A stretch of DNA of 64,000 nucleotides, from the IMG/VR virus record IMGVR_UViG_3300031555_005503, positions 41,352 through 105,351 of that record; one strand, given 5' to 3'. Under the pieces are notes generated by a model that worked only from the letters and a program-made list of their open reading frames with translations, did not search any database and had not been told where the DNA came from. Source of the stretch: a virus. Its lineage: Duplodnaviria; Heunggongvirae; Uroviricota; Caudoviricetes. The position numbers and the translations under genes are program-made. Position 1 is the first letter of the stretch; the number at the start of each line of letters is the position of its first letter. Shown here piece after piece: positions 1 to 64,000 of the stretch.

Positions 1-999
1 AAATATGTTCAGGAATATGAGTATGGTGAATTAGTTCAACTTGCAGATGATATTTCTGTTCGATTTGTTCCATCTGGTCATATTATTGCTGCTGCTCAAA
101 TAGAGCTTTGGCTTACTGAAGGAAATCAAACAAAGAAGATACTTTATACGGGAGATCTTGGCAATAGTATTCCTAAGTATTATGTTACACCATTTGAGCC
201 AGTACAAAAGGCTAATCTTGCAATATGTGAATCAACTTATTCTGATGCAATTAGGCAAGTTACAAAGAAAGATAGAACTACTGATTTATGGAAGATAAAT
301 ACGGTAGTTAAAGAGGTTTGTCAGGATAAAAATGGCAAAGTACTCTTCCCTACTTTTTCGCTTGATCGAACTCAAAACATGCTCACATTTTTATATGACA
401 TGTTTGGACATGATGAGAATTTCAAAGTGCCAATTTTACTTGATAGCCCATTAGCATCTAAGTTGACTGGAACTTATTTAAAACTACTTAAAGGCGAAGA
501 TCGTAAACGTCTTGAAGATGCGTTGATTTGGAACAATGTAACAATAGTTGATACATATGAGGATAGTCAAAGTTGGCAAAGAATGAAAAAGCCAATGATT
601 ATACTTGCGGCCAGTGGTTTTATGCAGGCTGGTAGAAGTAGATCTTGGGCTAAGACTATATTACCTGATTCAAAATCTCATATTATATTTATTGGATTTG
701 CAACAGATGGAAGTTTATCTGGCAAGTTGCGTCAAGCTAAAACTAAGACTATTACTATTGATGGGAAAGCTTATGCAAATAGGTGTGGCATTACTACCCT
801 ACACTCTTTCTCTTCTCATATTCAACATGATGAGATGTTGAAATATTATAGTGAAATTATTTGCGAAAAAATCTGTCTTGTGCATGGTGAATATAAATCT
901 AAGTGCGCATTTGGCAAGGAGTTACAGGAAGAAATTAATAAAAAAAATAAAACGAATAAAGTGGTGGTGGCAAATAAGTCAACATCGTTATTGATATAG
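1..999 (+). CDS. MBL-fold beta-CASP family metallo-hydrolase/nuclease (5' end outside window)
   Basis: Frame 1 is open from base 1 (KYVQEYEYGE...). It carries an SGH motif, TGDLG, the beta-CASP motif A AICESTYSD and motif C LVHGE. The track ORF 379..999 is only the internal-Met part. Confidence 0.7.
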   Translation, partial: KYVQEYEYGELVQLADDISVRFVPSGHIIAAAQIELWLTEGNQTKKILYTGDLGNSIPKYYVTPFEPVQKANLAICESTYSDAIRQVTKKDRTTDLWKINTVVKEVCQDKNGKVLFPTFSLDRTQNMLTFLYDMFGHDENFKVPILLDSPLASKLTGTYLKLLKGEDRKRLEDALIWNNVTIVDTYEDSQSWQRMKKPMIILAASGFMQAGRSRSWAKTILPDSKSHIIFIGFATDGSLSGKLRQAKTKTITIDGKAYANRCGITTLHSFSSHIQHDEMLKYYSEIICEKICLVHGEYKSKCAFGKELQEEINKKNKTNKVVVANKSTSLLI

Positions 1000-1047
1000 T
1001 GTAGAGCCGGCGAGCTCTATTTTTTATTGTTTGGAAGGATGGTGAGC

Positions 1048-1521
1048 ATGAAAAAGCTTGATAAAAGCTGGAACAGTGCTTTGGATAACGCTCTTGCAAG
1101 TGCGATGAGCGCTGATATTAGTACTTTAACTGCGGAATTAAGAGCCTATCTTTATCAGGAAATACAAGGTGCAGATATGCCTAGTGGTGTAAAGAACGCC
1201 ATACTTAATAATGGGATTGCTGTTGAAATAACAAGCTCTACTACTGCTATTATCTCAGTTATGGTTGAAAAAGTAACAATATATGCGAATGCTTTTCCAA
1301 ATACTGAAAGTGTTAACTTAGCAGCGTTATATAACTATGGTTGGAAAATTGGCAAAGATGCATTTTATTATCCTAATAAAGGAAGTAATGCGCAACCTCA
1401 TTGGGGATTTTATTTAAATAAAGTTCCTGAGTTTGCAAGTCATCCTGCTACAAACTTTGCACAAAAGGCTGCTCAAAAATTGATGGCTAAACATCCTGGA
1501 TGTTCAGTCACTGTTGGATAG
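1048..1521 (+). CDS. hypothetical phage protein
   Basis: ORF 1027..1521. Start refined to ATG 1048 (MKKLDKSW), which follows GGAAGGATGGTGAGC. No recognisable domain. Confidence 0.45.
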   Translation: MKKLDKSWNSALDNALASAMSADISTLTAELRAYLYQEIQGADMPSGVKNAILNNGIAVEITSSTTAIISVMVEKVTIYANAFPNTESVNLAALYNYGWKIGKDAFYYPNKGSNAQPHWGFYLNKVPEFASHPATNFAQKAAQKLMAKHPGCSVTVG

Positions 1522-1532
1522 TGAGGTGAAAT

Positions 1533-3902
1533 ATGGCCCAGGAATTAGATTTAAAAATAAAAATACTTAAAGCTAATGCCGAAGCAGATTTGTCTAAAAT
1601 AATTACAGAGCTTGAAGGTAATCCAGTCAATCTCAAAGTTAAGATTGATGATAAAAATTTAAAGACGCTTGAAACTCAATTAACTAATATTGCAAAGAAG
1701 GCAAAGCAAGCTTCGAATAGCTTAAATAATATATATAAAAAGAGTTCAAAGAGTAAGGCTTTTGCAGATGCTGACGCCATGATTAAAAAGTTAGAAAAGC
1801 AGAAATCTAAGCTTGAAAAACTTAAGATGTCTGATACTATAACGAGTGGTGAAAAAAGTGCTATTACTAAGCAGGTTAATGCTATAGAACAGCAGCTTGG
1901 TAAATTAACTAAGGCTAAAGAAAGATATGTAAAAGATTCTTATAAATTTAGCGAACAAGCGCAAAAGAATCATGCAAAATTATTATCTGCATCTGACGAT
2001 ATATTTAATAAAGCATCACTTGCAGAGTCTAAATATCGAAAAAATGATATACCACGTCAACAAAAACGTATAGAAGAAAAGGCTTTAAAGAAGGCTCAAG
2101 AAGAAGCCGAAGTGTCAGCAAAAAAAGCCCAAGAAGAATTAGATAAAACATATCGACAATTAACCGGAGCAGATGGGGCTCTTACTGCTAAAGATAAAGG
2201 TTTATCGGGAACCTTACATAAACATAGTGATATAGCTTTAAAAGAGTTTGAGCAATTAAGAGATACTGCTAAACAATATCGAGATGAATACACTAAATTA
2301 ACTGCTCAAGCCAATGATTTTCGTAATAAAATGGCCACAGGCCAGCCAGTTAATTTAGACGAGGTTTATAAAACTCAAGAAGCAATGAAAAATCTTACTG
2401 CTAATATGGATAATCTTCAAAAGAAGGCTGAACATTTAGCGGCGCCTACTCGACAGGCAATGAATGATAGTATTGCTTTTGATAAAATCGGTAGTAGATT
2501 AACTGATTATTATGGCAAGTATGAAAATCAAATAAGTAAAAATGTTAAATTGCAAGAACGTTTTCAGACTTTATTAGGTAAAGCTAATCGAGGTGATTTT
2601 GCTTCTATAGCTGAAGCTAATAGAGAATTTGCGGCATTCCGTACTGAAGCTCGTGCAGCCGGTGTTGAGATTGAAACTTTTGGATCAAAAATGAAGAAGA
2701 CATTTGATACCATGGTTAGGTCTAATCTTGCTGGCTATGGTACGTTTGCTGTAGAAATGGCTGTAACAGATATATTACGAAATACAGTAGCTGTTGATAC
2801 AGCCATGACAGAACTTAAGAAAGTAACAAATGAAACTGATGCAGCATATAGTCAGTTTTTAGATAATGCATCTCAAAGAGCTGAAAAGTTGGGTGCAACA
2901 TTGACTGAAGTAGTAAATGCAACAGCGGATTATGCAAGGCTTGGTTATAACATAGATCAGGCTACTACTTTGGCCGATTCAGCTATCATCTATCAAAATG
3001 TAGGAGATGACATTGCGAGTATAGATGATGCAACCGCTTCATTGATATCAACTATGCAAGGTTTTGGTATAGCTTCAGAAGACTCTATGACTATAGTAGA
3101 TAAGTTTAATGAAGTTGCCAATAACTATGCATCTAGTGCCGGTGATATAGGTGAAATGGTAAGACGTTCTGCAGCTTCAATGAGTGCTGCTGGCAACACG
3201 CTCGATCAGACAATAGCTTTGGGCGTAGCAGCTAACGAAGTTCAGCAGGATGCTGATACTGTCGGAACAGCTTTAAAAACAATGTCTATGAGATTGCGTG
3301 GATCAAAGACCGACCTCGAAGCAGCAGGTCTTGATGCTGAAGGTATGGCTTCGTCCACATCTAAACTTAGAAATGAGCTGATGTCACTTGCTGGAGTTGA
3401 TATCATGCTTAACGAAGATACTTTTAAATCCTCATATGATATCCTTATGGGCATCGGTGAGGTATGGGATAGCTTAAGTGATATAAACCAAGCAAATATA
3501 ACCGAGCTTCTATTCGGCAAGAGACAAGCTAATATTGGTTCAGCTATCCTGCAAAATTACGAACGAGCACAAGAGATATATGAAACATCTCTCAACTCTC
3601 AAGGTTCAGCAACTGCTGAAAACGAGAAGTATCTGGCGTCCGTTCAGGGTCATCTCGACCAATTTATGGCTAAGTGGGAATCATTCTCAACATCAATAGC
3701 CAATTCAGAAGGTCTTAAAATCTTCATTGATCTGGGTGGTCAGATAATTACCATTCTTGATCAACTGACAAAATTCTTTGGAAGTGCAACCATGCTAATA
3801 GTGCCTTTTATGGCTGCAATGTCCAAATTTGGTAACGTCGGTAAATTTAAATATGCCCTCTTACAGCAAGGTAATACAAGCTGTAGGATGATGGTGGCCT
3901 AA
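1533..3902 (+). CDS. tail tape measure domain protein (TP901-family TMP core), 789 aa
   Basis: Coiled-coil, Lys-rich N-terminal half. The central region (GNTLDQTIALGVAANEVQQDADTVGTALKTMSMRLRG..., TELLFGKRQANIGSAIL) matches the TP901-type TMP core. RBS GAGGTGAAAT before the ATG. The stop lies inside the intron-like RNA, so the true 3' end is uncertain. Confidence 0.65.
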   Translation: MAQELDLKIKILKANAEADLSKIITELEGNPVNLKVKIDDKNLKTLETQLTNIAKKAKQASNSLNNIYKKSSKSKAFADADAMIKKLEKQKSKLEKLKMSDTITSGEKSAITKQVNAIEQQLGKLTKAKERYVKDSYKFSEQAQKNHAKLLSASDDIFNKASLAESKYRKNDIPRQQKRIEEKALKKAQEEAEVSAKKAQEELDKTYRQLTGADGALTAKDKGLSGTLHKHSDIALKEFEQLRDTAKQYRDEYTKLTAQANDFRNKMATGQPVNLDEVYKTQEAMKNLTANMDNLQKKAEHLAAPTRQAMNDSIAFDKIGSRLTDYYGKYENQISKNVKLQERFQTLLGKANRGDFASIAEANREFAAFRTEARAAGVEIETFGSKMKKTFDTMVRSNLAGYGTFAVEMAVTDILRNTVAVDTAMTELKKVTNETDAAYSQFLDNASQRAEKLGATLTEVVNATADYARLGYNIDQATTLADSAIIYQNVGDDIASIDDATASLISTMQGFGIASEDSMTIVDKFNEVANNYASSAGDIGEMVRRSAASMSAAGNTLDQTIALGVAANEVQQDADTVGTALKTMSMRLRGSKTDLEAAGLDAEGMASSTSKLRNELMSLAGVDIMLNEDTFKSSYDILMGIGEVWDSLSDINQANITELLFGKRQANIGSAILQNYERAQEIYETSLNSQGSATAENEKYLASVQGHLDQFMAKWESFSTSIANSEGLKIFIDLGGQIITILDQLTKFFGSATMLIVPFMAAMSKFGNVGKFKYALLQQGNTSCRMMVA

Positions 3903-3904
3903 TC

Positions 3905-4235
3905 ACCCACTATGATGAACCCTTAAATTGCTGGAAAAGGCTAATGCCTGCAGACCAAAGCGGAGTCAGAAATGACAGACGTAAAGGTGGAGAAATTCGG
4001 AAAAAACATGCAGGATGAGGTATGCTGAGATAAAAGCCATCTATTTAGATGGTGCTAATCCTTGTAACAATGTCTAATCAGCAGCCAATCCCCTACCCCG
4101 CTTTTGCGACAAGGGGCAGGTTCAACGACTTTAAAGGGGTTCCGGTCTTGTCAACCGGTAAGAGAAAGTCTGAGCTACGGCGAAAGTCGTAGAGGAAGGT
4201 TGAAGTGCCTTCCCGCCATAATTTAGTTAAACCCT
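3905..4235 (+). ncRNA. group I intron-like structured RNA (approximate boundaries)
   Basis: 3926 AAATTGCTGGAAAAGG matches the P element AAAUUGCGGGAAAGG. 4110 GGTTCAACGACTTTAAAGG matches the R element GUUCACAGACUAAAUG. 4162 AGAGAAAGTCTGAGC matches the S element AAGAUAUAGUCGGAC. The P7 pairing is CGACT/AGTCG. There is a GNRA-type hairpin CTACGGCGAAAGTCGTAG and other stem-loops. GC content is well above the flanks and no ORF is present. Confidence 0.45.
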
Positions 4236-4259
4236 CTACAAAGAGGTTATCATATTGCT

Positions 4260-4292
4260 CTCCCCTACCCTATTTGGACTGGGGAGTTTTTA
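4260..4292 (+). terminator. intrinsic terminator candidate
   Basis: CTCCCC...GGGGAG stem followed by TTTTT. Confidence 0.4.
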
Positions 4293-4307
4293 TTAGTTAT
4301 AGTTTTG

Positions 4308-4336
4308 CTCCGTATTTTACGGGGCCTTTTTTATTT
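4308..4336 (+). terminator. intrinsic terminator candidate
   Basis: CTCCGTA-TTT-TACGGGG stem followed by CCTTTTTTATTTTTT. Confidence 0.45.
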
Positions 4337-4357
4337 TTTGAAGTTTGGAGGTTAGAG

Positions 4358-4654
4358 ATGAACAATGGAACTTCTAAAGCATTCATTAGACTTGCTGTGA
4401 CTGCAATTCTAATGTTAAATGCATGGCTCACTGCCAAAGGTATGAACCCTATCCCTTTTGATGAAGCAATGGTAACTGAGGTACTGACTTGTATTGCAGC
4501 TGGTTTATCAGGAGTTTGGGTTTGGTGGAAGAACAATAACGTTAGTAAGGAAGCTCAGGCTGCTCAAATGCTTAAGGATGACATGAAAGTTGATGGCATT
4601 CCTGATCTTTATGCGTATGAAACAGTTGAAATTATTGAAGATGATGAAGAATAA
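4358..4654 (+). CDS. holin (class II, two transmembrane segments)
   Basis: Start refined to ATG 4358, preceded by GGAGGTTAGAG. Two hydrophobic helices (AFIRLAVTAILMLNAWL and VLTCIAAGLSGVWVWW) and a charged acidic C-terminus. Sits immediately upstream of the endolysin. Confidence 0.7.
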   Translation: MNNGTSKAFIRLAVTAILMLNAWLTAKGMNPIPFDEAMVTEVLTCIAAGLSGVWVWWKNNNVSKEAQAAQMLKDDMKVDGIPDLYAYETVEIIEDDEE

Positions 4655-4666
4655 GGTGGTGTTTTA

Positions 4667-5578
4667 ATGGCAACTAAAGTAACTGCGGCTCAAGTAGTCG
4701 CTAAGGCGGTTAGTCAAATCGGTGTTAAGGAATCGCCTAAAAATTCAAATAAGGTAAAATATAATGTTGCGTATTATGGTAGTAATACTGCTGCTCCATG
4801 GTGCGCTACTTTTGTATGGTGGGTATTTAAAGAATGCGGAGATACTTCTATTCTGCCGCTAGGCAAAAAGTCTGATTACTGTCCTGATATTGGTGATTAT
4901 ATTATTGCTAGTGGCAGAAAGAAAGCTAAGAATGCTGGTCAGCCAGGGGATATTGTTCTGTTTGATTTTAATGGAAATGGAACTTCTGATCATATTGGTA
5001 TTATCGAAAAGAAGAATTCTGATGGATCCTATTCTTGTATTGAAGGTAATACTTCACTGACAAGCAATTCTAATGGTGGCGAAGTAATGAGAAGAAAGAG
5101 ATATCAGTCTCAAATTAATCATATTTATAGACCACCATATGCAAGCGCAAGTACAAGTAGCACAAGTACAAGTTCAAAATCTTCTAGTAGCTCAAAATCA
5201 TCCAGCTCAAAATCATCCAGCTCCAAACTTACAGTTGATGGCAAATGGGGTAAGAATACAACTAAAAAGAGTCAAAAAGTTTTAGGTACAGTGCAGGATG
5301 GTATCGTTTCTAATCAGTGGAAGTCATGTAAGAAATATCTGCCTAATTGCTTAACTGATAGCTGGAAATTTGGTAGCAGTAATAAGACTGGTTCTACAAT
5401 GGTTAAGGCGCTGCAGAAGCTGGTTGGAGTTTCTAGAGATGGCGTTATGGGTAAAGGCACAGTTAAGGCTCTACAGAAATTCCTGAAGAAAAAAGGATAT
5501 TATAGTGGATCTATTGATGGTATTTGCGGATCAGGTACTGTTAAGGGTTGGCAAAAATATGTTAATAGCAAGCTTTAA
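4667..5578 (+). CDS. endolysin: CHAP peptidase/amidase domain with C-terminal PG_binding-like repeats
   Basis: CHAP Cys motif PWCATFVWW and His motif DHIGII. Ser/Lys low-complexity linker. Two repeats resembling the peptidoglycan-binding domain (KALQKFLKKKGYYSGSIDGICGSGT). Confidence 0.8.
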   Translation: MATKVTAAQVVAKAVSQIGVKESPKNSNKVKYNVAYYGSNTAAPWCATFVWWVFKECGDTSILPLGKKSDYCPDIGDYIIASGRKKAKNAGQPGDIVLFDFNGNGTSDHIGIIEKKNSDGSYSCIEGNTSLTSNSNGGEVMRRKRYQSQINHIYRPPYASASTSSTSTSSKSSSSSKSSSSKSSSSKLTVDGKWGKNTTKKSQKVLGTVQDGIVSNQWKSCKKYLPNCLTDSWKFGSSNKTGSTMVKALQKLVGVSRDGVMGKGTVKALQKFLKKKGYYSGSIDGICGSGTVKGWQKYVNSKL

Positions 5579-5655
5579 TCTTGCCTAATTTTGTCAAATA
5601 TGCTATAATACATAGGCAAAGTAGTATCGGTTCGTGCCGGTGTTTTCAATGTATT

Positions 5656-5688
5656 AACCCGTCTTCTATGACGGGTTGAATTTTTTAT
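5656..5688 (+). terminator. intrinsic terminator after the lysis cassette
   Basis: AACCCGTC/GACGGGTT stem followed by a T6 run. Confidence 0.6.
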
Positions 5689-5698
5689 TATAAAATAT

Positions 5699-5733
5699 AA
5701 AGCCCGCCTTTTATTGAGACGGGCTTTTATTAA
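5699..5733. terminator. bidirectional hairpin terminator
   Basis: AGCCCG...CGGGCT stem with T-rich tracts on both strands. Lies between the + lysis genes and the - gene 5730..5996. Confidence 0.45.
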
Positions 5734-5996
5734 TTATGCAAAGAATTCATATAGATGCAAAATAATGTTGTTGAACTTATGTTGTGTTTCGACACAATCA
5801 TTGCAATATCGTCAACGAGTAGTTTAAATACTTGATCAATAGATATATTGTATTTCTTTAGTAGTATATCTAATTCTTCTATAATCATTTTGATACTTAT
5901 GTCTGAAAGCTCTTTAAACTCTTTATTTATTTGAGTATCACTTGTTTCGGTATTAGTTATTATTCTGGCTAAAATACATTGTATTGAATCAAACAT
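5730..5996 (-). CDS. hypothetical protein (moron-like)
   Basis: 88-aa ORF on the opposite strand to both flanking operons. Confidence 0.35.
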   Translation of the reverse strand: MFDSIQCILARIITNTETSDTQINKEFKELSDISIKMIIEELDILLKKYNISIDQVFKLLVDDIAMIVSKHNISSTTLFCIYMNSLHN

Positions 5997-6050
5997 AGTT
6001 ACACCTTATTTATTTCAATAAGCATCAATATTAAAAATAACACACCTACC

Positions 6051-6530
6051 CTACTTCTTCTCCCTAATGTTCTTGTCGATAGCAGATGCTGCACCGATAA
6101 CAGCGCCAGTTGGACCAGCAATGATACCACCTGCAACTGCACGGCCTACTACGGATGCAGATTTAGGTTTGCTGTCACGGAGATCAAGACCTGGGCCTGT
6201 ATAACCACCTCTTTCAAAAAAATCATGCATCTTTTGTTTATATTTTTCAAATAATTTTTTGTCGAGTTTATCATTTTCTGGGATATCAACATAAGTTTCC
6301 CAAAAGAATTGATATATCGTTGGAGTAAAATCAAATAAAGTAACTGGTTCTCCTTCTTTTTGAGGCCATTCATTTATTTTATGATTTGTATTTATCATTT
6401 GTGCGTTTTTATATTTTTTAGTAAAAGGGATACATTTAGGATCGCACTCGAGACAATGCTTAGTATCTGAAGAATTACTATAATACGTTTTTAAATTTCC
6501 ACATTGTGGACAGTAGCATATTTTATACAT
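6051..6530 (-). CDS. zinc-ribbon protein with C-terminal glycine-zipper membrane segment
   Basis: Start refined to MYKICY, preceded by GGAGGTGATATT. CPQCG..CLEC zinc ribbon. C-terminal VGRAVAGGIIAGPTGAVIGAASAI glycine zipper. Confidence 0.5.
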   Translation of the reverse strand: MYKICYCPQCGNLKTYYSNSSDTKHCLECDPKCIPFTKKYKNAQMINTNHKINEWPQKEGEPVTLFDFTPTIYQFFWETYVDIPENDKLDKKLFEKYKQKMHDFFERGGYTGPGLDLRDSKPKSASVVGRAVAGGIIAGPTGAVIGAASAIDKNIREKK

Positions 6531-6631
6531 AATATCACCTCCATACATCCATATTTTACCAAAATAATGTAAGATTAAATAAAACTACTTAGGGTTTAAA
6601 ATACCCTTAATAGTTACAAAACAACTAAATT

Positions 6632-9600
6632 ATGGTCAGTAATAATTGGCTGATTACCAATTATGAAAGTAACAGAATGATATTTAAATCCATTGAAAGA
6701 ATGGATGCGGATGGTAATATTACTAATGCTGTTTCATGGGGTATTGGTGGATTTGGACAAGCTAAAAAAGACAAACAAGAATTTCAAGATGCGTTAAACG
6801 AACAAGCTCATAAACGAGATAAGCAAGCTATTGCAGACTTTAATCATATGGTTAAAGTGCAAAACAAGAGTGTTAGTGAAGCTATTGCAAATTTAGGTGG
6901 GGCATCTGAAGCTGTAAAGCAATACTGTCAAGATGCTGGTGCAGCAGGTGCTGATGTTGATAAGTTCACTGAAAAACAAAAAGCTCAGCAAGAAGCTCTT
7001 GAAAAATCCAAGAAAGGCTTCAAAGGACTATCTGCTGCAACTAAAGCTATGGGCGCTAATATCCTGCTTGATCTTGGTGTTGCTGCTGCCATTGCTGCTA
7101 TCTCTGCTGGCTGGAACAAACTCAATAACGAATTTAAAATCACACCTGCCAAAAAGATCGAAGCCATGGAAACTACAGTCAACGACTACAATGCTGCCAT
7201 GGAAGAAAGTCAGAACGGCATTAAAACTATTCAGTCTCTTGAATCTGAATTTACTAGACTTTCTCAGGGTGTTGATGATAGCGGTCGTAATATCAGTCTA
7301 AGTGCTGAGGAATATGAACGATATAACGAGATAGTTAAAGAGTTGGTGGGTATAAGTCCTGAGTTAGTTCAGGGTTATACTGCTGAAGGAAATGCGATTG
7401 TAGATCGTAATACTGCTATCAAGGATGGGATTCAAGCTCAGAAGGATTATGCGGATGCGGCTAAAAATGCTTATACTGCTTCTATTAATGATATTGTCAA
7501 AGGTTCTAAAGAAAACATGAAGACTTCCACATCAGAAATGCGTGGTAGTCTTAGCGATTTTAGAGGATTAGATAGTATTACTTCTGATGTTGGATATAGT
7601 TCGAGATTAATAAATAAAGCATTAGGATATCAAGCAGATTTAACGACTGCTTCTGCTGAAACTCTAAATGATATTTATACTCATCGTGCTGAAATTATAA
7701 AATTAGCTAAAGAAGATGGCGTTGAAGAAGATAAAATTGCTGAAATGGAGGCTTATCTTAGTCAAATCGGTTCTGCATATTCTGAATTCGAATCATCTAT
7801 CCAGCCAATTTTAGATGTACTTAATGCATCTATTGCTGAAAATGCAAAAGTTCTTCCTGAATCTATGAGGGATAATTTACAAGCTGGGCTTAAAGAAATT
7901 GCAACTTTAGATATAGATGGCACAGAAATGAAAGCTAAAGCAATTCAACTCGTTGATACATTAGATACAATTTATAAATCTAATGAAGGTGGATATGCTG
8001 ACGCTTTAAAAGAAGCCAAAGAGGCTCAAGAAGACTTTATGGATTCTGATAGGTCTAAAGATGATGTTATTGAATACGATAAAGTTGTTCAGGATCATAT
8101 AGACACCATAACCGACTTAGCTAAAGAATACCAAAAAGCTGGTGACGATATTACCGCTGCGGCATTGTTTGAAGAAGCTTCTAAAATGGCGGACTTTGCA
8201 ACAGAGAATGTTCTTACTCTTGCTGAAGCATTTAATCCTTTAGCATCTGCGATGGAAGAGGCTCAAGGTGCAAAAGAGAAATTTGATAATGCTATGTCAG
8301 CTAATCCTGATTATGATACAGCTATCAATAGTTTTGGCGAAATTTTTGATGAAATTCTAGATGGCGATGATAATAAAGGTAATGGAAGTAAGGCATTTTG
8401 GCAAGGCGCAGAACAAATTCTCGGTTCAAAAACAATTCGTGAACTTGGCGGCGATTTCGATAAGGTTAATGCTCGCTTAAAAGAACTTAAATCTGGTGCA
8501 AAAGATAGTGCTTCTGCAACTGGTAAGTTCTTTAATATGCTTTTAAATAATGCAGATGAAATTGCAGAATTAGATTTAGGTAAAGTTTGGCAAACATCAA
8601 ATGGTGAAATTAAGTTTGATATTGATTCAAGCAATTGGGCTGAAGTTGCTGATATATTAGGCGTATCATATGAGTATTTAATTGCTATGCTTGATATGTC
8701 TAGAAAATGGGCAGAAATTGATTTATCTGATGATAATGCTGTAAAAACAGCCATTAGCGAAATGGAAACAACCCATAAAACTGCTGATGGAGAAATGTAT
8801 CAGCTTTATAGCAATATTCAATCTGAGGCTGTTGCCGCTGGATTAAGTATAGAAGAACTTGATGGGAAAATTAAGGATCTTACTTCAGAAGGTGTCCATG
8901 TAATCGATTTAGAGGTTGATGCTCCTGAAGATATTGCTGGCGCTCTTAGTGGAATGAGCAGTCAGCTCGCAACAGAGAAAGACGGAAAATATAAAATTAA
9001 TATTGAGAAAACCGTTGCTCAGTTGTTGGATATGGGAGCTAGTGAAGCTCAAATTGAAAAAACCATAAGTAAATGGGAAAAAGACGAAGATAAAAAATTT
9101 GAGTTACAAACAAAGAAACCTGATGATACTGAGTGGTCTGAATGGATTGGCAATATTAAAACAGAATGGCAAGCCGGTCTAGAAGATACTGATGATCCTT
9201 TCACAAAACTTTCAGACTCTGCAGATAAATTTGCTTCTTCAATTGAAAGATTAATAGCAGCATTAGGTTTTATGCCTGATATTGATATAGAAAGTAATCT
9301 TGACGATGTAAAAGAAGATATTGAAGATTTTGCTTTTAATTATGGCAATTTATCTGAGCTTGAAAAAGAAAAAGCTGTTGAAGGAATTAGCAATGAAATT
9401 GAAGAAGCCAAAGAACAACTTGATACTCTTAAAGCTTTAAGAGATGATCCTAATAATAAACTTACAAAAGATCAAAAAAATCAACTTGAATTAGATATAA
9501 CTAATGCTGAAAAGAATATTAAATTATATTCAAAGCTATTAGAAGATGTCAAAGACGATGGCGTTATTAATAATAGTATTAATTGCACAGTTAAAGGATA

Positions 9601-12600
9601 TGATGAACTTTTAACTGCGAATGAAGCTATAGAGGAAAATTCCGAAGAACCTGTTGAAAAAACGGTTGAATATACTGCAGTTTTACAAGAAGAATATGAT
9701 AAAATTGAAAACTGGGGATTAAGTGAATATGCTGAAGAAATAAAGAATGGTACTATTCAATCTGTTTTCGGAAATGTTGATATGGATAAGCGACCTATTA
9801 TTGAATGGTCGGATAAATTAAAGAAAACATATCAAGATGAACTTGCAAGTTGGGTTGATAGTGACGGCAATGTATATGATCCTATAGTTGGACAAATTGA
9901 TACTGTTTTGGGCGGTTCAGGTGGATTTAATATAGGTGACGAAGTTGTAGAAATTGCTTACACTCCTATTATGGAGGTTGATGGCGAAGCAAAATATCTT
10001 GGTAAAAATACTTTGGATAATTACATACAAAGTATTATAGATGAGGCTAACAAAGATGGGCAATGGTCACTTGATGAAATTTTAAAACTCGATGCTAAGG
10101 GTTTAAAAGTTGATAAAATTAATAGTGCTGGTGAGGTTGTAGGTAAAGAGTTTGTTAAAGGCGTAATTGCCGCTGTTGGTGATGAAGGCGCAATTTCTGC
10201 ACGAGACGTTGGCGAATTAATGCATTTTGCTGGTGATTATGGTGCTATTGGATTAGCTTCAAATGTTGAAAATCTTTCCAAAGAAATTGAAGTAGTATAT
10301 GATGATTCAAAATCATTAGACGATGTTGTTAATAATATACGTTTAATCGAAAATGAACAAATACAAAAAGAAGTTCTTTTAAAAACTGTAACTGATGGCA
10401 CATATAATGAAATCTTTAAAGGTTTATCTTATAATGATCAGAACATTGTCTTAAATGCAATTGTACAAGGCGATGGCAATTTTAATCAGCTTAGAAGAAT
10501 TATCGAGAGAATCGATAATGAAGATATTAGAGCTCAAATTGTTGCAGAATTAACTAATGCTGGAGCATTTAATGAATTTTTAAATAATATTAATCTTCTT
10601 ACCAATGAAGAGAAAAAAGTTGTAGTTGATGCTCTTGTCAAAGGAAAAGGCGACGCTGAAGAATTAAATGAAATATTATCTAACTTATCAGAAAGAGATA
10701 GAATCAAACTTACTGATTTAATAGAATCTACTGGTATAAAACTTACAGCTGATACTTCAGGTGTTGAAGAAGGCGTAGATATAGTCGAACAAAAAATAGG
10801 TCTTCTCCCTCCTTCTCATAATACTGTATTTGACGCTGATCCTTCTAAGGCATTATTCGCTTCTAATCAAGTTAATTTAGCAATTAATGATATTGACAAA
10901 GATCCATTTATAACTATTGGTGGAGGACTTTCGCCTAATCTTCAAAGTGCGTTAAATCGTATGAAGTCTTTGTTAAGCCAATCGAAAGCTGCTGGTTGGG
11001 TTCCTGCTGCAGAAGGCACATCTAATCGCCGTGTCTACCCTTCTATGGCTAGTGGTGGTAAAGTTGGACCAAATGGAAATGGTGGATTAACTCTTACCGG
11101 CGAATTAGGAACTGAACTTGTATGGCTTCCGGATCAAAATGAATCATTCTTAGTTGGTCAGTTTGGTCCTGAAATGGTTAATCTCCCTGCCAACGCCGTT
11201 GTTTGGCCTGCTGATGAAACTCGTCGTATTATTGGAGATACTATTCCGCATAGTCGCATGAGATTTGGCTCTTCTGCTGAAGGGCATATGACATTCGGTT
11301 CTATGTCTACCGGTGGCTTTAACTCTTCTAGTTACGGTGGATCCAGTTCAAAATCTTCTTCAAAGAGTAAATCTTCCTCTTCTTCTTCCGACTCAGCTTA
11401 TGAGAAAGCTAAAAAAGAGCTGGAACATCAGCTTGAAATGGGCTATATCACAGAAAGTGAATATTATACTAAACTCAAGAAGCTCTATGATAAATATAAG
11501 AAAGATCTTAAGAAGAATGTTGATGATCAGCGTGCAGCTCTTGAAGATTTACGTAGTGCTTGGATTGATGCTTATGAGGCTGCTGTTGATTCTTTAGATC
11601 ATCAGCTTGAAATGGGTAAAATTTCAGAAGCTGACTATCTGAAACAGCTTAAAGCTCTTGGTGATAAATACTTTAAAAATCGTAAAGGTTATGATAAGGA
11701 GTGGAAAGATCACCTCGAAGATCGCAAAGATGCTGCTAATGATGCTTATGATGCTGAAGTTGAAGCGCTCGAAGATTCACTTGATCGTGGTTTAATTAGT
11801 ATCCAGAATTACTATGCTGCCGTTACTAAGTTGCAGAATAAATATCTGACTGGTAAGGAAATGGTCGATGATCTCAAAGATGCCCAAGATGACATGTATG
11901 ATAATCTCATGGATGGTCTTGATAAGATTTGGGAAGATGCTGAACAGCAGATAGAAGATAATGATTTATTTGGCACTTGGGTTGAAGGCGGCCCTACTGC
12001 CATCGAAATCATGGAAGATGCATTTGACGAAATTGAAAAATTAAGTCATGATTATTTTGCAACAGAAACTGAACGTCTTGAATATCTTAAGGATAAAGAG
12101 CGCGAACTTGCAGAGGCTCGTAAGGATTATTATGAGGAGCGACAAGACCAATTAGATACGATTCTTGATTTAATTGAAGATATGCTTCGTCAAGAAGCTG
12201 AAGATTATATCGATTCTTTAGAAAAGCAAAAGGATGCGTATCAGGATATTATAGATGCCAAAAAGAAGTCCTTACAGCTTACTGAACGTGAACTGGATTA
12301 TCAGGATGAAATGAATGATTCTGCGCAAGAAATCAGTAAGCTTCAAGCTCGAATTGCAGTTCTCAGTCGTGATGATAGTAGAGCTGCAGCTGCAGAACGA
12401 GCAGAATTAGAAGCTCAGCTTGCAGAGGCTTTAAAAGATCAGAATCGAGCACAGCGCGACGAAACTTTGAATAGAACTGAAGATAGTCTTGATAAACAAG
12501 CTGAATTATTTACATCACTTATTGATAAGCAGATTGAAGTTGTTCAAAATTGGTTAGATAATAAATCAGCTGTTCTTGAAGTAGTTATGGATACTGTTGA

Positions 12601-13243
12601 ACAACGCGAGACTAACAATCTTCTGAATCGCCTTATTGCTTATAATGGTGAACATGGCGACGCAATGATGTCTACTATTGAAACCGCAATGAAAGATCTT
12701 GATGGTTTAATTGCGGAATATGGTAATGATGTTGAAAGTATCGTTGAGATTCTTCAGAAAGGTATTAATGTTCATGTTACTGGTGGTATTATCGGTGTAG
12801 ATCAAACTGATTATGCTGAAACTCAGACGGAAACTAAAAATAAACCGATAACGCATCATGATGGCCTTGCAACTGGATTTACTGGTAATGGCGCAGATCA
12901 GAAACAGCATGAAGTATATCGTTTACTTACTGATGATGAATTAGTATTTAATCGTGAAGATCAGTTGCGTATTGCAAGCCAGCTTCAGGTTCTTGATACT
13001 GTGAAAAAATCATTTTCTAATTTAGCTAAAGGCACTATTGCGCAGCCGTCGCAAACTAACCAGACTATTGAGTTAGTTATTAATGCCCCTATTACAATCC
13101 AAGGTAATGCAACTACCGATGTGGTAGAAAAGATCGAAAAGGCTATAGATAGCAGCGCAGACAAAGCATTATCTAAACTTAACGAAGCGCTTAGGATTAA
13201 TGGTGTTCATAGTAGAGCATCATCAAATTTACGAAAAAATTAA
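6632..13243 (+). CDS. tail tape measure protein (2203 aa) with C-terminal tandem coiled-coil repeats
   Basis: Very large coiled-coil protein placed directly upstream of Dit and Tal. Hydrophobic segment ILLDLGVAAAIAAISAGW. Ser/Lys linker. Three ~55-aa HQLEMGxISExxY repeats. Confidence 0.6.
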   Translation: MVSNNWLITNYESNRMIFKSIERMDADGNITNAVSWGIGGFGQAKKDKQEFQDALNEQAHKRDKQAIADFNHMVKVQNKSVSEAIANLGGASEAVKQYCQDAGAAGADVDKFTEKQKAQQEALEKSKKGFKGLSAATKAMGANILLDLGVAAAIAAISAGWNKLNNEFKITPAKKIEAMETTVNDYNAAMEESQNGIKTIQSLESEFTRLSQGVDDSGRNISLSAEEYERYNEIVKELVGISPELVQGYTAEGNAIVDRNTAIKDGIQAQKDYADAAKNAYTASINDIVKGSKENMKTSTSEMRGSLSDFRGLDSITSDVGYSSRLINKALGYQADLTTASAETLNDIYTHRAEIIKLAKEDGVEEDKIAEMEAYLSQIGSAYSEFESSIQPILDVLNASIAENAKVLPESMRDNLQAGLKEIATLDIDGTEMKAKAIQLVDTLDTIYKSNEGGYADALKEAKEAQEDFMDSDRSKDDVIEYDKVVQDHIDTITDLAKEYQKAGDDITAAALFEEASKMADFATENVLTLAEAFNPLASAMEEAQGAKEKFDNAMSANPDYDTAINSFGEIFDEILDGDDNKGNGSKAFWQGAEQILGSKTIRELGGDFDKVNARLKELKSGAKDSASATGKFFNMLLNNADEIAELDLGKVWQTSNGEIKFDIDSSNWAEVADILGVSYEYLIAMLDMSRKWAEIDLSDDNAVKTAISEMETTHKTADGEMYQLYSNIQSEAVAAGLSIEELDGKIKDLTSEGVHVIDLEVDAPEDIAGALSGMSSQLATEKDGKYKINIEKTVAQLLDMGASEAQIEKTISKWEKDEDKKFELQTKKPDDTEWSEWIGNIKTEWQAGLEDTDDPFTKLSDSADKFASSIERLIAALGFMPDIDIESNLDDVKEDIEDFAFNYGNLSELEKEKAVEGISNEIEEAKEQLDTLKALRDDPNNKLTKDQKNQLELDITNAEKNIKLYSKLLEDVKDDGVINNSINCTVKGYDELLTANEAIEENSEEPVEKTVEYTAVLQEEYDKIENWGLSEYAEEIKNGTIQSVFGNVDMDKRPIIEWSDKLKKTYQDELASWVDSDGNVYDPIVGQIDTVLGGSGGFNIGDEVVEIAYTPIMEVDGEAKYLGKNTLDNYIQSIIDEANKDGQWSLDEILKLDAKGLKVDKINSAGEVVGKEFVKGVIAAVGDEGAISARDVGELMHFAGDYGAIGLASNVENLSKEIEVVYDDSKSLDDVVNNIRLIENEQIQKEVLLKTVTDGTYNEIFKGLSYNDQNIVLNAIVQGDGNFNQLRRIIERIDNEDIRAQIVAELTNAGAFNEFLNNINLLTNEEKKVVVDALVKGKGDAEELNEILSNLSERDRIKLTDLIESTGIKLTADTSGVEEGVDIVEQKIGLLPPSHNTVFDADPSKALFASNQVNLAINDIDKDPFITIGGGLSPNLQSALNRMKSLLSQSKAAGWVPAAEGTSNRRVYPSMASGGKVGPNGNGGLTLTGELGTELVWLPDQNESFLVGQFGPEMVNLPANAVVWPADETRRIIGDTIPHSRMRFGSSAEGHMTFGSMSTGGFNSSSYGGSSSKSSSKSKSSSSSSDSAYEKAKKELEHQLEMGYITESEYYTKLKKLYDKYKKDLKKNVDDQRAALEDLRSAWIDAYEAAVDSLDHQLEMGKISEADYLKQLKALGDKYFKNRKGYDKEWKDHLEDRKDAANDAYDAEVEALEDSLDRGLISIQNYYAAVTKLQNKYLTGKEMVDDLKDAQDDMYDNLMDGLDKIWEDAEQQIEDNDLFGTWVEGGPTAIEIMEDAFDEIEKLSHDYFATETERLEYLKDKERELAEARKDYYEERQDQLDTILDLIEDMLRQEAEDYIDSLEKQKDAYQDIIDAKKKSLQLTERELDYQDEMNDSAQEISKLQARIAVLSRDDSRAAAAERAELEAQLAEALKDQNRAQRDETLNRTEDSLDKQAELFTSLIDKQIEVVQNWLDNKSAVLEVVMDTVEQRETNNLLNRLIAYNGEHGDAMMSTIETAMKDLDGLIAEYGNDVESIVEILQKGINVHVTGGIIGVDQTDYAETQTETKNKPITHHDGLATGFTGNGADQKQHEVYRLLTDDELVFNREDQLRIASQLQVLDTVKKSFSNLAKGTIAQPSQTNQTIELVINAPITIQGNATTDVVEKIEKAIDSSADKALSKLNEALRINGVHSRASSNLRKN

Positions 13244-13251
13244 TTATTTCT

Positions 13252-13286
13252 TGTGGACGTCTTATATGGGCGTCCACTTTTATTTA
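13252..13286 (+). terminator. intra-operon hairpin (attenuator/terminator) between TMP and Dit
   Basis: GTGGACG...CGTCCAC stem followed by TTTTATTTA. Confidence 0.4.
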
Positions 13287-13312
13287 TATTAAAAGGAGGA
13301 AGCTATTTAGAT

Positions 13313-15457
13313 ATGTATAAATCAACTGGATTTATCTTTGATGGTGTATCGAGTGAAACGTATGGCCTTATGATCTATTTTCTAGATGACCAAACTGAAC
13401 GTGAAATTTCTCTTGGTACAGATGTTGAAGTAATTGAAGATAGGCTGCCGAAGCGAATTAATCCTATTCATTATGGTGTGGATATAAATAAATCAATGAG
13501 CTTCCCTCTCACTTTTGGCAGCACTGAATATTTAGAAGACTATGATGTAGATGCCATACTTTCATGGCTGACCGGACATCAACAATATAAATGGTTAGAA
13601 TTTCTTGATGGTGATCATTATGTTAGATATAAATGTCATTTGAATAATATGACATCTATATACATTAATGGTCTTCCTGTTGCATTCTCATGCGATGTAG
13701 AATGCGATGGACAGTTCGCTTATGAATATCCGCGTGAATACTCGTATGATATTAGTGAAACAGAAACTTATATTGAATTTTTTAATAAAAGTTCATACAA
13801 TGGATATCTTTATCCACAATTAAAGTTAGAGTTTGCAGATGATTGCAGCTCTTTTTCTATTATTAATGAAAGTGATAACAATCGTGAATTTAAAATTGAT
13901 TGTTTTGATAGAGTCGTAACAAATACTTCGGCTAATGAATATAGATATGAAAGTACTATTGCAGAGGAAGCGTTAGATGTGGATGTCAATACTGAATTAA
14001 TTTCATGGCAAGTAAAAGAAATAACAGCTACTGATATTTATTCTGAAATTATTAAAGGTGAAATTGATGAAGTTGAAATTTGGATAGCTTTACCACAAAA
14101 CAGTAACAAAGCTTTATATTCTGAAGATAAAGGTGAATCATGGCATGAAGCCTCCCCTGCCCTACCTCATGTTGGAAATTGGACAGGATGTTTTGGTGAA
14201 AGTGGTTTTGTAGCAATTTGCACTGATAACGATCAGGCTATTGCAACTTATTCCCAAACAGGAAAAGGTTGGACATCTACAATAATTGAACTTCCAATAT
14301 CTCAAAAATGGCAAAAGGTAGTTTTTGTAGAAACTGATGGTTTTATGCAGAATCAATATATTGCTATGGGTGGCTCAGATTCGTCCATTATTGCTACATC
14401 TGCTACGGGTTGGGCTTGGCAAATAATTTCCCTTCCAGTTGCTCAAGAATGGCGATCTGCTGTTGCAGGAAATAATAAAATATTATTAGTTGGTGGCAAC
14501 TCAAATATTGCTGTCATGTCTACCGATTGTATACATTGGGAAGAAATAACTTTGCCTAAAAATGCAGCTTGGAGCGCTGGTGCATATGGCCCAAATGGCT
14601 TTGTAATAGTAGCCGATACTTTATATGGTAGTGGTAGTAAAGAACCGATTGCTCTCAGATCTATTGATGGCTATTTCTGGGATGTTATAGATTTTCCAAT
14701 TGGCAGTTGGTCTGATATGACTTTTGGCAATAGTATGTATATGGCTGTTGGTGAAAGGCAATTTATTTATTCTTTTGATGGGGAAATTTGGACTAGTAAT
14801 ACCCTTCCTGCAAATTCAAATCACATAATTTTTCAAGGCGATTATTTTATATGCCCTATTGCATTAAATAAATATTTAATATCTGATTCTGCAGCGACTA
14901 TAGCTGGAGAATTTGAAATCATAGTGCCAGCTGATTCTGCTTTTACAGTTAGTGATGTATATGTATCCGCTGTTATTGGAAATACCATTTCTGATACATC
15001 TTATATTTCTAATGGCACTAAACTTTTAGCTACAAATACAGATAGTGGTGAAATAACAGGTGGTGAATTTGTAGCGATTACTACAGATTTAAGATATGGG
15101 CAAGATATATCAGGTATTATGATGTCTGCAACTTTTGACAAAGATACTAAAACAGTAACAGTTAAATATACTGCAGATTCAAATCATACTTCCGCTATAA
15201 ATGCCCCATTATCTGTTATTGTTGAATATAAAACTTCTTCAACAACAGATCTTGGATATGATGGCTTAGTAGTTAATTTTGATAATTCAAATCAAATAAT
15301 TACAACAAATAAAGAAACTCTTAATATGTACGAGTACTTTAATAAACGGTTTTTAAGACTTGTTAAAGGTCTTAATAAATTAAAAATTAAAACAGACGGT
15401 GGTAATTGTAAAGCAATTATCATTTGTGAATTTCTAAGAAAGGTTGGTGGACGATAA
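13313..15457 (+). CDS. distal tail protein (Dit family), long form with C-terminal extension
   Basis: Start refined to MYKSTGFIFDGVSSETYGLMIYF, the Dit N-terminal signature, preceded by AAAGGAGGAAGC. Confidence 0.65.
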   Translation: MYKSTGFIFDGVSSETYGLMIYFLDDQTEREISLGTDVEVIEDRLPKRINPIHYGVDINKSMSFPLTFGSTEYLEDYDVDAILSWLTGHQQYKWLEFLDGDHYVRYKCHLNNMTSIYINGLPVAFSCDVECDGQFAYEYPREYSYDISETETYIEFFNKSSYNGYLYPQLKLEFADDCSSFSIINESDNNREFKIDCFDRVVTNTSANEYRYESTIAEEALDVDVNTELISWQVKEITATDIYSEIIKGEIDEVEIWIALPQNSNKALYSEDKGESWHEASPALPHVGNWTGCFGESGFVAICTDNDQAIATYSQTGKGWTSTIIELPISQKWQKVVFVETDGFMQNQYIAMGGSDSSIIATSATGWAWQIISLPVAQEWRSAVAGNNKILLVGGNSNIAVMSTDCIHWEEITLPKNAAWSAGAYGPNGFVIVADTLYGSGSKEPIALRSIDGYFWDVIDFPIGSWSDMTFGNSMYMAVGERQFIYSFDGEIWTSNTLPANSNHIIFQGDYFICPIALNKYLISDSAATIAGEFEIIVPADSAFTVSDVYVSAVIGNTISDTSYISNGTKLLATNTDSGEITGGEFVAITTDLRYGQDISGIMMSATFDKDTKTVTVKYTADSNHTSAINAPLSVIVEYKTSSTTDLGYDGLVVNFDNSNQIITTNKETLNMYEYFNKRFLRLVKGLNKLKIKTDGGNCKAIIICEFLRKVGGR

Positions 15458-15460
15458 TAT

Positions 15461-18400
15461 ATGATTGTGGATTTTAAATCTATTAGTCATGATTTTTATG
15501 GCAAAATTGAACAACCTGTGTTAATGTTGAAAACTCCTGATGGTAGAGCTATAACTACAATTAGTAATTATTATGGATTAGACACCATCTTTCGTTTTAA
15601 TGATGTTTCCGAAGTAACATTTTCGGTTCCTGCGTTTTATGAAGGAATTCCTAATAATGGATATGAGGAAATACATGGATTAAGACTTGTAGAAGTTGAA
15701 CCTTTTGGAGATTTTATTTTAGTTAATCCTGAAATTTCTAATGAAGGTGGTAAAAAAGAGATTAAAGTATGTAAGGCGTATTCTCTTGAGTACGCCTTTA
15801 ATAAAAAGAAAATTGATATTGCAGCCGGAACATATAATTTTTATAATCCAATCGATAATACTGATACTATTATGCAGATAATAGTTGATTTGATGCCTGA
15901 TTGGAGTATTGGGGAAATAGATAGAAAACTTATAGGACGTTGGAGAACTTTCGACAATATAGATGACAATTTATATTCTTTTATGATGAATACTCTTCAA
16001 GAGTCATTTAATTGTTTATTTCTTTTTGATACATTTAATAAAAAAATAAATGTAATGGAAGCAAACAGATCAACTTATAAATTACCAATTTATCTTTCTT
16101 ATAATAATTTAATTAAAAATGTTAAAATTACTGAACTTTCCGATGAAATTGTTACAGCTCTTTCTGGATATGGTTCAGGAGACGATGTTGATATACGTAC
16201 TGTAAATCCTAATGGAACAAATACAATTTATAATTTAGATTATTTTATTTCTAATGGAGATCTTCCAGATGCTTTAGCTGCAAAATGGGTTACATATGAT
16301 GATTCTTTGGAAGTATATCGTCAAATATTTTCTAATTTATCAGTTTTAGAGACTCAGAAAATAAATGAACGCGAATTAGCAAATGCAAAACGTATTGTAC
16401 TTGAAACTGAATATGATAATTTAAATACTACATATCTTACAGCTCAAACAAATAAAGATGTTAATGCGGATTATGATTATGAAATTGCAGTTTTAAGAAG
16501 TTCTCTTTTAGCAAAAGAAGTTGAGCTCAATATCCAAATTAAGCATATCGAAATGCTTGATACTGATATTGCAGAAATTGAAAAGAAGATAACAGAGATT
16601 ACAAATGTTTGTAAAATTGAATCTTATTTTACAAAAGAAGAGATAAAAATTCTTAGCCAATATTTTATACATGATTCTATAGTAGATGATACATTTGTTA
16701 TTCCTGAATATAGTTCTGCTATTTTAGAAAGCACATCGAATGTTATAACAGAAGATAATTTTGGAAGAATTAAAATAGTCGGTGCAGAAACATATGCAAG
16801 TAATATTGCAGAAGTTTTTACAACCGATGAGAACGGAGTTTATCAAGCTTATACTATAGACCCGGAAAATGGCGAATCTATTTATAATACTAATAATGCA
16901 GATCTTTTCCATGAAATTGATTTGAATCCTGAAATTGCACAAACAGTGGCAGATCAGCTCAATGACAATGAAAAACGAAAAATGTATGAATTTAGAGGCG
17001 GTATATTTGATTTTGCATATGTTGTATATGATGAAATTGAGGGGATTAAAACACCTAAAAATGTAAATCTTAAAGGTGATATTGTAAATGTAGATTTTGT
17101 TTATAATATTGATAATATGTTAAATTGGGAGAATGATAGCTCTCCTGATATTACAAAATTAGGACATTATACTCTCTCAGCAACCCTTAGAAATGCCGAA
17201 TATGATGGCGTATCATACCCTAATATGAATTTTTTAATACAAGGTATGATTAGAAATAACATTCCTCAGATAGATGATCATTTTATTAGTTTTGAAATTA
17301 GCAACGCAGTATTTTACATAACCGCTTCAAATACTGTATATCAAAAGCAAACAATTATACAAGAACTTTATGATTATATAAATGATAGTTTAAAAAAGCT
17401 GTCTACTCCATCTTATGAATTCTCGGTTGAATCCGGGAATTTTGTTTTTGCAAAAGAATTTGAACCTTTTAAAAATCAGCTAGAACTTGGTTGTACAATC
17501 AATCTTGCACTTGATGATAATGAAGATAATATAATTCAACCTATTCTTATTGAGATTGGTTTAAATTATGATAATGAATCTAGTTTTACTATTACATTTA
17601 GTAATAAATATCGCTCTTCTGGTAGCGAATTTCAACTCGCCGATATAATTACCAATATGAGCCATAAAACGCAGTCTGTGGCGCGAAATAAAGGTAATTA
17701 TCAAGCATATAAAGATAGCAAGGCTGGAAGTCAAGTATCAAATCTTACAACTTCTGCAATTGACGTAGTTAAAAATAAAGTCATTAATTCTTCTAATCAA
17801 GCTATTGAATGGAATAGCTCTGGTATGTTTTTTAGAAAGAAACTTTCAGATGGTTCTTTTGATGGACGTCAAATTGGGATTATTAATGAAGATATAGCAT
17901 TTACAAAAGATGGTTGGAAAACAGTGGATATTGCTATTGGAGCATATAATGATCCTGATAATGAAATTGAAGGATATGGTATTATCGCGCCTAATATTAT
18001 TGGCACTCTTATCGCCGGTGAAAATCTTATTATTGAAAATGAAAATAAACAATTTAAATTTGATAAAACTGGTGCATGGCTATATAATTCTTCTCTTGCA
18101 TTTGTACAGGATTCTATGCCTGAGAAAAATTATCCAGGCGGAAAGCTTTTAATTGATCCTAATTATGGTATTGCTGCAGGTAATGATAAACTATTTACTT
18201 TAAATGGTACTGAAATAACACCATCATTTTGGGATAAAGAAAATGATGAAATTATTTGGGATGAAAATGAGCTTGTTGAAACTGCCGATGGATCTATGTA
18301 TTATGTACCGCTTAATACTCAGTTTTACTTTGATATACATACTGGCAACGCTTATTTCTCAGGTACTATTAATGGTAAAAATATTATTGCAGAAACCATT

Positions 18401-18964
18401 AATGGCCTTGCAATAATGCCAGGAACTATTAGTGGCGATGCGCTTGTAGATGGTTCAATTGATTTAGGTAAACTTTCAGGCGATACTATTCCTACAAGTT
18501 TTATTAAGGGTCTTACTAATAAAAACTTTAAAGATGGAAAAATTGTTGCCGATGAAATAGATGCAAAAAATATTAAAAATGCATATGAAAGTAACGGCAC
18601 GCTTTGGTCTGGTAAGAGTTTGATGGGTAAAGATGCAAATGGTGATATTCTTGAAATTGATTTTATCAATTCAATTAAAAATCAATTTAGTGGTGCTATA
18701 TTTGCATTTAGCTATGAGTATGGTGAAGATAGCGATTGTTATTGGACATATACTTTTGTTCCTAAATATCATATTTTGCATCATGAGGGAGAAGGTGTTA
18801 GTTTTGAAATGACTACTCCATCAGGTTCAGATGCAGGTCATAAATATTTATATATAAGCAATAATAAAATGATTGGTCATGATAATAATGATGTTATTGT
18901 ACAAGGTGAAAATGAAATTTATAAAAATGACAGATGGTATTTACGTTATGTCATAGGAGTTTAA
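15461..18964 (+). CDS. tail-associated lysin / prophage-tail endopeptidase-like protein (Tal), 1167 aa
   Basis: Position after Dit. N-terminal Tal-like region (LMLKTPDGRAITTISNYYGLDT). Long fibre-like C-terminus. Confidence 0.55.
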   Translation: MIVDFKSISHDFYGKIEQPVLMLKTPDGRAITTISNYYGLDTIFRFNDVSEVTFSVPAFYEGIPNNGYEEIHGLRLVEVEPFGDFILVNPEISNEGGKKEIKVCKAYSLEYAFNKKKIDIAAGTYNFYNPIDNTDTIMQIIVDLMPDWSIGEIDRKLIGRWRTFDNIDDNLYSFMMNTLQESFNCLFLFDTFNKKINVMEANRSTYKLPIYLSYNNLIKNVKITELSDEIVTALSGYGSGDDVDIRTVNPNGTNTIYNLDYFISNGDLPDALAAKWVTYDDSLEVYRQIFSNLSVLETQKINERELANAKRIVLETEYDNLNTTYLTAQTNKDVNADYDYEIAVLRSSLLAKEVELNIQIKHIEMLDTDIAEIEKKITEITNVCKIESYFTKEEIKILSQYFIHDSIVDDTFVIPEYSSAILESTSNVITEDNFGRIKIVGAETYASNIAEVFTTDENGVYQAYTIDPENGESIYNTNNADLFHEIDLNPEIAQTVADQLNDNEKRKMYEFRGGIFDFAYVVYDEIEGIKTPKNVNLKGDIVNVDFVYNIDNMLNWENDSSPDITKLGHYTLSATLRNAEYDGVSYPNMNFLIQGMIRNNIPQIDDHFISFEISNAVFYITASNTVYQKQTIIQELYDYINDSLKKLSTPSYEFSVESGNFVFAKEFEPFKNQLELGCTINLALDDNEDNIIQPILIEIGLNYDNESSFTITFSNKYRSSGSEFQLADIITNMSHKTQSVARNKGNYQAYKDSKAGSQVSNLTTSAIDVVKNKVINSSNQAIEWNSSGMFFRKKLSDGSFDGRQIGIINEDIAFTKDGWKTVDIAIGAYNDPDNEIEGYGIIAPNIIGTLIAGENLIIENENKQFKFDKTGAWLYNSSLAFVQDSMPEKNYPGGKLLIDPNYGIAAGNDKLFTLNGTEITPSFWDKENDEIIWDENELVETADGSMYYVPLNTQFYFDIHTGNAYFSGTINGKNIIAETINGLAIMPGTISGDALVDGSIDLGKLSGDTIPTSFIKGLTNKNFKDGKIVADEIDAKNIKNAYESNGTLWSGKSLMGKDANGDILEIDFINSIKNQFSGAIFAFSYEYGEDSDCYWTYTFVPKYHILHHEGEGVSFEMTTPSGSDAGHKYLYISNNKMIGHDNNDVIVQGENEIYKNDRWYLRYVIGV

Positions 18965-18975
18965 AGGAGAATTAA

Positions 18976-19176
18976 ATGAATACAAAAATTACTAATGAAC
19001 AAATTAAAGAAGCTATTTCTAATGTTGAAATTTATCTCGGTAAAATGTCTGTTTCCGGAGATAATGTATTTGTTTTAGCAGAATGTAGAAGTGCTTTACG
19101 TCAAATTATTACTCTTATTCCTAAAGATTTTGAAGAAGATATTGAAGAAGATGTTTCATCAGAATTAGTTGAATAA
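18976..19176 (+). CDS. hypothetical protein
   Basis: 66-aa ORF, RBS AAAGGAGAA. Confidence 0.35.
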   Translation: MNTKITNEQIKEAISNVEIYLGKMSVSGDNVFVLAECRSALRQIITLIPKDFEEDIEEDVSSELVE

Positions 19177-19196
19177 TATATAGAAAGGAGAAACAT

Positions 19197-19565
19197 ATGT
19201 CTTTATGCAATCCTCCGTTTAAATTATCAGATATTACTTTTATAGGTGGCGATTATCAAGAAATATTATTTCATATTCATGATAATGATAGAGGTGGCCG
19301 TATGGATATAGAAAATCTACAGTTGATTTTCTCTGTTGTTGATTATCAAAATAGATATGGCACACCAATAATTTCAAAGCCATGTGAGATATCTACAAAT
19401 GATCCTACTGCATTTTCGGCTATATTATTGCCAGAAGAAACAAAAGATCTTGCTGATAAATATATTTATCAAATAACAATTAAAGCACCTAATGATAAAC
19501 AAAAAAATTTTCAGGGGGTAATGACTATAGATAAAAATATTAACCCTGATATGATTGTGTATTAA
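19197..19565 (+). CDS. hypothetical tail-module protein
   Basis: 122-aa ORF, RBS GAAAGGAGAAAC. Confidence 0.4.
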   Translation: MSLCNPPFKLSDITFIGGDYQEILFHIHDNDRGGRMDIENLQLIFSVVDYQNRYGTPIISKPCEISTNDPTAFSAILLPEETKDLADKYIYQITIKAPNDKQKNFQGVMTIDKNINPDMIVY

Positions 19566-20029
19566 TGATAGGTGGTGAAAAATTGCTAACTACATATTTT
19601 TTAAATTGTATTGCACAAGAAATTTTTGGTCATCCAGAGACTTCAAAAATTCCATATGATTATTATATTGCGTTATCATCAACTGAGCCAAAGTTAGATG
19701 GTAGTGGCGTTACAGAACCATCTATAGATACAGGATATCAACGTGTTCGTATAGATAATTCACATTTATTTTTTGGTGAAATTAATAATGATAGAGTTTT
19801 AAATCATGATAAAGCTTATTTCCCAGAATCAATTAAGCCTTGGTATGATATTTCTTATTATGCGATTTTTGATATGCCTACCGATGGTAATTTACTTATG
19901 TTTGGTAAATTAGATTCTATAATGAATGTTCCGATAAAAACCATTGTATCTATTCCTATTGAGACTTTAGGGATATCTGTAAATAATAGTGTAGGTGGTG
20001 ATATTAATGAGTATCAATATAAATATTAA
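19565..20029 (+). CDS. hypothetical tail-module protein
   Basis: 154-aa ORF, start overlaps upstream stop. Confidence 0.4.
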   Translation: MIGGEKLLTTYFLNCIAQEIFGHPETSKIPYDYYIALSSTEPKLDGSGVTEPSIDTGYQRVRIDNSHLFFGEINNDRVLNHDKAYFPESIKPWYDISYYAIFDMPTDGNLLMFGKLDSIMNVPIKTIVSIPIETLGISVNNSVGGDINEYQYKY

Positions 20030-20318
20030 TCAATCGCATAATGTTATTACCATTGATGTCCCCTATTCTACTTGTCAAAATATTGATATTGACTATGGAT
20101 CATCTTATAATGATTTAACATTATCGGTATCTGATTTCCCAGTTTTTATTAAAACTCAATTTCTTTTAAATGAAATCTTTGTAAATAATGAAATTTGTTT
20201 TAATATGGTTTCTCAGAGGCTTGTAAAAAATACTGACCCATTTCTAATTAAAGGTATTGATACAATGACTCTTGATAATTTAGATATAGATCAAGATATT
20301 ATATTTTATAGCGTATAG
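20007..20318 (+). CDS. hypothetical protein
   Basis: Start refined to MSINININ, after GTAGGTGGTGATATTA. Confidence 0.35.
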   Translation: MSINININQSHNVITIDVPYSTCQNIDIDYGSSYNDLTLSVSDFPVFIKTQFLLNEIFVNNEICFNMVSQRLVKNTDPFLIKGIDTMTLDNLDIDQDIIFYSV

Positions 20319-20367
20319 TGAGCAATTAATTTTGCTCACTATTTATTTTTTTTTGAAAGGAGTCTAC

Positions 20368-20841
20368 ATGGCAGAAATTAATAAAACTGTTAATTACGGT
20401 TTCAATATATTTGGCGACGATCAGACTTCCCTCACTTTTAAAGAATTTCGTAAATTATTAGCTGGTACGGGTAATACTGAGGCTGAGTTTTCTAATATGC
20501 AAAAGATTGATGCTGTACTAAAACAGTATGCTACTGCTATTAATGATAATTTATTATCCTCTAAAAATTATACGGAAGAACAGATTGCCGCATTTAAGTT
20601 AATTAATGATGAATTAATCAAATCAAATGAAGATGGAAATTTAATTATAGGCGGAGAAAAAGGTAAACCTATTGAATTTAGGGATGGCTCAACAGTTTCA
20701 TATTTAGGTAATGGAGTATTTACCGTTAATGGCGTAGAAGTTGATTATGTAAGAATTGTTGATTATATATTAAAATTTAATCCTACAAATGGACATCTCC
20801 AAATTTCTTATAAACCCAAAAATACTGGAGGTGTTATTTAA
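20368..20841 (+). CDS. hypothetical protein (possible fibre assembly/chaperone)
   Basis: Start refined to MAEINK, after GAAAGGAGTCTAC. Confidence 0.4.
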   Translation: MAEINKTVNYGFNIFGDDQTSLTFKEFRKLLAGTGNTEAEFSNMQKIDAVLKQYATAINDNLLSSKNYTEEQIAAFKLINDELIKSNEDGNLIIGGEKGKPIEFRDGSTVSYLGNGVFTVNGVEVDYVRIVDYILKFNPTNGHLQISYKPKNTGGVI

Positions 20842-22919
20842 TGGCTAGTGGAAGTTTTACTAAACAAGTTGGAAATAGAAAAAATACTGAAAATGAATAT
20901 ATAAAAGTCTGGTGGGAAAGTACGCCGGATGCTGCAAATAATAAATCAAAAGTTCGTGCTTACGCTAAAATGTATCGACCATGGTATATAGCAGTGGATT
21001 ATGACCAAGAAATTCAAATGTGGATCGATGGTACAAAATATACTGCAAGCAGATATGGTTGGCGTGGTTCCGGATGGACTGAAGCATATATAGATAAAAC
21101 TAAAACTGTTACTCATAACAGCGATGGAACGAAAAGTGTTTATATAAGAGTTAAAACCCAGGTAAAAGCTTGGTTACGTGAGTGGGTTGGCTGGGTTGAT
21201 ACTGGAGAGCAACTTTGTAAGTTAGATAATTTAGCACGAAAGTCATCTTTTACTATTAATAAAACTTCCGCCACTATTGGCGATAGTATATCTGTTACAT
21301 TAAACAGGAGTTCCTCTAGTGTTAGACATGCTATTAGCATTAAAGTTGGTAGTATAACAAAAACAATTTTGAGTAAGTCAAGTGATAATGGTAGTACTGG
21401 AACATATTCATATACTTTATCCGCAGCTGATTTATTACCTGCTATGTCTAGCAAATCTGTTACTGCTAAAATAACTGTAACAACATATAATGGTAGCACA
21501 AGTTTAGGTAGTAATGAAAAGACGTTCACATTAAAAATTAGAGATACTGATAAACCAATTATTAATAGCTTTGATATATCTGTAGTTCCTGTTTCGCCAA
21601 ATACAATTAAAGATATTTTTGTTCTTGGCAAATCAAAAGCACAGATAACTATTAATGCTACTCCGACAGATTCTACCGGCGGTAAAATTGTAAGTTATAG
21701 AGTTGCTATCGGAAATGCTAATGGACAATTAGGATCTTTTGCAGCTTATAAAAACAATGTTATTACAACTCCAATTTTTAATGTTGCCGGCCAAGGTAAG
21801 ATAGGAGTATATGCTATTGATGCAAGAGGCTCAGAATCTGCTATCATAGAAAAAGAAATAGAAATATATCCTTATCAAAATCCATCTATTCTTTCATTCG
21901 CTATTGATAGATGTACGGAAGATGGAACCCCAGATAAATCTGGTATGTACATTAATTTTTCTTCTACATATATGTTTTATTCTTGTAATTATAAAAATTC
22001 AGCTGTGGTCACTCTAATGAAAAGGGCTGTAACTGACAGTAATGATTATCAACTTGTAGATAGTTGGCAATTAACTGCAGATAATGCGGTATATAGTAAA
22101 GGATCAATATCAAATATTTATGCTGGATATTCTATTGATAGCTCTTATGATTTTAAATTAATTATTTCAGACTCTTTTGGAATGTTAAGTGAGGCGTTTT
22201 CAGAAATTGGAACTGAAGAAATGTTAGTTGATTTAGCTCCTGATGGAGTTGGTATTGGTAAAATTGTAGAACGTGAAAGAGCATTTGAAGTTGGATGGGA
22301 TTCATATTTAGAAAATGTAATTCTAAATAATGGCGCCGGAATATATGCAACTAAATCTGATAATACTACAGAATGTATTTTAAAATTAGATTCAAATGAT
22401 GATGTGAATATTAATAATATTGGTAAGGATATTAGATTATATACTGGTAGAGAAATAACTAATAGTTCAGGTTATACATATTATGATGGTGGAGCTTTAT
22501 ATATTAATAATGAACCGTTTGCACCGAAACAGTATTTATGGAGTGGAACATGGGAAAAAGGAAGTACTCAGTTTATTCATAACGCAAACAGATATAGAAT
22601 GTTTTTACTTTCAATAGCAGATACTACTGAAAATCATGGAACTATTATTCCTGCTATAAAAAATACTGTTGTAAATAAAGATGGTATTACTGTAACAATG
22701 ATTCGAGGTATAGGTGGATATGTAGCTCATAGCACAAATAGCTCAAGTGATAAAGTTATTACTGATTATACTTATCAATTTAACGCAGAAGTAGTCGCAA
22801 CATCAGATCTTGGTGAAACGTGGAATTTTATTGATTGTACATGGATTTATCATGGAAATGAAATTGGACATGGCGAAAGAAAACATCTTAACATTGTTAA
22901 GGTTGAAGGATTAATATAA
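20841..22919 (+). CDS. putative tail fibre / receptor-binding protein (692 aa)
   Basis: Last large gene of the tail operon. Beta-rich and Ser/Thr-rich. ATGA overlap with the upstream gene. Confidence 0.45.
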   Translation: MASGSFTKQVGNRKNTENEYIKVWWESTPDAANNKSKVRAYAKMYRPWYIAVDYDQEIQMWIDGTKYTASRYGWRGSGWTEAYIDKTKTVTHNSDGTKSVYIRVKTQVKAWLREWVGWVDTGEQLCKLDNLARKSSFTINKTSATIGDSISVTLNRSSSSVRHAISIKVGSITKTILSKSSDNGSTGTYSYTLSAADLLPAMSSKSVTAKITVTTYNGSTSLGSNEKTFTLKIRDTDKPIINSFDISVVPVSPNTIKDIFVLGKSKAQITINATPTDSTGGKIVSYRVAIGNANGQLGSFAAYKNNVITTPIFNVAGQGKIGVYAIDARGSESAIIEKEIEIYPYQNPSILSFAIDRCTEDGTPDKSGMYINFSSTYMFYSCNYKNSAVVTLMKRAVTDSNDYQLVDSWQLTADNAVYSKGSISNIYAGYSIDSSYDFKLIISDSFGMLSEAFSEIGTEEMLVDLAPDGVGIGKIVERERAFEVGWDSYLENVILNNGAGIYATKSDNTTECILKLDSNDDVNINNIGKDIRLYTGREITNSSGYTYYDGGALYINNEPFAPKQYLWSGTWEKGSTQFIHNANRYRMFLLSIADTTENHGTIIPAIKNTVVNKDGITVTMIRGIGGYVAHSTNSSSDKVITDYTYQFNAEVVATSDLGETWNFIDCTWIYHGNEIGHGERKHLNIVKVEGLI

Positions 22920-22920
22920 T

Positions 22921-22965
22921 AAAATAGGGAGTACCAAAACAAATCGGTACTCCCTATTTTTTACG
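22921..22965 (+). terminator. strong intrinsic terminator ending the tail operon
   Basis: 11-bp perfect stem TAGGGAGTACC/GGTACTCCCTA followed by TTTTTT. Confidence 0.8.
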
Positions 22966-22989
22966 TTTTTATTCAGCGTATGGTAACAT

Positions 22990-23265
22990 ATCATTAGCTT
23001 TCTCTACACCATTTACTACGCCAATTTTACGCCAATTTTGTGATAATTTACGATAATTTACATCAAGTTATGATAGTTTGTTAAATATTTACATATGCTG
23101 TAATCGTTTAAATTACAGTGTTTTCAAGGGTTTTAGGATTTAGGAATCTTACCTATGTCCCACTACTATAGCGGGACAGTCGTGTTCTGATTAGTTATTA
23201 AAATCGTTGAAATTTCAATATTTGTGAGAGTATAGGGTTTAGCTTTAAAACGGTTTACGCCAATT
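22990..23265. promoter_or_regulatory. attP-like region with arm-type direct repeats and an inverted repeat
   Basis: Three copies of the TACGCCAATTTTAC core (two tandem copies near 23017-23042, TACGCCAATTTTACGCCAATTTTGTG, and one at ~23258, TACGCCAATTTTACACC). Inverted repeat TGTCCCACTACTATAGCGGGACA at ~23155. Lies adjacent to the integrase 3' end. Confidence 0.4.
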
Positions 23266-24411
23266 TTACACCATATCGATATTCTCTATCAATTTAGCCT
23301 TTTGGCCATCTGTAACATGAGTATATATATCCATAGTAGTCTTTACTGATGAATGTCCCAGTATTTCTTGTGTAACTTTGGCAGATATATCTCTTTCAAA
23401 ACATCTAGTTGCAAAAGAGTGTCTTAGTGAATGTGCAGATATTCTTTTTATTCTTTGATCTTCAAGTTCCATTTTTCTTAGAACAGTTTTTAATGCGGCA
23501 TTATAACAGCTTGTATTTAACCACCTATTTCTATTTGTTGTAAATAGAAAGTCTTTTGCTAAAGTTCCTGGGTATTTTTCATTTAGCATTTTCTTTATTT
23601 CTATTTGTTGTTTTAATGCTTTCATACAACTTGAATTCATAGGAATTATTCTTTTGCTGGAAGGGGTTTTTGTATTTCCAATTAAAAACTTACCCTTGCC
23701 ATCAAAACATTTAAATTGTAGTGTTTTATTGATATTTATAGTCTTCTTATTGAAATCTATATCATCATATGTTAATGCGAATAATTCTCCTGGCCTCATA
23801 CCAGTATTTAATTGAACTAGAAATGCATTATGGTAAAAACTGTTTTTAGATATTTCTATAAAATTAAGTTGTTCTTCTTTTGTAAAAGCTGTTCTTCTTT
23901 CAAAATCTTTTTCATGTTTCATTATTTTCACTCCTCTGGTTGGGTTCGTTTTAGCATAATTATTTGCTATCGCTTTATTGTACATGTCTGATAAAATTCT
24001 TTTTACTTTATCTTGAGTGCTCCAAGCATAATTATTATCAGCTAGTTTATTAATTAGATTACTAACATCTATTTGAGTTAGTGATGTTAATTTTGTCGTC
24101 CCAAAATCAGGCGATATAAATGATTTATAATGATCCGTATATATTGATTTAGTAGTTTCTCTTGTGTCATGTTTCAATATTGTGATCCATATTTCAAACC
24201 ATTTATCTAAACATAAATCAGATTTTATTCCTAAATTTAAAACTTTATCTTCGTATTCAGCTTTTCTTAGCTTATCTTTCAGATTAACCAATTTTTTATC
24301 ATATATTGATTTTCTCTTGCCAAATCTATTAGTGTATCTCGCACAATATACACCGTCTTTTCTTTGTGATATTCCTTGCCCTAACTCCTTTCCTTTTAAA
24401 TCTTTTCCCAT
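23266..24411 (-). CDS. int: tyrosine site-specific integrase
   Basis: C-terminal catalytic box AHSLRHSFATR...LGHSSVKTTMDIYTHV (R, HxxR, Y). Confidence 0.85.
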   Translation of the reverse strand: MGKDLKGKELGQGISQRKDGVYCARYTNRFGKRKSIYDKKLVNLKDKLRKAEYEDKVLNLGIKSDLCLDKWFEIWITILKHDTRETTKSIYTDHYKSFISPDFGTTKLTSLTQIDVSNLINKLADNNYAWSTQDKVKRILSDMYNKAIANNYAKTNPTRGVKIMKHEKDFERRTAFTKEEQLNFIEISKNSFYHNAFLVQLNTGMRPGELFALTYDDIDFNKKTININKTLQFKCFDGKGKFLIGNTKTPSSKRIIPMNSSCMKALKQQIEIKKMLNEKYPGTLAKDFLFTTNRNRWLNTSCYNAALKTVLRKMELEDQRIKRISAHSLRHSFATRCFERDISAKVTQEILGHSSVKTTMDIYTHVTDGQKAKLIENIDMV

Positions 24412-24545
24412 TAATTATGCCTCCTCTTTATTGAAGAGAAAGCTATGATATGTAAATATATTATAACATAACTTCATGTAAATTATCATTCCTTCGTTTT
24501 ATTCAAAAGCCATTTATCTAATTCTTTTTTATGAGCATAGAGTCT

Positions 24546-24596
24546 GTTACCTATTCTTATACAGAATGGGCAAGAAGGCGAGAGTAACAATTCCCT
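24546..24596. terminator. GC-rich nested hairpin (terminator candidate)
   Basis: GGGCAAGAAGGCGAG...CTCGCC...TTGCCC. Confidence 0.3.
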
Positions 24597-24658
24597 CGCC
24601 TTAGTTTGCCCGATTTTCAGATAAGCACAAAACTCTTTTAATGTTAATAATGCGCTAT

Positions 24659-25027
24659 CTATAATTTACTCCTTTTCTCTTTTTTTGAAGATGCAGCTAT
24701 ACTTTCGGGTACTTCTGGCATTGAATATAAAATACGTTCAAGTGTTTCTTTTTTTCCTACTATAGCTGCAATAGCTAATAAATTTTCTTCAAGTTTTTTA
24801 TTTACTTTTTCAATGTGTTTAATATAACCATCAAGAGTTGTACATTTATTAAAACGCTCTTCTCGCTCAGCTAAATTTTTAAATAGTGCAGCTATTGTAG
24901 AATAATATCCTATAGTAAATCCTTCTTCATTATCGGGATCCTCACCATTTTCTTTTAGTTCTACAAGCCTATAACATCTAGCGTCACTCTTAATAGCATA
25001 TTTGTCATCCCATATTTTAATATTCAT
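24659..25027 (-). CDS. hypothetical protein
   Basis: 122-aa ORF. Confidence 0.4.
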   Translation of the reverse strand: MNIKIWDDKYAIKSDARCYRLVELKENGEDPDNEEGFTIGYYSTIAALFKNLAEREERFNKCTTLDGYIKHIEKVNKKLEENLLAIAAIVGKKETLERILYSMPEVPESIAASSKKEKRSKL

Positions 25028-25035
25028 ATATTAAC

Positions 25036-25566
25036 CTACTTACCGCTGGAACCAAGCTTGCCTGCACCACGTACAGAACCAGCCGCTTCTAATTCTTCTT
25101 TTGTAATAGATTCAACTTCAACTTCCGGAACTGGCAGTAAAAGCATTTGACAGATTGCTTTGTTATATGGGTAAATTACATATTCATCATCATCAAAAAA
25201 TAATGATGCCATATATTGTTTGAATTCATCTATATAATCAGTTTTTACTATAGCTATCGGATAATCGTTATGATTAGTAATTGGTACAAGCCATTCTCCG
25301 CGATATCCAGAGTCAATTATACCTGCTCGCTGACCCATTCCCTTAGTTCCAGTAGAGCCACGCTCTTTTAATACAGCTACATATTTCTTATCAAAAACTG
25401 ATGCAATACCTGTTGGGATCATCTCTGTCTTATGAGGTTCGATAATCACCCAATCTTCTGGGAAGCAGGCATATATATCATAGCCTGCATCCTCGTCATT
25501 TTTCTCTGGTAACATCGCATCTGCATTTAATAAACAAATTTGAATATTATTTTTTTCTACTCTCAT
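25036..25566 (-). CDS. dut: dUTP diphosphatase (dUTPase)
   Basis: dUTPase motifs AGYDIY, RSGxxxKG-like GSTGTKG, GIIDSGYRGE. Confidence 0.8.
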   Translation of the reverse strand: MRVEKNNIQICLLNADAMLPEKNDEDAGYDIYACFPEDWVIIEPHKTEMIPTGIASVFDKKYVAVLKERGSTGTKGMGQRAGIIDSGYRGEWLVPITNHNDYPIAIVKTDYIDEFKQYMASLFFDDDEYVIYPYNKAICQMLLLPVPEVEVESITKEELEAAGSVRGAGKLGSSGK

Positions 25567-25580
25567 ATATTAATCCCCCC

Positions 25581-27914
25581 TTAATCACATTTGCTAAATC
25601 CGCAACTTTTACATATATTACAACCGCCTTCAAAGAATAATTCTTCGCCACAATTTGGGCATGCTAAAACACTTCTACCATCTTTAGTTCTTTTTTCAAA
25701 TGGTTCACTACATTCCGGACAGGAGTAATACTGAGCTGTGAAAGCTTGTCCCCCTAATTCAGCTTCATCTTCTATCTCGGTTAATCCTAAGTCTTCTTGC
25801 ATTTCAAGCCACATATCCTTAAGAGCATAACCTACAGCAGTAGGACAACATGAACCCTTGCTTGTATCTTTCTTAGTAGCGGCTCTTACCGCATAGCTTG
25901 GACAAACACCGCATGACTGAAGTTGATCAACAATAGTATCAATATCAACACCAGCTCTAGCGGAAGTTGATATCATACGTGATAATCCAACCATGAAGTT
26001 GTTGCAACCCCCGGTGCTACCCTTACTAAGATATGTTTCAAGTAAGTCTCCAGTAATTGGATCAAAGAAAGCAGTACAGTGTAAACTACCACAACCAGTA
26101 ATAAGTTTACGCTTTTTGCCAATTACATCGTCGTCGGCAAATATAATATCACCACGTTTAAGATTTGCTCCTCTTGAAGAATCTTGTACTGTTTCAGGCT
26201 GTTCGTCGTTTTCAGTTGTATCTGTAGTTAATACACCTGCTCTTCTGCATCCGTCACGATAAATCGTAATCCCTTTTAATCCAGCTTCCCAAGCAGCCAT
26301 ATAAATATCCATTACATCTTCTACAGTTGCACTATTCGGCAGATTTAAAGTTGAGCTTATACTTGCATCAATATATTTCTGCCATACAGACTGCATTTTA
26401 ATTCGATTTATAGGATTTATATCTGCTGAACATACTACAAAGTCTGGAAGATCATCATCAGAATCGATATTTAAGAAATCCATTAATTCATTTATTGTTT
26501 TAGGTCTTTCTATGTAATAAACATCTTTGCCATGTAAAGACTGCGTTTTTCTTTTCCAGCTTTTTGCAAAGTAAGGTTCAATGCCGCCAGAAAGTTGTGC
26601 CATTGTTGAAAGCGTTCCAGTTGGGGCAATTGTAAGTAATTGTGAATTTCTTAAACCATATTTCAATACACGTTCTTTCAATGTATCATCTGTTATTGCT
26701 TTGAAATATTTAGAATTTACAACCTCTTTATTATTACACTTTGGATATGCTCCATATTCTTTTGCCAGATCACAAGATGTTTTTAATGATTGATAACTGA
26801 GCAAATGTGCAATACTATCGCAAAGTTCTAATGATTCTTCACTTCCATATTCAAAACCTAATTTAACAAGCATGTCCGCAATTCCAAGAATTCCAAGACC
26901 AATTTGTCTCCAATCAGATACTGTTTGTCTTTGAATTTCTAATGGATGTAATGGTAATCCTTCATCTAACACTTCATTTAAAGCTTTTACAGCAATTTCT
27001 ACTGTATTGATGAATGTTTCCACATCAAAATAAGCATCTGGTGTATATGGGTGAATTACAAATTCTGATAAGTTGATTGAACCAAGTAAGCAAGACCCGC
27101 CTGCTGGTAATGGCTCTTCTGCGCATGGATTAACACCTGCGTATTCAAATTCATTATTATTACTTAATAAATTCCAATTAGAAATTCTATCCCAGAACAA
27201 CATTCCCGGTTCTGCCATATCCCAGTTCATCTTTGCAAGTTTTTCAAAAATATCACGAGCATTAACAACCTTAGATATAACTTCGCCAGTCTCTTCTCTT
27301 ACATATTGCAGTTCATATTCTGCATTATTTGTAACCGCAGACATAAACTCATCAGTTATTCTAATTGAAATATTCGCTTTAGTAATCTTGTCCAAATCAG
27401 ATTTAACTTCGATAAATTCTTCCAAGTCTGGATGTGAACAATCAATTGATAACATCAAAGCTCCACGCCTTCCATTTTGCCCTATTAAGCCAGTTGTTAA
27501 TGAAAAGAGATCCATAAATGATACTGCGCCACTAGTTTCTTTAGCTGTATTATTTACTCTTGCGCCTCTTGGAGCTAAATTAGAAATATCTATTCCTACT
27601 CCGCCTCCATAACTAAATGTTCGCGCAAGCTTACCTGCTGTATCATAAATAGATTCAATGCTATCTTCGGGAGCAGGGAGAACATAACAATTGCTATATG
27701 TAGTTTTAACACCATATTTGTATAATCCTCTATTTGCTAAAATACGGCCACCCAAGAAGAATCTTTTTCTAAAAATCTCTTCTTTTAAATCTTCATTTCC
27801 TCCACTTATTCGGTTTAACCATTCGCTGAAAGTTTCATTGTTGTACTGATATTTCCCCTGCCATATATCAATACCTAACTGATTATCTGAACCTAACCAA
27901 TCTCTAACGTCCAA
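25581..27914 (-). CDS. ribonucleotide reductase, class II-like (B12-dependent) with C-terminal zinc ribbon
   Basis: Active-site NPCAEEPL...GSCLLGSINL. C-terminal Cys cluster CPNCGEE...CNICKSCG. Confidence 0.7.
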   Translation of the reverse strand: MDVRDWLGSDNQLGIDIWQGKYQYNNETFSEWLNRISGGNEDLKEEIFRKRFFLGGRILANRGLYKYGVKTTYSNCYVLPAPEDSIESIYDTAGKLARTFSYGGGVGIDISNLAPRGARVNNTAKETSGAVSFMDLFSLTTGLIGQNGRRGALMLSIDCSHPDLEEFIEVKSDLDKITKANISIRITDEFMSAVTNNAEYELQYVREETGEVISKVVNARDIFEKLAKMNWDMAEPGMLFWDRISNWNLLSNNNEFEYAGVNPCAEEPLPAGGSCLLGSINLSEFVIHPYTPDAYFDVETFINTVEIAVKALNEVLDEGLPLHPLEIQRQTVSDWRQIGLGILGIADMLVKLGFEYGSEESLELCDSIAHLLSYQSLKTSCDLAKEYGAYPKCNNKEVVNSKYFKAITDDTLKERVLKYGLRNSQLLTIAPTGTLSTMAQLSGGIEPYFAKSWKRKTQSLHGKDVYYIERPKTINELMDFLNIDSDDDLPDFVVCSADINPINRIKMQSVWQKYIDASISSTLNLPNSATVEDVMDIYMAAWEAGLKGITIYRDGCRRAGVLTTDTTENDEQPETVQDSSRGANLKRGDIIFADDDVIGKKRKLITGCGSLHCTAFFDPITGDLLETYLSKGSTGGCNNFMVGLSRMISTSARAGVDIDTIVDQLQSCGVCPSYAVRAATKKDTSKGSCCPTAVGYALKDMWLEMQEDLGLTEIEDEAELGGQAFTAQYYSCPECSEPFEKRTKDGRSVLACPNCGEELFFEGGCNICKSCGFSKCD

Positions 27915-28482
27915 TACTACTCCTTTCTATTGGAAGCTTTTCTTTAATGAAATTATAGATAAATGTCCAATTTGATAATCTGACAGCACTAATTAACTTT
28001 TCGTTAAAAGCTTTATTATGAGGTGCATCAAAGAGTACTTTTATGTAACTCGCATCATAAAAATTAACTGGATTATCATCGACTAACAGATCTACATCCA
28101 CCATCTGCTTCCTTTGTGTTACTATAATTTGTTCTTCTTTTATAAATGGAAATAATTCAAAGAATTGAATTAACTTAGGTTTAAGAGTTTGATATGATGT
28201 GGCGGTAATAATTACTACATCATATCCATCATCAATAAGTTTTTTAAGATAAAACTGACTTCCGGGCTTAGGTTTTAATGTTTCCCAAAAATCATTCTGT
28301 TCGAGAATATAAAAGAGCATTTCTCGTGTACCCTTTTTTATATACTGATCTATTTGCCATGATTTAATATCTTCTGGCGTAACATCATCATCTACGATTT
28401 CATTATATCGTTTCAGCCATGCATCAACTAAAGACCATAAGACATCATCAAGGTCAATACCTATTACTGGTCTATCTCTCAT
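27904..28482 (-). CDS. 5'(3')-deoxyribonucleotidase-like HAD hydrolase
   Basis: N-terminal HAD motif I GIDLDDVLW. Size and pattern fit the NT5C family. Confidence 0.55.
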   Translation of the reverse strand: MRDRPVIGIDLDDVLWSLVDAWLKRYNEIVDDDVTPEDIKSWQIDQYIKKGTREMLFYILEQNDFWETLKPKPGSQFYLKKLIDDGYDVVIITATSYQTLKPKLIQFFELFPFIKEEQIIVTQRKQMVDVDLLVDDNPVNFYDASYIKVLFDAPHNKAFNEKLISAVRLSNWTFIYNFIKEKLPIERSSIGR

Positions 28483-29038
28483 ATGATACCGCCCCTAATT
28501 TTGAAAACACAACAAAGGTAGCTGAATCATAAACTCTTGTCGTAATCAAATCTACATTATTAATATTGGCATTAATAGTTACCATAGCATTAGTATTAGC
28601 AAATACTTTTTTATCATGGTGTAGTCTTCTCAGTGCTGATAAAATAGAGTCGCCACGTTTTCTCATGCGCTTATATCGGACTTTTCTTTGAGCTAAAAGT
28701 TCAATTATAATAATCTTCTTTTTCCCTTTATAGTGCTTTTTAAAATATTCAACACCGGCTGGATCAATTATATATACATCGCATTCATCAACCTGCTTAT
28801 TTGTAGCCCAATATTTATTACCATCAAACTCAGTAAAAGCACACATATCATCTTTCATTTGTTCGTATTCAGCTTCACTAACAAATATATGACTATCTTC
28901 ACCATCATATCTCGGTGCTCTAGTTGAGTAAGAAATTACAGGTTTTAAATCATATTTTTTTAAAAGCGCATTTTGTATGGTTGTTTTACCCGTACCAGAT
29001 TTACCAATGAGTAAAATTATATGATCTTTAATTTTCAA
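28472..29038 (-). CDS. guanylate kinase-like (d)NMP kinase
   Basis: P-loop GKSGTGKTT. The guanylate-kinase signature YSTRAPR..GE..H.FVS. Confidence 0.6.
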   Translation of the reverse strand: MKIKDHIILLIGKSGTGKTTIQNALLKKYDLKPVISYSTRAPRYDGEDSHIFVSEAEYEQMKDDMCAFTEFDGNKYWATNKQVDECDVYIIDPAGVEYFKKHYKGKKKIIIIELLAQRKVRYKRMRKRGDSILSALRRLHHDKKVFANTNAMVTINANINNVDLITTRVYDSATFVVFSKLGAVSYER

Positions 29039-29203
29039 CCTCCTGTATTATGTAACCATTTTCATTCATTATTATTTCAAAGTCTTCCCAAAATTCGTGA
29101 AACCTTTGATCATCTAAACTATCTAAAAGTTCATGAGCAATCAACTCAACTGCAGCTATACCCTTAGGAGTAATCTTAATAATTGTGTTATCATCAAGTT
29201 TCA

Positions 29204-29827
29204 TTACATAACCCCCTTATACTTATAAAACCAGTCATTATAAATATCATATCTTTCTTGGATATTATCTGTCATAAGATAACCGGCATTATTACTATTA
29301 AGAGTTTTAAAGAATTCGCATGGCGCTCCCATTTTTTCAGGACAGCCACATCGATATACACAGTTTGGAACTAATACATCCGCAATTTCTGGTTCAACAT
29401 CATGAATAGTACATTTTAGATCTTCCATATATTCTCTTGTTTCCGGTGATGCTTGATAGCATAATCTTTTTCTTGCCGTATCAATAAGCGCTTGAATATT
29501 TGCATCGCCAGTAAATTTAACGAGAGCACTTTGAGGGAGTTCATCTCTATCAATACCAGTTCTATCTGTTCTTTGTGTAGCTACAAAACATTCCCATTTA
29601 TGACGCACCCAATGTGTTGCTACCCAACTCTTAATACTTGGCCAAATCCACTTAATTGACATCTCTCTAATAGGACTATGTTCAGCAATAAGTATATTCT
29701 TCTTAAATGCTACTGATGGCTCTTTATCAAGAGGTTCCTTGCTCACCGTGCTTCTGCAATCATTTAACACCTCTAACCATTCGCCTTTAACTTTGAGATT
29801 TTCTGTTAACTTTTTTATAAGTATCAC
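29204..29827 (-). CDS. ThyX-like (flavin-dependent thymidylate synthase family) protein, divergent
   Basis: HSPIREMSIKWIW...THWVRHKWECFVATQRTDR parallels HETPFEHIVF...ARQWFRHRIASYNELSGRY of ThyX, but the RHRxxS serine is replaced and SxRY becomes QRTDR. Cys-rich C-terminus. Confidence 0.4.
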   Translation of the reverse strand: MILIKKLTENLKVKGEWLEVLNDCRSTVSKEPLDKEPSVAFKKNILIAEHSPIREMSIKWIWPSIKSWVATHWVRHKWECFVATQRTDRTGIDRDELPQSALVKFTGDANIQALIDTARKRLCYQASPETREYMEDLKCTIHDVEPEIADVLVPNCVYRCGCPEKMGAPCEFFKTLNSNNAGYLMTDNIQERYDIYNDWFYKYKGVM

Positions 29828-30053
29828 TCCTTTCTATATTAAAAAAGACACTTGAATAAACTCCATTTGGATATTCATTTAATAATCTTTGTTTTGCTCG
29901 TTCTTTAGTTTTTGGTCCCCATATTGGGTCTATAGATAAATAAAATAACCACGATTCCTCATCATTAAAATCTTTTCTAGACTTTATATTTTCATTCTTT
30001 ATTTTATATAAAGAATTTTGAATTAAATACAATCCACGTATTTTAGATATCAT
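29787..30053 (-). CDS. hypothetical protein
   Basis: 88-aa ORF overlapping the upstream gene end. Confidence 0.3.
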   Translation of the reverse strand: MISKIRGLYLIQNSLYKIKNENIKSRKDFNDEESWLFYLSIDPIWGPKTKERAKQRLLNEYPNGVYSSVFFNIERSDTYKKVNRKSQS

Positions 30054-30140
30054 ACGTATACTTCAGCTAAACCTGTTATGTAACCAGTAATAAAAGCTGT
30101 TGTAATTGCTACTAAGATAGCAACAATAATGATGGCTCTT

Positions 30141-30533
30141 TTAAGCCTTAGTTTTTCTCTTCTTTTCATCTACCCCTCTTTCTCTTTTAAAAAGCCATAT
30201 GACATGATTTGCCACTCTTATGATAATATTCTTGTCTTCATCTTTTAAACGGTGATATAAATCAAACCCTGTTGTCCCATCAAAATCATGAAAGACGTAT
30301 CCATATTGTGTGGCTGTTTTTATATCTCCTTTATATTCGGATTGTCTTTGTGCTAAGAAGTAGGCTACTTTGTCATATTGATGATCTGTAAAAATCGAAT
30401 CATCGTTTTCGTAATAAATATAACTATTTACAATAATCCATCGTTGTAAGAAGCTAAGATATTCTTCTTCTGACATGTCACTTGGAGGTTTTAATAAATG
30501 TTTAATACTAATCATATTTGACGTTGATTTCAT
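30141..30533 (-). CDS. hypothetical protein with LigA domain-Ia-like (NMN-binding) N-terminal motif
   Basis: YIYYENDDSIFTDHQYD fits the Y(x)3D(x)3I(x)D(x)2YD pattern of YHVMDAPEIPDAEYD in NAD-ligase domain Ia. Confidence 0.3.
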   Translation of the reverse strand: MKSTSNMISIKHLLKPPSDMSEEEYLSFLQRWIIVNSYIYYENDDSIFTDHQYDKVAYFLAQRQSEYKGDIKTATQYGYVFHDFDGTTGFDLYHRLKDEDKNIIIRVANHVIWLFKRERGVDEKKRKTKA

Positions 30534-31455
30534 CTAATACATGTCCCATTCCAAGACCTTCTCTATTAGGCTGCCAAACTCCATTCTCATCATATTCTCC
30601 CCCTTGAATACAATATTTATATAATTTAGGATGAGTTTCTTTAAGACGTTGGAATCTATTTGGCTCCTTTTCAAGATGAGCGCCAAAGCCACAAAATACA
30701 CACCCGGTACGATCACACCCGGTAAGGTAATATCTTCCTTGTTCGTCTTGTTTGATCTCGCCATATACAGATGCATATGGTACATCAAATTCTTTCAAAT
30801 ATTGAAGAATATCTTGTTCAAGCCATATTGATAATGGCTTTGAAGATGGTGTTTTCTCTGTAAATGAATTACAACCATATTTAATATATTGAGATCTTCT
30901 TTGTCTGCTCTCTTCGGCCATTATGCCTATATATGGCTTACGACCTGATTCTTTACCATATTTTTTTATAGGACTTTTCTTCATGTGATAGCAGCATTTA
31001 TCAGATATTTTGAAGTCAGTGTTTAAAAGGAATTTCCATTTCGATTTATCAAACATAGATGTTTTCCCATTCTTTAATTTATCGGCTGTACCCATTAACT
31101 GTTTAAGACGCGAACACTCTTTACCATTTTTTAAAGCCACACGGCCATATTCTATTGCAGAAGCCACATCTTTACTAATAATAGGATATCCATACATAGT
31201 TAATATCTGATCAAATCGTATCTTAGGTCTTACAATTACATCTGCTCTTTCTCTTGCGAAAGCTCTAACTTCAGGATATTCTAATCCCGTATCGGAAAAT
31301 ACGACCGGCACATCTGGATACATTTCTTTAACTAAATGCATTAATACAGTGCTATCTTTTCCGCCACTAAATGATATATAAACTTGTCCATCCCAATACT
31401 CATACCACTCTTTAATTCTTTGTTTTGCTAATGTAATTTTGGCTTCAAGTGGCAA
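30508..31455 (-). CDS. phosphoadenosine-phosphosulfate reductase family (PP-loop) protein
   Basis: PP-loop SFSGGKDS. C-terminal Cys cluster CDRTGCVFCGFG. Confidence 0.65.
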   Translation of the reverse strand: MPLEAKITLAKQRIKEWYEYWDGQVYISFSGGKDSTVLMHLVKEMYPDVPVVFSDTGLEYPEVRAFARERADVIVRPKIRFDQILTMYGYPIISKDVASAIEYGRVALKNGKECSRLKQLMGTADKLKNGKTSMFDKSKWKFLLNTDFKISDKCCYHMKKSPIKKYGKESGRKPYIGIMAEESRQRRSQYIKYGCNSFTEKTPSSKPLSIWLEQDILQYLKEFDVPYASVYGEIKQDEQGRYYLTGCDRTGCVFCGFGAHLEKEPNRFQRLKETHPKLYKYCIQGGEYDENGVWQPNREGLGMGHVLDEINVKYD

Positions 31456-31583
31456 CGATTGTTTTTGCTTTAAATATGATGAACGAAGTTGTTTTTCTTC
31501 TTTCTCTATTTTTTTACCCCTTATTTTTTCAAAAAACCAATGAGGCCGAAGTTTTACTCCAGCCTCAAATGTATTAAACTCGT

Positions 31584-32405
31584 TTATCTATTATCTACTA
31601 TCGTACTCGCACCTTTAATTTCAACCCAACCATGCTTGATTCTGGCTTCCATTTCCATTTTCTTTAAGAGCTCGTCTGTAATAGATTCTGCAATAATTTT
31701 ATTTGCCTTAGCTTCTGCTTCTGCTTTAACTTTTTTAGTTTCAGCTTCAATTTTCTGTTTTTCTAATTCCTGCTTAGCAGCTTCAATTTCCTGTGCTTTT
31801 TTACTTCTTTCATTGATAGCCTGCTTAATTGCCTTTTCCGGTTCAGCTCTTGGCAATGTCGCTGATTCAACAATTACACCATATGGCTTTAACTTTTCTT
31901 GTAAATGTTTTGTTAATTCAGTATTAACCTCGGACTTCTTATCCATATAAGCTTCAAGGACTGTATATTCTGAAGTAACTTCATTTACGTATGTACGAGC
32001 CTTACTCTTGATTCTTGAATTAACAATATCTTCACCAGAAAGACCTCTATACTTAGTTGCGATGGTTGGGATGTCTTCTGCATTGAAATGATATGACATT
32101 TCTAAATCAACATTTAAAACACCATCCTGGCATGTCGCATTAAACGCTTCATTTTCTTCAGAACCATCTCTTTCGTCTTTAGTCATTAATAATTGTTCTG
32201 TAGCTATTGAGTATTTAGTCACCTTTTTATGCGGCGCTATAAAATGCCAACCTTCACTTAATACTTCATCGGAAGTACCACCTCTGATTGAATATACAGA
32301 TCCTACATGTCCTCGTGGAATCTTTTCAATAGATAAAATACCAATAATTAATGCTAATAGTAATAACGGAATAATGATATAAAATGCTTTCCCTTTTTTA
32401 TTCAC
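31584..32405 (-). CDS. SPFH/band-7 (prohibitin/stomatin-like) membrane protein
   Basis: N-terminal TM segment. SPFH-like core. Coiled-coil Ala/Glu/Lys-rich C-terminus. Probable GTG start at 32405. Confidence 0.65.
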   Translation of the reverse strand: MNKKGKAFYIIIPLLLLALIIGILSIEKIPRGHVGSVYSIRGGTSDEVLSEGWHFIAPHKKVTKYSIATEQLLMTKDERDGSEENEAFNATCQDGVLNVDLEMSYHFNAEDIPTIATKYRGLSGEDIVNSRIKSKARTYVNEVTSEYTVLEAYMDKKSEVNTELTKHLQEKLKPYGVIVESATLPRAEPEKAIKQAINERSKKAQEIEAAKQELEKQKIEAETKKVKAEAEAKANKIIAESITDELLKKMEMEARIKHGWVEIKGASTIVDNR

Positions 32406-32557
32406 TATCGTCTTCTACCCTTTCCTCATCTAAATTCTCTATAAATGTGTCAACAAAATCCGTGGCTTTATTATAAATTTTATCGCCGCTAAAATAACAA
32501 ATGCCAGCCGCTATAACAGCTAAAGCTATAATTGTTAATAAACCTAATACAATCATT
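32398..32557 (-). CDS. small membrane protein (52 aa), translationally coupled to the SPFH gene
   Basis: MIVLGLLTIIALAVIAAGICYF... The stop overlaps the SPFH start (GTGAATAA). Too short to appear in the ORF track. Confidence 0.3.
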
Positions 32558-32572
32558 TTTTACATCACTCCT

Positions 32573-33742
32573 TTACAAATCCCAATCTTCATCTCTTACT
32601 GCAAAAGCATCTCCTCTTTGAATAATATCTGGATAATTTTTAAGCGCTATTTGCATAGCATAATTGTCTATTTCATACGCATAGTATTTAATATTAGTGA
32701 ACCCCATCTTATCTAAGCAATATCTTCCGGTTCCAATACCATCGTACATAGATAAAACAATAATCTCTTCATCTCGTGGAATATCTTTTAATACACCATC
32801 TAGAATATGTATAATGACTTCAGCAGTCCAACCATTGCCAAGTCCTTTATATCGCTGTGTATTACTTACTCCTGCAGTATAATTATCCGGCAATGTTTGT
32901 AATCGCTCGCATTCTATTGGTGATAATTTTCTTATGATGTAATAACCATCTTGAAGTTTAATAGGATATTTTTGCTCCTTAATTTCAATAGCTCCATCTT
33001 TTACACAATAAACATTTTCACCACGAATATTAGATACTTTTTCTGCACAAATATTATAAGGAACACCCTTATGTATATTAGCCGTTATACAACAAGCCTT
33101 ATCTTTTTCATCAGGTTTTTGCAAATAAGTCCAACGATCACTATATTTGCCATTAGTTCCACGTACCATATAATCTAATTCTCGTTCGCTTAGATGTTTT
33201 ATCGGAGTGGCATACAATCCTGTTTTGCCACCCTGTCCACCACCACCAGCATTAATTGTGACTGATTTTCCTTCAGGTGAATATATTCGATGGGCTTGAG
33301 CAGTACTGCCAATATCTCCTATACGAATTATCCCACCATCATGATCGGTAGCATTATCTCCAATAGTTTCAATACGATAGCCCTCTTCCATAAAAGGCTC
33401 ATTACTTTCTAAAATATCTTTCAATAAGATGCCTCTATCTTCAGGTTGCTCTACTTCCCAATTAAATACATAAAATCGTTGTCTATTCTGAGCTGAAACT
33501 AATGATGAATTTATATTCATTAAATCAGTTCCAAGCTCAGTGCAAATTTGAGACTTTATAGCCTCTGATGCAGATTTATTATTTTCATATAAGAAATAAT
33601 CTGGTTGAAATTTTTCTTTAGCTATTAAATAATTCTTAAATAACTCCCAACCTTGGCCTGCAGCTTCTATCTCTCGATTCTTTTTTTGAGCGATAGACCA
33701 ATGAGTACAGGGTGATCCCCCTAATAACAGTTTTATTGTCAA
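32573..33742 (-). CDS. DNA (cytosine-5)-methyltransferase, circularly permuted motif order
   Basis: Motif IV GGSPCTHWS sits at the N-terminus. It is followed by VI (FLYENN), VIII (QNRQRF), IX (RKLSPIECERLQTLPDNYT) and X (GLGNGWT). Motif I (MYDGIGTG) and motif II (YEIDNYA) lie at the C-terminus. Confidence 0.7.
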   Translation of the reverse strand: MTIKLLLGGSPCTHWSIAQKKNREIEAAGQGWELFKNYLIAKEKFQPDYFLYENNKSASEAIKSQICTELGTDLMNINSSLVSAQNRQRFYVFNWEVEQPEDRGILLKDILESNEPFMEEGYRIETIGDNATDHDGGIIRIGDIGSTAQAHRIYSPEGKSVTINAGGGGQGGKTGLYATPIKHLSERELDYMVRGTNGKYSDRWTYLQKPDEKDKACCITANIHKGVPYNICAEKVSNIRGENVYCVKDGAIEIKEQKYPIKLQDGYYIIRKLSPIECERLQTLPDNYTAGVSNTQRYKGLGNGWTAEVIIHILDGVLKDIPRDEEIIVLSMYDGIGTGRYCLDKMGFTNIKYYAYEIDNYAMQIALKNYPDIIQRGDAFAVRDEDWDL

Positions 33743-33879
33743 ATAAATTTAAAAGGAAATCCGGATTTATTGTGGCCACAACCTTATCTCCTTTCATTTT
33801 TATTTAAGATTTATATAAAATTTCAGATTGACAGACTATTAACTAAACTTTTTATACTTCTAAGCTTTTAACATTTTAA

Positions 33880-34410
33880 TCATCTCAATCTTTCTCTTAA
33901 CCAATACATAAATGTACTGTAAATCCATAATCCAGATTGATTCTTATCTGGCATAAACATAATTTCCAACTCATATCGATGATTGAAAGTATGTAACGTT
34001 GCTAAATAAGATTTAGCTGCATATTCAGATCTATAATTTCCTTTCACTATATCGTCGTATGTATTTCCTTCAATAAGTAAATATTTTTTCCCAGGAAATG
34101 TAGCCATTTCTTCTTCAAACCTGGTGCGACTCTTAGTGAAATTGCCAGCAAGCTCGTCCACTGAATTTTTTCGCTCAATAATAATTTCACCGTCAAAATA
34201 AAGATCTCGATCAATATTCAAATCTGGATTTTTAGGAATGTAAAAACTATAATCTCCATTGTTTAGCGCTTTGGATTTCCAAGTAATATTTTTTTTATCG
34301 AAGAAATCTGTAATATGATTATTTTTTTGTTCACGCGTATCTACTAAAACACCTATAGATTTCAATAGCACACCTTTTTCTTTGTCCGTATATTTATAAT
34401 ACTGAAGCAA
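33880..34410 (-). CDS. ERCC4-type (XPF/Mus81/Hef-like) nuclease
   Basis: VDTREQ...GDYSF...IIIERKNSVDEL matches the ERCC4 nuclease signature. Confidence 0.5.
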   Translation of the reverse strand: MLQYYKYTDKEKGVLLKSIGVLVDTREQKNNHITDFFDKKNITWKSKALNNGDYSFYIPKNPDLNIDRDLYFDGEIIIERKNSVDELAGNFTKSRTRFEEEMATFPGKKYLLIEGNTYDDIVKGNYRSEYAAKSYLATLHTFNHRYELEIMFMPDKNQSGLWIYSTFMYWLRERLR

Positions 34411-37400
34411 CTATTTCACCTCGCTCCATTGCTTTAATATGGTTTCATATTCATCAATCTGTTCAAATCCACCACCAGCTTTTTTCTTCCATTTCCTTTC
34501 TTTGCTTGCCTCTACTGTTTTAATAACTTGTCCAATTTCTAGCGGATGTCCTTCAAATGTAGCACTCTTAACCTTGACTCTCTCAATTTCACCTGAGTTA
34601 AGTCTGTATAATGTTACTAAGCGATTTCGGAATTTGCTATTCACATCCATAACATAAGCAAAATCAGGAGTAAGTTTAGGAACGGTAATTCCGATATATC
34701 CTAAGTGCTCATTTTCATATTTAATTCTGTCACATATTGAGGTTTTAATATTTTGACTGTTATCAAGCTGCCTAATCATTTCCATTGTATCTTCAATCTT
34801 ATACAACTTCTCAGTTTCTGTATGCTCACACATCATGAGTGCGGCAATTTCTTCAGTTGTTAATTCCTCTTTTTTTAGCTGTTTTCGAGAAGAATACTTA
34901 TTGAAAAGATCAGTTTGATAAAGCAATTGATTTGGATTTCCAAATTCAGAAAAGAAATTTAATTTAATAAGAATTTCAAGTTGTCTAGAATCGACTGATG
35001 TTTCAGTATTAATAACATTAAGCAAATCATAAAAGTCAACAAATTCACGATCTCTTAATTCATATAACTGACGTGATATTTTTTTATTAAGATATTTAAT
35101 AGACTTCATGCCTTTATATACCGATTTGGTTTCTTTACTATAAGCATATTCCGGCAATGAATATCTAAATTTAATTGATTCAATTTTTATCCCTTGTTGC
35201 TTTGCATATTCTGTAATTTTAAGAGTTTTATCTTCTTTATCTTCAAATATGTTAAGCGCAGTAGTGATAAATTCATATGGATAATGATATCTAAGATATC
35301 CACAAATATAACCTATCCAACTATAAGGATCAGAGTGGTTAAGTGAGAAAAGATAATCGCTGGCATCTTCAATAACTTGTAGAAAATCAATAATAATTCG
35401 GTCAGCTTCTTCCTGATCAACACCATATTTATCTTTCATCGTTTTTATGAAGCCGGCTTTAATAAGAGGTATATCCTTTTCAGTTCCAGTCTTCTTAGCA
35501 AAATGACGACGAACAATATCAGCTTGACCCATTGTATAACCACAGAACATATGTAAAAATTGAATGATCTGTTCTTGGAAAACCATAAATCCTAAAGTCG
35601 AAGCCATCATTTCATTTAAAGCTTTATGACCGCAATCATTAAATTCACCTCTAGCCAGTTCTTCTCTATACGATGCTCCCGCCGGTCTAATTGCACCATT
35701 ACCAATTGAAAGAAGATCCATATAAGAAAAGTCGCGATTTTGTGCTCTGATTTTCTTTACGACTTCATCTGATAACAGTTTTTTTAGATATGCTGCAGCA
35801 GATTCTGACTCCCATTGAAAAATACAAGTAGTATTATCACGAATACTTTTAAACACTTCTTCTTCTAATGGTGTGTTATTTGGCGTTAATCGTTCAATGC
35901 CAATCATCTCGCAAGTCTTATTGATAAGACCAATATTATCTAACCCTAAAATATCAAGTTTTACAAAATTTAAAGAATCAATCTCTTTCATATTAAGTTG
36001 TGATATAGGATATTTATTAGTAGATGTTGTAAATGTTCCAAACCAATCTTCAACTGAATATGGTGCTACAACTACGCCTGCCGGATGGTTTCCTACTGAA
36101 ACAATTACATCCTGAACAATATCAACATATTTAAATACTTCAGGATATTCTATTCTTGCTTTATTTTCATCAACCTCAGCAACCCCAATAATCTCCTCGG
36201 CTATATGGATATATTCAGTTGGCTTCTCTTCTTTATACAGACCTCTACATATATCACGTATTGCACCTTTTAATTTAATCGTATTAAACGTGATAATATC
36301 GCAACAATATAACCCTCTTTTCTTATAAAGATAATTCTTAACCACTTCTCTATCTGGTGAATACCAATCGCTATCAACGTCTGCAAGAGAGATTCTTTCT
36401 TGGTTCATAAAACGTTGGAAGTTTAAATTGTGTTTAATACTATCAACTTCTGTTATACCAAACAGATATGCAATAATACTGCCCGAAACAGATCCTCTTG
36501 AATAACCTGGATAAATCCCCTTTTTTCGCATTGCTGCTTTGTAATCTTCCTCAAGAAGCATAAAGTCAATTGCTCCATTATGTTTATAGGTTGCAATTTC
36601 TTCTTTGATACGCTCTAAGTATTCTTGTTTATTTGGAAGTTTATCAATGCCTCGCCATTTAATACCCTCGACTATTTTTTTATGAAAAACTCTTTCAGAG
36701 TCATCATATAGCTTAGGATATTTAGTGCTGGTATCAATTGTGAATTCTTCAACCATTGAAGCCATTACATTAGTATTTTCTATTGCTTGTAAATAAACTT
36801 CAGGCTCAAGAGATTCTTGTTTGCAAAACGCATCAACTAATTCATCATAAGTTTTAAAGGAAAGATCCCATGCATCTTCATTTGCGAAATGAACATTCTT
36901 TCCTCTTTGCAATACTTTTCTAGCTTCTAAATGCTCATCATTGAGTGCATGTGTATCTGTGCCTGCAATTAAAGGGATTTCAAATTGTTTGCTAAGTTCA
37001 TACAATTCTTGATTGTATTTAATTTGTTCAGGCTCCATATGATGTTGAATTTCTAAGAAGCATCTATGTTTATTTTCAATCAGGAATTTAAGAAATTTAT
37101 TTTTAATTCCAGTATGTCCATTATGTAATATTCCGCCCAAACAAGCTGTTGTTATAATAATATTGTCACTTGTATTAACCAGCTCATCTATCGTAATTCT
37201 TGGATTATAATAGAAATGTCCATCTTCTCGATTAAATGATTTACTTGAAAGCATATTAATCTCTTTAAAGCCTTCATAGTTTTTTGCTATTAAAACACAA
37301 TGGTAATTATCTCTAACTTTTTCTGTTATTGAATTAGTAACATAAGCTTCTATTGCATGAATATATTTCATACCAGCCTTTTCAATATCTTGCTTCTTAT

Positions 37401-37560
37401 GCCACCATTCGAATACCGATCCATGTTCACTAAATGCAAGCGCGGTCATACCGCATTCTTTAGCTTTTGCAATATATTGTTTATACTTAGTTACACTATC
37501 AATATTAGTTACGCCAGAAGATAAATCTGAATGAAGATGAAATATTGTATAATTCAACAT
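34411..37560 (-). CDS. dnaE: DNA polymerase III alpha subunit (DnaE-type), PHP domain
   Basis: PHP motif HLHSDLS...AFSEHG. Length 1049 aa. Typical polymerase core. Confidence 0.8.
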   Translation of the reverse strand: MLNYTIFHLHSDLSSGVTNIDSVTKYKQYIAKAKECGMTALAFSEHGSVFEWWHKKQDIEKAGMKYIHAIEAYVTNSITEKVRDNYHCVLIAKNYEGFKEINMLSSKSFNREDGHFYYNPRITIDELVNTSDNIIITTACLGGILHNGHTGIKNKFLKFLIENKHRCFLEIQHHMEPEQIKYNQELYELSKQFEIPLIAGTDTHALNDEHLEARKVLQRGKNVHFANEDAWDLSFKTYDELVDAFCKQESLEPEVYLQAIENTNVMASMVEEFTIDTSTKYPKLYDDSERVFHKKIVEGIKWRGIDKLPNKQEYLERIKEEIATYKHNGAIDFMLLEEDYKAAMRKKGIYPGYSRGSVSGSIIAYLFGITEVDSIKHNLNFQRFMNQERISLADVDSDWYSPDREVVKNYLYKKRGLYCCDIITFNTIKLKGAIRDICRGLYKEEKPTEYIHIAEEIIGVAEVDENKARIEYPEVFKYVDIVQDVIVSVGNHPAGVVVAPYSVEDWFGTFTTSTNKYPISQLNMKEIDSLNFVKLDILGLDNIGLINKTCEMIGIERLTPNNTPLEEEVFKSIRDNTTCIFQWESESAAAYLKKLLSDEVVKKIRAQNRDFSYMDLLSIGNGAIRPAGASYREELARGEFNDCGHKALNEMMASTLGFMVFQEQIIQFLHMFCGYTMGQADIVRRHFAKKTGTEKDIPLIKAGFIKTMKDKYGVDQEEADRIIIDFLQVIEDASDYLFSLNHSDPYSWIGYICGYLRYHYPYEFITTALNIFEDKEDKTLKITEYAKQQGIKIESIKFRYSLPEYAYSKETKSVYKGMKSIKYLNKKISRQLYELRDREFVDFYDLLNVINTETSVDSRQLEILIKLNFFSEFGNPNQLLYQTDLFNKYSSRKQLKKEELTTEEIAALMMCEHTETEKLYKIEDTMEMIRQLDNSQNIKTSICDRIKYENEHLGYIGITVPKLTPDFAYVMDVNSKFRNRLVTLYRLNSGEIERVKVKSATFEGHPLEIGQVIKTVEASKERKWKKKAGGGFEQIDEYETILKQWSEVK

Positions 37561-38636
37561 TACAGAAAATCCTCCAAAGATCTTTGCTCTGCGAGTTTAT
37601 CTTCATTAAATTTCAACAAATGTTTACATGTTTTCCTATGATTGCATAAAAAATTACAGAAGAATGTATCTTCTTTTTTACCAAAACGTGTTTCTTTGTA
37701 AAAGTTTCTTGGTATCCATTTTCTATCCTGATCATCAATACTTTCAAATAATGAAATCATGTCATCGATATATTGCCTACATTCCTCGCGCACTTCATCA
37801 GTTAATTCATATTTTAGAATACAAGGCTTCATTACATAGCCTGACTTAATTTCATCTGGTAAAACATCTAATGAATTTATTTGATGTGCTTGCATCATAT
37901 ACATTTCGATGTCAATTTCATCATAACCTGCATCAATCAAATCATCTCTTATGTATTTTTCTAATTCACTTACAATTTTTCTACGATTAACCGTTTTAGT
38001 AATCTCAGTTTTTTCTTTTGAATTAGATCTTTTTTTACCCATAAAGGTAATATTCACATATTTTAAAAATATCCAAGCTAACTCATTAATCTCTATTCCC
38101 AATTGCTCCTTTGCCAGAGCATAAATTACGAGCTGTCTACCATGATGGATTAAATCTTCACCTGTATACATCGATGATGTTTTCCAGTCTAAAATCGATT
38201 GGACTGTTCCATCTTCACTATCATATCTAACTAAATCCGCATAGCCTTGTATGTAATGATCGTCATCGATTTTATATAATATAAATTCTTCTGTTTTGAA
38301 ATGCCCTTCAGGTTTTTCAAAATGTTCTACGAAGTGTGTCATATCTGCAATCCAATTCTGACGTATACTATCTCCGCCTTTAAAATCTTTAGGAAAATGC
38401 AAATCTAAAAGATCAAGCTGCTCCAAGTCTTTATTTAATGCTCGCTTTAAATCTTCTTTACTAGCCATATCGTTCATAATTTCTTCTAATTTATCATGAA
38501 CACAAGTACCTAAAATTCCATATACACTATCAGCACCTTTTTCTTTTTGTATATATGTCAGATATGCTTCATATGGGCAATTTTCTATCGTTGAAAGTTT
38601 TGAGAATGAATAGACTTTCTTTTTTGCATCATACAA
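37560..38636 (-). CDS. PD-(D/E)XK Cas4/RecB-like exonuclease with C-terminal Cys cluster
   Basis: Nuclease core DLVRYD...LDWKTS. C-terminal CNFLCNHRKTC. First and last ORF bases coincide with the neighbouring genes' stop and start codons (37560, 38636). Confidence 0.5.
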   Translation of the reverse strand: MYDAKKKVYSFSKLSTIENCPYEAYLTYIQKEKGADSVYGILGTCVHDKLEEIMNDMASKEDLKRALNKDLEQLDLLDLHFPKDFKGGDSIRQNWIADMTHFVEHFEKPEGHFKTEEFILYKIDDDHYIQGYADLVRYDSEDGTVQSILDWKTSSMYTGEDLIHHGRQLVIYALAKEQLGIEINELAWIFLKYVNITFMGKKRSNSKEKTEITKTVNRRKIVSELEKYIRDDLIDAGYDEIDIEMYMMQAHQINSLDVLPDEIKSGYVMKPCILKYELTDEVREECRQYIDDMISLFESIDDQDRKWIPRNFYKETRFGKKEDTFFCNFLCNHRKTCKHLLKFNEDKLAEQRSLEDFL

Positions 38637-38685
38637 TGCTTTTAATTCTGATGGTGTCTCTCTCTGTCCTATCTTCTCACCTCCC

Positions 38686-39672
38686 TTAACTCAACCATTT
38701 AACTTTATTTGTCATAAGCTCTCTTAAAGCTTTAACCCCTAAATCTGTAGGAGATGCTTTGCTTCCTTTTGGTAATATTTCATTATTTTCATCATAAATA
38801 TATCCGACTCTATTTTTAAACAAAGGATTATGTATTTTTAATTTCTTTGCTGACTCAATAATCATGTCTTCTTTCAGACCTTCATCAAAGCCTACAATTA
38901 AATTTTCAACCATTAATGCCTTTGCATATCGAGCCTGTGTATCTGAAATAGAATTTTTACATGTAGCAAGACCAAAATTATATCCCATAGAATCCATTTG
39001 CATTACCGATTTTTCAGATTCTAATATTAGACATGTTCGTTTTTGCTGTATAGCTGCATAATTCATATGATAACCATACAGAGTCAAACTTCTTGGGCAA
39101 GGAATTATAGGAAGCCAGCGTAATTCATCTGGGCAATTTCGGCTATTTAATCTTCCCATAATTCCAACAAGCTCGCCATTCATATTCCATTGAGGAATTG
39201 TTATTCGCAAACTTTCTAAGTCATAACCTATTTGAAATTTCTTCTGAGTATTATAGTTGATGCCATCTCTTAAAAACATTAAGTTATACTTGCCACTATA
39301 AGGGTCTAATATTGACTCATCATAAGTTATAATACTTAATTCTGGCTCACTATTTTCTTTTAAAATATCTTTATAATATCCACCAAATGGTAATTTTATG
39401 GAAGTAGTAAATTGAGACTTCTCCAATTTTAAGGCCTGAGCAACCCATGAAAGCGCCTGTGGAAAGCTTAAATTCAACTTTTCCATGATTAAAGAGTAAA
39501 TTGACCCTTTCTGGCCCGTAGAGAAGCAATTATAATACAGTGTATTTGTATCTATTTTAACTGACGATGGATTTCTACCTTCTTCTCTAGCACATCGAAC
39601 TTCATGCCTCATTTTATTGTAAGTAATCTCAGTAAGTTCTAAACTCTCCAATAAGGAGATGATAGCGTCCAC
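38686..39672 (-). CDS. DNA primase (DnaG/TOPRIM-like)
   Basis: Degenerate zinc-binding region at the N-terminus. TOPRIM-like VGFDEGLKED acidic motif. Position between helicase and polymerase. Confidence 0.45.
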   Translation of the reverse strand: MDAIISLLESLELTEITYNKMRHEVRCAREEGRNPSSVKIDTNTLYYNCFSTGQKGSIYSLIMEKLNLSFPQALSWVAQALKLEKSQFTTSIKLPFGGYYKDILKENSEPELSIITYDESILDPYSGKYNLMFLRDGINYNTQKKFQIGYDLESLRITIPQWNMNGELVGIMGRLNSRNCPDELRWLPIIPCPRSLTLYGYHMNYAAIQQKRTCLILESEKSVMQMDSMGYNFGLATCKNSISDTQARYAKALMVENLIVGFDEGLKEDMIIESAKKLKIHNPLFKNRVGYIYDENNEILPKGSKASPTDLGVKALRELMTNKVKWLS

Positions 39673-39728
39673 GTTACCTGCTAAATGTTCATTTAATTTT
39701 ATTACGTTTATCGCTATCCCTCCTTCCC

Positions 39729-41186
39729 TTATCTACCAAAGCCGTCAAAAGTAATTTCTGTAAAACCGATTTCATACATTGTATTAAATGACATATTTCG
39801 TTCATATACAATTTGTGGTCCAATATCTCCAAATCTATTTTTAGGTGTAAATAAAATAATATAATCTTTATCAGGATCTAATTTCTTTTCTACACGTTCG
39901 TTTAAATATTTACCATTTTCATCTTTTTTTCTTTCATATACAAAAAGTTTTCCTTCTTTTTCTTCTCGTGTCATACTTCTGAACATTACTACTTGAGTAG
40001 CTGTTTCAGCAATCGCTCTTGACTTTCCAACACAAGATAAATCAAGAAATCTTCTTGACATTGATTCAGATGATAACTGAGCTGTCGCCACTATAGCGAC
40101 ATCTTCACGCTTAGCAAGCATAAAAAGCTCTTTGGCAACTTCACTGAATTCCGCCCATGCCCTGTCACTTGATTCTACGGCTGGCTTTAAAGTATCAAAT
40201 ATGAATAATCCATAATTTAACTTACTATATTTTTTAACGATTTTTTTAACCGTTCCTATTGAATAATCTGCGGTTTCTATGTAATTAATCTTACCTTTAC
40301 ATTGTTTTAACCACTCTATTCCCTCATACATAGCTTGTCTATCTTCTTCGGTGAAATCACCATTAATAAATTTCTGACGATTCATTTTTCTATATTTAAT
40401 TTTATTAAATACTACTGAAGCCAAAATCATTTGTCTAAATTCAGACGCATCTTGCTCATTTGCAATTATGCAAACATTTTCACCTGATTCAATAGCCGGT
40501 AATATGTAAAATAAAATTGATGAAGTAGTTTTACCATTACCTATATGGGCTAGATGTAATAAAAGATTTTTCTTATGAACTCCGGCTAAACGGTAATTTA
40601 ACATACCATAGCCAATACGAAATCCTTTCATAACACCTTTATCCCATTCGTCAATATAATGATCATAACCTTCTGAAAGGCTTTCAGCTTTTAATTTTTC
40701 TACTTTACCAACACATGTATTGTTCAGCTTGAAATCGTAGTAATTATAAACATCTTCAGATGTCATCTGCTTAAATTTTTCTATATCTTTTAATACACTG
40801 AATCCGTCAAGATGTAGATTTATAAGCATATTGTTCTTGATTAATTCATCATGATAAGACTCAAGATTATCTGGTTTAATCAATGATACAATTTCATTTA
40901 TAGTTGCATGTCCGCCACGTTTTTCATATCCTTTTCTTAATACATCTTTATCTGAAAGGAATGTATGTAATGTAGCATTATCAAAGGTTTCATAGCCTAA
41001 CTTCTTGAGTTGAAGCATAATGCCATAATAAAACATTCCATCTTCAGTTATAATATCTTTACCATTTTCGACATTTTTATATTCTTCTATGGCAGATGGT
41101 TCTTGCCATAAAGAAAAAATATAATTACATTCAAGCTGCTCTCTGTTACCAATTATTTCATGAGGAATACTTTTTAAATCTATCAT
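39729..41186 (-). CDS. dnaB: replicative DNA helicase (DnaB family)
   Basis: RecA-like C-terminal domain with Walker A LAHIGNGKTT and DnaB-like motifs. Confidence 0.75.
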   Translation of the reverse strand: MIDLKSIPHEIIGNREQLECNYIFSLWQEPSAIEEYKNVENGKDIITEDGMFYYGIMLQLKKLGYETFDNATLHTFLSDKDVLRKGYEKRGGHATINEIVSLIKPDNLESYHDELIKNNMLINLHLDGFSVLKDIEKFKQMTSEDVYNYYDFKLNNTCVGKVEKLKAESLSEGYDHYIDEWDKGVMKGFRIGYGMLNYRLAGVHKKNLLLHLAHIGNGKTTSSILFYILPAIESGENVCIIANEQDASEFRQMILASVVFNKIKYRKMNRQKFINGDFTEEDRQAMYEGIEWLKQCKGKINYIETADYSIGTVKKIVKKYSKLNYGLFIFDTLKPAVESSDRAWAEFSEVAKELFMLAKREDVAIVATAQLSSESMSRRFLDLSCVGKSRAIAETATQVVMFRSMTREEKEGKLFVYERKKDENGKYLNERVEKKLDPDKDYIILFTPKNRFGDIGPQIVYERNMSFNTMYEIGFTEITFDGFGR

Positions 41187-41743
41187 AATAATTCTTCCTC
41201 ACTTAAGAATTTTGAAATATCGGTATTCTTTTGATTTTGAGAAATGTTAGTTTCTGAATTTAACGCTTTAACAGTTAATGTTTCTTGCAATGTATCTTTT
41301 GAGATCTTTTCTCTTGTATATTGCTGTATCTTTTTCTTTGCATCAAATTCCTTTTTCACTTCATATGCATGTGATTTTATTATGGCAAAAATATATTTAC
41401 ATTTAGCATTAGAGTCCTTAAATTCTTTATTGCTTATAGCATATATAATATTTTCATAATATCTTTTTACAGTTTCTAAGATCACAGAATATGAATACCC
41501 TTGTAGTTTTTTTAAGTTATATGGCGTAAGTGAGCTATATTCTAAAGAAGGATCATATCCGAGAAAATCTTCATCAATAATTGCTTTAACCTTATTGTAT
41601 GCATCTACCTCGGCCCGATACTCTTTATAAATCTCTTCTGATTTAAAATACCCTTCAGTTTCACTACGGTAAAACTCATCCATATATCCTTGTTCGCCTG
41701 TTGCCTTACATTTTGTTAGCCTATGTGGTATTTTTCTTGCCAT
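41183..41743 (-). CDS. hypothetical protein
   Basis: 186-aa ORF with overlapping stop/start. Confidence 0.4.
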   Translation of the reverse strand: MARKIPHRLTKCKATGEQGYMDEFYRSETEGYFKSEEIYKEYRAEVDAYNKVKAIIDEDFLGYDPSLEYSSLTPYNLKKLQGYSYSVILETVKRYYENIIYAISNKEFKDSNAKCKYIFAIIKSHAYEVKKEFDAKKKIQQYTREKISKDTLQETLTVKALNSETNISQNQKNTDISKFLSEEELL

Positions 41744-41774
41744 ACGCCCCTTTCTATAGAAGGGAGGATTTCTC

Positions 41775-42872
41775 CTACCCTTCTATTAACTTAATAATGT
41801 CAATTAAAACTTCGATTGGCATGTTTTCATCTTTAATATTCTTACATCCGGTTGATAAAACTTTTGCCTTAAAAGCATCTTTTATTTTTTCATCCGCAGT
41901 TAAAAGCTTTGATGTTATTGTTTCTATATAGCTTTCACGTTTTGATTCAAGTTCTTCCATAGCTTTTGCTTCAGCTTCTTTTCTCTTAGCAATTTCTGCT
42001 TTCTTTAATGCAGCTTCAGCTTCACTCTTTTTCATGTCATCAAGAGACTGTCCTGGATTTTTTATTGAAGCCTTAACTGCTGATTCAAAAGCATCCATAA
42101 AAGCTTTTGGTGATAATTCAATCTTTTCTGGTAAACCACCAGTAAATCTACTGCCCGCATCTACTTCAGAAGTACCACGCAGATATACAGATCTTCTTTC
42201 ATCAATTACCTTGCCATTAACGATATCTCTTTCAATAAGACCAACCATTACCATTTGAGCTGCATCTGCAATTTTAGTGTAGATGTTACCCTGTAAATTG
42301 TTAGTAATTTGTTCATATTTTTCACCAGATTTAAGATCGGTTTTTTCCTTATTCTTTACATGGCATAGATAAAATACTGCAAGACCGGCATCTCTTAAGC
42401 GTTCTTCCTGTTCCCTAATAAGTTTAACAAGTCTCTCAACGCCTCTTGTAAATCCTCCAAAAGCATCGTTTAGAGATTTACATATAACACCTTTTTCAAT
42501 ACGATGCTGTCTAAGAACTTCTTCCGTACCTACATCGACCATAGTGTCTAAAGTATCAAAACAGATACCTTTTAAGCCATACTCACTATTATTTTCAATA
42601 ATATCATCTACAATCTGAACAAATCCTCTTAAATCAGTTTCTTCATCATATGGCGCGTTCCATTTTTTAGCAACTTCAACCTGAATACCATCTAAAGAAT
42701 GATACCCTTCTTCATTACCAAACGAAACAAGCAGACCTTTATCATCGCTACCCCATACTTCTCTTACCAGATCGTACCAAAACGTTGTCTTACCAAACTT
42801 TCTTTCTGCAAGGAAAATATACGGCGGATAACTACATAAATCCGCCTTGACCTTATTAATTTTAAATCCCAA
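41775..42872 (-). CDS. RecA-like/AAA ATPase (Sak4-like recombination ATPase candidate)
   Basis: Walker A ERKFGKTTF. Coiled-coil C-terminus. Confidence 0.45.
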   Translation of the reverse strand: MGFKINKVKADLCSYPPYIFLAERKFGKTTFWYDLVREVWGSDDKGLLVSFGNEEGYHSLDGIQVEVAKKWNAPYDEETDLRGFVQIVDDIIENNSEYGLKGICFDTLDTMVDVGTEEVLRQHRIEKGVICKSLNDAFGGFTRGVERLVKLIREQEERLRDAGLAVFYLCHVKNKEKTDLKSGEKYEQITNNLQGNIYTKIADAAQMVMVGLIERDIVNGKVIDERRSVYLRGTSEVDAGSRFTGGLPEKIELSPKAFMDAFESAVKASIKNPGQSLDDMKKSEAEAALKKAEIAKRKEAEAKAMEELESKRESYIETITSKLLTADEKIKDAFKAKVLSTGCKNIKDENMPIEVLIDIIKLIEG

Positions 42873-42896
42873 TTATTATCTAATCCCTTTCTATTA

Positions 42897-43988
42897 TTAA
42901 CCAAGTAAATCTTCTAATGCTGAATCAATATCACTTACTGAAGAACTTTCTACAGCTGCTTCAATATCCTTCATTGTTTCTTTTGCAACCGGCTGACTTG
43001 CTAATTCGTTTTCAACATCGGCTAATGAATAACCAGAATCAATTGGTCCATTTGCAAAATCTCCAAATAACTCATGTCTAATCAGTCTAATTTCATAAAT
43101 ATTTTCGCCAAATGCCTGTCTATTAAAATCATCAATAGTAGCCTGTCCATATGCAATCTGCTCTTTCTGAGCGTCAGTCAGCATACTTTCATCAAATTCT
43201 ACAGTTTCAGCTCCACGAATAATCTTGCATCCCCAAGGAATATGAATCATTTCACTATTTTTTACATTAACCTTAGATGCCATCATTTTCGCAAAGGCAA
43301 TATTCTTTTCTTCGCCAGTTGCAATAGCTTTACTTACATCAAGAACAACTTTCTGAGGAAAGAATTTTTCTCCAAGATCTCTATTGATATACTGCTTCGT
43401 ATATGCATTAAGAATGATTCTATGTGTTTTATCAAAATCTGTTGCATCAACACAATCCTTGTTATAGAAAAGATCCATCTTAACTTCTAATGAATTTTTT
43501 ACAGCAGTGCTTGCTCTTACAGTATCAACTTCATAATGATCATAATATTGTCCCTTATAAGGAGTCTTAGTAAATCTTCCGCTACATTCTACCTTACCTT
43601 CATATTCCGGAAGAACCTTAGCAAGATACTTTACGAAATCATACTGCGCTAAAAATTCTTTTTCTTCACCATCTAAATCAACTATGTACTTTCTGTATCT
43701 TGGCGCTTCTGCAACAACATCTTCATCAAATCTATTAGCCCAAGGAATTTCATCTGAACCAATCTTGATTGTGTCATAAACACTGCCAAAACATTCTACA
43801 AAGCAAGAATTAAACTTACTTTCTTTTACGCCAAAGTTGATACTGGCCATATCAATGTTTTTATTCTTTCCTCCTTTCATTTCCTTAAAAAATCTTTCTG
43901 CATTTTTAGGGATAATTAAATCCCCTGTGAATGTAAATCTACTTGTGTACGCCAATAAATTTCTCCTTTCATAATTAAATTTAAACAA
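42897..43988 (-). CDS. hypothetical protein (possible ssDNA-binding/recombination partner)
   Basis: 363-aa ORF adjacent to the ATPase. No domain recognised. Confidence 0.35.
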   Translation of the reverse strand: MFKFNYERRNLLAYTSRFTFTGDLIIPKNAERFFKEMKGGKNKNIDMASINFGVKESKFNSCFVECFGSVYDTIKIGSDEIPWANRFDEDVVAEAPRYRKYIVDLDGEEKEFLAQYDFVKYLAKVLPEYEGKVECSGRFTKTPYKGQYYDHYEVDTVRASTAVKNSLEVKMDLFYNKDCVDATDFDKTHRIILNAYTKQYINRDLGEKFFPQKVVLDVSKAIATGEEKNIAFAKMMASKVNVKNSEMIHIPWGCKIIRGAETVEFDESMLTDAQKEQIAYGQATIDDFNRQAFGENIYEIRLIRHELFGDFANGPIDSGYSLADVENELASQPVAKETMKDIEAAVESSSVSDIDSALEDLLG

Positions 43989-44210
43989 TAAAATATCTAT
44001 ATGAACACTAAAAATGTGATCACAAAATTATCAACTTTATTAAACTCATTAATATAAAATGAAAATATAACGAAATGTTATTTAGAATTAGCGATTGCCC
44101 ATACAGCACATCGCTCTTTTTTAGACATATACCAAGCACATTCTGAAGTACAGTACTTGTCAAGTATTGGACATAGACGTTTAACGTCATTTATTTGAGG
44201 TTTTACTGCT

Positions 44211-44726
44211 TTATTTTGCACTCTTTCCAACCTCTTTTACTTTTCTTTTTAATTCTTCAAAAGAGATTGGAGTATAATTTGTTCTTTCTACACTTACGCA
44301 GCAACTTCTAATACTTACATCTTTATAAGTTGGATCATTATGAACATGGCCATAAATATTGAAATACGGGCCCATACCAGGCATAAATTTAGGAGCATGA
44401 CTTAAAATATAAAAATCATTCCAAAGAATTGGATATTTAATTATATCTTGAAAACCAGCTTCTAAATAAATTGATTTACTAACCCTATCATGGTTTCCTA
44501 AAATAAGAATCTTGTTACCTTTTAAGGCTCGTCCCCATTTAATAATTTCGTCACGATTTCCTAATGCAAAATCTCCACAAACAAAAACTTTATCATCTTT
44601 ATTCACTACACTATTCCAGTTATCAATTAAAGCTTCATTCATTTCTTTTACATTTACAAAAGGCCGATCACAATATTCAATAATTCGTTCATGACCAAAG
44701 TGCTGATCAGCTGTAAAATAAACCAT
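44211..44726 (-). CDS. metallophosphoesterase (calcineurin-like)
   Basis: DQHFGH, GDFALGNRD and GNHD motifs. Confidence 0.7.
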   Translation of the reverse strand: MVYFTADQHFGHERIIEYCDRPFVNVKEMNEALIDNWNSVVNKDDKVFVCGDFALGNRDEIIKWGRALKGNKILILGNHDRVSKSIYLEAGFQDIIKYPILWNDFYILSHAPKFMPGMGPYFNIYGHVHNDPTYKDVSIRSCCVSVERTNYTPISFEELKRKVKEVGKSAK

Positions 44727-44728
44727 TT

Positions 44729-45082
44729 CTACTCCTTTATATAATCTCTCTGTTTTATTATTTGATATAACTCATCTGTAATAGCTATATCATCTTCGTT
44801 TAATTCCATATCTTTTATGTATTGATCACATGCAGAAAAACAATCATACATGTCACCCACTTTAATGCCACCATATTCGTCTTCAGCGAATAAAATAATA
44901 TGTGACTGGCAAGGTGTTGCTCCAACTTTAAGCATCGATCCTATTGGAAGGGCAGATCTAGGGAACACCCATGAATAAATAGATGGGTGTTCCTTTTTTA
45001 ATTGTTCTGCAATCTTCCCATTAGATAAGTATATAATTATTGGAGCATCTGATTTCATGATATCTCCACTAATTATCTTCAT
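44729..45082 (-). CDS. hypothetical protein
   Basis: 117-aa ORF. Confidence 0.4.
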   Translation of the reverse strand: MKIISGDIMKSDAPIIIYLSNGKIAEQLKKEHPSIYSWVFPRSALPIGSMLKVGATPCQSHIILFAEDEYGGIKVGDMYDCFSACDQYIKDMELNEDDIAITDELYQIIKQRDYIKE

Positions 45083-45468
45083 TAGTCTATTTCTTCTTTG
45101 CTAAATTCTAATATAATTTCTTCATTTGGAAATTCATAAATTTTTTGTAAATTATTAAATCCAAATTCATCATCTTCGTATGGAACCATTATCTCTAAAT
45201 TTTTAGTTTCATCTTGACAATAAATATCTATGTAAGTTATATCTTTACGCTCCATAAGACATTCAAATACTTTAGATTTAAATTTAAAATCCTTATTAAA
45301 TATAACCACTATAGAGTCATAACTTTCCTCAAAATTTGAGGAGTATAAATCTAAATTCTTAATATATTTAGCATCTACATAAAATGTTTCAAAATTTTCA
45401 CATGTAAATTTTATACCTTGAAAATAAGTTTCCGGTATTTTTTCTTGTAACGAAGTATTTAAATTCAT
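45082..45468 (-). CDS. hypothetical protein
   Basis: 128-aa ORF with ATGA overlap. Confidence 0.4.
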   Translation of the reverse strand: MNLNTSLQEKIPETYFQGIKFTCENFETFYVDAKYIKNLDLYSSNFEESYDSIVVIFNKDFKFKSKVFECLMERKDITYIDIYCQDETKNLEIMVPYEDDEFGFNNLQKIYEFPNEEIILEFSKEEID

Positions 45469-45717
45469 TGATCTTCCTATCTATATTCTAAAACAATAAC
45501 CATTGAATTATATATGGATATAACCCTATGCTTCTCCATATAAGATTAAGCTTTTTATATCTAACTAAATAATTAATATCCAGAAAAGTAAATCAATAAC
45601 AATACACATTATCTTACTTGTTTAATAATATATAACATAGTAACTTAATCATTAATAAACAATATCATCTCCTAGCTTATTCTTCATTTTTTTTAGTTGA
45701 TATAGGGATAAGATTAG
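45469..45717 (-). promoter_or_regulatory. AT-rich intergenic region, probable early promoter(s)
   Basis: 249-bp non-coding gap with TATAAT-like elements and an AGGAAG RBS before the downstream gene. Confidence 0.3.
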
Positions 45718-46230
45718 TTAAATATCAATTTCAAACGTCTCGGTCTGATTTACATAATCAATTCCCATCTGAAGTTTGATAATTCTTTGTACAATATCAT
45801 CATAATCACTTTTAGGTAGTGAAACATCATAATTAGCACAAACATATTCTACTAAATTACTTGAATCACCATATCTATTTTGATGTCTTGATTGAGGCAA
45901 TCGTTTTCTCATATTATCAAGGCGGTCTTTCTCCTTATTTAATTGCGCCATTTGTATTAGTGCCATATCTACAGTTATATCTGTATCAGGAAGTTTTGTA
46001 GTGCAATTAAAAAAGTTGATTGCATGTTTGATTTTATAAATTTTTTCATCAATTTCCTGGATCTGTATTCTTGTTTTAACATAGTCATAATCTGGTTTCT
46101 CTTCTACATATCCAGCAACTTTGATATATGTTGATGCTTCATTTTCACATTTTAATATGTAATCTTTATCATCTTGTAATTTACGAACCATCTTATTAGC
46201 TGCTGCGGATGTGACTATTTCTTTTGCCAT
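45718..46230 (-). CDS. hypothetical protein
   Basis: 170-aa ORF. Confidence 0.4.
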   Translation of the reverse strand: MAKEIVTSAAANKMVRKLQDDKDYILKCENEASTYIKVAGYVEEKPDYDYVKTRIQIQEIDEKIYKIKHAINFFNCTTKLPDTDITVDMALIQMAQLNKEKDRLDNMRKRLPQSRHQNRYGDSSNLVEYVCANYDVSLPKSDYDDIVQRIIKLQMGIDYVNQTETFEIDI

Positions 46231-46381
46231 TGTAGTTTCTCCTTCCCATTAATGATCTTACAACTTTCTTTGCGTCTTTATCTCCGCTTGCAGCTTTGGC
46301 CCTCATAATATCACCAATACTAGCTGTGGAAATTTCATACGGTAATTGTGACTTTTTAATCTTTGTTTCTACTACATTCAT
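46196..46381 (-). CDS. hypothetical small protein
   Basis: 61-aa ORF. Confidence 0.3.
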   Translation of the reverse strand: MNVVETKIKKSQLPYEISTASIGDIMRAKAASGDKDAKKVVRSLMGRRNYNGKRNSHIRSS

Positions 46382-46450
46382 TGTTTATATCACCCCTTTT
46401 ATATTAATTTAACTATATTTTTGAAATCAAAAAGCTCCTTAACGGAGCTT

Positions 46451-47383
46451 TTATAACGCTTTATACATTTTACGCAATTTATTTATTCTCATTGGTTCAA
46501 TTATCATACTGTTATAACAATTAAAATACAATTCTTTCCAAGCAGTTGGAGTAAGTTTTTCATATGGGTAATGTAATTTAAAATCATATATTCTACCCAT
46601 AAGATAAACATCATTAGTATTGAAAGCTAATTCTTTTTTCATCTTAGTTGAAATCTTTTTAAGTATTTTAACTTTCATATAATGATCATTATAATCAAAT
46701 CCATCATCTATATATCTATCACTCATTTTATTGCAAATTTGCTGCTTTTTTTTGTTACCTATATACGTTCTTTGAGTATATATTTTTGATAAAAGATCAA
46801 TAAATTCTTTATGAATAGATATAATTTTATCTTCATTCATTATAGCCATATAAGATTTTGTTAATTTTATATTATCTAATTTGATCTGAAAAATCTCTTC
46901 TTGTGAAAAACCTTGAAATAGCAACATTAAGTATGCGGCTGATAATTCGTCAGTTGTAACTCCCATATCATTTTTCTGATTTAAATATTTATCTATCTGC
47001 ATTTTCAAATCAGCAGGAGATGAAAATAAATATGTTTTACTATATCTTTCAAAAGTTTCTGCTATTAATTTTCTATCATTTTCAAAATATCTTACATCTT
47101 CATTGATTAGATTTTCTACCAATGCCCATCTCTTATATGTGTTTACTCTACCCATTTTAGTCTTAAGAGAGTTTATACATGACACTGTAGTATTTTCCAT
47201 TATATATTTAGCAATGATATCTAATGGCAAATTATATATATCCTCATCATGTTCTATTTCTAGGCTTTCCACTTGAGAAAATAGTGTGTGATAATTCTGT
47301 ATTGCTGATTCTGATGATAAATTTTCTATAAATTGCTTTTTTACCACTTCATTATACATGTTTTCACCGCTTTCTTTACACAT
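46451..47383 (-). CDS. hypothetical protein
   Basis: 310-aa ORF immediately downstream of the MazF-like gene. Confidence 0.4.
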   Translation of the reverse strand: MCKESGENMYNEVVKKQFIENLSSESAIQNYHTLFSQVESLEIEHDEDIYNLPLDIIAKYIMENTTVSCINSLKTKMGRVNTYKRWALVENLINEDVRYFENDRKLIAETFERYSKTYLFSSPADLKMQIDKYLNQKNDMGVTTDELSAAYLMLLFQGFSQEEIFQIKLDNIKLTKSYMAIMNEDKIISIHKEFIDLLSKIYTQRTYIGNKKKQQICNKMSDRYIDDGFDYNDHYMKVKILKKISTKMKKELAFNTNDVYLMGRIYDFKLHYPYEKLTPTAWKELYFNCYNSMIIEPMRINKLRKMYKAL

Positions 47384-47432
47384 TACTAATCATATTAAAT
47401 TTTATATGTACAAAAAGCAGTTGTCAAACAAT

Positions 47433-47840
47433 TTATGAAACGGCTATTTTTTCGTGTATATCAGTTAAGCATTCTATACTTATAAACTGAATCATCGGTG
47501 AATTAATTATAGATGCTATTGAAATCTTTTCCATATATGCATGAGGCATAATTCCAATAAATCCTAAAATATCTGATTTAGATACTGGTCTAGCGCCTTC
47601 GCATTGAGCGATACTATCTTTTGATAAACCCGCTACGTTTGCAGGAATTTCTACATGTGTAGGTAATTTAGCCTTTTTCTTTCTACTAGTTAATGGAACC
47701 ACCTGAATTGTAGGGCTAAATCTATTCCCTTTATTATTTTGAATAATAACAGCCGGTCTTACACCATTTTGAATATGATCGCCATCACTGTACAAACGAA
47801 CCCATATTACATCTCCAATCTTCAAATAATCTTTTTTCAT
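47433..47840 (-). CDS. MazF/PemK (EndoA-like) family endoribonuclease toxin
   Basis: [40 protein letters not shown] parallels the B. subtilis EndoA [40 protein letters not shown]. Confidence 0.85.
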   Translation of the reverse strand: [135 protein letters not shown]

Positions 47841-47867
47841 CTTACAATCCCCTTTAATTATTAATTT

Positions 47868-47905
47868 AAAATTGATAATATCTTCCCTTTATTGATACTA
47901 TTATA
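47868..47905 (-). promoter_or_regulatory. sigma-A type promoter with extended -10 (TGTTATAAT) driving the mazF-like gene
   Basis: The minus-strand read is AAGCTTTTGTATGTTATAATAGTATC. It sits ~50 nt upstream of the RBS AAAGGGGATTGTAAG ATG. Confidence 0.45.
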
Positions 47906-47946
47906 ACATACAAAAGCTTAAAAAAAGAGGAAAAGTCTAAATTTTT

Positions 47947-48261
47947 TTATTTTTTTTTACAAACAAATATCTTATTTTTTGTGCCAGTAAACAAAGTTAG
48001 CTTATCTCTAGAATATTTTAATGGAGTTATATTATAATCTAAAGATGGATTTATCATACAAACTGCACTTCCAGGATCATCTTTATTGCTTAATATAATA
48101 AAATTCGTAATTGGATCAATTTCAATCTTATCATAATTATAATTAACAAAAAACAGTAATTCCCCTTTTTCATTACGTTTTTCTTCGCAATATGTTAGCA
48201 TACTATATTTACTCAAATCATTAAGCAATTTACTTTTCATAACATCCTCCAAAGTATGCAT
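47947..48261 (-). CDS. hypothetical protein
   Basis: 104-aa ORF. Confidence 0.35.
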   Translation of the reverse strand: MHTLEDVMKSKLLNDLSKYSMLTYCEEKRNEKGELLFFVNYNYDKIEIDPITNFIILSNKDDPGSAVCMINPSLDYNITPLKYSRDKLTLFTGTKNKIFVCKKK

Positions 48262-48355
48262 TGTTTTAACATATCCTTAATACGCTTGAACATAAGGGGT
48301 CTTGATAAAATTATAGTACGAACATTTGTTCTTGTCAATTGGTAATATATTCCTC

Positions 48356-48682
48356 TTATGATAACGCTTTTGCTATGTACTCTTTTTGCCACATTTCTAA
48401 TTCACTATAAGATTTAAAATCGGGAATAGATGGATTGCTTATTCCAAAATCTTTTAATATTAATAATGCAACTTCTATATCTTCTTCTGTTGGTAAAGAA
48501 GACCTTGTTGCTTCTTTGATAAAGAAGTCTGATTCTTTATCAAACTTATTTAATCTTCTATAAGCTGTATTCTTATTTGCTTTATTTATTTTTTTACAAG
48601 TATCACTACAATAAAACTCATTGCCATATTTTAATATATAGTTTCTACCACATATGGAACATTGTCTTACACACTCCCTCAT
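48356..48682 (-). CDS. zinc-finger protein
   Basis: CSICGRN...YCSDTC. Confidence 0.4.
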   Translation of the reverse strand: MRECVRQCSICGRNYILKYGNEFYCSDTCKKINKANKNTAYRRLNKFDKESDFFIKEATRSSLPTEEDIEVALLILKDFGISNPSIPDFKSYSELEMWQKEYIAKALS

Positions 48683-48685
48683 AAT

Positions 48686-48880
48686 CTAATCCCCCTTATC
48701 ATACTTCTTTAACATTTCATTTGTTAAATTCACATGATGATTTCCATTATTTAAATATGAAAGCTTAATATACTCTGTAGTAATTTCATATATTTGTTTT
48801 TTAGTTAATTCTTCATAATGATTTTTTAAGTAAGGCAGAAGCGACTCCCGCCTTACTTGTTTAGGATCTACTTTGAACAT
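48686..48880 (-). CDS. hypothetical small protein
   Basis: 64-aa ORF. Confidence 0.3.
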   Translation of the reverse strand: MFKVDPKQVRRESLLPYLKNHYEELTKKQIYEITTEYIKLSYLNNGNHHVNLTNEMLKKYDKGD

Positions 48881-48884
48881 TGTA

Positions 48885-49076
48885 CTATTTTAACTTTGCC
48901 GCAGCCTCATAATACTTATCGGCAACTTCTCGTTCTCCTCTCATTGCCCAATATTCTGCATTATCAAGATACTCCTGTTTTTGCCTCTTCTTTTCTGGTA
49001 TTTGTATCACCGCACAATATATTGCTATTCCTATAAGTACTATCCCGGTAATCAAATCTGTCATACTATCCACCAA
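48885..49076 (-). CDS. small membrane protein
   Basis: 63 aa with one TM helix. Confidence 0.3.
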   Translation of the reverse strand: MVDSMTDLITGIVLIGIAIYCAVIQIPEKKRQKQEYLDNAEYWAMRGEREVADKYYEAAAKLK

Positions 49077-49453
49077 TTCCTTTCTGTTGTTTTGTATTCA
49101 TCTTTTATATACTTTCCCAAATCAAAGCCTCTACAATTACTTGGAACCTCATATTTATATTTAGTTTCAGATTCCATTAGATATTTTGCAATAGCGGCTT
49201 CAGCCACTTGTCTAGCACAGAAATCATTCATTTTAGGATAATCAGCTTTTATAGCATCCATTACTAACCTTGGATTATATGCTGCATAAAGTTTTCCTCT
49301 GTTGTAGTCATATCGACTTTGAACCGTATATGAATACCCATTCTCCTGACTCTCTCTCGCCTGCTTATCCCAATCACTTTGCTGCTTGAATGCCATGCCA
49401 GTGCTTGTCCCAATTGCAGCAAGCCCTGTTAAAAATAAGATTGGTGCTAACAA
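49061..49453 (-). CDS. hypothetical secreted/membrane-anchored protein
   Basis: N-terminal signal-like hydrophobic segment. Confidence 0.35.
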   Translation of the reverse strand: MLAPILFLTGLAAIGTSTGMAFKQQSDWDKQARESQENGYSYTVQSRYDYNRGKLYAAYNPRLVMDAIKADYPKMNDFCARQVAEAAIAKYLMESETKYKYEVPSNCRGFDLGKYIKDEYKTTERNWWIV

Positions 49454-49454
49454 A

Positions 49455-49691
49455 TTAATCCTCTCCTTTCGCAGCCTCCAAATAATCTACTGCTTCTTCA
49501 ATTGCCACTTTACTACTTTCCAAATCGTCAATAGCTTCTTCGGCAGCATCATATTTTTCAGAGCTCTGAAGATTTTCTGGCATATTATCCAGATATTCTT
49601 GTTCATCATCTTGAATTGTTCCAATTCGAGATACTAAATCATTTAAAACATTAATAACTTCATGAATCTCTAATCTTCTTTTTTTGTTCAA
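49455..49691 (-). CDS. hypothetical acidic protein
   Basis: 78-aa ORF. Confidence 0.3.
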   Translation of the reverse strand: MNKKRRLEIHEVINVLNDLVSRIGTIQDDEQEYLDNMPENLQSSEKYDAAEEAIDDLESSKVAIEEAVDYLEAAKGED

Positions 49692-49827
49692 TAAACATCA
49701 CGCTCCTTTATTTTATATGTTTACTATAACCTTAAGATAGTAGCACCCAGATACTAATCGAAGGAGGTAATAAAAAATCAGCATCTAAATGCTACTTTCT
49801 TAATCTTACAGTTGTGTATATTTTATT

Positions 49828-50166
49828 TTAACTTTTACTTGGTTCCGGCAATGGTTGCCAAGCAACCACCTTATTTTCTCTAGTGCAATTTCTATCTAAT
49901 GTATTTGTTACAAATCTTCCACCATTACAATCTAACATTGTAGCAAGTACATTTGACATCGGTTTCCCATCTATATACGGTTCCTGCTGACTTACTGGAA
50001 TCCAACCATCAGCATTTTCAAACGCTTCATTCCAACATTTAATACATAAATAATTACATCGATTTTCATTTAACCCTAAATGATGTGGACACATTTTATT
50101 CGCCACTAATGTGGCACTGAGTAAATGCACCATATCTTTTGTGGGAGGATTTAAAACTATTCTCAT
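49828..50166 (-). CDS. hypothetical Cys-rich protein
   Basis: 112-aa ORF. Confidence 0.35.
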   Translation of the reverse strand: MRIVLNPPTKDMVHLLSATLVANKMCPHHLGLNENRCNYLCIKCWNEAFENADGWIPVSQQEPYIDGKPMSNVLATMLDCNGGRFVTNTLDRNCTRENKVVAWQPLPEPSKS

Positions 50167-50307
50167 AATGTATTCCCCTCCTTATATAACTCAGGAAATT
50201 TCGGTATTTCTATCCAAGTTATAACTTCGCCGTCTTCCGTATAAGTTAATATACTTCTAGTATTGTTGGGTAATTCATTGCCACATAATTTCCACTTCGG
50301 TTTCATA

Positions 50308-50577
50308 TTATCTCCAACCTTTCTGTTTCATCTTCTTAATACACAGTTTTGCTTCATATGGTGTTATCCCTACCATGTAGCTAAAACCATCCTTTGTACA
50401 TCCTTGCTGATATGATTGAATAATATGATTTCCATTTGCCTTATGACATAATGAAATTACATGAATATATCCATGTTTATTTATTTCTTTTTCATATTCA
50501 ACTATGTATTTGTTATCTTCGGTTTTTATAAAACCTAAGTCTTTAAATTTTTCATCTATCGTTTTAAACAATTTCAT
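50308..50577 (-). CDS. hypothetical protein
   Basis: Start refined to the internal MKLFKTIDE. Confidence 0.3.
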   Translation of the reverse strand: MKLFKTIDEKFKDLGFIKTEDNKYIVEYEKEINKHGYIHVISLCHKANGNHIIQSYQQGCTKDGFSYMVGITPYEAKLCIKKMKQKGWR

Positions 50578-50579
50578 TG

Positions 50580-50972
50580 TTATGCTCCTTTTAACTCCTC
50601 TAACCTTGCCTCTGCTTCTTCTTTGGTTAGGAACCAAACATAACTACCAAAAGCATGTAAATGTTGTAAAATCCAATCTATAGAAGGTATAGTAAATTCA
50701 AATATTGTTCTTTCGAGATCACATTCATCTTCACAACCACAACAACTGTATGAATCAGGATGATCTTCTCCATTGTGGCATGGTTTATACCACAGTTTAT
50801 ACACCGTATCTCCCACCTTGCACGGCAGTTCTATCAACCTGCCTTGTTCTTCAAGGTCTTCGTAGTGGGCGAGTTTATCAGCAATATTAAACCATAAAGT
50901 ATGTGGATGAAATATATATTCTCCATCAACTACAATATCTCCATTTGACTTTCTTTCTGTTAATCTACTCAT
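50580..50972 (-). CDS. hypothetical Cys-rich protein
   Basis: 130-aa ORF, RBS GAGGTGGCGGAATG. Confidence 0.4.
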   Translation of the reverse strand: MSRLTERKSNGDIVVDGEYIFHPHTLWFNIADKLAHYEDLEEQGRLIELPCKVGDTVYKLWYKPCHNGEDHPDSYSCCGCEDECDLERTIFEFTIPSIDWILQHLHAFGSYVWFLTKEEAEARLEELKGA

Positions 50973-50984
50973 TCCGCCACCTCA

Positions 50985-51161
50985 CTAATACCAGTCATCT
51001 CGACTTATGCTGTTCTGTGAAATCAAAGTTCTTCTGATTGCCTTTTGCTGTTTCTCACTTAATGTTTCAAAGTCAAGGTAAAAATCATCACACCCATTTT
51101 TCGGATGACAACTTTCACAATCCCAACTGTTTCTATATTTGCAATATTTGCATATACTCAT
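50985..51161 (-). CDS. small Cys-rich protein (58 aa)
   Basis: MSICKYCKYRNSWDCESCHP. ATGA-coupled to the upstream gene. Below the track size cut-off. Confidence 0.3.
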   Translation of the reverse strand: MSICKYCKYRNSWDCESCHPKNGCDDFYLDFETLSEKQQKAIRRTLISQNSISRDDWY

Positions 51162-51307
51162 TCCGCACCGCCTTTCAAAGCATCAGCTATCGTAAACAAT
51201 ATGCATTGTTCTTTTTCTCTGTCCCACCATGCACACGAAACGGATTTACATATTGGAATAGGTCGACCATATTGAAAAGGGCAAAGATTAGTTTTATCAA
51301 ATTTCAT
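51158..51307 (-). CDS. small Cys-rich protein (49 aa)
   Basis: MKFDKTNLCPFQYGRPIPICKSVSCAWW...ADALKGGAE. ATGA-coupled at both ends. Confidence 0.3.
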   Translation of the reverse strand: MKFDKTNLCPFQYGRPIPICKSVSCAWWDREKEQCILFTIADALKGGAE

Positions 51308-51624
51308 GCTTCACCGCCTTTCACGATCTCGATAGCATCATTTATCTGAACAAAGCTACTTACTCTTTTTACACCAGAGTTCATCATGACCTCTCCTGAT
51401 TTTGCCGCATCCACCAACCGCTTCTCGATCTCGTTCATCGGCTTTCGTGTGTTCCATGCTTCGATGGCTTTTAATTTTGCATCTTCCATAGTTGCTGAAC
51501 TAAATTCAAGCGTTCTTACACCGCACGTTTTACATCTTACATAGGCTTCGTGTTTAAAGAATGCAATTTTATGTAGTGCCGCTTCCCCACCGCAGAACGG
51601 ACACGGCTTTAACCTATTACTCAT
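51304..51624 (-). CDS. lar: Lar-family restriction alleviation protein
   Basis: KPCPFCGGEA...CKTCG...AIEAWNTR matches the Lar family signature. Confidence 0.65.
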   Translation of the reverse strand: MSNRLKPCPFCGGEAALHKIAFFKHEAYVRCKTCGVRTLEFSSATMEDAKLKAIEAWNTRKPMNEIEKRLVDAAKSGEVMMNSGVKRVSSFVQINDAIEIVKGGEA

Positions 51625-51625
51625 G

Positions 51626-51901
51626 CTACGCGCCTCCTTTTACAATCCTGATGGCATCATACAAAGACAAACTACAGTATGATGAATATTCGCCCTTGTC
51701 CATAGCAAACTGTGTTTCCGTTATACCTAATGTTTTTATTGACTCTTGTGTTAACCGCTCCACAACACCGTCCACATCATAGCTTGTTGGCTCATCTTTT
51801 ATGTTTTGAATAAGCACATCTATAGGTATTACTAAACCCTTTTCTTCTAAGCCATCATATAATGACAACAAAGATTTTCTGCTAATTAAATCGTTATTCA
51901 T
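51626..51901 (-). CDS. hypothetical protein
   Basis: 91-aa ORF. The C-terminal AIRIVKGGA encodes the SD sequence for the lar gene. Confidence 0.4.
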   Translation of the reverse strand: MNNDLISRKSLLSLYDGLEEKGLVIPIDVLIQNIKDEPTSYDVDGVVERLTQESIKTLGITETQFAMDKGEYSSYCSLSLYDAIRIVKGGA

Positions 51902-52437
51902 TTTGTACCTTTTAACCTTTTTAAAACATCATTAAAAATATTAATATAACCCTCAATGCACCCATCTTGATATTCAAATTCAATATCATTTTCCTCAAGC
52001 ATTGATACAATTTGTTCTGTAATTATTGCACTTTCTTCTTCAGTTTGATTACGACCAATTGGGTTATATGGTTTAACACGATTTAAAACATAATTAAAAT
52101 TTTCATATGAATTGAAAACATTTAATATCGTTTGATTAAAAATATCTCCAAGAATTGGACTACTATTATAAATAGAACTTAATAAAAGTGGTGAATCAGT
52201 GATAATTACATCTACTTGATCTGCACAGCGACTCATTTTATAATATTGCTTGCCAAATATATAAGCTTGATTGTTTAAGGCAGTGAAATTAGATTCCCAT
52301 GTTTTATCTTTAGCAAATTCTGTAACAAGCTCAGCATTTATCCCATGCATTTTAAGCATTGAAAATATGTAAGCTGCACCGGTAGATTTGCCAGTTCCTG
52401 GACCACCAAAAAGATTTACTACTATCACTTTGTTCAT
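51898..52437 (-). CDS. P-loop NTPase / nucleoside-nucleotide kinase-like protein
   Basis: Walker A NLFGGPGTGKST. Small kinase-like size. Confidence 0.45.
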   Translation of the reverse strand: MNKVIVVNLFGGPGTGKSTGAAYIFSMLKMHGINAELVTEFAKDKTWESNFTALNNQAYIFGKQYYKMSRCADQVDVIITDSPLLLSSIYNSSPILGDIFNQTILNVFNSYENFNYVLNRVKPYNPIGRNQTEEESAIITEQIVSMLEENDIEFEYQDGCIEGYINIFNDVLKRLKGTK

Positions 52438-52676
52438 TAATAATCACCTCTCACAATATCGATAGCTAGCTTTAATGCATTATTCCATACAACATCTGCA
52501 GGAAGACCATCATTACTTTTGCATTTTTCTAACCGTTCTGTAACTTTGTCTATGTATTCATTTATTTCATCGGCACAAGCATTCCAGCCTTTTGCATATA
52601 ATTCTTTATCAATAGATTGACGACTTTTATATTCGATTTTTTTAATTAATGACATAAATTGCCTCCAATATTTCAT
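52437..52676 (-). CDS. hypothetical protein
   Basis: 79-aa ORF. Confidence 0.3.
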   Translation of the reverse strand: MKYWRQFMSLIKKIEYKSRQSIDKELYAKGWNACADEINEYIDKVTERLEKCKSNDGLPADVVWNNALKLAIDIVRGDY

Positions 52677-52800
52677 ACTTTAAAAGTGCAATTGCCATTG
52701 TTATGATAACATCACACACTTTGTCAATTATTATTGTTATTAACGTCATAAATTTCTCCAATAAAAAAAGCCTATCGGCTCCATCAAAGTATTATTTTAT

Positions 52801-53334
52801 TTAATCCCAAAGGTCAAAAAACCTTTCATTTAACATGACGAATGCCGCATCTTTGGCTTTTTCTTGATATACATTAAACATTTTTGAATGTTCTATATAA
52901 CTATCCCAAGCTGCTACAGTTCTTTCATCGTCTATGCCATATTCTTCTCTTAAATTTATCCAATTCTCACGAAGTTTATCATTTTCTTCATCAGAATCTA
53001 ATGTAATATATCCAAATAATTTAGCTGTACTTTCAAGATAATCATGCCATTCTTTTACTGCAGCTTCTTCATCATCAGGATGTTGTTGTTGAAAATATAT
53101 AGGATAACCTTGACCATTATTTTTTAAGAAAATTAATAAATTAGATATATGTTCAGATAGATAATAATGTAGATTCCATACATCAAGTGGTGTAAAACCA
53201 TATTTGCCACGTCGGTACAAAGCTTTACCCATATGAACAAATCGCTTTATATGACCTGGAATGTTCCACCATTTAACTCGTTTATATCTGCTTAAATCAA
53301 AAACAGAATTATTTAATTTTATATCCTTATACAC
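52801..53334 (-). CDS. hypothetical protein
   Basis: 177-aa ORF. Confidence 0.4.
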   Translation of the reverse strand: MYKDIKLNNSVFDLSRYKRVKWWNIPGHIKRFVHMGKALYRRGKYGFTPLDVWNLHYYLSEHISNLLIFLKNNGQGYPIYFQQQHPDDEEAAVKEWHDYLESTAKLFGYITLDSDEENDKLRENWINLREEYGIDDERTVAAWDSYIEHSKMFNVYQEKAKDAAFVMLNERFFDLWD

Positions 53335-53336
53335 AT

Positions 53337-53579
53337 CTACCCCTCCAAGAAATCTAAAAGAACACTTTCATCAATTTGTACATCGTCAATCAAGGCATAT
53401 GTAATTATTCGATAGCTGTTAGTCGGATGGCTATTTTTAAGGATCACCATCCTTTCTCTTGCCTTGTCAATGCTTTTATAAGCACCATTCTTTGCAGAGA
53501 AAATTATATTTCCAGTATCTTCATTTAATATTGCATATAACTCTTTACAATTATTTATATTTCGCAATACATGTCCCAT
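53337..53579 (-). CDS. hypothetical protein
   Basis: 80-aa ORF. Confidence 0.3.
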   Translation of the reverse strand: MGHVLRNINNCKELYAILNEDTGNIIFSAKNGAYKSIDKARERMVILKNSHPTNSYRIITYALIDDVQIDESVLLDFLEG

Positions 53580-53581
53580 AA

Positions 53582-54067
53582 TTAAACCTCCATTTGCAGA
53601 ATACGTTTAGCGGTTTTAATGTGCTTTTCCTCCAAACCTTTTCTTTCAGATGTTTGAAGTAAATGTGATGAACATGGGCGAATCCATTTTCCATCTATAT
53701 CATCTATAACTACATATCCATCAACTTCCTCATGATCATCAAGATACGCTTTAATTTCATCTCCTCGACGCCTCATAAATCTATCAAATATTGGAGTCTT
53801 TCCATATAACTCAATACCGAATTCTCCTAATTTATTACGAAGCTCAATAAAATCTTTAGCAAATTCAGTTTTCTTCATACCAACATCAAGATGTTTCCAA
53901 CCCATTCGCCAAGTTGAAGAAAGAACCACTTTTGCATCGGTTTGGTCAATAAGTTGTTTGAGAATTTTTATATTTTTTTCTTCAACAAATATTGATCCAG
54001 TAGATGTCAATTCTTTTGTATAATAAGTATTAAGAACGCCATCGATATCAAGAAAAATTATCTTCAT
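53582..54067 (-). CDS. HAD-superfamily phosphatase
   Basis: Motif I FLDIDGVLN. Later VVIDDIDG. Confidence 0.55.
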   Translation of the reverse strand: MKIIFLDIDGVLNTYYTKELTSTGSIFVEEKNIKILKQLIDQTDAKVVLSSTWRMGWKHLDVGMKKTEFAKDFIELRNKLGEFGIELYGKTPIFDRFMRRRGDEIKAYLDDHEEVDGYVVIDDIDGKWIRPCSSHLLQTSERKGLEEKHIKTAKRILQMEV

Positions 54068-54389
54068 AATTTAATCCTTTAATAAACTCTACTAATTTTT
54101 TATCAAAATTATCCTTATCAATAGTTGCAAGATTATCATTGTCAATATCTGATTCAGGTAATCCCCATGCCATGTCTGTAAAAAATATATTCCAATCATC
54201 ACTATTTACAGACGTTAACATATACCATAAATGAACTCCTGGGCGTAACGTATAAGTTTCTGCCGTTTCACTAGGCTTATACATATCATCCATTAAACAA
54301 CGATAAAAAGTTAATTCAAATTCCGAAAGAGTCAAAGCATATCGTTTGTAGTAACCTTTATAATTTTCTTCAACTAATACTGCTTTCAT
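54048..54389 (-). CDS. hypothetical protein
   Basis: 113-aa ORF. Confidence 0.35.
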   Translation of the reverse strand: MKAVLVEENYKGYYKRYALTLSEFELTFYRCLMDDMYKPSETAETYTLRPGVHLWYMLTSVNSDDWNIFFTDMAWGLPESDIDNDNLATIDKDNFDKKLVEFIKGLNYEDNFS

Positions 54390-54577
54390 ATAACCACCTT
54401 TTTACCGCACGAATCTATATCAAACCAACAAGCATCACAATTATAATTACATTCAAAATCAACACATTCATCTTCAATAAATATCATTTCCTGTTCAGCT
54501 CGTTTGCCAAGCCAATTATCCATGGCATCGCCTAACTCATTTGTAATATCAATATAATCAAAATCTATATTATCCAT
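54386..54577 (-). CDS. hypothetical small acidic Cys-containing protein
   Basis: 63-aa ORF. Confidence 0.3.
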   Translation of the reverse strand: MDNIDFDYIDITNELGDAMDNWLGKRAEQEMIFIEDECVDFECNYNCDACWFDIDSCGKKVVI

Positions 54578-54588
54578 ATCACACCTTT

Positions 54589-55089
54589 TTATCTAGGTAT
54601 TGATTCACACACAATAGGTTCACATACCATTGCGCATAATTCACAGGCAGCTTTTACCGCCTCTCTTGCTGATGCTCCCATATGTAATGCTCCACTTGCA
54701 TAATCTTCTCCTGCACCAATTGCATAATAATCTTCAATTGGGAAAACTAACATACCCTCTATTGCAAAAGCTTTACCTTTATATGCGATTATATATGGAT
54801 TCTTAAAACTGTTGTCACCGGTTAAATCATTCTTCCATCTTCTAAATTCAAGAATATAATCTAACACGTTTTTTTCATCCATTTCTTCTATTGTATGTGT
54901 CTTCATATAATGAAAGAGTAAACTACTTTCTTCTGCGACTCCGCAACCTCCGATAATCATATCGTTGTGTTTCATCATTTTAACAACTTTATTTTGTGCG
55001 TTATTAAGTTTAGTCCAACCCTGAACAACAATAGAATCAGAAGCCATTTCAATTGTATTTTTATTTATTTTACAAACTACTACACTCAT
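54589..55089 (-). CDS. HslV/proteasome-beta-like Ntn-hydrolase peptidase
   Basis: YAIGAGEDYASGALHMGAS resembles the HslV AIGSGGNYA..AA motif. Ser follows the Met1, a possible Ser1 nucleophile. Confidence 0.4.
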   Translation of the reverse strand: MSVVVCKINKNTIEMASDSIVVQGWTKLNNAQNKVVKMMKHNDMIIGGCGVAEESSLLFHYMKTHTIEEMDEKNVLDYILEFRRWKNDLTGDNSFKNPYIIAYKGKAFAIEGMLVFPIEDYYAIGAGEDYASGALHMGASAREAVKAACELCAMVCEPIVCESIPR

Positions 55090-55102
55090 ATTTTTACCCC
55101 TT

Positions 55103-55300
55103 TTATTTATTATTTAGATATCCTAATAAATCAGGAAACATATTAGCTAATTCTTCTTTTGTAAATAACTTATCCTTTTCAATTCCATTATAAAGCCACC
55201 AACTAATATCGCTCCAAGCCATTTCACCAAGAGGAACTTTCTTATCTTCTTCCTGCATTCTAGTGAAAAAGTCAATATATTCTTGTCTTTCATCTTTCAT
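55103..55300 (-). CDS. hypothetical protein
   Basis: 65-aa ORF. Confidence 0.3.
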   Translation of the reverse strand: MKDERQEYIDFFTRMQEEDKKVPLGEMAWSDISWWLYNGIEKDKLFTKEELANMFPDLLGYLNNK

Positions 55301-55330
55301 ATAATAGACCTCTATTCTATAAGATTCTTA

Positions 55331-55561
55331 TTAATGCAACTTATATCCATAACTTTCTTCCATTTCTGCTTCTTTGATAGATAACCAATTAGGCTTAAGT
55401 GTCCAAACGATATACTGACTCATTTCCCATATAATATTTAAATTAATACCAAGTATTTCTGACATATACTTATTGTATTCTTGACTTGAAAAATGATCAA
55501 AATCTTTTTCCTCTTCGATATAAATAATGGCATTTTCGATCAAATGTTCTGCATTTGTCAT
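55331..55561 (-). CDS. hypothetical protein
   Basis: 76-aa ORF. Confidence 0.3.
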   Translation of the reverse strand: MTNAEHLIENAIIYIEEEKDFDHFSSQEYNKYMSEILGINLNIIWEMSQYIVWTLKPNWLSIKEAEMEESYGYKLH

Positions 55562-55585
55562 ATTACGCCTCCTATTTCGTATAAT

Positions 55586-56716
55586 TTACTTTCTATACCT
55601 AAATTTTGGCATTGGCAATAATTTAAATAGATTCTTCTTATGTAATTCATCTATTCTTTCTTTTACTTCAGGATCATCACAAATACCTTCCCTAATGTAT
55701 TTATCTAATACTTTATATGTAAAACCTAAATTGTCTTCATCAGTTTTCCCACTAAGACCATCTGCAGGTGTCTTTTCAATAAATTCTTTAGGAAGTCCAA
55801 GAGAATATCCTAATGTCTTAACCTCTTGTACGGTCAAATTTGATAATGGGCTAAAGTCGCCGGCCATATCGCCGTATCTTGTGGAATATCCAACCCAGTC
55901 TTCAGACAGGTTGCATGTATTGGCAACTCTGCCATTCATACTTTGAGAAACTCCATAAAGAACAGCCATCCTAAGTCTTGGCGGCAAATTAATAATCGTT
56001 TGTTCGCTAAGACGATCACAACAATCATCAATTTGAGTAATAGCATTATCAAACATTCGACTAATATCTATCGTACAATAATTAATTCCTAAGTGATTAC
56101 ATAAATTGTAGGAAACATCGATGTCGCTTTGTTTACCGTTAGGCATCAGTACGCCAAAAACTCTTTCCTTGCCAAGAGCTTCAACACAGAGAGCCGCAAC
56201 TACCGAACTGTCTTTGCCTCCAGAAATACCTACTATTGCATTGCATCCTTTACCGTTTTCTTCAAACCAGTCTCTGATCCACTGAACACAATCGTTTTTA
56301 ATTGGTTCAATTTCTTTAATATGTTCTTCGGCTTCAATCTCATCAATTAATTCGCATAGCATATCATATACAAGTGGTAAACCACCTCTATCATCAATAT
56401 AGACATTAGCATAAGTCTTTCTACCTTTAACAGGTACTGAACTATCGCAATTAATTCCTTCATATTTAATGTTATGTTCATTAAGATAAGCCTGAATTTT
56501 AGGATATTCGCTTTCTCCATTACCTGTTAATATAATTACTTCAGATCTACTTTCCCATCTATGAAGAAGTTCAATGATATTATTAAATGTCTTTCCTGTG
56601 CCATGGAAATCATATAACGTATCATCAAAATCCACACAAAATATTAATTTACCATGCTGAAGATATTCATCTTTTAATCTTTTATAGCAATTTTTTACTT
56701 CTAAATACCAATCCAT
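55586..56716 (-). CDS. nadE: NAD+ synthetase (NadE, PP-loop) fused to an N-terminal HAD-like domain
   Basis: C-terminal NAIVGISGGKDSSVVAALCVEALG, the NadE PP-loop. N-terminal ~130 aa carry HAD motif I FCVDFDDTL. Confidence 0.65.
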   Translation of the reverse strand: MDWYLEVKNCYKRLKDEYLQHGKLIFCVDFDDTLYDFHGTGKTFNNIIELLHRWESRSEVIILTGNGESEYPKIQAYLNEHNIKYEGINCDSSVPVKGRKTYANVYIDDRGGLPLVYDMLCELIDEIEAEEHIKEIEPIKNDCVQWIRDWFEENGKGCNAIVGISGGKDSSVVAALCVEALGKERVFGVLMPNGKQSDIDVSYNLCNHLGINYCTIDISRMFDNAITQIDDCCDRLSEQTIINLPPRLRMAVLYGVSQSMNGRVANTCNLSEDWVGYSTRYGDMAGDFSPLSNLTVQEVKTLGYSLGLPKEFIEKTPADGLSGKTDEDNLGFTYKVLDKYIREGICDDPEVKERIDELHKKNLFKLLPMPKFRYRK

Positions 56717-58182
56717 TAGAATTCTCCTCTGTGTAAAATATCTCTAATTTCAGCTAATGTATAATTTTTTAATAATACTCCATCTTTAAATACTGGTTGC
56801 AGTAAATTTCCTTCTGGAATAGTAGAGCTAGTATATTCGTCTTTATACTTTAACCCTCCGCTTTCTTTATACACATAGCATAATCCCTTCTGAGACTTCT
56901 TAAATCCGCCTTCTTTTGGATTTTTGAAAATAGGATATTCTTTACCATCTACTTCTGCATAACATGCTTTAATACAAGAACTAAATGTATCTCTAGTAAA
57001 CGGCTTTAATTCCCCATCTTCTTCAATACAATGCATTGAGAAAGAACCTACTCCAAGTGCCACATTACTTGCAGCAAATCCATTTTGCATCAGAATTTCA
57101 TATATTCGCTCTGCTCTTTGAACTGTAATTGAATCACCGTAAATAGCTTTTACATGTGGATCCAGTACTTTATAGCCTTTGCTATTTAAAGTGCCACCAA
57201 ACTGTTCCCACAGCTTAAATACTGTCTGAGTTACTACTTCTACACAGTCACCAGAATCACCTCTCATAAGCATACATCCATTATGAGCCATGATTTCATC
57301 ATGAATCTTAGGCAAAATATTATCAATTACGTTCCAGTAATCATAGCTATCAAGTACACATGAGAAACTTGTGTTAGGATATAATTCAGTCAATAACTTT
57401 CTCAGGAAAGTTTCTTCATCTCCATCTATTGCATAATTGCTACACATTACAAAATGCTCACTACTTACAGCTCCAAATGCAACCTCTTCTTTTTCACAAT
57501 CACAATTATACATTTTTTCAAGATACGGAATTACTGGCACTGTTGCAGTGTTTACAAATGATAGACACCATCCGGATCCTGCTTTGAGTGCAGCATCAAG
57601 ACCCATATCACCTCTAAAGTCGAAGCTACCCAAAGCTTTTCTTCTTGGAGTATCTTCATCGCACGTCATATCATAATATTTATTTACAACATCACGATAC
57701 GTCTTACCTACTGTTGCAGTGATCATTGGATACCAAAGCTCTGCACTAATTAAAGATTCAAGTGCTTGCGGCAACCAAGCAAAATCATCATGAGTATTTG
57801 TAATACCAAACATAGGTACCTTCATTGGAACCATTGTTCCTTCTGGAAGCGCTGTAATTTCAATTGGCAAATACCCAAGATGATGCAGTTTTATAATTTT
57901 TTCGATATCATATACACCTTCACCAAGCGTATTATCAAGAACTCTTTTATATTCAGCGATTACTTCATCTTCTGGCCTTTCAAAAAAATTATCTCTAAAG
58001 TGATCAATAAGATAAGTTTTGCAAAATGCTTGTAATCCAAACATTACAACTTTATCCCATCTATTCACTCTACTCATTCGCGGCGTAAAGTAGGATACAG
58101 ATTTTGTCATACCCGGATTAAGCATTTCTGCATGAACTGCTTTGTAAAAATCACATAATAATAATGAATTCATTTCGTGCAT
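56716..58182 (-). CDS. nicotinamide phosphoribosyltransferase family (NadV/Nampt-like; candidate Namat of NARP1)
   Basis: N-terminal LLLCDFYKAVH. Length 488 aa. Nampt-like core. Start overlaps the stop of the Prs-like gene. Confidence 0.7.
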   Translation of the reverse strand: MHEMNSLLLCDFYKAVHAEMLNPGMTKSVSYFTPRMSRVNRWDKVVMFGLQAFCKTYLIDHFRDNFFERPEDEVIAEYKRVLDNTLGEGVYDIEKIIKLHHLGYLPIEITALPEGTMVPMKVPMFGITNTHDDFAWLPQALESLISAELWYPMITATVGKTYRDVVNKYYDMTCDEDTPRRKALGSFDFRGDMGLDAALKAGSGWCLSFVNTATVPVIPYLEKMYNCDCEKEEVAFGAVSSEHFVMCSNYAIDGDEETFLRKLLTELYPNTSFSCVLDSYDYWNVIDNILPKIHDEIMAHNGCMLMRGDSGDCVEVVTQTVFKLWEQFGGTLNSKGYKVLDPHVKAIYGDSITVQRAERIYEILMQNGFAASNVALGVGSFSMHCIEEDGELKPFTRDTFSSCIKACYAEVDGKEYPIFKNPKEGGFKKSQKGLCYVYKESGGLKYKDEYTSSTIPEGNLLQPVFKDGVLLKNYTLAEIRDILHRGEF

Positions 58183-58979
58183 TACAATACCTCCTCTATA
58201 CGCATTGTATTAATCTTTTCATGTGATGAATGAAAAAGACTATCTGTGGTCCAAACACTTTTTATAAGATCTCCTTTTAATAGCTCACCTTGATGAATTG
58301 TATCTTCGCAATGAGTTACATATAGATGAACATCTTTTGCCCCAAGCTCTTTAAGCTTTTTTGCTGCAAAATAAAAAGTTCCTCCACGGGAACAAATATC
58401 ATCTATTATAAGAATGTTTTTATTTTTTATTAACTCAGCATCTCCGGCAATATTCAGCCCAAGAATTTTTCCTGTATCCCATTGCCTTTCCTTTACCCCA
58501 AAAGCATATGGTAATTTTGCCATACCACTATAACGTTTCATTGCACCTTCATCTGGAAAAAATAATGAATCTACATAAACTTGATCTAATACTTTGTTTA
58601 TAAATAGCTCTGGAGTTTTCACACATATATTATCAATTAACGCCTCGCTTACAGAAGAATGTGGATCTAATACTGATACATAATCAAAATTGAGGCTATT
58701 AATAATATTTGCAAAAAATTTTAAAGTGAAAACTTCATCATCATGTTTTACTCTATCCATGCGAGCGTTTGGAATGTACGGCATTTTCAATTGGATATTT
58801 GAACAACGAAGTTTATCTAAATGTTTCTTTACGTAGATAAGCGTTATTAATTCTTCTTCACGTTCATATAACCATGTTATAGTAGCATCAGTTCTGAAAA
58901 TCGTTGTTGGCATTTTTATATTTTGTGTACCATCGGGAAAACGATCTACGATTACTTGTGCTCCATCTACTTTTATCAT
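58182..58979 (-). CDS. ribose-phosphate pyrophosphokinase family (Prs-like; candidate ADP-ribose pyrophosphokinase Adps)
   Basis: PRPP-binding motif NILIIDDICSRGGTFYFAAKKL. Confidence 0.65.
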   Translation of the reverse strand: MIKVDGAQVIVDRFPDGTQNIKMPTTIFRTDATITWLYEREEELITLIYVKKHLDKLRCSNIQLKMPYIPNARMDRVKHDDEVFTLKFFANIINSLNFDYVSVLDPHSSVSEALIDNICVKTPELFINKVLDQVYVDSLFFPDEGAMKRYSGMAKLPYAFGVKERQWDTGKILGLNIAGDAELIKNKNILIIDDICSRGGTFYFAAKKLKELGAKDVHLYVTHCEDTIHQGELLKGDLIKSVWTTDSLFHSSHEKINTMRIEEVL

Positions 58980-58983
58980 ATTT

Positions 58984-59589
58984 TTACCTCTTAATTTCTA
59001 TCTGACACATTTCCATAGCCTTAAGTGCATTTTCATGACTATCCGGAGTAACGCCAGCGCAACATGTCGCATCAACGCTAATTTTTGCTTCCGGCATAAA
59101 TGCTTTTAATAACATTGCATTAGATATAACGCAAATATCGGTACAAAGGCCAACAAGTTCAATCTCTACTCCACTACCATCTTTATTATCAATTACTGCC
59201 TGTATCACCTTTGCAAGATCTACTGAGCCAAATGTAGGCTTATTAATTGTATTGTTTTCGCCAATATAAGGTACAATTTCTGGATCAATAATTATAGTTT
59301 TTTTATACATCCAAGTACTTCTAATTGCTTTCTGTATATACCATCCTTCATTTACTTTTCCTGGCTCATAGATACAATGTGGCACCGGAAGATTTTTACC
59401 TTCCTGAATTTCCATATAATTAGGCCCATGTGTATCTTTTGTAAAAAGAATTAATGTTTCTTCGTTTGCTGCTTCAATTTTCTTGATTACATTAGGCACA
59501 ATTGCTTTAGCCTCTTCTGTTCCGAGAGCGCCGTCGATAAAATCATTCTGCATATCTACTACGATTAAAAATTTATTTAAATTATCCAT
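58984..59589 (-). CDS. nicotinamidase/isochorismatase-family hydrolase (PncA-like)
   Basis: LIVVDMQNDFIDGALG, K...TKDTH and the catalytic Cys region LVGLCTDICV. Confidence 0.6.
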   Translation of the reverse strand: MDNLNKFLIVVDMQNDFIDGALGTEEAKAIVPNVIKKIEAANEETLILFTKDTHGPNYMEIQEGKNLPVPHCIYEPGKVNEGWYIQKAIRSTWMYKKTIIIDPEIVPYIGENNTINKPTFGSVDLAKVIQAVIDNKDGSGVEIELVGLCTDICVISNAMLLKAFMPEAKISVDATCCAGVTPDSHENALKAMEMCQIEIKR

Positions 59590-59600
59590 TTTACATTCTC

Positions 59601-60236
59601 CTACAATTCCTTAAATTGTTTTAATAAATCAGCAAGGACAGGATCTTGCTTAGCATACATTTCATATATCTGTTCCTTTTGTAATTTAGCTACGCATTGA
59701 TCCATTTCATCTTGAATCTTTTTTCTTTTTTCAGCTTTATTAATACGCTCATAATACTCAGCTGTATCAATAACACCTTTGAGTTGTTTATGTGGCATAA
59801 TAGTATTGCCGTCGGCATTTTCTATAGATATAATTCTTATAATATTTACAATTTTATTTGAATCAGTAATACCTAATAATCTGTCTTCATCGAATTCACC
59901 ATCCAAATCATCATATAATGCAAAATTATATTCTTTGTCATAGTCTAAATATTTTACTGTTGCAATTTTATATCCAGGCTCTAGCATCATCTCTTCTTCC
60001 TCCTCATCTCTTATAGGTTCTAAATGTTCTTTATTGTAATAAAACCAGCCAAATTGACTGGAGTTATTACGTATTCCATCAACTTCAACTGCCAATCTTT
60101 TATTTCCCATTACCTTTTTAATAACACCTGTTTTGCCCAATGTTTTTAAATATGTATTACTATTAGTATAAGGAATAGATTTTATTCTTACTTTTACATT
60201 CATTTTATTTCTCCTACTTTGTATGCTTTTAATCAC
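59601..60236 (-). CDS. hypothetical protein
   Basis: 211-aa ORF. Confidence 0.4.
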   Translation of the reverse strand: MIKSIQSRRNKMNVKVRIKSIPYTNSNTYLKTLGKTGVIKKVMGNKRLAVEVDGIRNNSSQFGWFYYNKEHLEPIRDEEEEEMMLEPGYKIATVKYLDYDKEYNFALYDDLDGEFDEDRLLGITDSNKIVNIIRIISIENADGNTIMPHKQLKGVIDTAEYYERINKAEKRKKIQDEMDQCVAKLQKEQIYEMYAKQDPVLADLLKQFKEL

Positions 60237-60268
60237 AACCCCGTATTCGAGGCCATAATATTACCTCT

Positions 60269-60475
60269 TTAAAACGCCCTCCAATCTGACGGAGAATGTA
60301 TTTCCCAATCTGCAGGCATTTCACATAAACCACATTCATCATATTTATCTCTTAATGGGCAACTATTACAAGAATCTCTAAAACGATCACAAACATCTTT
60401 TATTACTTTTAATGCTTCAATAATTTCTTCAGTACTTCTAATATTGTTGTTATTTGCTCTCATAATCTTTACCAT
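60269..60475 (-). CDS. hypothetical Cys-rich small protein
   Basis: 68 aa with CDRFRDSCNSCP...CGLC. Confidence 0.35.
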   Translation of the reverse strand: MVKIMRANNNNIRSTEEIIEALKVIKDVCDRFRDSCNSCPLRDKYDECGLCEMPADWEIHSPSDWRAF

Positions 60476-60478
60476 CCT

Positions 60479-60970
60479 TTACAAATGCTCAATCTTTATT
60501 CTTTTTCTAATAAGCTTTTCTTCTTCAATTTCAAGTTGTTCGCGTTTGAATTTTTCAACTTTTTTCCAACGTTCATCTGAAATTTTATCAAGCCCCTGCT
60601 TCATTTCTTTTTCATTTTTAGCTTTAAACTCTTCTATATCCTTTTTAATATCATTAATTACTTCTTGCTGCGCTTTATATGCACGCATTTTTTCTTCACA
60701 TTTATCGAGTTTATATTTCCATATTTTATATTTAAAATAACTAATTAAACCAAAAGAAAAATTTGTTGTTTTATATATTACAATATGATTTCCTAAATAC
60801 CATTTGTCCGGATTTATTTTTCTTAAGTTCAAAAATCTATTAAATGAAATATGATTAGGATAATTATCATATTTTTGAAACCATTCCATAAAATATACAA
60901 AACTAAGAGCGATTATGGCAATAACGGTAACACCAGCTATAACCGATAGCCCAAACATAATGTCTTTCAT
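60479..60970 (-). CDS. membrane protein with coiled-coil C-terminus
   Basis: N-terminal TM helix GLSVIAGVTVIAIIALSFVYF. Confidence 0.4.
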   Translation of the reverse strand: MKDIMFGLSVIAGVTVIAIIALSFVYFMEWFQKYDNYPNHISFNRFLNLRKINPDKWYLGNHIVIYKTTNFSFGLISYFKYKIWKYKLDKCEEKMRAYKAQQEVINDIKKDIEEFKAKNEKEMKQGLDKISDERWKKVEKFKREQLEIEEEKLIRKRIKIEHL

Positions 60971-60984
60971 AACAACCTCCTATA

Positions 60985-61254
60985 TTAAGTAAGAAAATTC
61001 ATTAAATCGTCTTGACTAATTTTAATTTCAAATTCATCAGCCAATCCATCGATCATATGTTCATACCAATGCCAGTCTCTATTATCTTCTTTCATCCTAT
61101 AAACTCCACCATAACAATTATCACTACTAGCATTTATAATAGTCATCACTTGATCGCCATACTTATCCATAAGTCCAGAAGAATTTCTACCAGCTGCATA
61201 TCGCATACGTTCACGAGAAATTATTTTGACACGATCACCTACGTTAAATTTCAT
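60985..61254 (-). CDS. small-protein paralog family member (C-terminal ISQDDLMNFLT)
   Basis: Start refined to MKFNVGDRVKI, after AAAAGGAAAAGGTG. Confidence 0.45.
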   Translation of the reverse strand: MKFNVGDRVKIISRERMRYAAGRNSSGLMDKYGDQVMTIINASSDNCYGGVYRMKEDNRDWHWYEHMIDGLADEFEIKISQDDLMNFLT

Positions 61255-61369
61255 TTTTACACCTTTTCCTTTTATAGCCAAATTAAAAATCTTAATGAAA
61301 TAAATAATGTTAACACAACATATGTTAATAAAAAAAATGGCTAAAACAGTTGAATTAATGTTCGCCATT

Positions 61370-61945
61370 TTACGCCTCTATTAAAGCTAGCAATTCATTA
61401 CCATAATTTGATCGGTATGAGCTAAATAATCTCTCAATTATTTCTCTTTTTACATCTTCTTTTGTTGTACAGCTCATAAATTTCATATCAGCTAAACACT
61501 CTTTTAAGGTTGAATATTTTTCAATAGCTTTAACTTTTCCACTATATTGACCTCTTAAATAATCAAGTGCCTGATCATAATCAGTATCTTTGCTAACAAT
61601 ATAAATAAATTCAGTATTTTTATCAGTTAAAGCCGTTGCTACATCACATATAATTTTAAAATCTGTCGCATTAGATCCTACGTTTGAAACTATTTCACGT
61701 ATAACAGCTTTATTATTCTTTAATTTATTATTCATTTTATTACTATTTAGCATAGTTGCATGAGTAGAATCGGCATAAAAATTCACCTGAGTTGAATTAT
61801 CTAAAATAATCTCATTACCGAGATCATCATAGCTTGTATTATCAAGATCTATAAATATGTATTTAGTTATTGCAGGCAGATCTGCAATAAATTCATCCTT
61901 TTTAATTTTTTCAAATACATTATAAATCTCTTCTCGAACATTCAT
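61370..61945 (-). CDS. hypothetical protein
   Basis: 191-aa ORF. Confidence 0.4.
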   Translation of the reverse strand: MNVREEIYNVFEKIKKDEFIADLPAITKYIFIDLDNTSYDDLGNEIILDNSTQVNFYADSTHATMLNSNKMNNKLKNNKAVIREIVSNVGSNATDFKIICDVATALTDKNTEFIYIVSKDTDYDQALDYLRGQYSGKVKAIEKYSTLKECLADMKFMSCTTKEDVKREIIERLFSSYRSNYGNELLALIEA

Positions 61946-62641
61946 TTATTTTAGCTCCTCTATATTTTTATACATGAATTTAATTTTATCTATATTTTTA
62001 TCCGTATGATAATGTCCACAATACCATTTTTCATAATCCAGCTTTTCTTCCAAAGTTCCAAGCCATTCTTCAGTAGATTTATCTACTTTGGTTTGATCAA
62101 TACCAGGTAAAAATACTTCTACAGGTTCATATTTTAATGGACAGGTATGAGTCAAGATGCCGTCGAATTTCCAATTGGCAAAATTACATGTCTGTTCCAC
62201 ATATGATTTAATTTCATCTGACGGCTGTTCATTATCCCACCAATTACCTCTACCCATTAATCTATATTGTTTATCAACGCTATATGCTCCGCCAATGACA
62301 AGATATGCTTTACCATTTAATTTAAACACTTCTCCATCATCTGCAAAGAGTATATTAGGATAATCTTCTTCATACCATACTATTCCGCCATTAAAAACTT
62401 TTGTCTGATATGATGCAATTTCATAAGGTCTTTGTTCGTGATTTCCATGAATACATAATAATGTAATTGGAATATCATCTTGAATCATACTTTTAATTTG
62501 TTTATCTTTATAATCCATAAAATAATTGATACCTGCATCTCCCAAGATAATCATCACATCATCTTTTGTCGTTCCATTTTCATAACAAAATGTTTCGATC
62601 TCATGAAAATATCCATGCGTATCACCAGTTATATAAACCAT
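61946..62641 (-). CDS. metallophosphoesterase (Ser/Thr phosphatase-like)
   Basis: GDTHG, GDAG..Y and GNHE motifs. Confidence 0.65.
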   Translation of the reverse strand: MVYITGDTHGYFHEIETFCYENGTTKDDVMIILGDAGINYFMDYKDKQIKSMIQDDIPITLLCIHGNHEQRPYEIASYQTKVFNGGIVWYEEDYPNILFADDGEVFKLNGKAYLVIGGAYSVDKQYRLMGRGNWWDNEQPSDEIKSYVEQTCNFANWKFDGILTHTCPLKYEPVEVFLPGIDQTKVDKSTEEWLGTLEEKLDYEKWYCGHYHTDKNIDKIKFMYKNIEELK

Positions 62642-62653
62642 TTTTTTTACTCC

Positions 62654-62947
62654 TTATACATCAAGAAATTCTAATAAATCGTCTTGACTAATATTTACCT
62701 CACCGTCCGTCCAATCAATTGTATCGTAGCCAAATATAAATCCAGGTTCTTTGCCAATATTATCAGCAGGCACTCCTACAAAACCCATACTATTAGGGCC
62801 ACCTATTGCTCTAATATAGACATAAGAACCTCTGAGATTATAACATTTATCATCCACTATGTACGTCGAATACATTTCACCAAGTTGTATGTCATCTCTA
62901 ATACGAATTATATTTCCTTCCTTAAAATCAGGATGTTTAAATTTCAT
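62654..62947 (-). CDS. small-protein paralog family member (C-terminal ISQDDLLEFLDV)
   Basis: Shares N-terminal and C-terminal similarity with the 60985 ORF. Confidence 0.45.
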   Translation of the reverse strand: MKFKHPDFKEGNIIRIRDDIQLGEMYSTYIVDDKCYNLRGSYVYIRAIGGPNSMGFVGVPADNIGKEPGFIFGYDTIDWTDGEVNISQDDLLEFLDV

Positions 62948-62951
62948 ATTA

Positions 62952-63254
62952 TCACACTCCTAAAAAATTGAATAAATCACATATATCTATGGCAAGATCA
63001 GGGCTTAAAATGTTATATTCTGATAAATCAAACATCTCTGTGGTCCAAAACCAACCTCCTGCTTCTTTAACATAAAATTTCCCATTTAGACCTATCGCTG
63101 TTATAGTTACACGTTTTCCAGCAAACTTTACCATTTGAGGAGTCGCAAAATCAGCGGCAGTGTTATAATTTTCATATGTTTTTCCTTGCAAATCTGATCT
63201 TACTAACACTTTATCGCCCACTTCAGGCACAAGTAGACCTTTAATATATTTCAT
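62952..63254 (-). CDS. small-protein paralog family member (C-terminal ICDLFNFLGV)
   Basis: VGDKVLVRSD at the N-terminus and a DLxxFL C-terminus. Confidence 0.4.
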   Translation of the reverse strand: MKYIKGLLVPEVGDKVLVRSDLQGKTYENYNTAADFATPQMVKFAGKRVTITAIGLNGKFYVKEAGGWFWTTEMFDLSEYNILSPDLAIDICDLFNFLGV

Positions 63255-63497
63255 TTTTTAATTACCTCTTTTTTTTATATTCTCTAATCTAAATATTATT
63301 TGGATACCGAGAAGGCTGCTTAACGCGTGACGTCATCCGGAAGATTCCGGTGAGAAAGTTGTGTTATTTCGCATATGCGGATGGGCTCAGTGACCTGGAG
63401 ACCTGCGTGCTCCTTCCTGGTTATTTATGAACAATTCGAAAACTCTGATTACACCAAGAGCTGTTTTTTAAAAAAACAATGCATTAGAAAATATTAA

Positions 63498-63899
63498 TTA
63501 TATATTTAAAAAATTCATTAAACTGTTTTGATATATTACCATTTTAGGCACTTTTTCAAATTCAATATCTGTAAATAGATAGTCTGTAATCTCAGTCCCA
63601 TTGTCTAAACTACTACTTCCATCGCAGTGAATATGCAGTATTCCATCACAATCTTCTGCACAATAAATAGAAACCCACTCATTAAATTCAAACTCAAATA
63701 CTTCTCTTTCTTTAACCCTTTTTAAATCGTCTAAGAGCGTGGAATTTGAATATACTGTTATATCTAAAAAACTTTCTAAATATAACATTGTTTGCAGAAA
63801 CTCTTCTCTTGTCTCACATATTATTCCAATGGCTTCTGGGTTTGTCCAATGTAATAAAAATCTATTAATATCAAATTTAATTTTTTCTCCGACTGCCAT
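63498..63899 (-). CDS. hypothetical protein, distant paralog-family member (C-terminal LMNFLNI)
   Basis: 133-aa ORF. Confidence 0.4.
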   Translation of the reverse strand: MAVGEKIKFDINRFLLHWTNPEAIGIICETREEFLQTMLYLESFLDITVYSNSTLLDDLKRVKEREVFEFEFNEWVSIYCAEDCDGILHIHCDGSSSLDNGTEITDYLFTDIEFEKVPKMVIYQNSLMNFLNI

Positions 63900-63926
63900 A
63901 ACTAAAATCTCCTTATTGTTTAAATT

Positions 63927-64000
63927 TTATTGATCTAAGAAAGAAAATAAATCTTGAGAAGAGATATTTATTTCCATTACAGGTTCTAACATTTGATCAT
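63927..64000 (-). CDS. 3' end of another paralog-family gene (C-terminal ISSQDLFSFLDQ); 5' end outside window
   Basis: The reverse-strand frame ends ...MEINISSQDLFSFLDQ followed by a stop. Confidence 0.35.
   Translation of the reverse strand, partial: DQMLEPVMEINISSQDLFSFLDQ

What the first reader, a model, noticed from the sequence alone, without database searches (positions are those of the whole stretch)
56716..59589. NAD+ reconstitution (NARP1-like) anti-defence module: Prs/Adps-like + Nampt/Namat-like with adjacent nicotinamidase
Adjacent, stop/start-overlapping genes for a PRPP-synthetase-family pyrophosphokinase and a nicotinamide-phosphoribosyltransferase-family enzyme. That is the arrangement of phage ADP-ribose pyrophosphokinase (Adps) plus nicotinamide-ADPR transferase (Namat), which rebuilds NAD+ from ADPR and nicotinamide after host NADase defences such as Thoeris, DSR and SIR2-type systems cleave it. 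A PncA-like nicotinamidase directly upstream is an unusual extra, because it would consume the nicotinamide substrate. Sequence alone cannot say whether the pair are canonical Prs/NadV (the NARP2-like NMN route) or Adps/Namat
Basis: partly seen in the sequence, partly recalled or inferred. Interest (0 to 1): 0.85.

Follow-up and report, generated by a model that had tools for sequence, protein, structure and literature searches.

The report
Phage NAD-rebuilding operon via nicotinic acid
A gut phage carries a four-gene operon, also found in gut Clostridia, that most likely rebuilds NAD+ from its breakdown products by an undescribed route through nicotinic acid, which would widen the known ways phages undo NAD+-depleting bacterial immunity.

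Summary
A fourth, NadE with a small HAD-like N-domain, follows directly, and TAATG stop/start overlaps join Adps to Namat and Namat to NadE.

The Prs-like protein groups with phage Adps (42% identical to the validated SPbetaL1 enzyme). The Nampt-like protein groups with Namat (best solved structure 9W5X, E 4e-114; human Nampt 1e-43). So the pair is of the NARP1 kind, not Prs/NadV.

It is not canonical NARP1. Two of the seven nicotinamide-contacting residues of Namat are changed. Asp215, whose NAMPT equivalent sets nicotinamide specificity, is Ala, and Ala242 is Ser.

Among unique homologues with at least 3 kb of flank, 162 of 163 with A/S215+S242 have a PncA-like gene nearby and 152 also have NadE. 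None of 126 with D/E215+A242 has either.

Best reading:
- PncA converts nicotinamide to nicotinic acid.
- Adps converts ADPR to ADPR-PP.
- The Namat variant joins the two into NaAD.
- NadE amidates NaAD to NAD+.

The same cassette sits in NrtR-linked chromosomal operons of Ruminococcus and Lachnospiraceae. I found no description of this route. The chemistry is inferred, not shown.

The parts
58984..59589 (-). PncA-like nicotinamidase (201 aa), first gene of the operon
   Evidence: PF00857, E 7.7e-20. Best solved relative is the P. horikoshii nicotinamidase 1ILW/1IM5, E 4e-9, aligned over the full length. Asp12, Lys117 and Cys153, the candidate catalytic triad, and Asp52, His54 and His71, which align with conserved Asp/His positions of 1ILW/1IM5, are at least 97% conserved in 46 family members. 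It is below the NCBIfam nicotinamidase cut-off (28.8 against 174 bits).
58182..58979 (-). Adps-like ADP-ribose pyrophosphokinase (265 aa)
   Evidence: 42% identity to validated SPbetaL1 Adps, E 5e-52. phrog_619 at 239 bits, against 248 for SPbetaL1 Adps. Below all NCBIfam Prs cut-offs. PP-loop is DDICSRGGTF, against DDLSSFGGTF in SPbetaL1. Lys163, aligned with a Lys of SPbetaL1 Adps, is conserved; its match to ICP1 Lys185 is inferred.
56716..58182 (-). Namat-family transferase with an altered pyridine pocket (488 aa); proposed nicotinate ADP-ribose transferase
   Evidence: Best PDB hits are 9W5X/9W5W, E 4e-114. Asp13, Tyr15, Phe189, Arg192, Arg306 and His245 are kept, but Asp215 is Ala and Ala242 is Ser. 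The SCH clamp is GSFSMHCIEEDGELKPFTRD, which carries a 9-aa insertion. TAATG overlaps at both ends.
56312..56716 (-). HAD-like N-terminal domain (~135 aa) fused to NadE; accessory, function unknown
   Evidence: phrog_1238, E 2.9e-18. Conserved Asp-rich and Thr positions that I read as HAD motifs. Standalone 135-aa protein in most relatives. AF2 pLDDT 68; Foldseek against PDB not significant. Found only in non-NrtR loci, nearly all viral, of both Namat types.
55586..56311 (-). NH3-dependent NAD synthetase (NadE) domain, last step
   Evidence: PF02540, E 1.4e-53. TIGR00552 at 182 bits against a cut-off of 63.65. Closest solved structures are 2E18, 3P52 and 3FIU. GISGGKDSS (SGGxDS) stretch present in the translation.

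Best explanation
The four translationally coupled genes form a deamidated version of NARP1.

Proposed steps after a host NADase splits NAD+ into ADP-ribose and nicotinamide:
1. PncA hydrolyses nicotinamide to nicotinic acid.
2. Adps pyrophosphorylates ADP-ribose with ATP to give ADPR-PP.
3. The Namat-family enzyme couples nicotinic acid to ADPR-PP, giving nicotinic acid adenine dinucleotide (NaAD) and PPi. Its pyridine pocket has lost the amide-binding Asp (Ala215) and gained a Ser (Ser242).
4. NadE amidates NaAD to NAD+ with ATP and ammonia.

Adps plus the Namat variant would then do the job of PncB plus NadD in the Preiss-Handler route, but starting from ADP-ribose instead of PRPP.

Shown here: gene content, family placement, the pocket substitutions, and their strict co-occurrence with PncA and NadE.

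Inferred: every substrate and product, and the counter-defence role in the phage.
For: **Family placement**
- Placement in Namat and Adps rests.

**Pocket substitutions**
- The SPbetaL1 Namat crystal structure lists seven nicotinamide-contacting residues: Phe189, Arg192, Asp215, Ala242, Arg306, Asp13' and Tyr15'. The D215A mutant loses 8-fold activity (PMC12774641).
- In the window protein five of the seven are kept. Only Asp215 (to Ala) and Ala242 (to Ser) differ.
- The equivalent Asp219 of NAMPT hydrogen-bonds the amide and defines nicotinamide specificity (PMC7096376, PMC12143786).

**Co-occurrence with PncA and NadE**
- Counts are for unique homologues with at least 3 kb of flank on both sides.
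- A/S215+S242: 162 of 163 have PncA and 152 of 163 have PncA plus NadE.
- D/E215+A242: 0 of 126 have either.
- All 163 A/S215+S242 loci keep an Adps gene.
- The link survives gene-order changes (L039, L104, L133-136).
- It holds in deep lineages that keep the canonical adenine-clamp motif: GSYTYQYNTRD in L372-L382 and GAYTYQYVTRD in phage Phass-1 (33% identity). That argues ADPR-PP is still the donor.

**Bacterial context**
- In Pseudoruminococcus massiliensis the operon is PncA-Adps-Namat variant-NadE-NrtR, and here NadE is the glutamine-dependent form. Housekeeping genes flank it.
- NrtR is released from DNA by ADP-ribose. The C. acetobutylicum NrtR operon is pncA-pncB-nadD-nadE (PMC2330246). 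Adps plus Namat therefore occupy the PncB plus NadD slot.

**No adenylyltransferase**
- No NMNAT/NadD signature occurs in any window ORF.
- None occurs in any viral locus carrying the variant.
Against: - No biochemistry exists for any member of this variant.
- In an NJ tree the non-Asp forms group together. The pocket change probably arose once, so the association is a clade-level trait and not many independent events.
- In the window's own lineage the adenine clamp is altered. Position 7 of the motif is Cys and 9 residues are inserted. ADPR-PP use is less secure here than in the lineages with the intact motif.
- Namat keeps some PRPP activity, so an NaMN product cannot be excluded.
- NadE's closest solved relatives include 3FIU, which from memory is the Francisella enzyme that prefers NaMN. 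Sequence alone does not fix its substrate.
- Ala or Ser at position 215 removes a clash with a carboxylate but does not prove that nicotinate binds.
Confidence: 0.6

Rival explanations
1. A phage-borne Preiss-Handler booster that works through PRPP. The Prs-like protein makes PRPP. The Nampt-like protein acts as a nicotinate phosphoribosyltransferase and makes NaMN. Host NadD makes NaAD, and phage NadE finishes the job.
For: - This accounts for PncA, NadE and the loss of Asp215 equally well.
- NCBIfam names the best-matching model (NF006629) nicotinate phosphoribosyltransferase, and the protein passes its cut-off (424 against 405 bits).
- Namat retains PRPP activity in vitro.
- The clamp is altered in the window's lineage.
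Against: - The Prs-like protein is in the Adps family. SPbetaL1 Adps does not make PRPP.
- Bacteria that carry the operon would not need a second, truncated Prs, yet an Adps gene is kept in 163 of 163 loci.
- Arg40 and the aromatic at clamp position 3 are conserved. Deep lineages keep the full adenine-clamp motif.
- NrtR control by ADP-ribose fits ADP-ribose being the substrate.
Confidence: 0.15
2. Canonical NARP1 (nicotinamide + ADPR-PP to NAD+) running beside an unrelated PncA/NadE pair. That pair would feed the host's own Preiss-Handler pathway or remove nicotinamide.
For: - Adps and Namat family membership.
- SPbetaL1 Namat D215A keeps about one eighth of wild-type activity, so an Ala215 enzyme could still use nicotinamide weakly.
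Against: - It gives no reason for two nicotinamide-pocket residues to change in exactly the lineages that carry PncA and NadE (162/163 against 0/126).
- PncA in the same translationally coupled operon would destroy Namat's own substrate.
Confidence: 0.12
3. This rival concerns the biological role, not the chemistry. The cassette is a host-derived NAD-recycling operon that the phage keeps as a general metabolic gene set. It would sustain NAD+ during replication and not counter NADase immunity.
For: - Chromosomal, NrtR-linked copies 70-81% identical occur in Ruminococcus, Oscillospiraceae and Lachnospiraceae.
- In one of them, Pseudoruminococcus massiliensis, housekeeping genes flank the operon.
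- The phage copy sits among replication and nucleotide-metabolism genes.
Against: - The canonical two-gene relatives are proven counter-defence systems.
- A pathway that starts from ADP-ribose only has substrate once NAD+ has been cleaved.
- Phage copies have lost NrtR (0 viral loci).
Confidence: 0.25

Closest known systems
NARP1 (Adps + Namat; Bas63, SPbetaL1, ICP1; Osterman et al. 2024, PMC12774641, PMC13586617)
   Same: - Adps gene directly upstream of, and overlapping, a Namat-family gene.
- 42% (Adps) and about 42% (Namat) identity to the validated SPbetaL1 enzymes.
- Catalytic His, Arg306, Asp308, clamp Arg40 and the TRD motif are kept.
- The pathway starts from ADP-ribose.
   Different: - Four genes instead of two.
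- Asp215 is Ala and Ala242 is Ser in the pyridine pocket.
- The SCH clamp carries a 9-aa insertion in this lineage.
- Predicted product is NaAD, not NAD+, so NadE is needed. Predicted base is nicotinic acid, so PncA is needed.
NARP1-AP (Adps-Adpp-Namat, Vibrio phage Gary; bioRxiv 10.64898/2026.01.28.702374)
   Same: NARP1 extended by accessory enzymes encoded in the same operon.
   Different: The accessory there is a Macro-domain ADPR-1''-phosphate phosphatase acting upstream of Adps. No Macro domain was reported by Pfam for the proteins scanned here. The accessories here are PncA, NadE and a small HAD-like domain.
Preiss-Handler salvage operons under NrtR (e.g. [quoted passage not shown]
   Same: PncA is first and NadE last. 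NaAD is the penultimate intermediate. Bacterial copies are NrtR-linked.
   Different: PncB and NadD are replaced by Adps and a Namat variant. The ribose-phosphate-adenylate part would come from ADP-ribose in one step, not from PRPP plus ATP.
NARP2 (Nampt + Nmnat, Vibrio phage KVP40) and NARP3 (PnuC + NadR, Bas30; PMC13464706)
   Same: Phage-encoded NAD+ restoration.
   Different: No NMNAT/NadR signature is present in the window. Those routes go through NMN. This one would go through NaAD.

Membership tests
Namat (NARP1 transferase) | Nampt-like catalytic core: catalytic His245, Arg306, Asp308, Phe189, Tyr15' | tested here: met
   All are conserved in the window protein. His245, Arg306 and Phe189 are kept in all 163 variant homologues.
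Namat (NARP1 transferase) | Asp215 hydrogen bond to the nicotinamide amide | tested here: not met
   Ala in the window protein. Ala (141) or Ser (22) in all 163 variant homologues. Asp or Glu in all 126 canonical ones.
Namat (NARP1 transferase) | SCH clamp motif GSX-phi-X-phi-X-phi-TRD with aromatics at positions 3 and 7 | tested here: not met
   The window has GSFSMHC + IEEDGELKPF + TRD. Position 3 is Phe, position 7 is Cys, and 9 residues are inserted. Related variant lineages L372-L382 keep GSYTYQYNTRD and Phass-1 keeps GAYTYQYVTRD, so both keep the aromatic positions.
Namat (NARP1 transferase) | SCL loop with Arg, Lys or Tyr at the stacking position (Arg40) | tested here: met
   PRMSRVN aligns with PRTSRVE. 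Arg in 140 of 163 variants.
Namat (NARP1 transferase) | Converts nicotinamide + ADPR-PP to NAD+ | not testable with these tools
   Needs an enzyme assay.
Adps (ADPR pyrophosphokinase) | Short PRPS-like protein outside the housekeeping Prs families and close to validated Adps | tested here: met
   265 aa. Below all NCBIfam Prs cut-offs. 42% identity and E 5e-52 to SPbetaL1 Adps. phrog_619 at 239 against 248 bits. Best solved PRPS only 2e-18.
Adps (ADPR pyrophosphokinase) | Adps-type PP-loop and the catalytic-hairpin Lys (ICP1 Lys185) | tested here: met
   DDICSRGGTF lies within the range of PP-loops in canonical NARP1 loci, including SPbetaL1 DDLSSFGGTF. Lys163 is at least 97% conserved and aligns with a Lys of SPbetaL1 Adps. 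The match to ICP1 numbering is inferred, because the ICP1 sequence was not aligned.
Nicotinamidase (PncA) | Isochorismatase fold with an Asp-Lys-Cys triad and an Asp/His/His metal site | tested here: met
   PF00857, E 7.7e-20. Asp12, Lys117, Cys153 and Asp52, His54, His71 are conserved. They align to P. horikoshii PncA 1ILW. The residue roles come from my knowledge of that structure.
Nicotinamidase (PncA) | Passes the curated equivalog model | tested here: not met
   NF008623 scores 28.8 bits against a cut-off of 174, on the N-terminal part only.
NH3-dependent NAD synthetase (NadE) | NAD_synthase domain above the curated cut-off, with the SGGxDS ATP-pyrophosphatase loop | tested here: met
   TIGR00552 at 182 bits against 63.65. 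PF02540, E 1.4e-53. GISGGKDSS is present.
NH3-dependent NAD synthetase (NadE) | Prefers NaAD over NaMN | not testable with these tools
   Indirect support only: a glutamine-dependent NadE fills the same operon slot in L273, L264 and L275.
Nicotinate phosphoribosyltransferase (PncB type) | Matches the PncB-type NAPRTase equivalog | tested here: not met
   TIGR01513, E 0.01, 14.8 bits against a cut-off of 297.
NARP2 (Nampt + Nmnat) | A partner NMN adenylyltransferase encoded by the phage | tested here: not met
   No G-x-[FYW...]-x-P-x-[HT]-x-G-H signature or Nudix box in any window ORF of at least 60 aa. No such signature in any viral variant locus within 10 kb. Only 64 kb of the phage was visible.

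The most novel reading that the evidence does not exclude
The Namat variant catalyses a reaction not yet described: nicotinate + ADPR-PP to NaAD + PPi. With PncA, Adps and NadE it forms a fourth kind of NAD+ reconstitution pathway. Gut Clostridia would run it as an ADP-ribose-induced NrtR operon, and their phages have captured it, stripped of its regulator, to undo NADase immunity.
Probability: 0.55. Interest if true: 0.85.

Novelty: new variant of a known kind. Interest (0 to 1): 0.78.

Why it matters
NAD+ depletion is one of the commonest bacterial antiviral strategies. Three phage repair routes are known: NARP1, NARP2 and NARP3.

If the proposal is right, this operon would:
- add a route through nicotinic acid and NaAD;
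- predict a new enzyme activity and name two pocket residues that should switch substrate choice, which mutagenesis can test directly;
- extend the pathway to the chromosomes of abundant human and animal gut bacteria (Ruminococcus, Lachnospiraceae), where it appears to be under the ADP-ribose-sensing regulator NrtR;
- extend it also to uncultured gut phages: more than 100 distinct viral variant loci in IMG/VR, and 7 uncultured human-gut virome records in the GenBank phage set.

These genes are currently annotated as Prs, Nampt or 'nicotinate phosphoribosyltransferase', or left as hypothetical.

Tried and rejected
- **Megablast of the module against 50,697 phage records.** Only a 59-base match turned up, so there is no close deposited relative.
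- **Canonical Prs + NadV (NARP2-like).** Rejected on family placement and the lack of any NMNAT signature.
- **Macro-domain Adpp accessory.** The accessory here is a HAD-like domain instead.
- **HAD-like domain.** Pfam finds nothing. The AF2 model has pLDDT 68. Foldseek against PDB gives no hit with E below 0.1, and the best by TM-score is the small HAD-like protein 2OBB. Its function is left open.
- **TAG stop-codon recoding**, as in phage Phass-1. Rejected: there are no tRNAs, and the stops between the tape-measure fragments are mostly TAA.
- **Promoter and terminator scan of 54.5-61 kb.** Counts were no higher than in shuffled sequence.
- **Metagenome scan with alignment A4.** It failed for lack of a conserved stretch and was repeated with A5.
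- **Viral scan for the insertion-free variant lineage.** It returned only canonical forms. These served as extra negative controls: 0 of 73 have PncA or NadE.
- **Literature.** I searched for NARP1 together with nicotinamidase, nicotinic acid, NadE or NaAD. No description of this route was found. The library does not hold most subscription-journal papers.


Full report
**What is there**

On the minus strand of the window four ORFs follow each other almost without spacing.

| Coordinates | Length | Product |
|---|---|---|
| 59589-58984 | 201 aa | isochorismatase-family, PncA-like |
| 58979-58182 | 265 aa | PRPP-synthetase-like (Adps-like) |
| 58182-56716 | 488 aa | Nampt-like (Namat-like) |
| 56716-55586 | 376 aa | HAD-like domain (~135 aa) fused to an NH3-type NAD synthetase |

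- The Adps-Namat and Namat-NadE junctions are TAATG overlaps, and the PncA-Adps gap is 4 nt.
- The window is a real phage, with tape measure, tail proteins, DNA polymerase, RNR and a DnaB helicase.

**Which families**

- *Namat-like protein.* Its closest solved structures are 9W5X/9W5W, the SPbetaL1 Namat crystals (E 4e-114). Next is 9KE8 (2e-89). Human and other Nampt structures score about 1e-43.
- *Adps-like protein.* It falls below every curated Prs cut-off. It is 42% identical to the biochemically validated SPbetaL1 Adps (E 5e-52) and scores like it on phrog_619 (239 against 248 bits).
- *Adps PP-loop.* The window has DDICSRGGTF. This lies inside the range seen in canonical NARP1 loci, such as SPbetaL1 DDLSSFGGTF, and DDICSKGGTF and DDICDGGRTF elsewhere. 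From memory, housekeeping PRPS has DDxxDTxGT at this loop.
- *Adps catalytic Lys.* Lys163 is conserved and aligns with a Lys of SPbetaL1 Adps. I infer that it matches the catalytic-hairpin Lys185 of ICP1 Adps.
- *PncA-like protein.* It aligns over its full length with P. horikoshii nicotinamidase (E 4e-9). Asp12, Lys117, Cys153 and Asp52, His54, His71 are conserved across the family. From my knowledge of that structure these are the catalytic triad and the metal site.

So the pair is of the NARP1 kind, not Prs/NadV.

**What is different**

The Namat structure paper lists seven residues that contact nicotinamide: Phe189, Arg192, Asp215, Ala242, Arg306, Asp13' and Tyr15'. It also shows that D215A costs 8-fold activity.

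- In the window protein five of the seven are unchanged. Asp215 is Ala and Ala242 is Ser.
- The equivalent Asp219 of NAMPT hydrogen-bonds the amide and is the residue held to define nicotinamide specificity.
- The adenine clamp is partly kept. Arg40, Phe at motif position 3 and TRD are present. Position 7 is Cys, and nine residues are inserted.

**Comparative test**

I collected homologous loci with up to 10 kb of flank from four sources:
- IMG/VR viral contigs;
- one genome per species;
- metagenomes;
- GenBank phages.

I then searched the flanks with profiles built from the window's proteins.

Results for unique sequences with at least 3 kb on both sides:

| Pocket type | Loci | With PncA | With PncA + NadE |
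|---|---|---|---|
| A/S215 + S242 | 163 | 162 | 152 |
| D/E215 + A242 | 126 | 0 | 0 |

- Every A/S215+S242 locus keeps an Adps gene.
- The four genes stay together through order changes. Examples are Adps-Namat-NadE-PncA, PncA-NadE-Namat with Adps distant, and PncA-Namat-NadE-...-Adps.
- Two deep lineages carry A215+S242 with an intact canonical clamp motif, and both still have PncA and NadE. One is an environmental bacterial group ordered NrtR-Adps-PncA-Namat-NadE, with GSYTYQYNTRD (L372-L382). The other is the published gut phage Phass-1, 33% identical, with GAYTYQYVTRD.
- The pocket change therefore tracks PncA and NadE independently of the clamp insertion. The clamp evidence favours ADPR-PP as the donor.
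- Caveat: in an NJ tree of 141 representatives all non-Asp forms sit together. The switch probably happened once.

**Bacterial context**

- The same cassette, 70-81% identical, occurs in Ruminococcus, Oscillospiraceae and Lachnospiraceae genomes. These include the isolates R. albus 8 and Pseudoruminococcus massiliensis.
- NrtR lies next to it in 63 of 80 genome loci, and in none of the viral loci.
- In P. massiliensis the operon is PncA-Adps-Namat variant-NadE-NrtR, with a glutamine-dependent NadE. Its flanks include asd, dapA and an AgrB-family gene.
- NrtR is displaced from DNA by ADP-ribose. [quoted passage not shown]
- Set against that last operon, Adps and the Namat variant occupy the slot of PncB and NadD, whose joint product is NaAD.
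- No NMNAT/NadD signature is present in any window ORF or in any viral variant locus.

**Mechanism proposed**

1. PncA turns nicotinamide into nicotinic acid.
2. Adps turns ADP-ribose into ADPR-PP.
3. The Namat variant joins them into NaAD.
4. NadE amidates NaAD to NAD+.

This explains three things at once: why a nicotinamidase sits in the operon, why NadE is needed, and why exactly the amide-binding residue is lost. All substrates and products are inferred, and I put the probability at about 0.6.

The rivals are:
- a PRPP-based Preiss-Handler booster (0.15);
- canonical NARP1 running beside an unrelated PncA/NadE pair (0.12);
- as a question of role and not of chemistry, a host-derived metabolic cassette with no part in defence (0.25).

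Why the route should go through nicotinic acid is open. Three untested possibilities are:
- trapping the membrane-permeant base as an anion;
- matching the nicotinate-centred NAD metabolism of the hosts;
- making the pathway irreversible through the ATP-driven NadE step.

**Novelty**

- The NARP1, NARP1-AP, NARP3, Namat-structure and RES papers do not mention PncA, NadE, nicotinic acid or NaAD as part of a phage pathway.
- Combined searches found nothing.
- The Phass-1 paper only lists 'nicotinamidase' in a table.
- Only 7 of 50,697 deposited phage records carry the PncA-like gene, and all are uncultured human-gut sequences.
- The searchable library is incomplete, so prior description elsewhere cannot be excluded.

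**Verdict**

This is a new variant of a known kind, with a specific and cheaply testable biochemical prediction.

Noticed in passing
window 56312-56716 (-); also L391 9606-10001, L408 546-935, L453 7549-7968: A HAD-like domain of about 135 aa, with conserved positions that I read as HAD motifs. It is fused to NadE here but is a standalone protein in most relatives. It occurs in 17 of 102 variant and 22 of 95 canonical viral loci, and in none of the 72 NrtR-linked loci. In some canonical loci it sits between Adps and Namat, the slot that the Macro-domain phosphatase Adpp fills in Vibrio phage Gary. It may be a second kind of NARP1-associated phosphatase.
   Followed up: partly
window 1533-3902 and 6632-13243 (+): Two ORFs hit consecutive parts of one tape-measure family (phrog_4211, positions 234-959 and 943-1701). 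About 2.7 kb of small ORFs on both strands lies between them. The tape-measure gene may be split by an insertion. The intervening stops are mostly TAA and the window has no tRNA, so TAG recoding is unlikely.
   Followed up: partly
proteins P0167, P0174, P0187, P0189, P0224; P0168, P0170, P0212: Namat-family proteins carry insertions of about 330-340 aa at two hot spots. One lies directly after Ala242 beside the catalytic His (IPAC...GNTEHS). The other lies inside the adenine clamp (GSFC...SHNTYQ). The Cys start and HN end look like inteins placed in the active site.
   Followed up: no
L453 (phage Phass-1, OQ749652.1 96860-101298): A published 136-kb gut phage assigned to the 'code 15 clade' has PncA-Adps-Namat variant-HAD-like-NadE. 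The last two genes are annotated as hypothetical. Its Namat is only 33% identical to the window's, yet it has Ala215 and Ser242.
   Followed up: yes
L225, L228, L230, L231 (Ruminococcus albus group): These bacterial copies have a clamp insertion of about 26 aa and no NadE detected in the flanking DNA held for the locus. NrtR was not detected in these four loci either.
   Followed up: no
L398, L418-L451 (canonical-type metagenome loci): Eighteen canonical bacterial loci have a protein of about 193 aa with a GTYNPIHVGH nucleotidyltransferase signature, on the opposite strand just downstream of Namat. It may be a NadD or NMNAT partner.
   Followed up: no
window 53582-54067, 54589-55089, 61370-61945, 61946-62641 (-): Neighbouring genes encode a HAD_SAK_2 phosphatase, an HslV-like peptidase, a PIN/NYN nuclease and a calcineurin-like phosphoesterase. 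Their relation to the NAD module is unknown.
   Followed up: no

Follow-up and report, generated by a model that had tools for sequence, protein, structure and literature searches.

A HAD-like domain fused to NAD+ synthetase at the end of a phage NARP1-type operon, and a possible route to NAD+ through NaAD

Why would a phage join a phosphatase-like domain to an NAD+ synthetase, and what would the joined protein contribute to the genes around it? The question is raised by one open reading frame of a gut phage, in a 64,000-nucleotide stretch of a viral record (IMGVR_UViG_3300031555_005503; here called the window), in which the initial annotation saw a HAD phosphatase-like N-terminus continuous with a complete PP-loop NadE, next to other NAD genes. 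Depletion of NAD+ is among the commonest bacterial anti-phage strategies, and the main known phage answer is NARP1, in which NAD+ cleaved by a defence NADase is made anew from its products, ADPR and nicotinamide (Osterman et al., 2024, bioRxiv 10.1101/2024.02.11.579819; structures of its enzymes Namat and Adps in PMC12774641 and PMC13586617, respectively). The add-ons to NARP1 recognized so far are a Macro-domain phosphatase, Adpp, which converts ADPR-1''-P to ADPR in the system NARP1-AP (Adps, Adpp and Namat; bioRxiv 10.64898/2026.01.28.702374), and an RyR-domain glycosidase, RyDEP, which converts cADPR to ADPR that enters NARP1. Two more elaborations are suggested by the present locus: a HAD-fold accessory phosphatase that lies alongside NARP1 in many phage lineages and is annotated there as ‘phosphoheptose isomerase’ or ‘hypothetical’, and a Namat-like clade with an altered pyridine pocket that is accompanied by nicotinamidase and NadE, implying reconstitution of NAD+ through NaAD. 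We found neither the HAD accessory nor the NaAD-route variant described in the part of the NARP1 literature that we covered, which likewise makes no mention of a HAD protein, a nicotinamidase or NadE together with NARP1.

Table 1. Features of the NAD cassette in the window (positions count from the first nucleotide of the window)
Feature	Position	Strand	Details
Fused HAD-like::NadE ORF	55586-56716	(-)	376 aa plus stop; final gene of cassette; start overlaps upstream stop as TAATG
HAD-like capless phosphatase domain (predicted)	56312-56716	(-)	aa 1-135; phrog_1238 family
HAD motif I, D29-F-D31-D-T33 (nucleophile and general acid/base Asp)	56618-56632	(-)	alignments A1, A2, A4
HAD motif II, T64	56522-56536	(-)	alignment-based
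HAD motif III, K100	56411-56425	(-)	alignment-based
HAD motif IV, I-D108-D109-R-G-G	56381-56398	(-)	alignment-based
Fusion junction (EEHIKEIEPIKND)	56291-56329	(-)	junction alignment A3 and AF2 secondary structure; predicted within one continuous helix
NH3-type NAD+ synthetase (NadE) domain	55589-56311	(-)	aa 136-376; PF02540, TIGR00552
PP-loop SGGKDS, residues 165-170	56207-56224	(-)	sequence motif
Namat-like ADPR-PP transferase, 488 aa	56716-58182	(-)	PDB 9W5X/9W5W match; Ala213 replaces nicotinamide-amide-binding Asp
Ala213 codon of Namat-like gene	57544-57546	(-)	PDB alignment
Adps-like PRPS-fold enzyme, 265 aa, short C-terminus	58182-58979	(-)	phrog_619, E 9.3e-71
Nicotinamidase-like isochorismatase-fold protein, 201 aa	58984-59589	(-)	PF00857; best PDB match 1ilw

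The operon consists of four tightly packed ORFs in the order nicotinamidase, Adps-like, Namat-like and HAD::NadE (Table 1); a 4-nt gap separates the isochorismatase-fold gene from the Adps-like gene downstream of it, and the other three ORFs overlap pairwise as TAATG. The reported neighbourhood of NAD genes is real, with all three partners directly upstream of the fused gene and on its strand. The fused ORF begins with ATG and has no internal stops, so that 376 uninterrupted residues comprise a small capless HAD-fold (residues 1-135) and a complete NH3-type NadE (residues 136-376), in agreement with the initial annotation. The NadE half matches PF02540 (Pfam NAD_synthase) over residues 141-364 (E = 1.4e-53; 182 bits against a cut-off of 21) and TIGR00552 nadE (182.4 bits against a cut-off of 63.65), and the PHROG family ‘NAD synthetase’ covers residues 134-373. 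A glutaminase (CN-hydrolase) domain is absent, the HAD-like domain being the only other domain in the ORF. The NadE domain is 67-79% identical to stand-alone NadE-length proteins, including 67% to a cluster named as NadE of Lentihominibacter (P0047) and 68-70% to further clusters that carry the name of a Bacillota NadE. The likeness to such stand-alone NH3-dependent enzymes as P0047 extends across the whole domain, with the PP-loop intact, but the window NadE differs from them in being fused to an N-terminal HAD-like domain and in being phage-encoded inside an anti-defence operon.

Pfam gave the HAD-like half no match even at E 10, and this part of the initial annotation had to be judged by other means. 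PDB sequences gave no match to the domain in single-sequence or profile searches, and Foldseek returned nothing significant from the PDB; against viral models, its top match was a ‘HAD-like domain containing protein’ (E = 3.3e-5, TM 0.69). The PHROG family phrog_1238 matches the N-terminus at E = 2.9e-18, and its label, ‘phosphoheptose isomerase’, is a mislabel. Alignments of the domain combined stand-alone homologues of about 135 aa (62-71% identity) with the distant proteins of Phass-1, Bacillus phage Nemo and crAss cr126_1 (29-36%). In these, the FCVDFDDTL segment (residues 26-34) contributes D29, D31 and T33, which never vary in alignments A1 and A2 and are conserved to at least 90% in A4; T64 (Ser in Phass-1), K100 and the D108-D109 pair with R110 after it are kept down to 29% identity. 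Among 150 diverse representatives of the family, weak Pfam matches were to Hydrolase_3 (14), Hydrolase (4) and HAD_2 (2).

Structure prediction gave a confident picture of the HAD domain. The full-length AF2 model of the fused protein has a pLDDT of 82.6, with block means of 83-95 over HAD residues 11-130, and predicts one continuous helix (residues 113-154) that joins the two domains; a HAD-only AF2 model is poor at residues 94-110, the same stretch being resolved in the full-length model. The domain is predicted to have the Rossmannoid core of the HAD fold. Because all four motifs are kept, the fold matches a viral model, the family has weak Pfam matches and the AF2 model is confident, we accept the N-terminus as a divergent, uncurated, capless HAD-type phosphatase domain with predicted catalytic activity. 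It shares with the small capless HAD phosphatases (1xpj, the phage protein AfhF 9iqw, GmhB and the phosphatase domain of T4 Pnk) its fold, its length of some 120-140 aa, the DxDxT motif and the lack of a cap; it is at most 23% identical to them, shares no sequence-level family with them, and has NAD reconstitution as its genomic context, where theirs is end healing or sugar activation.

This HAD-like family has 854 members, mostly of 130-150 aa, in a profile search of 1.84 billion representatives, and their genomic company was counted in 80 viral loci (28-71% identity; partly redundant) that encode a member. An Adps- and/or Namat-like gene lies within 6 kb of the HAD gene in 71 of these 80 loci and, after dereplication at 60% identity, in 20 of 25 HAD clusters, 15 of them with direct adjacency; the nine loci where no NARP1 gene was found within 6 kb count against the association, and they showed no consistent alternative partner. 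The association spans Bacillus phages, crAss-like phages and gut Bacillota phages, and the gene order is variously Adps-HAD-Namat, Namat-HAD-Adps (crAss cr126_1, for example, has Nampt-like, HAD, Prs-like) or Adps-Namat-HAD. One family member is an Adps-HAD fusion (P0269) that is 43% identical to the window Adps across its full length; other members are fused to NDT-like domains (four members), to a Zeta-toxin-like kinase and, in one case, to an RyR domain, the fold of the RyDEP enzyme that supplies NARP1 with ADPR, although the RyR-bearing member could not be pinpointed among the 40 long members scanned. Since Adps or Namat is close by with or without NadE, and since the HAD domain also occurs fused to Adps, the HAD-like family is accessory to Adps and Namat, the NARP1 core, and not to NadE.

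How, then, should the fusion itself be read? A sequencing or assembly frameshift might have joined two real genes, and the arrangement in relatives would allow it, for NadE in split loci is usually read in the +1 frame and begins before the HAD gene has ended, an arrangement that a single-base indel would turn into a fusion. We looked for this alternative, which the initial annotation had itself raised, and consider it exceedingly improbable: at least seven 90%-identity clusters (54-100% identity) from independent samples show the fusion, with linkers that vary in length and sequence, among them full-length relatives at 54-70% identity (P0002-P0007); an independent contig (L007) and three more distant, 50%-level representatives (P0242, P0321 and P0374) show it too; and the window junction has neither a homopolymer run nor a nearby Met from which a separate NadE could start. 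The artefact was rejected on these grounds. The initial annotation further suggested that the fusion couples a phosphatase step to amidation, the HAD domain acting on NaMN, NMN or a substrate or product of NadE with channelling between the domains. The physical join through a continuous predicted helix, the recurrence of HAD-NadE fusions in several clusters and the overlap of the two genes in split loci would all suit such coupling, which we nevertheless judge improbable. The split state is the norm, HAD and NadE being separate in 42 of the 43 related loci that carry both and fused only in L007, and Phass-1 and loci L002-L006 have the two genes split in the same gene order as the window, so that fusion alone is no argument for chemical coupling. 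The HAD gene also does without NadE in 44 of the 80 viral loci, adjoining Adps or Namat instead (Bacillus phage Nemo, for instance, has Prs-like, Nampt-like and HAD genes and no NadE), stands at the opposite end of the cassette from NadE in L044, and is fused elsewhere to Adps and to unrelated domains; dephosphorylation of NaMN or NMN would, moreover, oppose NAD+ synthesis. The fusion is a rare, derived and late lineage-specific merger of adjacent, overlapping, translationally coupled genes, which arose through loss of the stop and of the frame offset between them, and it need not imply substrate channelling. As initially stated, no characterized fusion of this kind turned up.

The genes upstream identify the setting of the merged protein. 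The Adps-like protein scores below the cut-off of TIGR01251, and its residues 8-257 align to residues 35-288 of the 317-aa PRPS 1dkr, the alignment stopping before the PRPS C-terminal module; a PRPS-like protein without the C-terminal alpha11-alpha12 module is the signature of Adps (PMC13586617). Its length, genomic context and PHROG family argue for Adps rather than PRPS. The Namat-like protein matches SPbetaL1 Namat (9W5X/9W5W) at E = 4e-114, as against about 1e-44 for true NAMPTs, and the equivalents of the catalytic His and of R306, R40 and F392 align between the two proteins; in the adenine ‘selectivity clamp’, R40 and F392 are thus accounted for and Y396 is ambiguous owing to a 9-residue insertion. 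From the preference for Namat over NAMPT and the short Adps-like C-terminus, what was called the NAD module is, judging by its sequence, NARP1 plus extra genes. It shares with NARP1 the adjacent, overlapping Prs-like and Nampt-like genes, the short Adps-type C-terminus, the clamp residues R40 and F392 and the catalytic core, and so appears to have the defining features of NARP1 except for the nicotinamide-binding Asp, the window protein having Ala at the position of Asp215. Beyond NARP1, the cassette adds nicotinamidase, HAD-like phosphatase and NadE, and encodes neither PncB nor NadD.

The isochorismatase-fold protein matches PF00857 (E = 7.7e-20) and has the Pyrococcus horikoshii nicotinamidase 1ilw as its best PDB match, in an alignment that keeps VVDMQxDF (DxQxDF), D52-x-H54, H71 and the Cys motif; we take D52, H54 and H71 to be the PncA metal ligands. 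It falls far below the cut-off of the NCBIfam PncA model, and its Phass-1 homologue is annotated as nicotinamidase. The cassette resembles NARP1-AP in having a phosphatase gene in or beside the NARP1 operon, and many loci have the HAD gene between Adps and Namat, where Adpp is found in NARP1-AP. It differs in that the predicted phosphatase is HAD-fold and not Macro, and would accordingly be at most a non-homologous analogue of Adpp. A Macro domain is absent from all four cassette ORFs, and none is among the families listed for neighbouring ORFs in related loci, where weak matches are possible.

The altered residue of the Namat-like enzyme follows NadE closely. Asp215 of SPbetaL1 Namat forms a hydrogen bond with nicotinamide, and NAD+ formation falls 8.1-fold in the D215A mutant (PMC12774641); in human NAMPT, the equivalent Asp219 sets substrate specificity, D219S switching that specificity and D219A abolishing activity. 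The window protein reads N-T-A-T where the references read G-T-D-T, which makes the system a variant of NARP1 and not a plain member. Among 76 readable loci of all those fetched (including Phass-1, L002-L007, Nemo and cr126_1), the Asp215 column is Ala (26) or Ser (15) in all 41 that are NadE-positive and Asp (26) or Glu (9) in all 35 that are NadE-negative; the preceding Gly is Asn, Lys or Arg in the NadE-linked proteins. These proteins form one deep clade with three sub-lineages in a quick midpoint-rooted NJ tree, and repeated convergence from Asp to Ala or Ser was rejected on this basis. The correlation with NadE is therefore one ancestral event, kept over 30-85% identity together with nicotinamidase and NadE. 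NadE itself (>35% identity) is present in 36 of the 80 HAD viral loci, and a nicotinamidase-like gene accompanies it in 31 of the 31 whose upstream region is on the contig (in the other five, the contig is cut off no more than about 2 kb upstream of HAD), while NadE-negative loci lack nicotinamidase with the single exception of L057. The linkage of NadE to nicotinamidase and to the Asp-less clade suggests one integrated pathway via NaAD, and speaks against the original view of NadE as a separate third route to NAD+.

We consider the best explanation, to which we give about an even chance, to be that the two-domain protein ends an extended anti-defence NARP1 operon in which NAD+ would be rebuilt via NaAD and the HAD domain would feed in phosphorylated ADPR. 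The best reading of the cassette brings five functions together as a ‘deamidated NARP1’. As is known for NARP1, the starting materials are the ADPR and nicotinamide into which a host NADase defence cleaves NAD+; by homology, nicotinamidase would convert the nicotinamide to nicotinic acid and Adps would pyrophosphorylate ADPR to ADPR-PP. The Namat-like enzyme may then join ADPR-PP and nicotinic acid to give NaAD, as the residue change and operon logic suggest, because a nicotinamidase in the operon would otherwise starve a nicotinamide-dependent Namat; the loss of activity in human D219A could, however, mean that Ala213 signifies something other than a switch to nicotinic acid. Finally, the NadE domain, given its strong homology, would amidate NaAD to NAD+. 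The route through NaAD would cost the phage an extra ATP, which we count against the proposed pathway. By association, the HAD domain would most likely return a phosphorylated ADPR species to ADPR for use by Adps, in the role held in NARP1-AP by the unrelated Macro-domain Adpp. Our best guess at its substrate is ADPR-1''-phosphate, which might come from RES-type NAD+ phosphorolysis or from breakdown of ADPR-PP. Dephosphorylation of ADPR-P had been one guess of the initial annotation, and an ADPR-returning phosphatase is the option now favoured, because both known NARP1 add-ons yield ADPR and the HAD gene occupies a position like that of Adpp. The substrate of the HAD domain is the weakest step of the proposed mechanism: the proteins closest to the domain in structure have sugar bisphosphates or nucleic-acid ends as substrates, not ADPR derivatives, and we know of no HAD-type ADPR-1''-phosphatase.

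A broader proposal, which we advance tentatively and regard as doubtful in its entirety, is that the ‘deamidated NARP1’ via NaAD is an undescribed system and that the HAD phosphatase family is a second, non-homologous feeder alongside Adpp, widespread in Bacillus, crAss-like and gut Bacillota phages. If true, the system would include a new enzyme activity, nicotinate ADP-ribose transferase, and would suggest counter-pressures from hosts, for instance removal of nicotinamide or cleavage of NAD+ to non-canonical products; several hundred phage protein clusters would also have their annotation corrected.

The Preiss-Handler salvage route begins with nicotinamidase and ends with NadE, and the cassette might instead pair a canonical nicotinamide-using NARP1 with an independent boost of host PncB and NadD, the Ala or Ser of Namat being neutral or having another cause. 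The high identity of the window NadE to named Bacillota NadE clusters (67-70%) would fit this, as it suggests recent acquisition from hosts. We find it unlikely all the same, since the operon's nicotinamidase would compete with a nicotinamide-dependent Namat for substrate, Ala or Ser takes the place of the amide-binding Asp in every one of the 41 NadE-linked Namat-like proteins and in none of the 35 others, the D215A change impairs nicotinamide-dependent Namat 8.1-fold, and PncB and NadD are missing from the cassette. With regard to the HAD domain, it is conceivable, if somewhat unlikely, that it helps to restore NAD+ in another way: by removing the 2'-phosphate of NADP(H) or 2'-phospho-ADPR, by hydrolysing pyrophosphate and so drawing the Namat and NadE reactions forward, or by clearing, as a nucleotidase, the NMN or NaMN that Namat makes through residual PRPP activity. 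Against these roles, pyrophosphatase is abundant in hosts already, and the precedents of Adpp and RyDEP both produce ADPR. It is very improbable that the domain is a Pnk-type 3'-phosphatase for nucleic-acid end healing that lies near NAD genes by chance. Its adjacency to Adps and Namat is kept across Bacillus, crAss-like and gut Bacillota phages despite shuffling of gene order, including positions between both genes, and the domain has been fused both to Adps and to NadE.

The HAD domain and NadE, fused in a single ORF in the window, are carried by separate genes in 42 of the 43 related loci that have both. In one related locus (L044) the five genes run in a variant order, HAD-PncA-Adps-Namat-NadE, so that the HAD gene lies at the far end from NadE, and adjacency of the two is therefore not obligatory. 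The cassette of the window, with HAD and NadE split to give five genes, is also present in Phage Phass-1 (OQ749652, 'code 15 clade'). There the 139-aa HAD protein and the 307-aa NadE, the latter extended by a long tail at its C-terminus, are both annotated only as hypothetical proteins, and a tRNA gene cluster flanks the cassette. Two relatives of the window NadE domain (P0057 and P0110) are NadE proteins of ~380 aa whose additional ~130 aa form an unrelated C-terminal extension that is not a HAD domain.

Several other genes lie near these cassettes (see table). The P-loop protein encoded in the window has a homologue directly upstream of the cassette in L007, a contig of the fused type; AAA_28 includes NadR-type nicotinamide-riboside kinase domains, and this protein could be a further component of NAD salvage. 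The 231-aa ORF carries motifs, seen in its translation, that are typical of calcineurin-like metallophosphoesterases, making it a candidate member of that group. Unrelated phage groups, namely gut Bacillota phages and crAss-like phages, repeatedly have an SPFH/Band_7 gene a short way downstream of a HAD-containing NARP1 cassette. Among the matches listed for immediate cassette neighbours in related loci L010-L089, some cassettes adjoin NADAR (E 6.8e-27) or an ADP-ribosylglycohydrolase (E 1.1e-15), and at least two in these loci adjoin an NDT-like gene (PF15891), a domain that is itself fused to the HAD domain in four proteins; all three are predicted ADP-ribose- or nucleotide-processing genes. 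RNA-repair genes (RtcB, RlaP, Thg1 and RNA ligase) are likewise frequent near cassettes among the matches listed. The second HAD protein of the window, unrelated to the cassette HAD domain and encoded some 1.5 kb past the downstream end of the cassette, matches a family described as 'HAD domain in Swiss Army Knife RNA repair proteins' (Pfam).

Coordinates of features in and near the cassettes
Feature	Locus	Position	Strand	Match or motif
P-loop protein, 179 aa	window	51898-52437	-	PF13521 AAA_28, E 9e-7
P-loop homologue	L007	3757-4293		AAA_28
Second HAD protein, 161 aa	window	53582-54067	-	PF18143 HAD_SAK_2, E 2.1e-26
Adps-like protein	window	58182-58979	-	DDICSRGGT, residues about 192-200
231-aa ORF	window	61946-62641	-	GDTHG, GDAG, HGNHE
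Five-gene cassette	L044	6001-9957
SPFH/Band_7 gene	L002-L006	9572-11032
SPFH/Band_7 gene	L009	6396-7187
SPFH/Band_7 gene	L083	7358-8185

At the ribose-5-phosphate loop, canonical PRPS has DD-x-x-D-T-A-G-T, whereas the window Adps-like protein has DDICSRGGT, a variant shared by an Adps-HAD fusion protein (P0269) in the form DDICSKGGT. As Asp216, Ala218 and Ala219 are cited in that loop of the published Adps (PMC13586617), the clade of the window protein may bind its donor differently.
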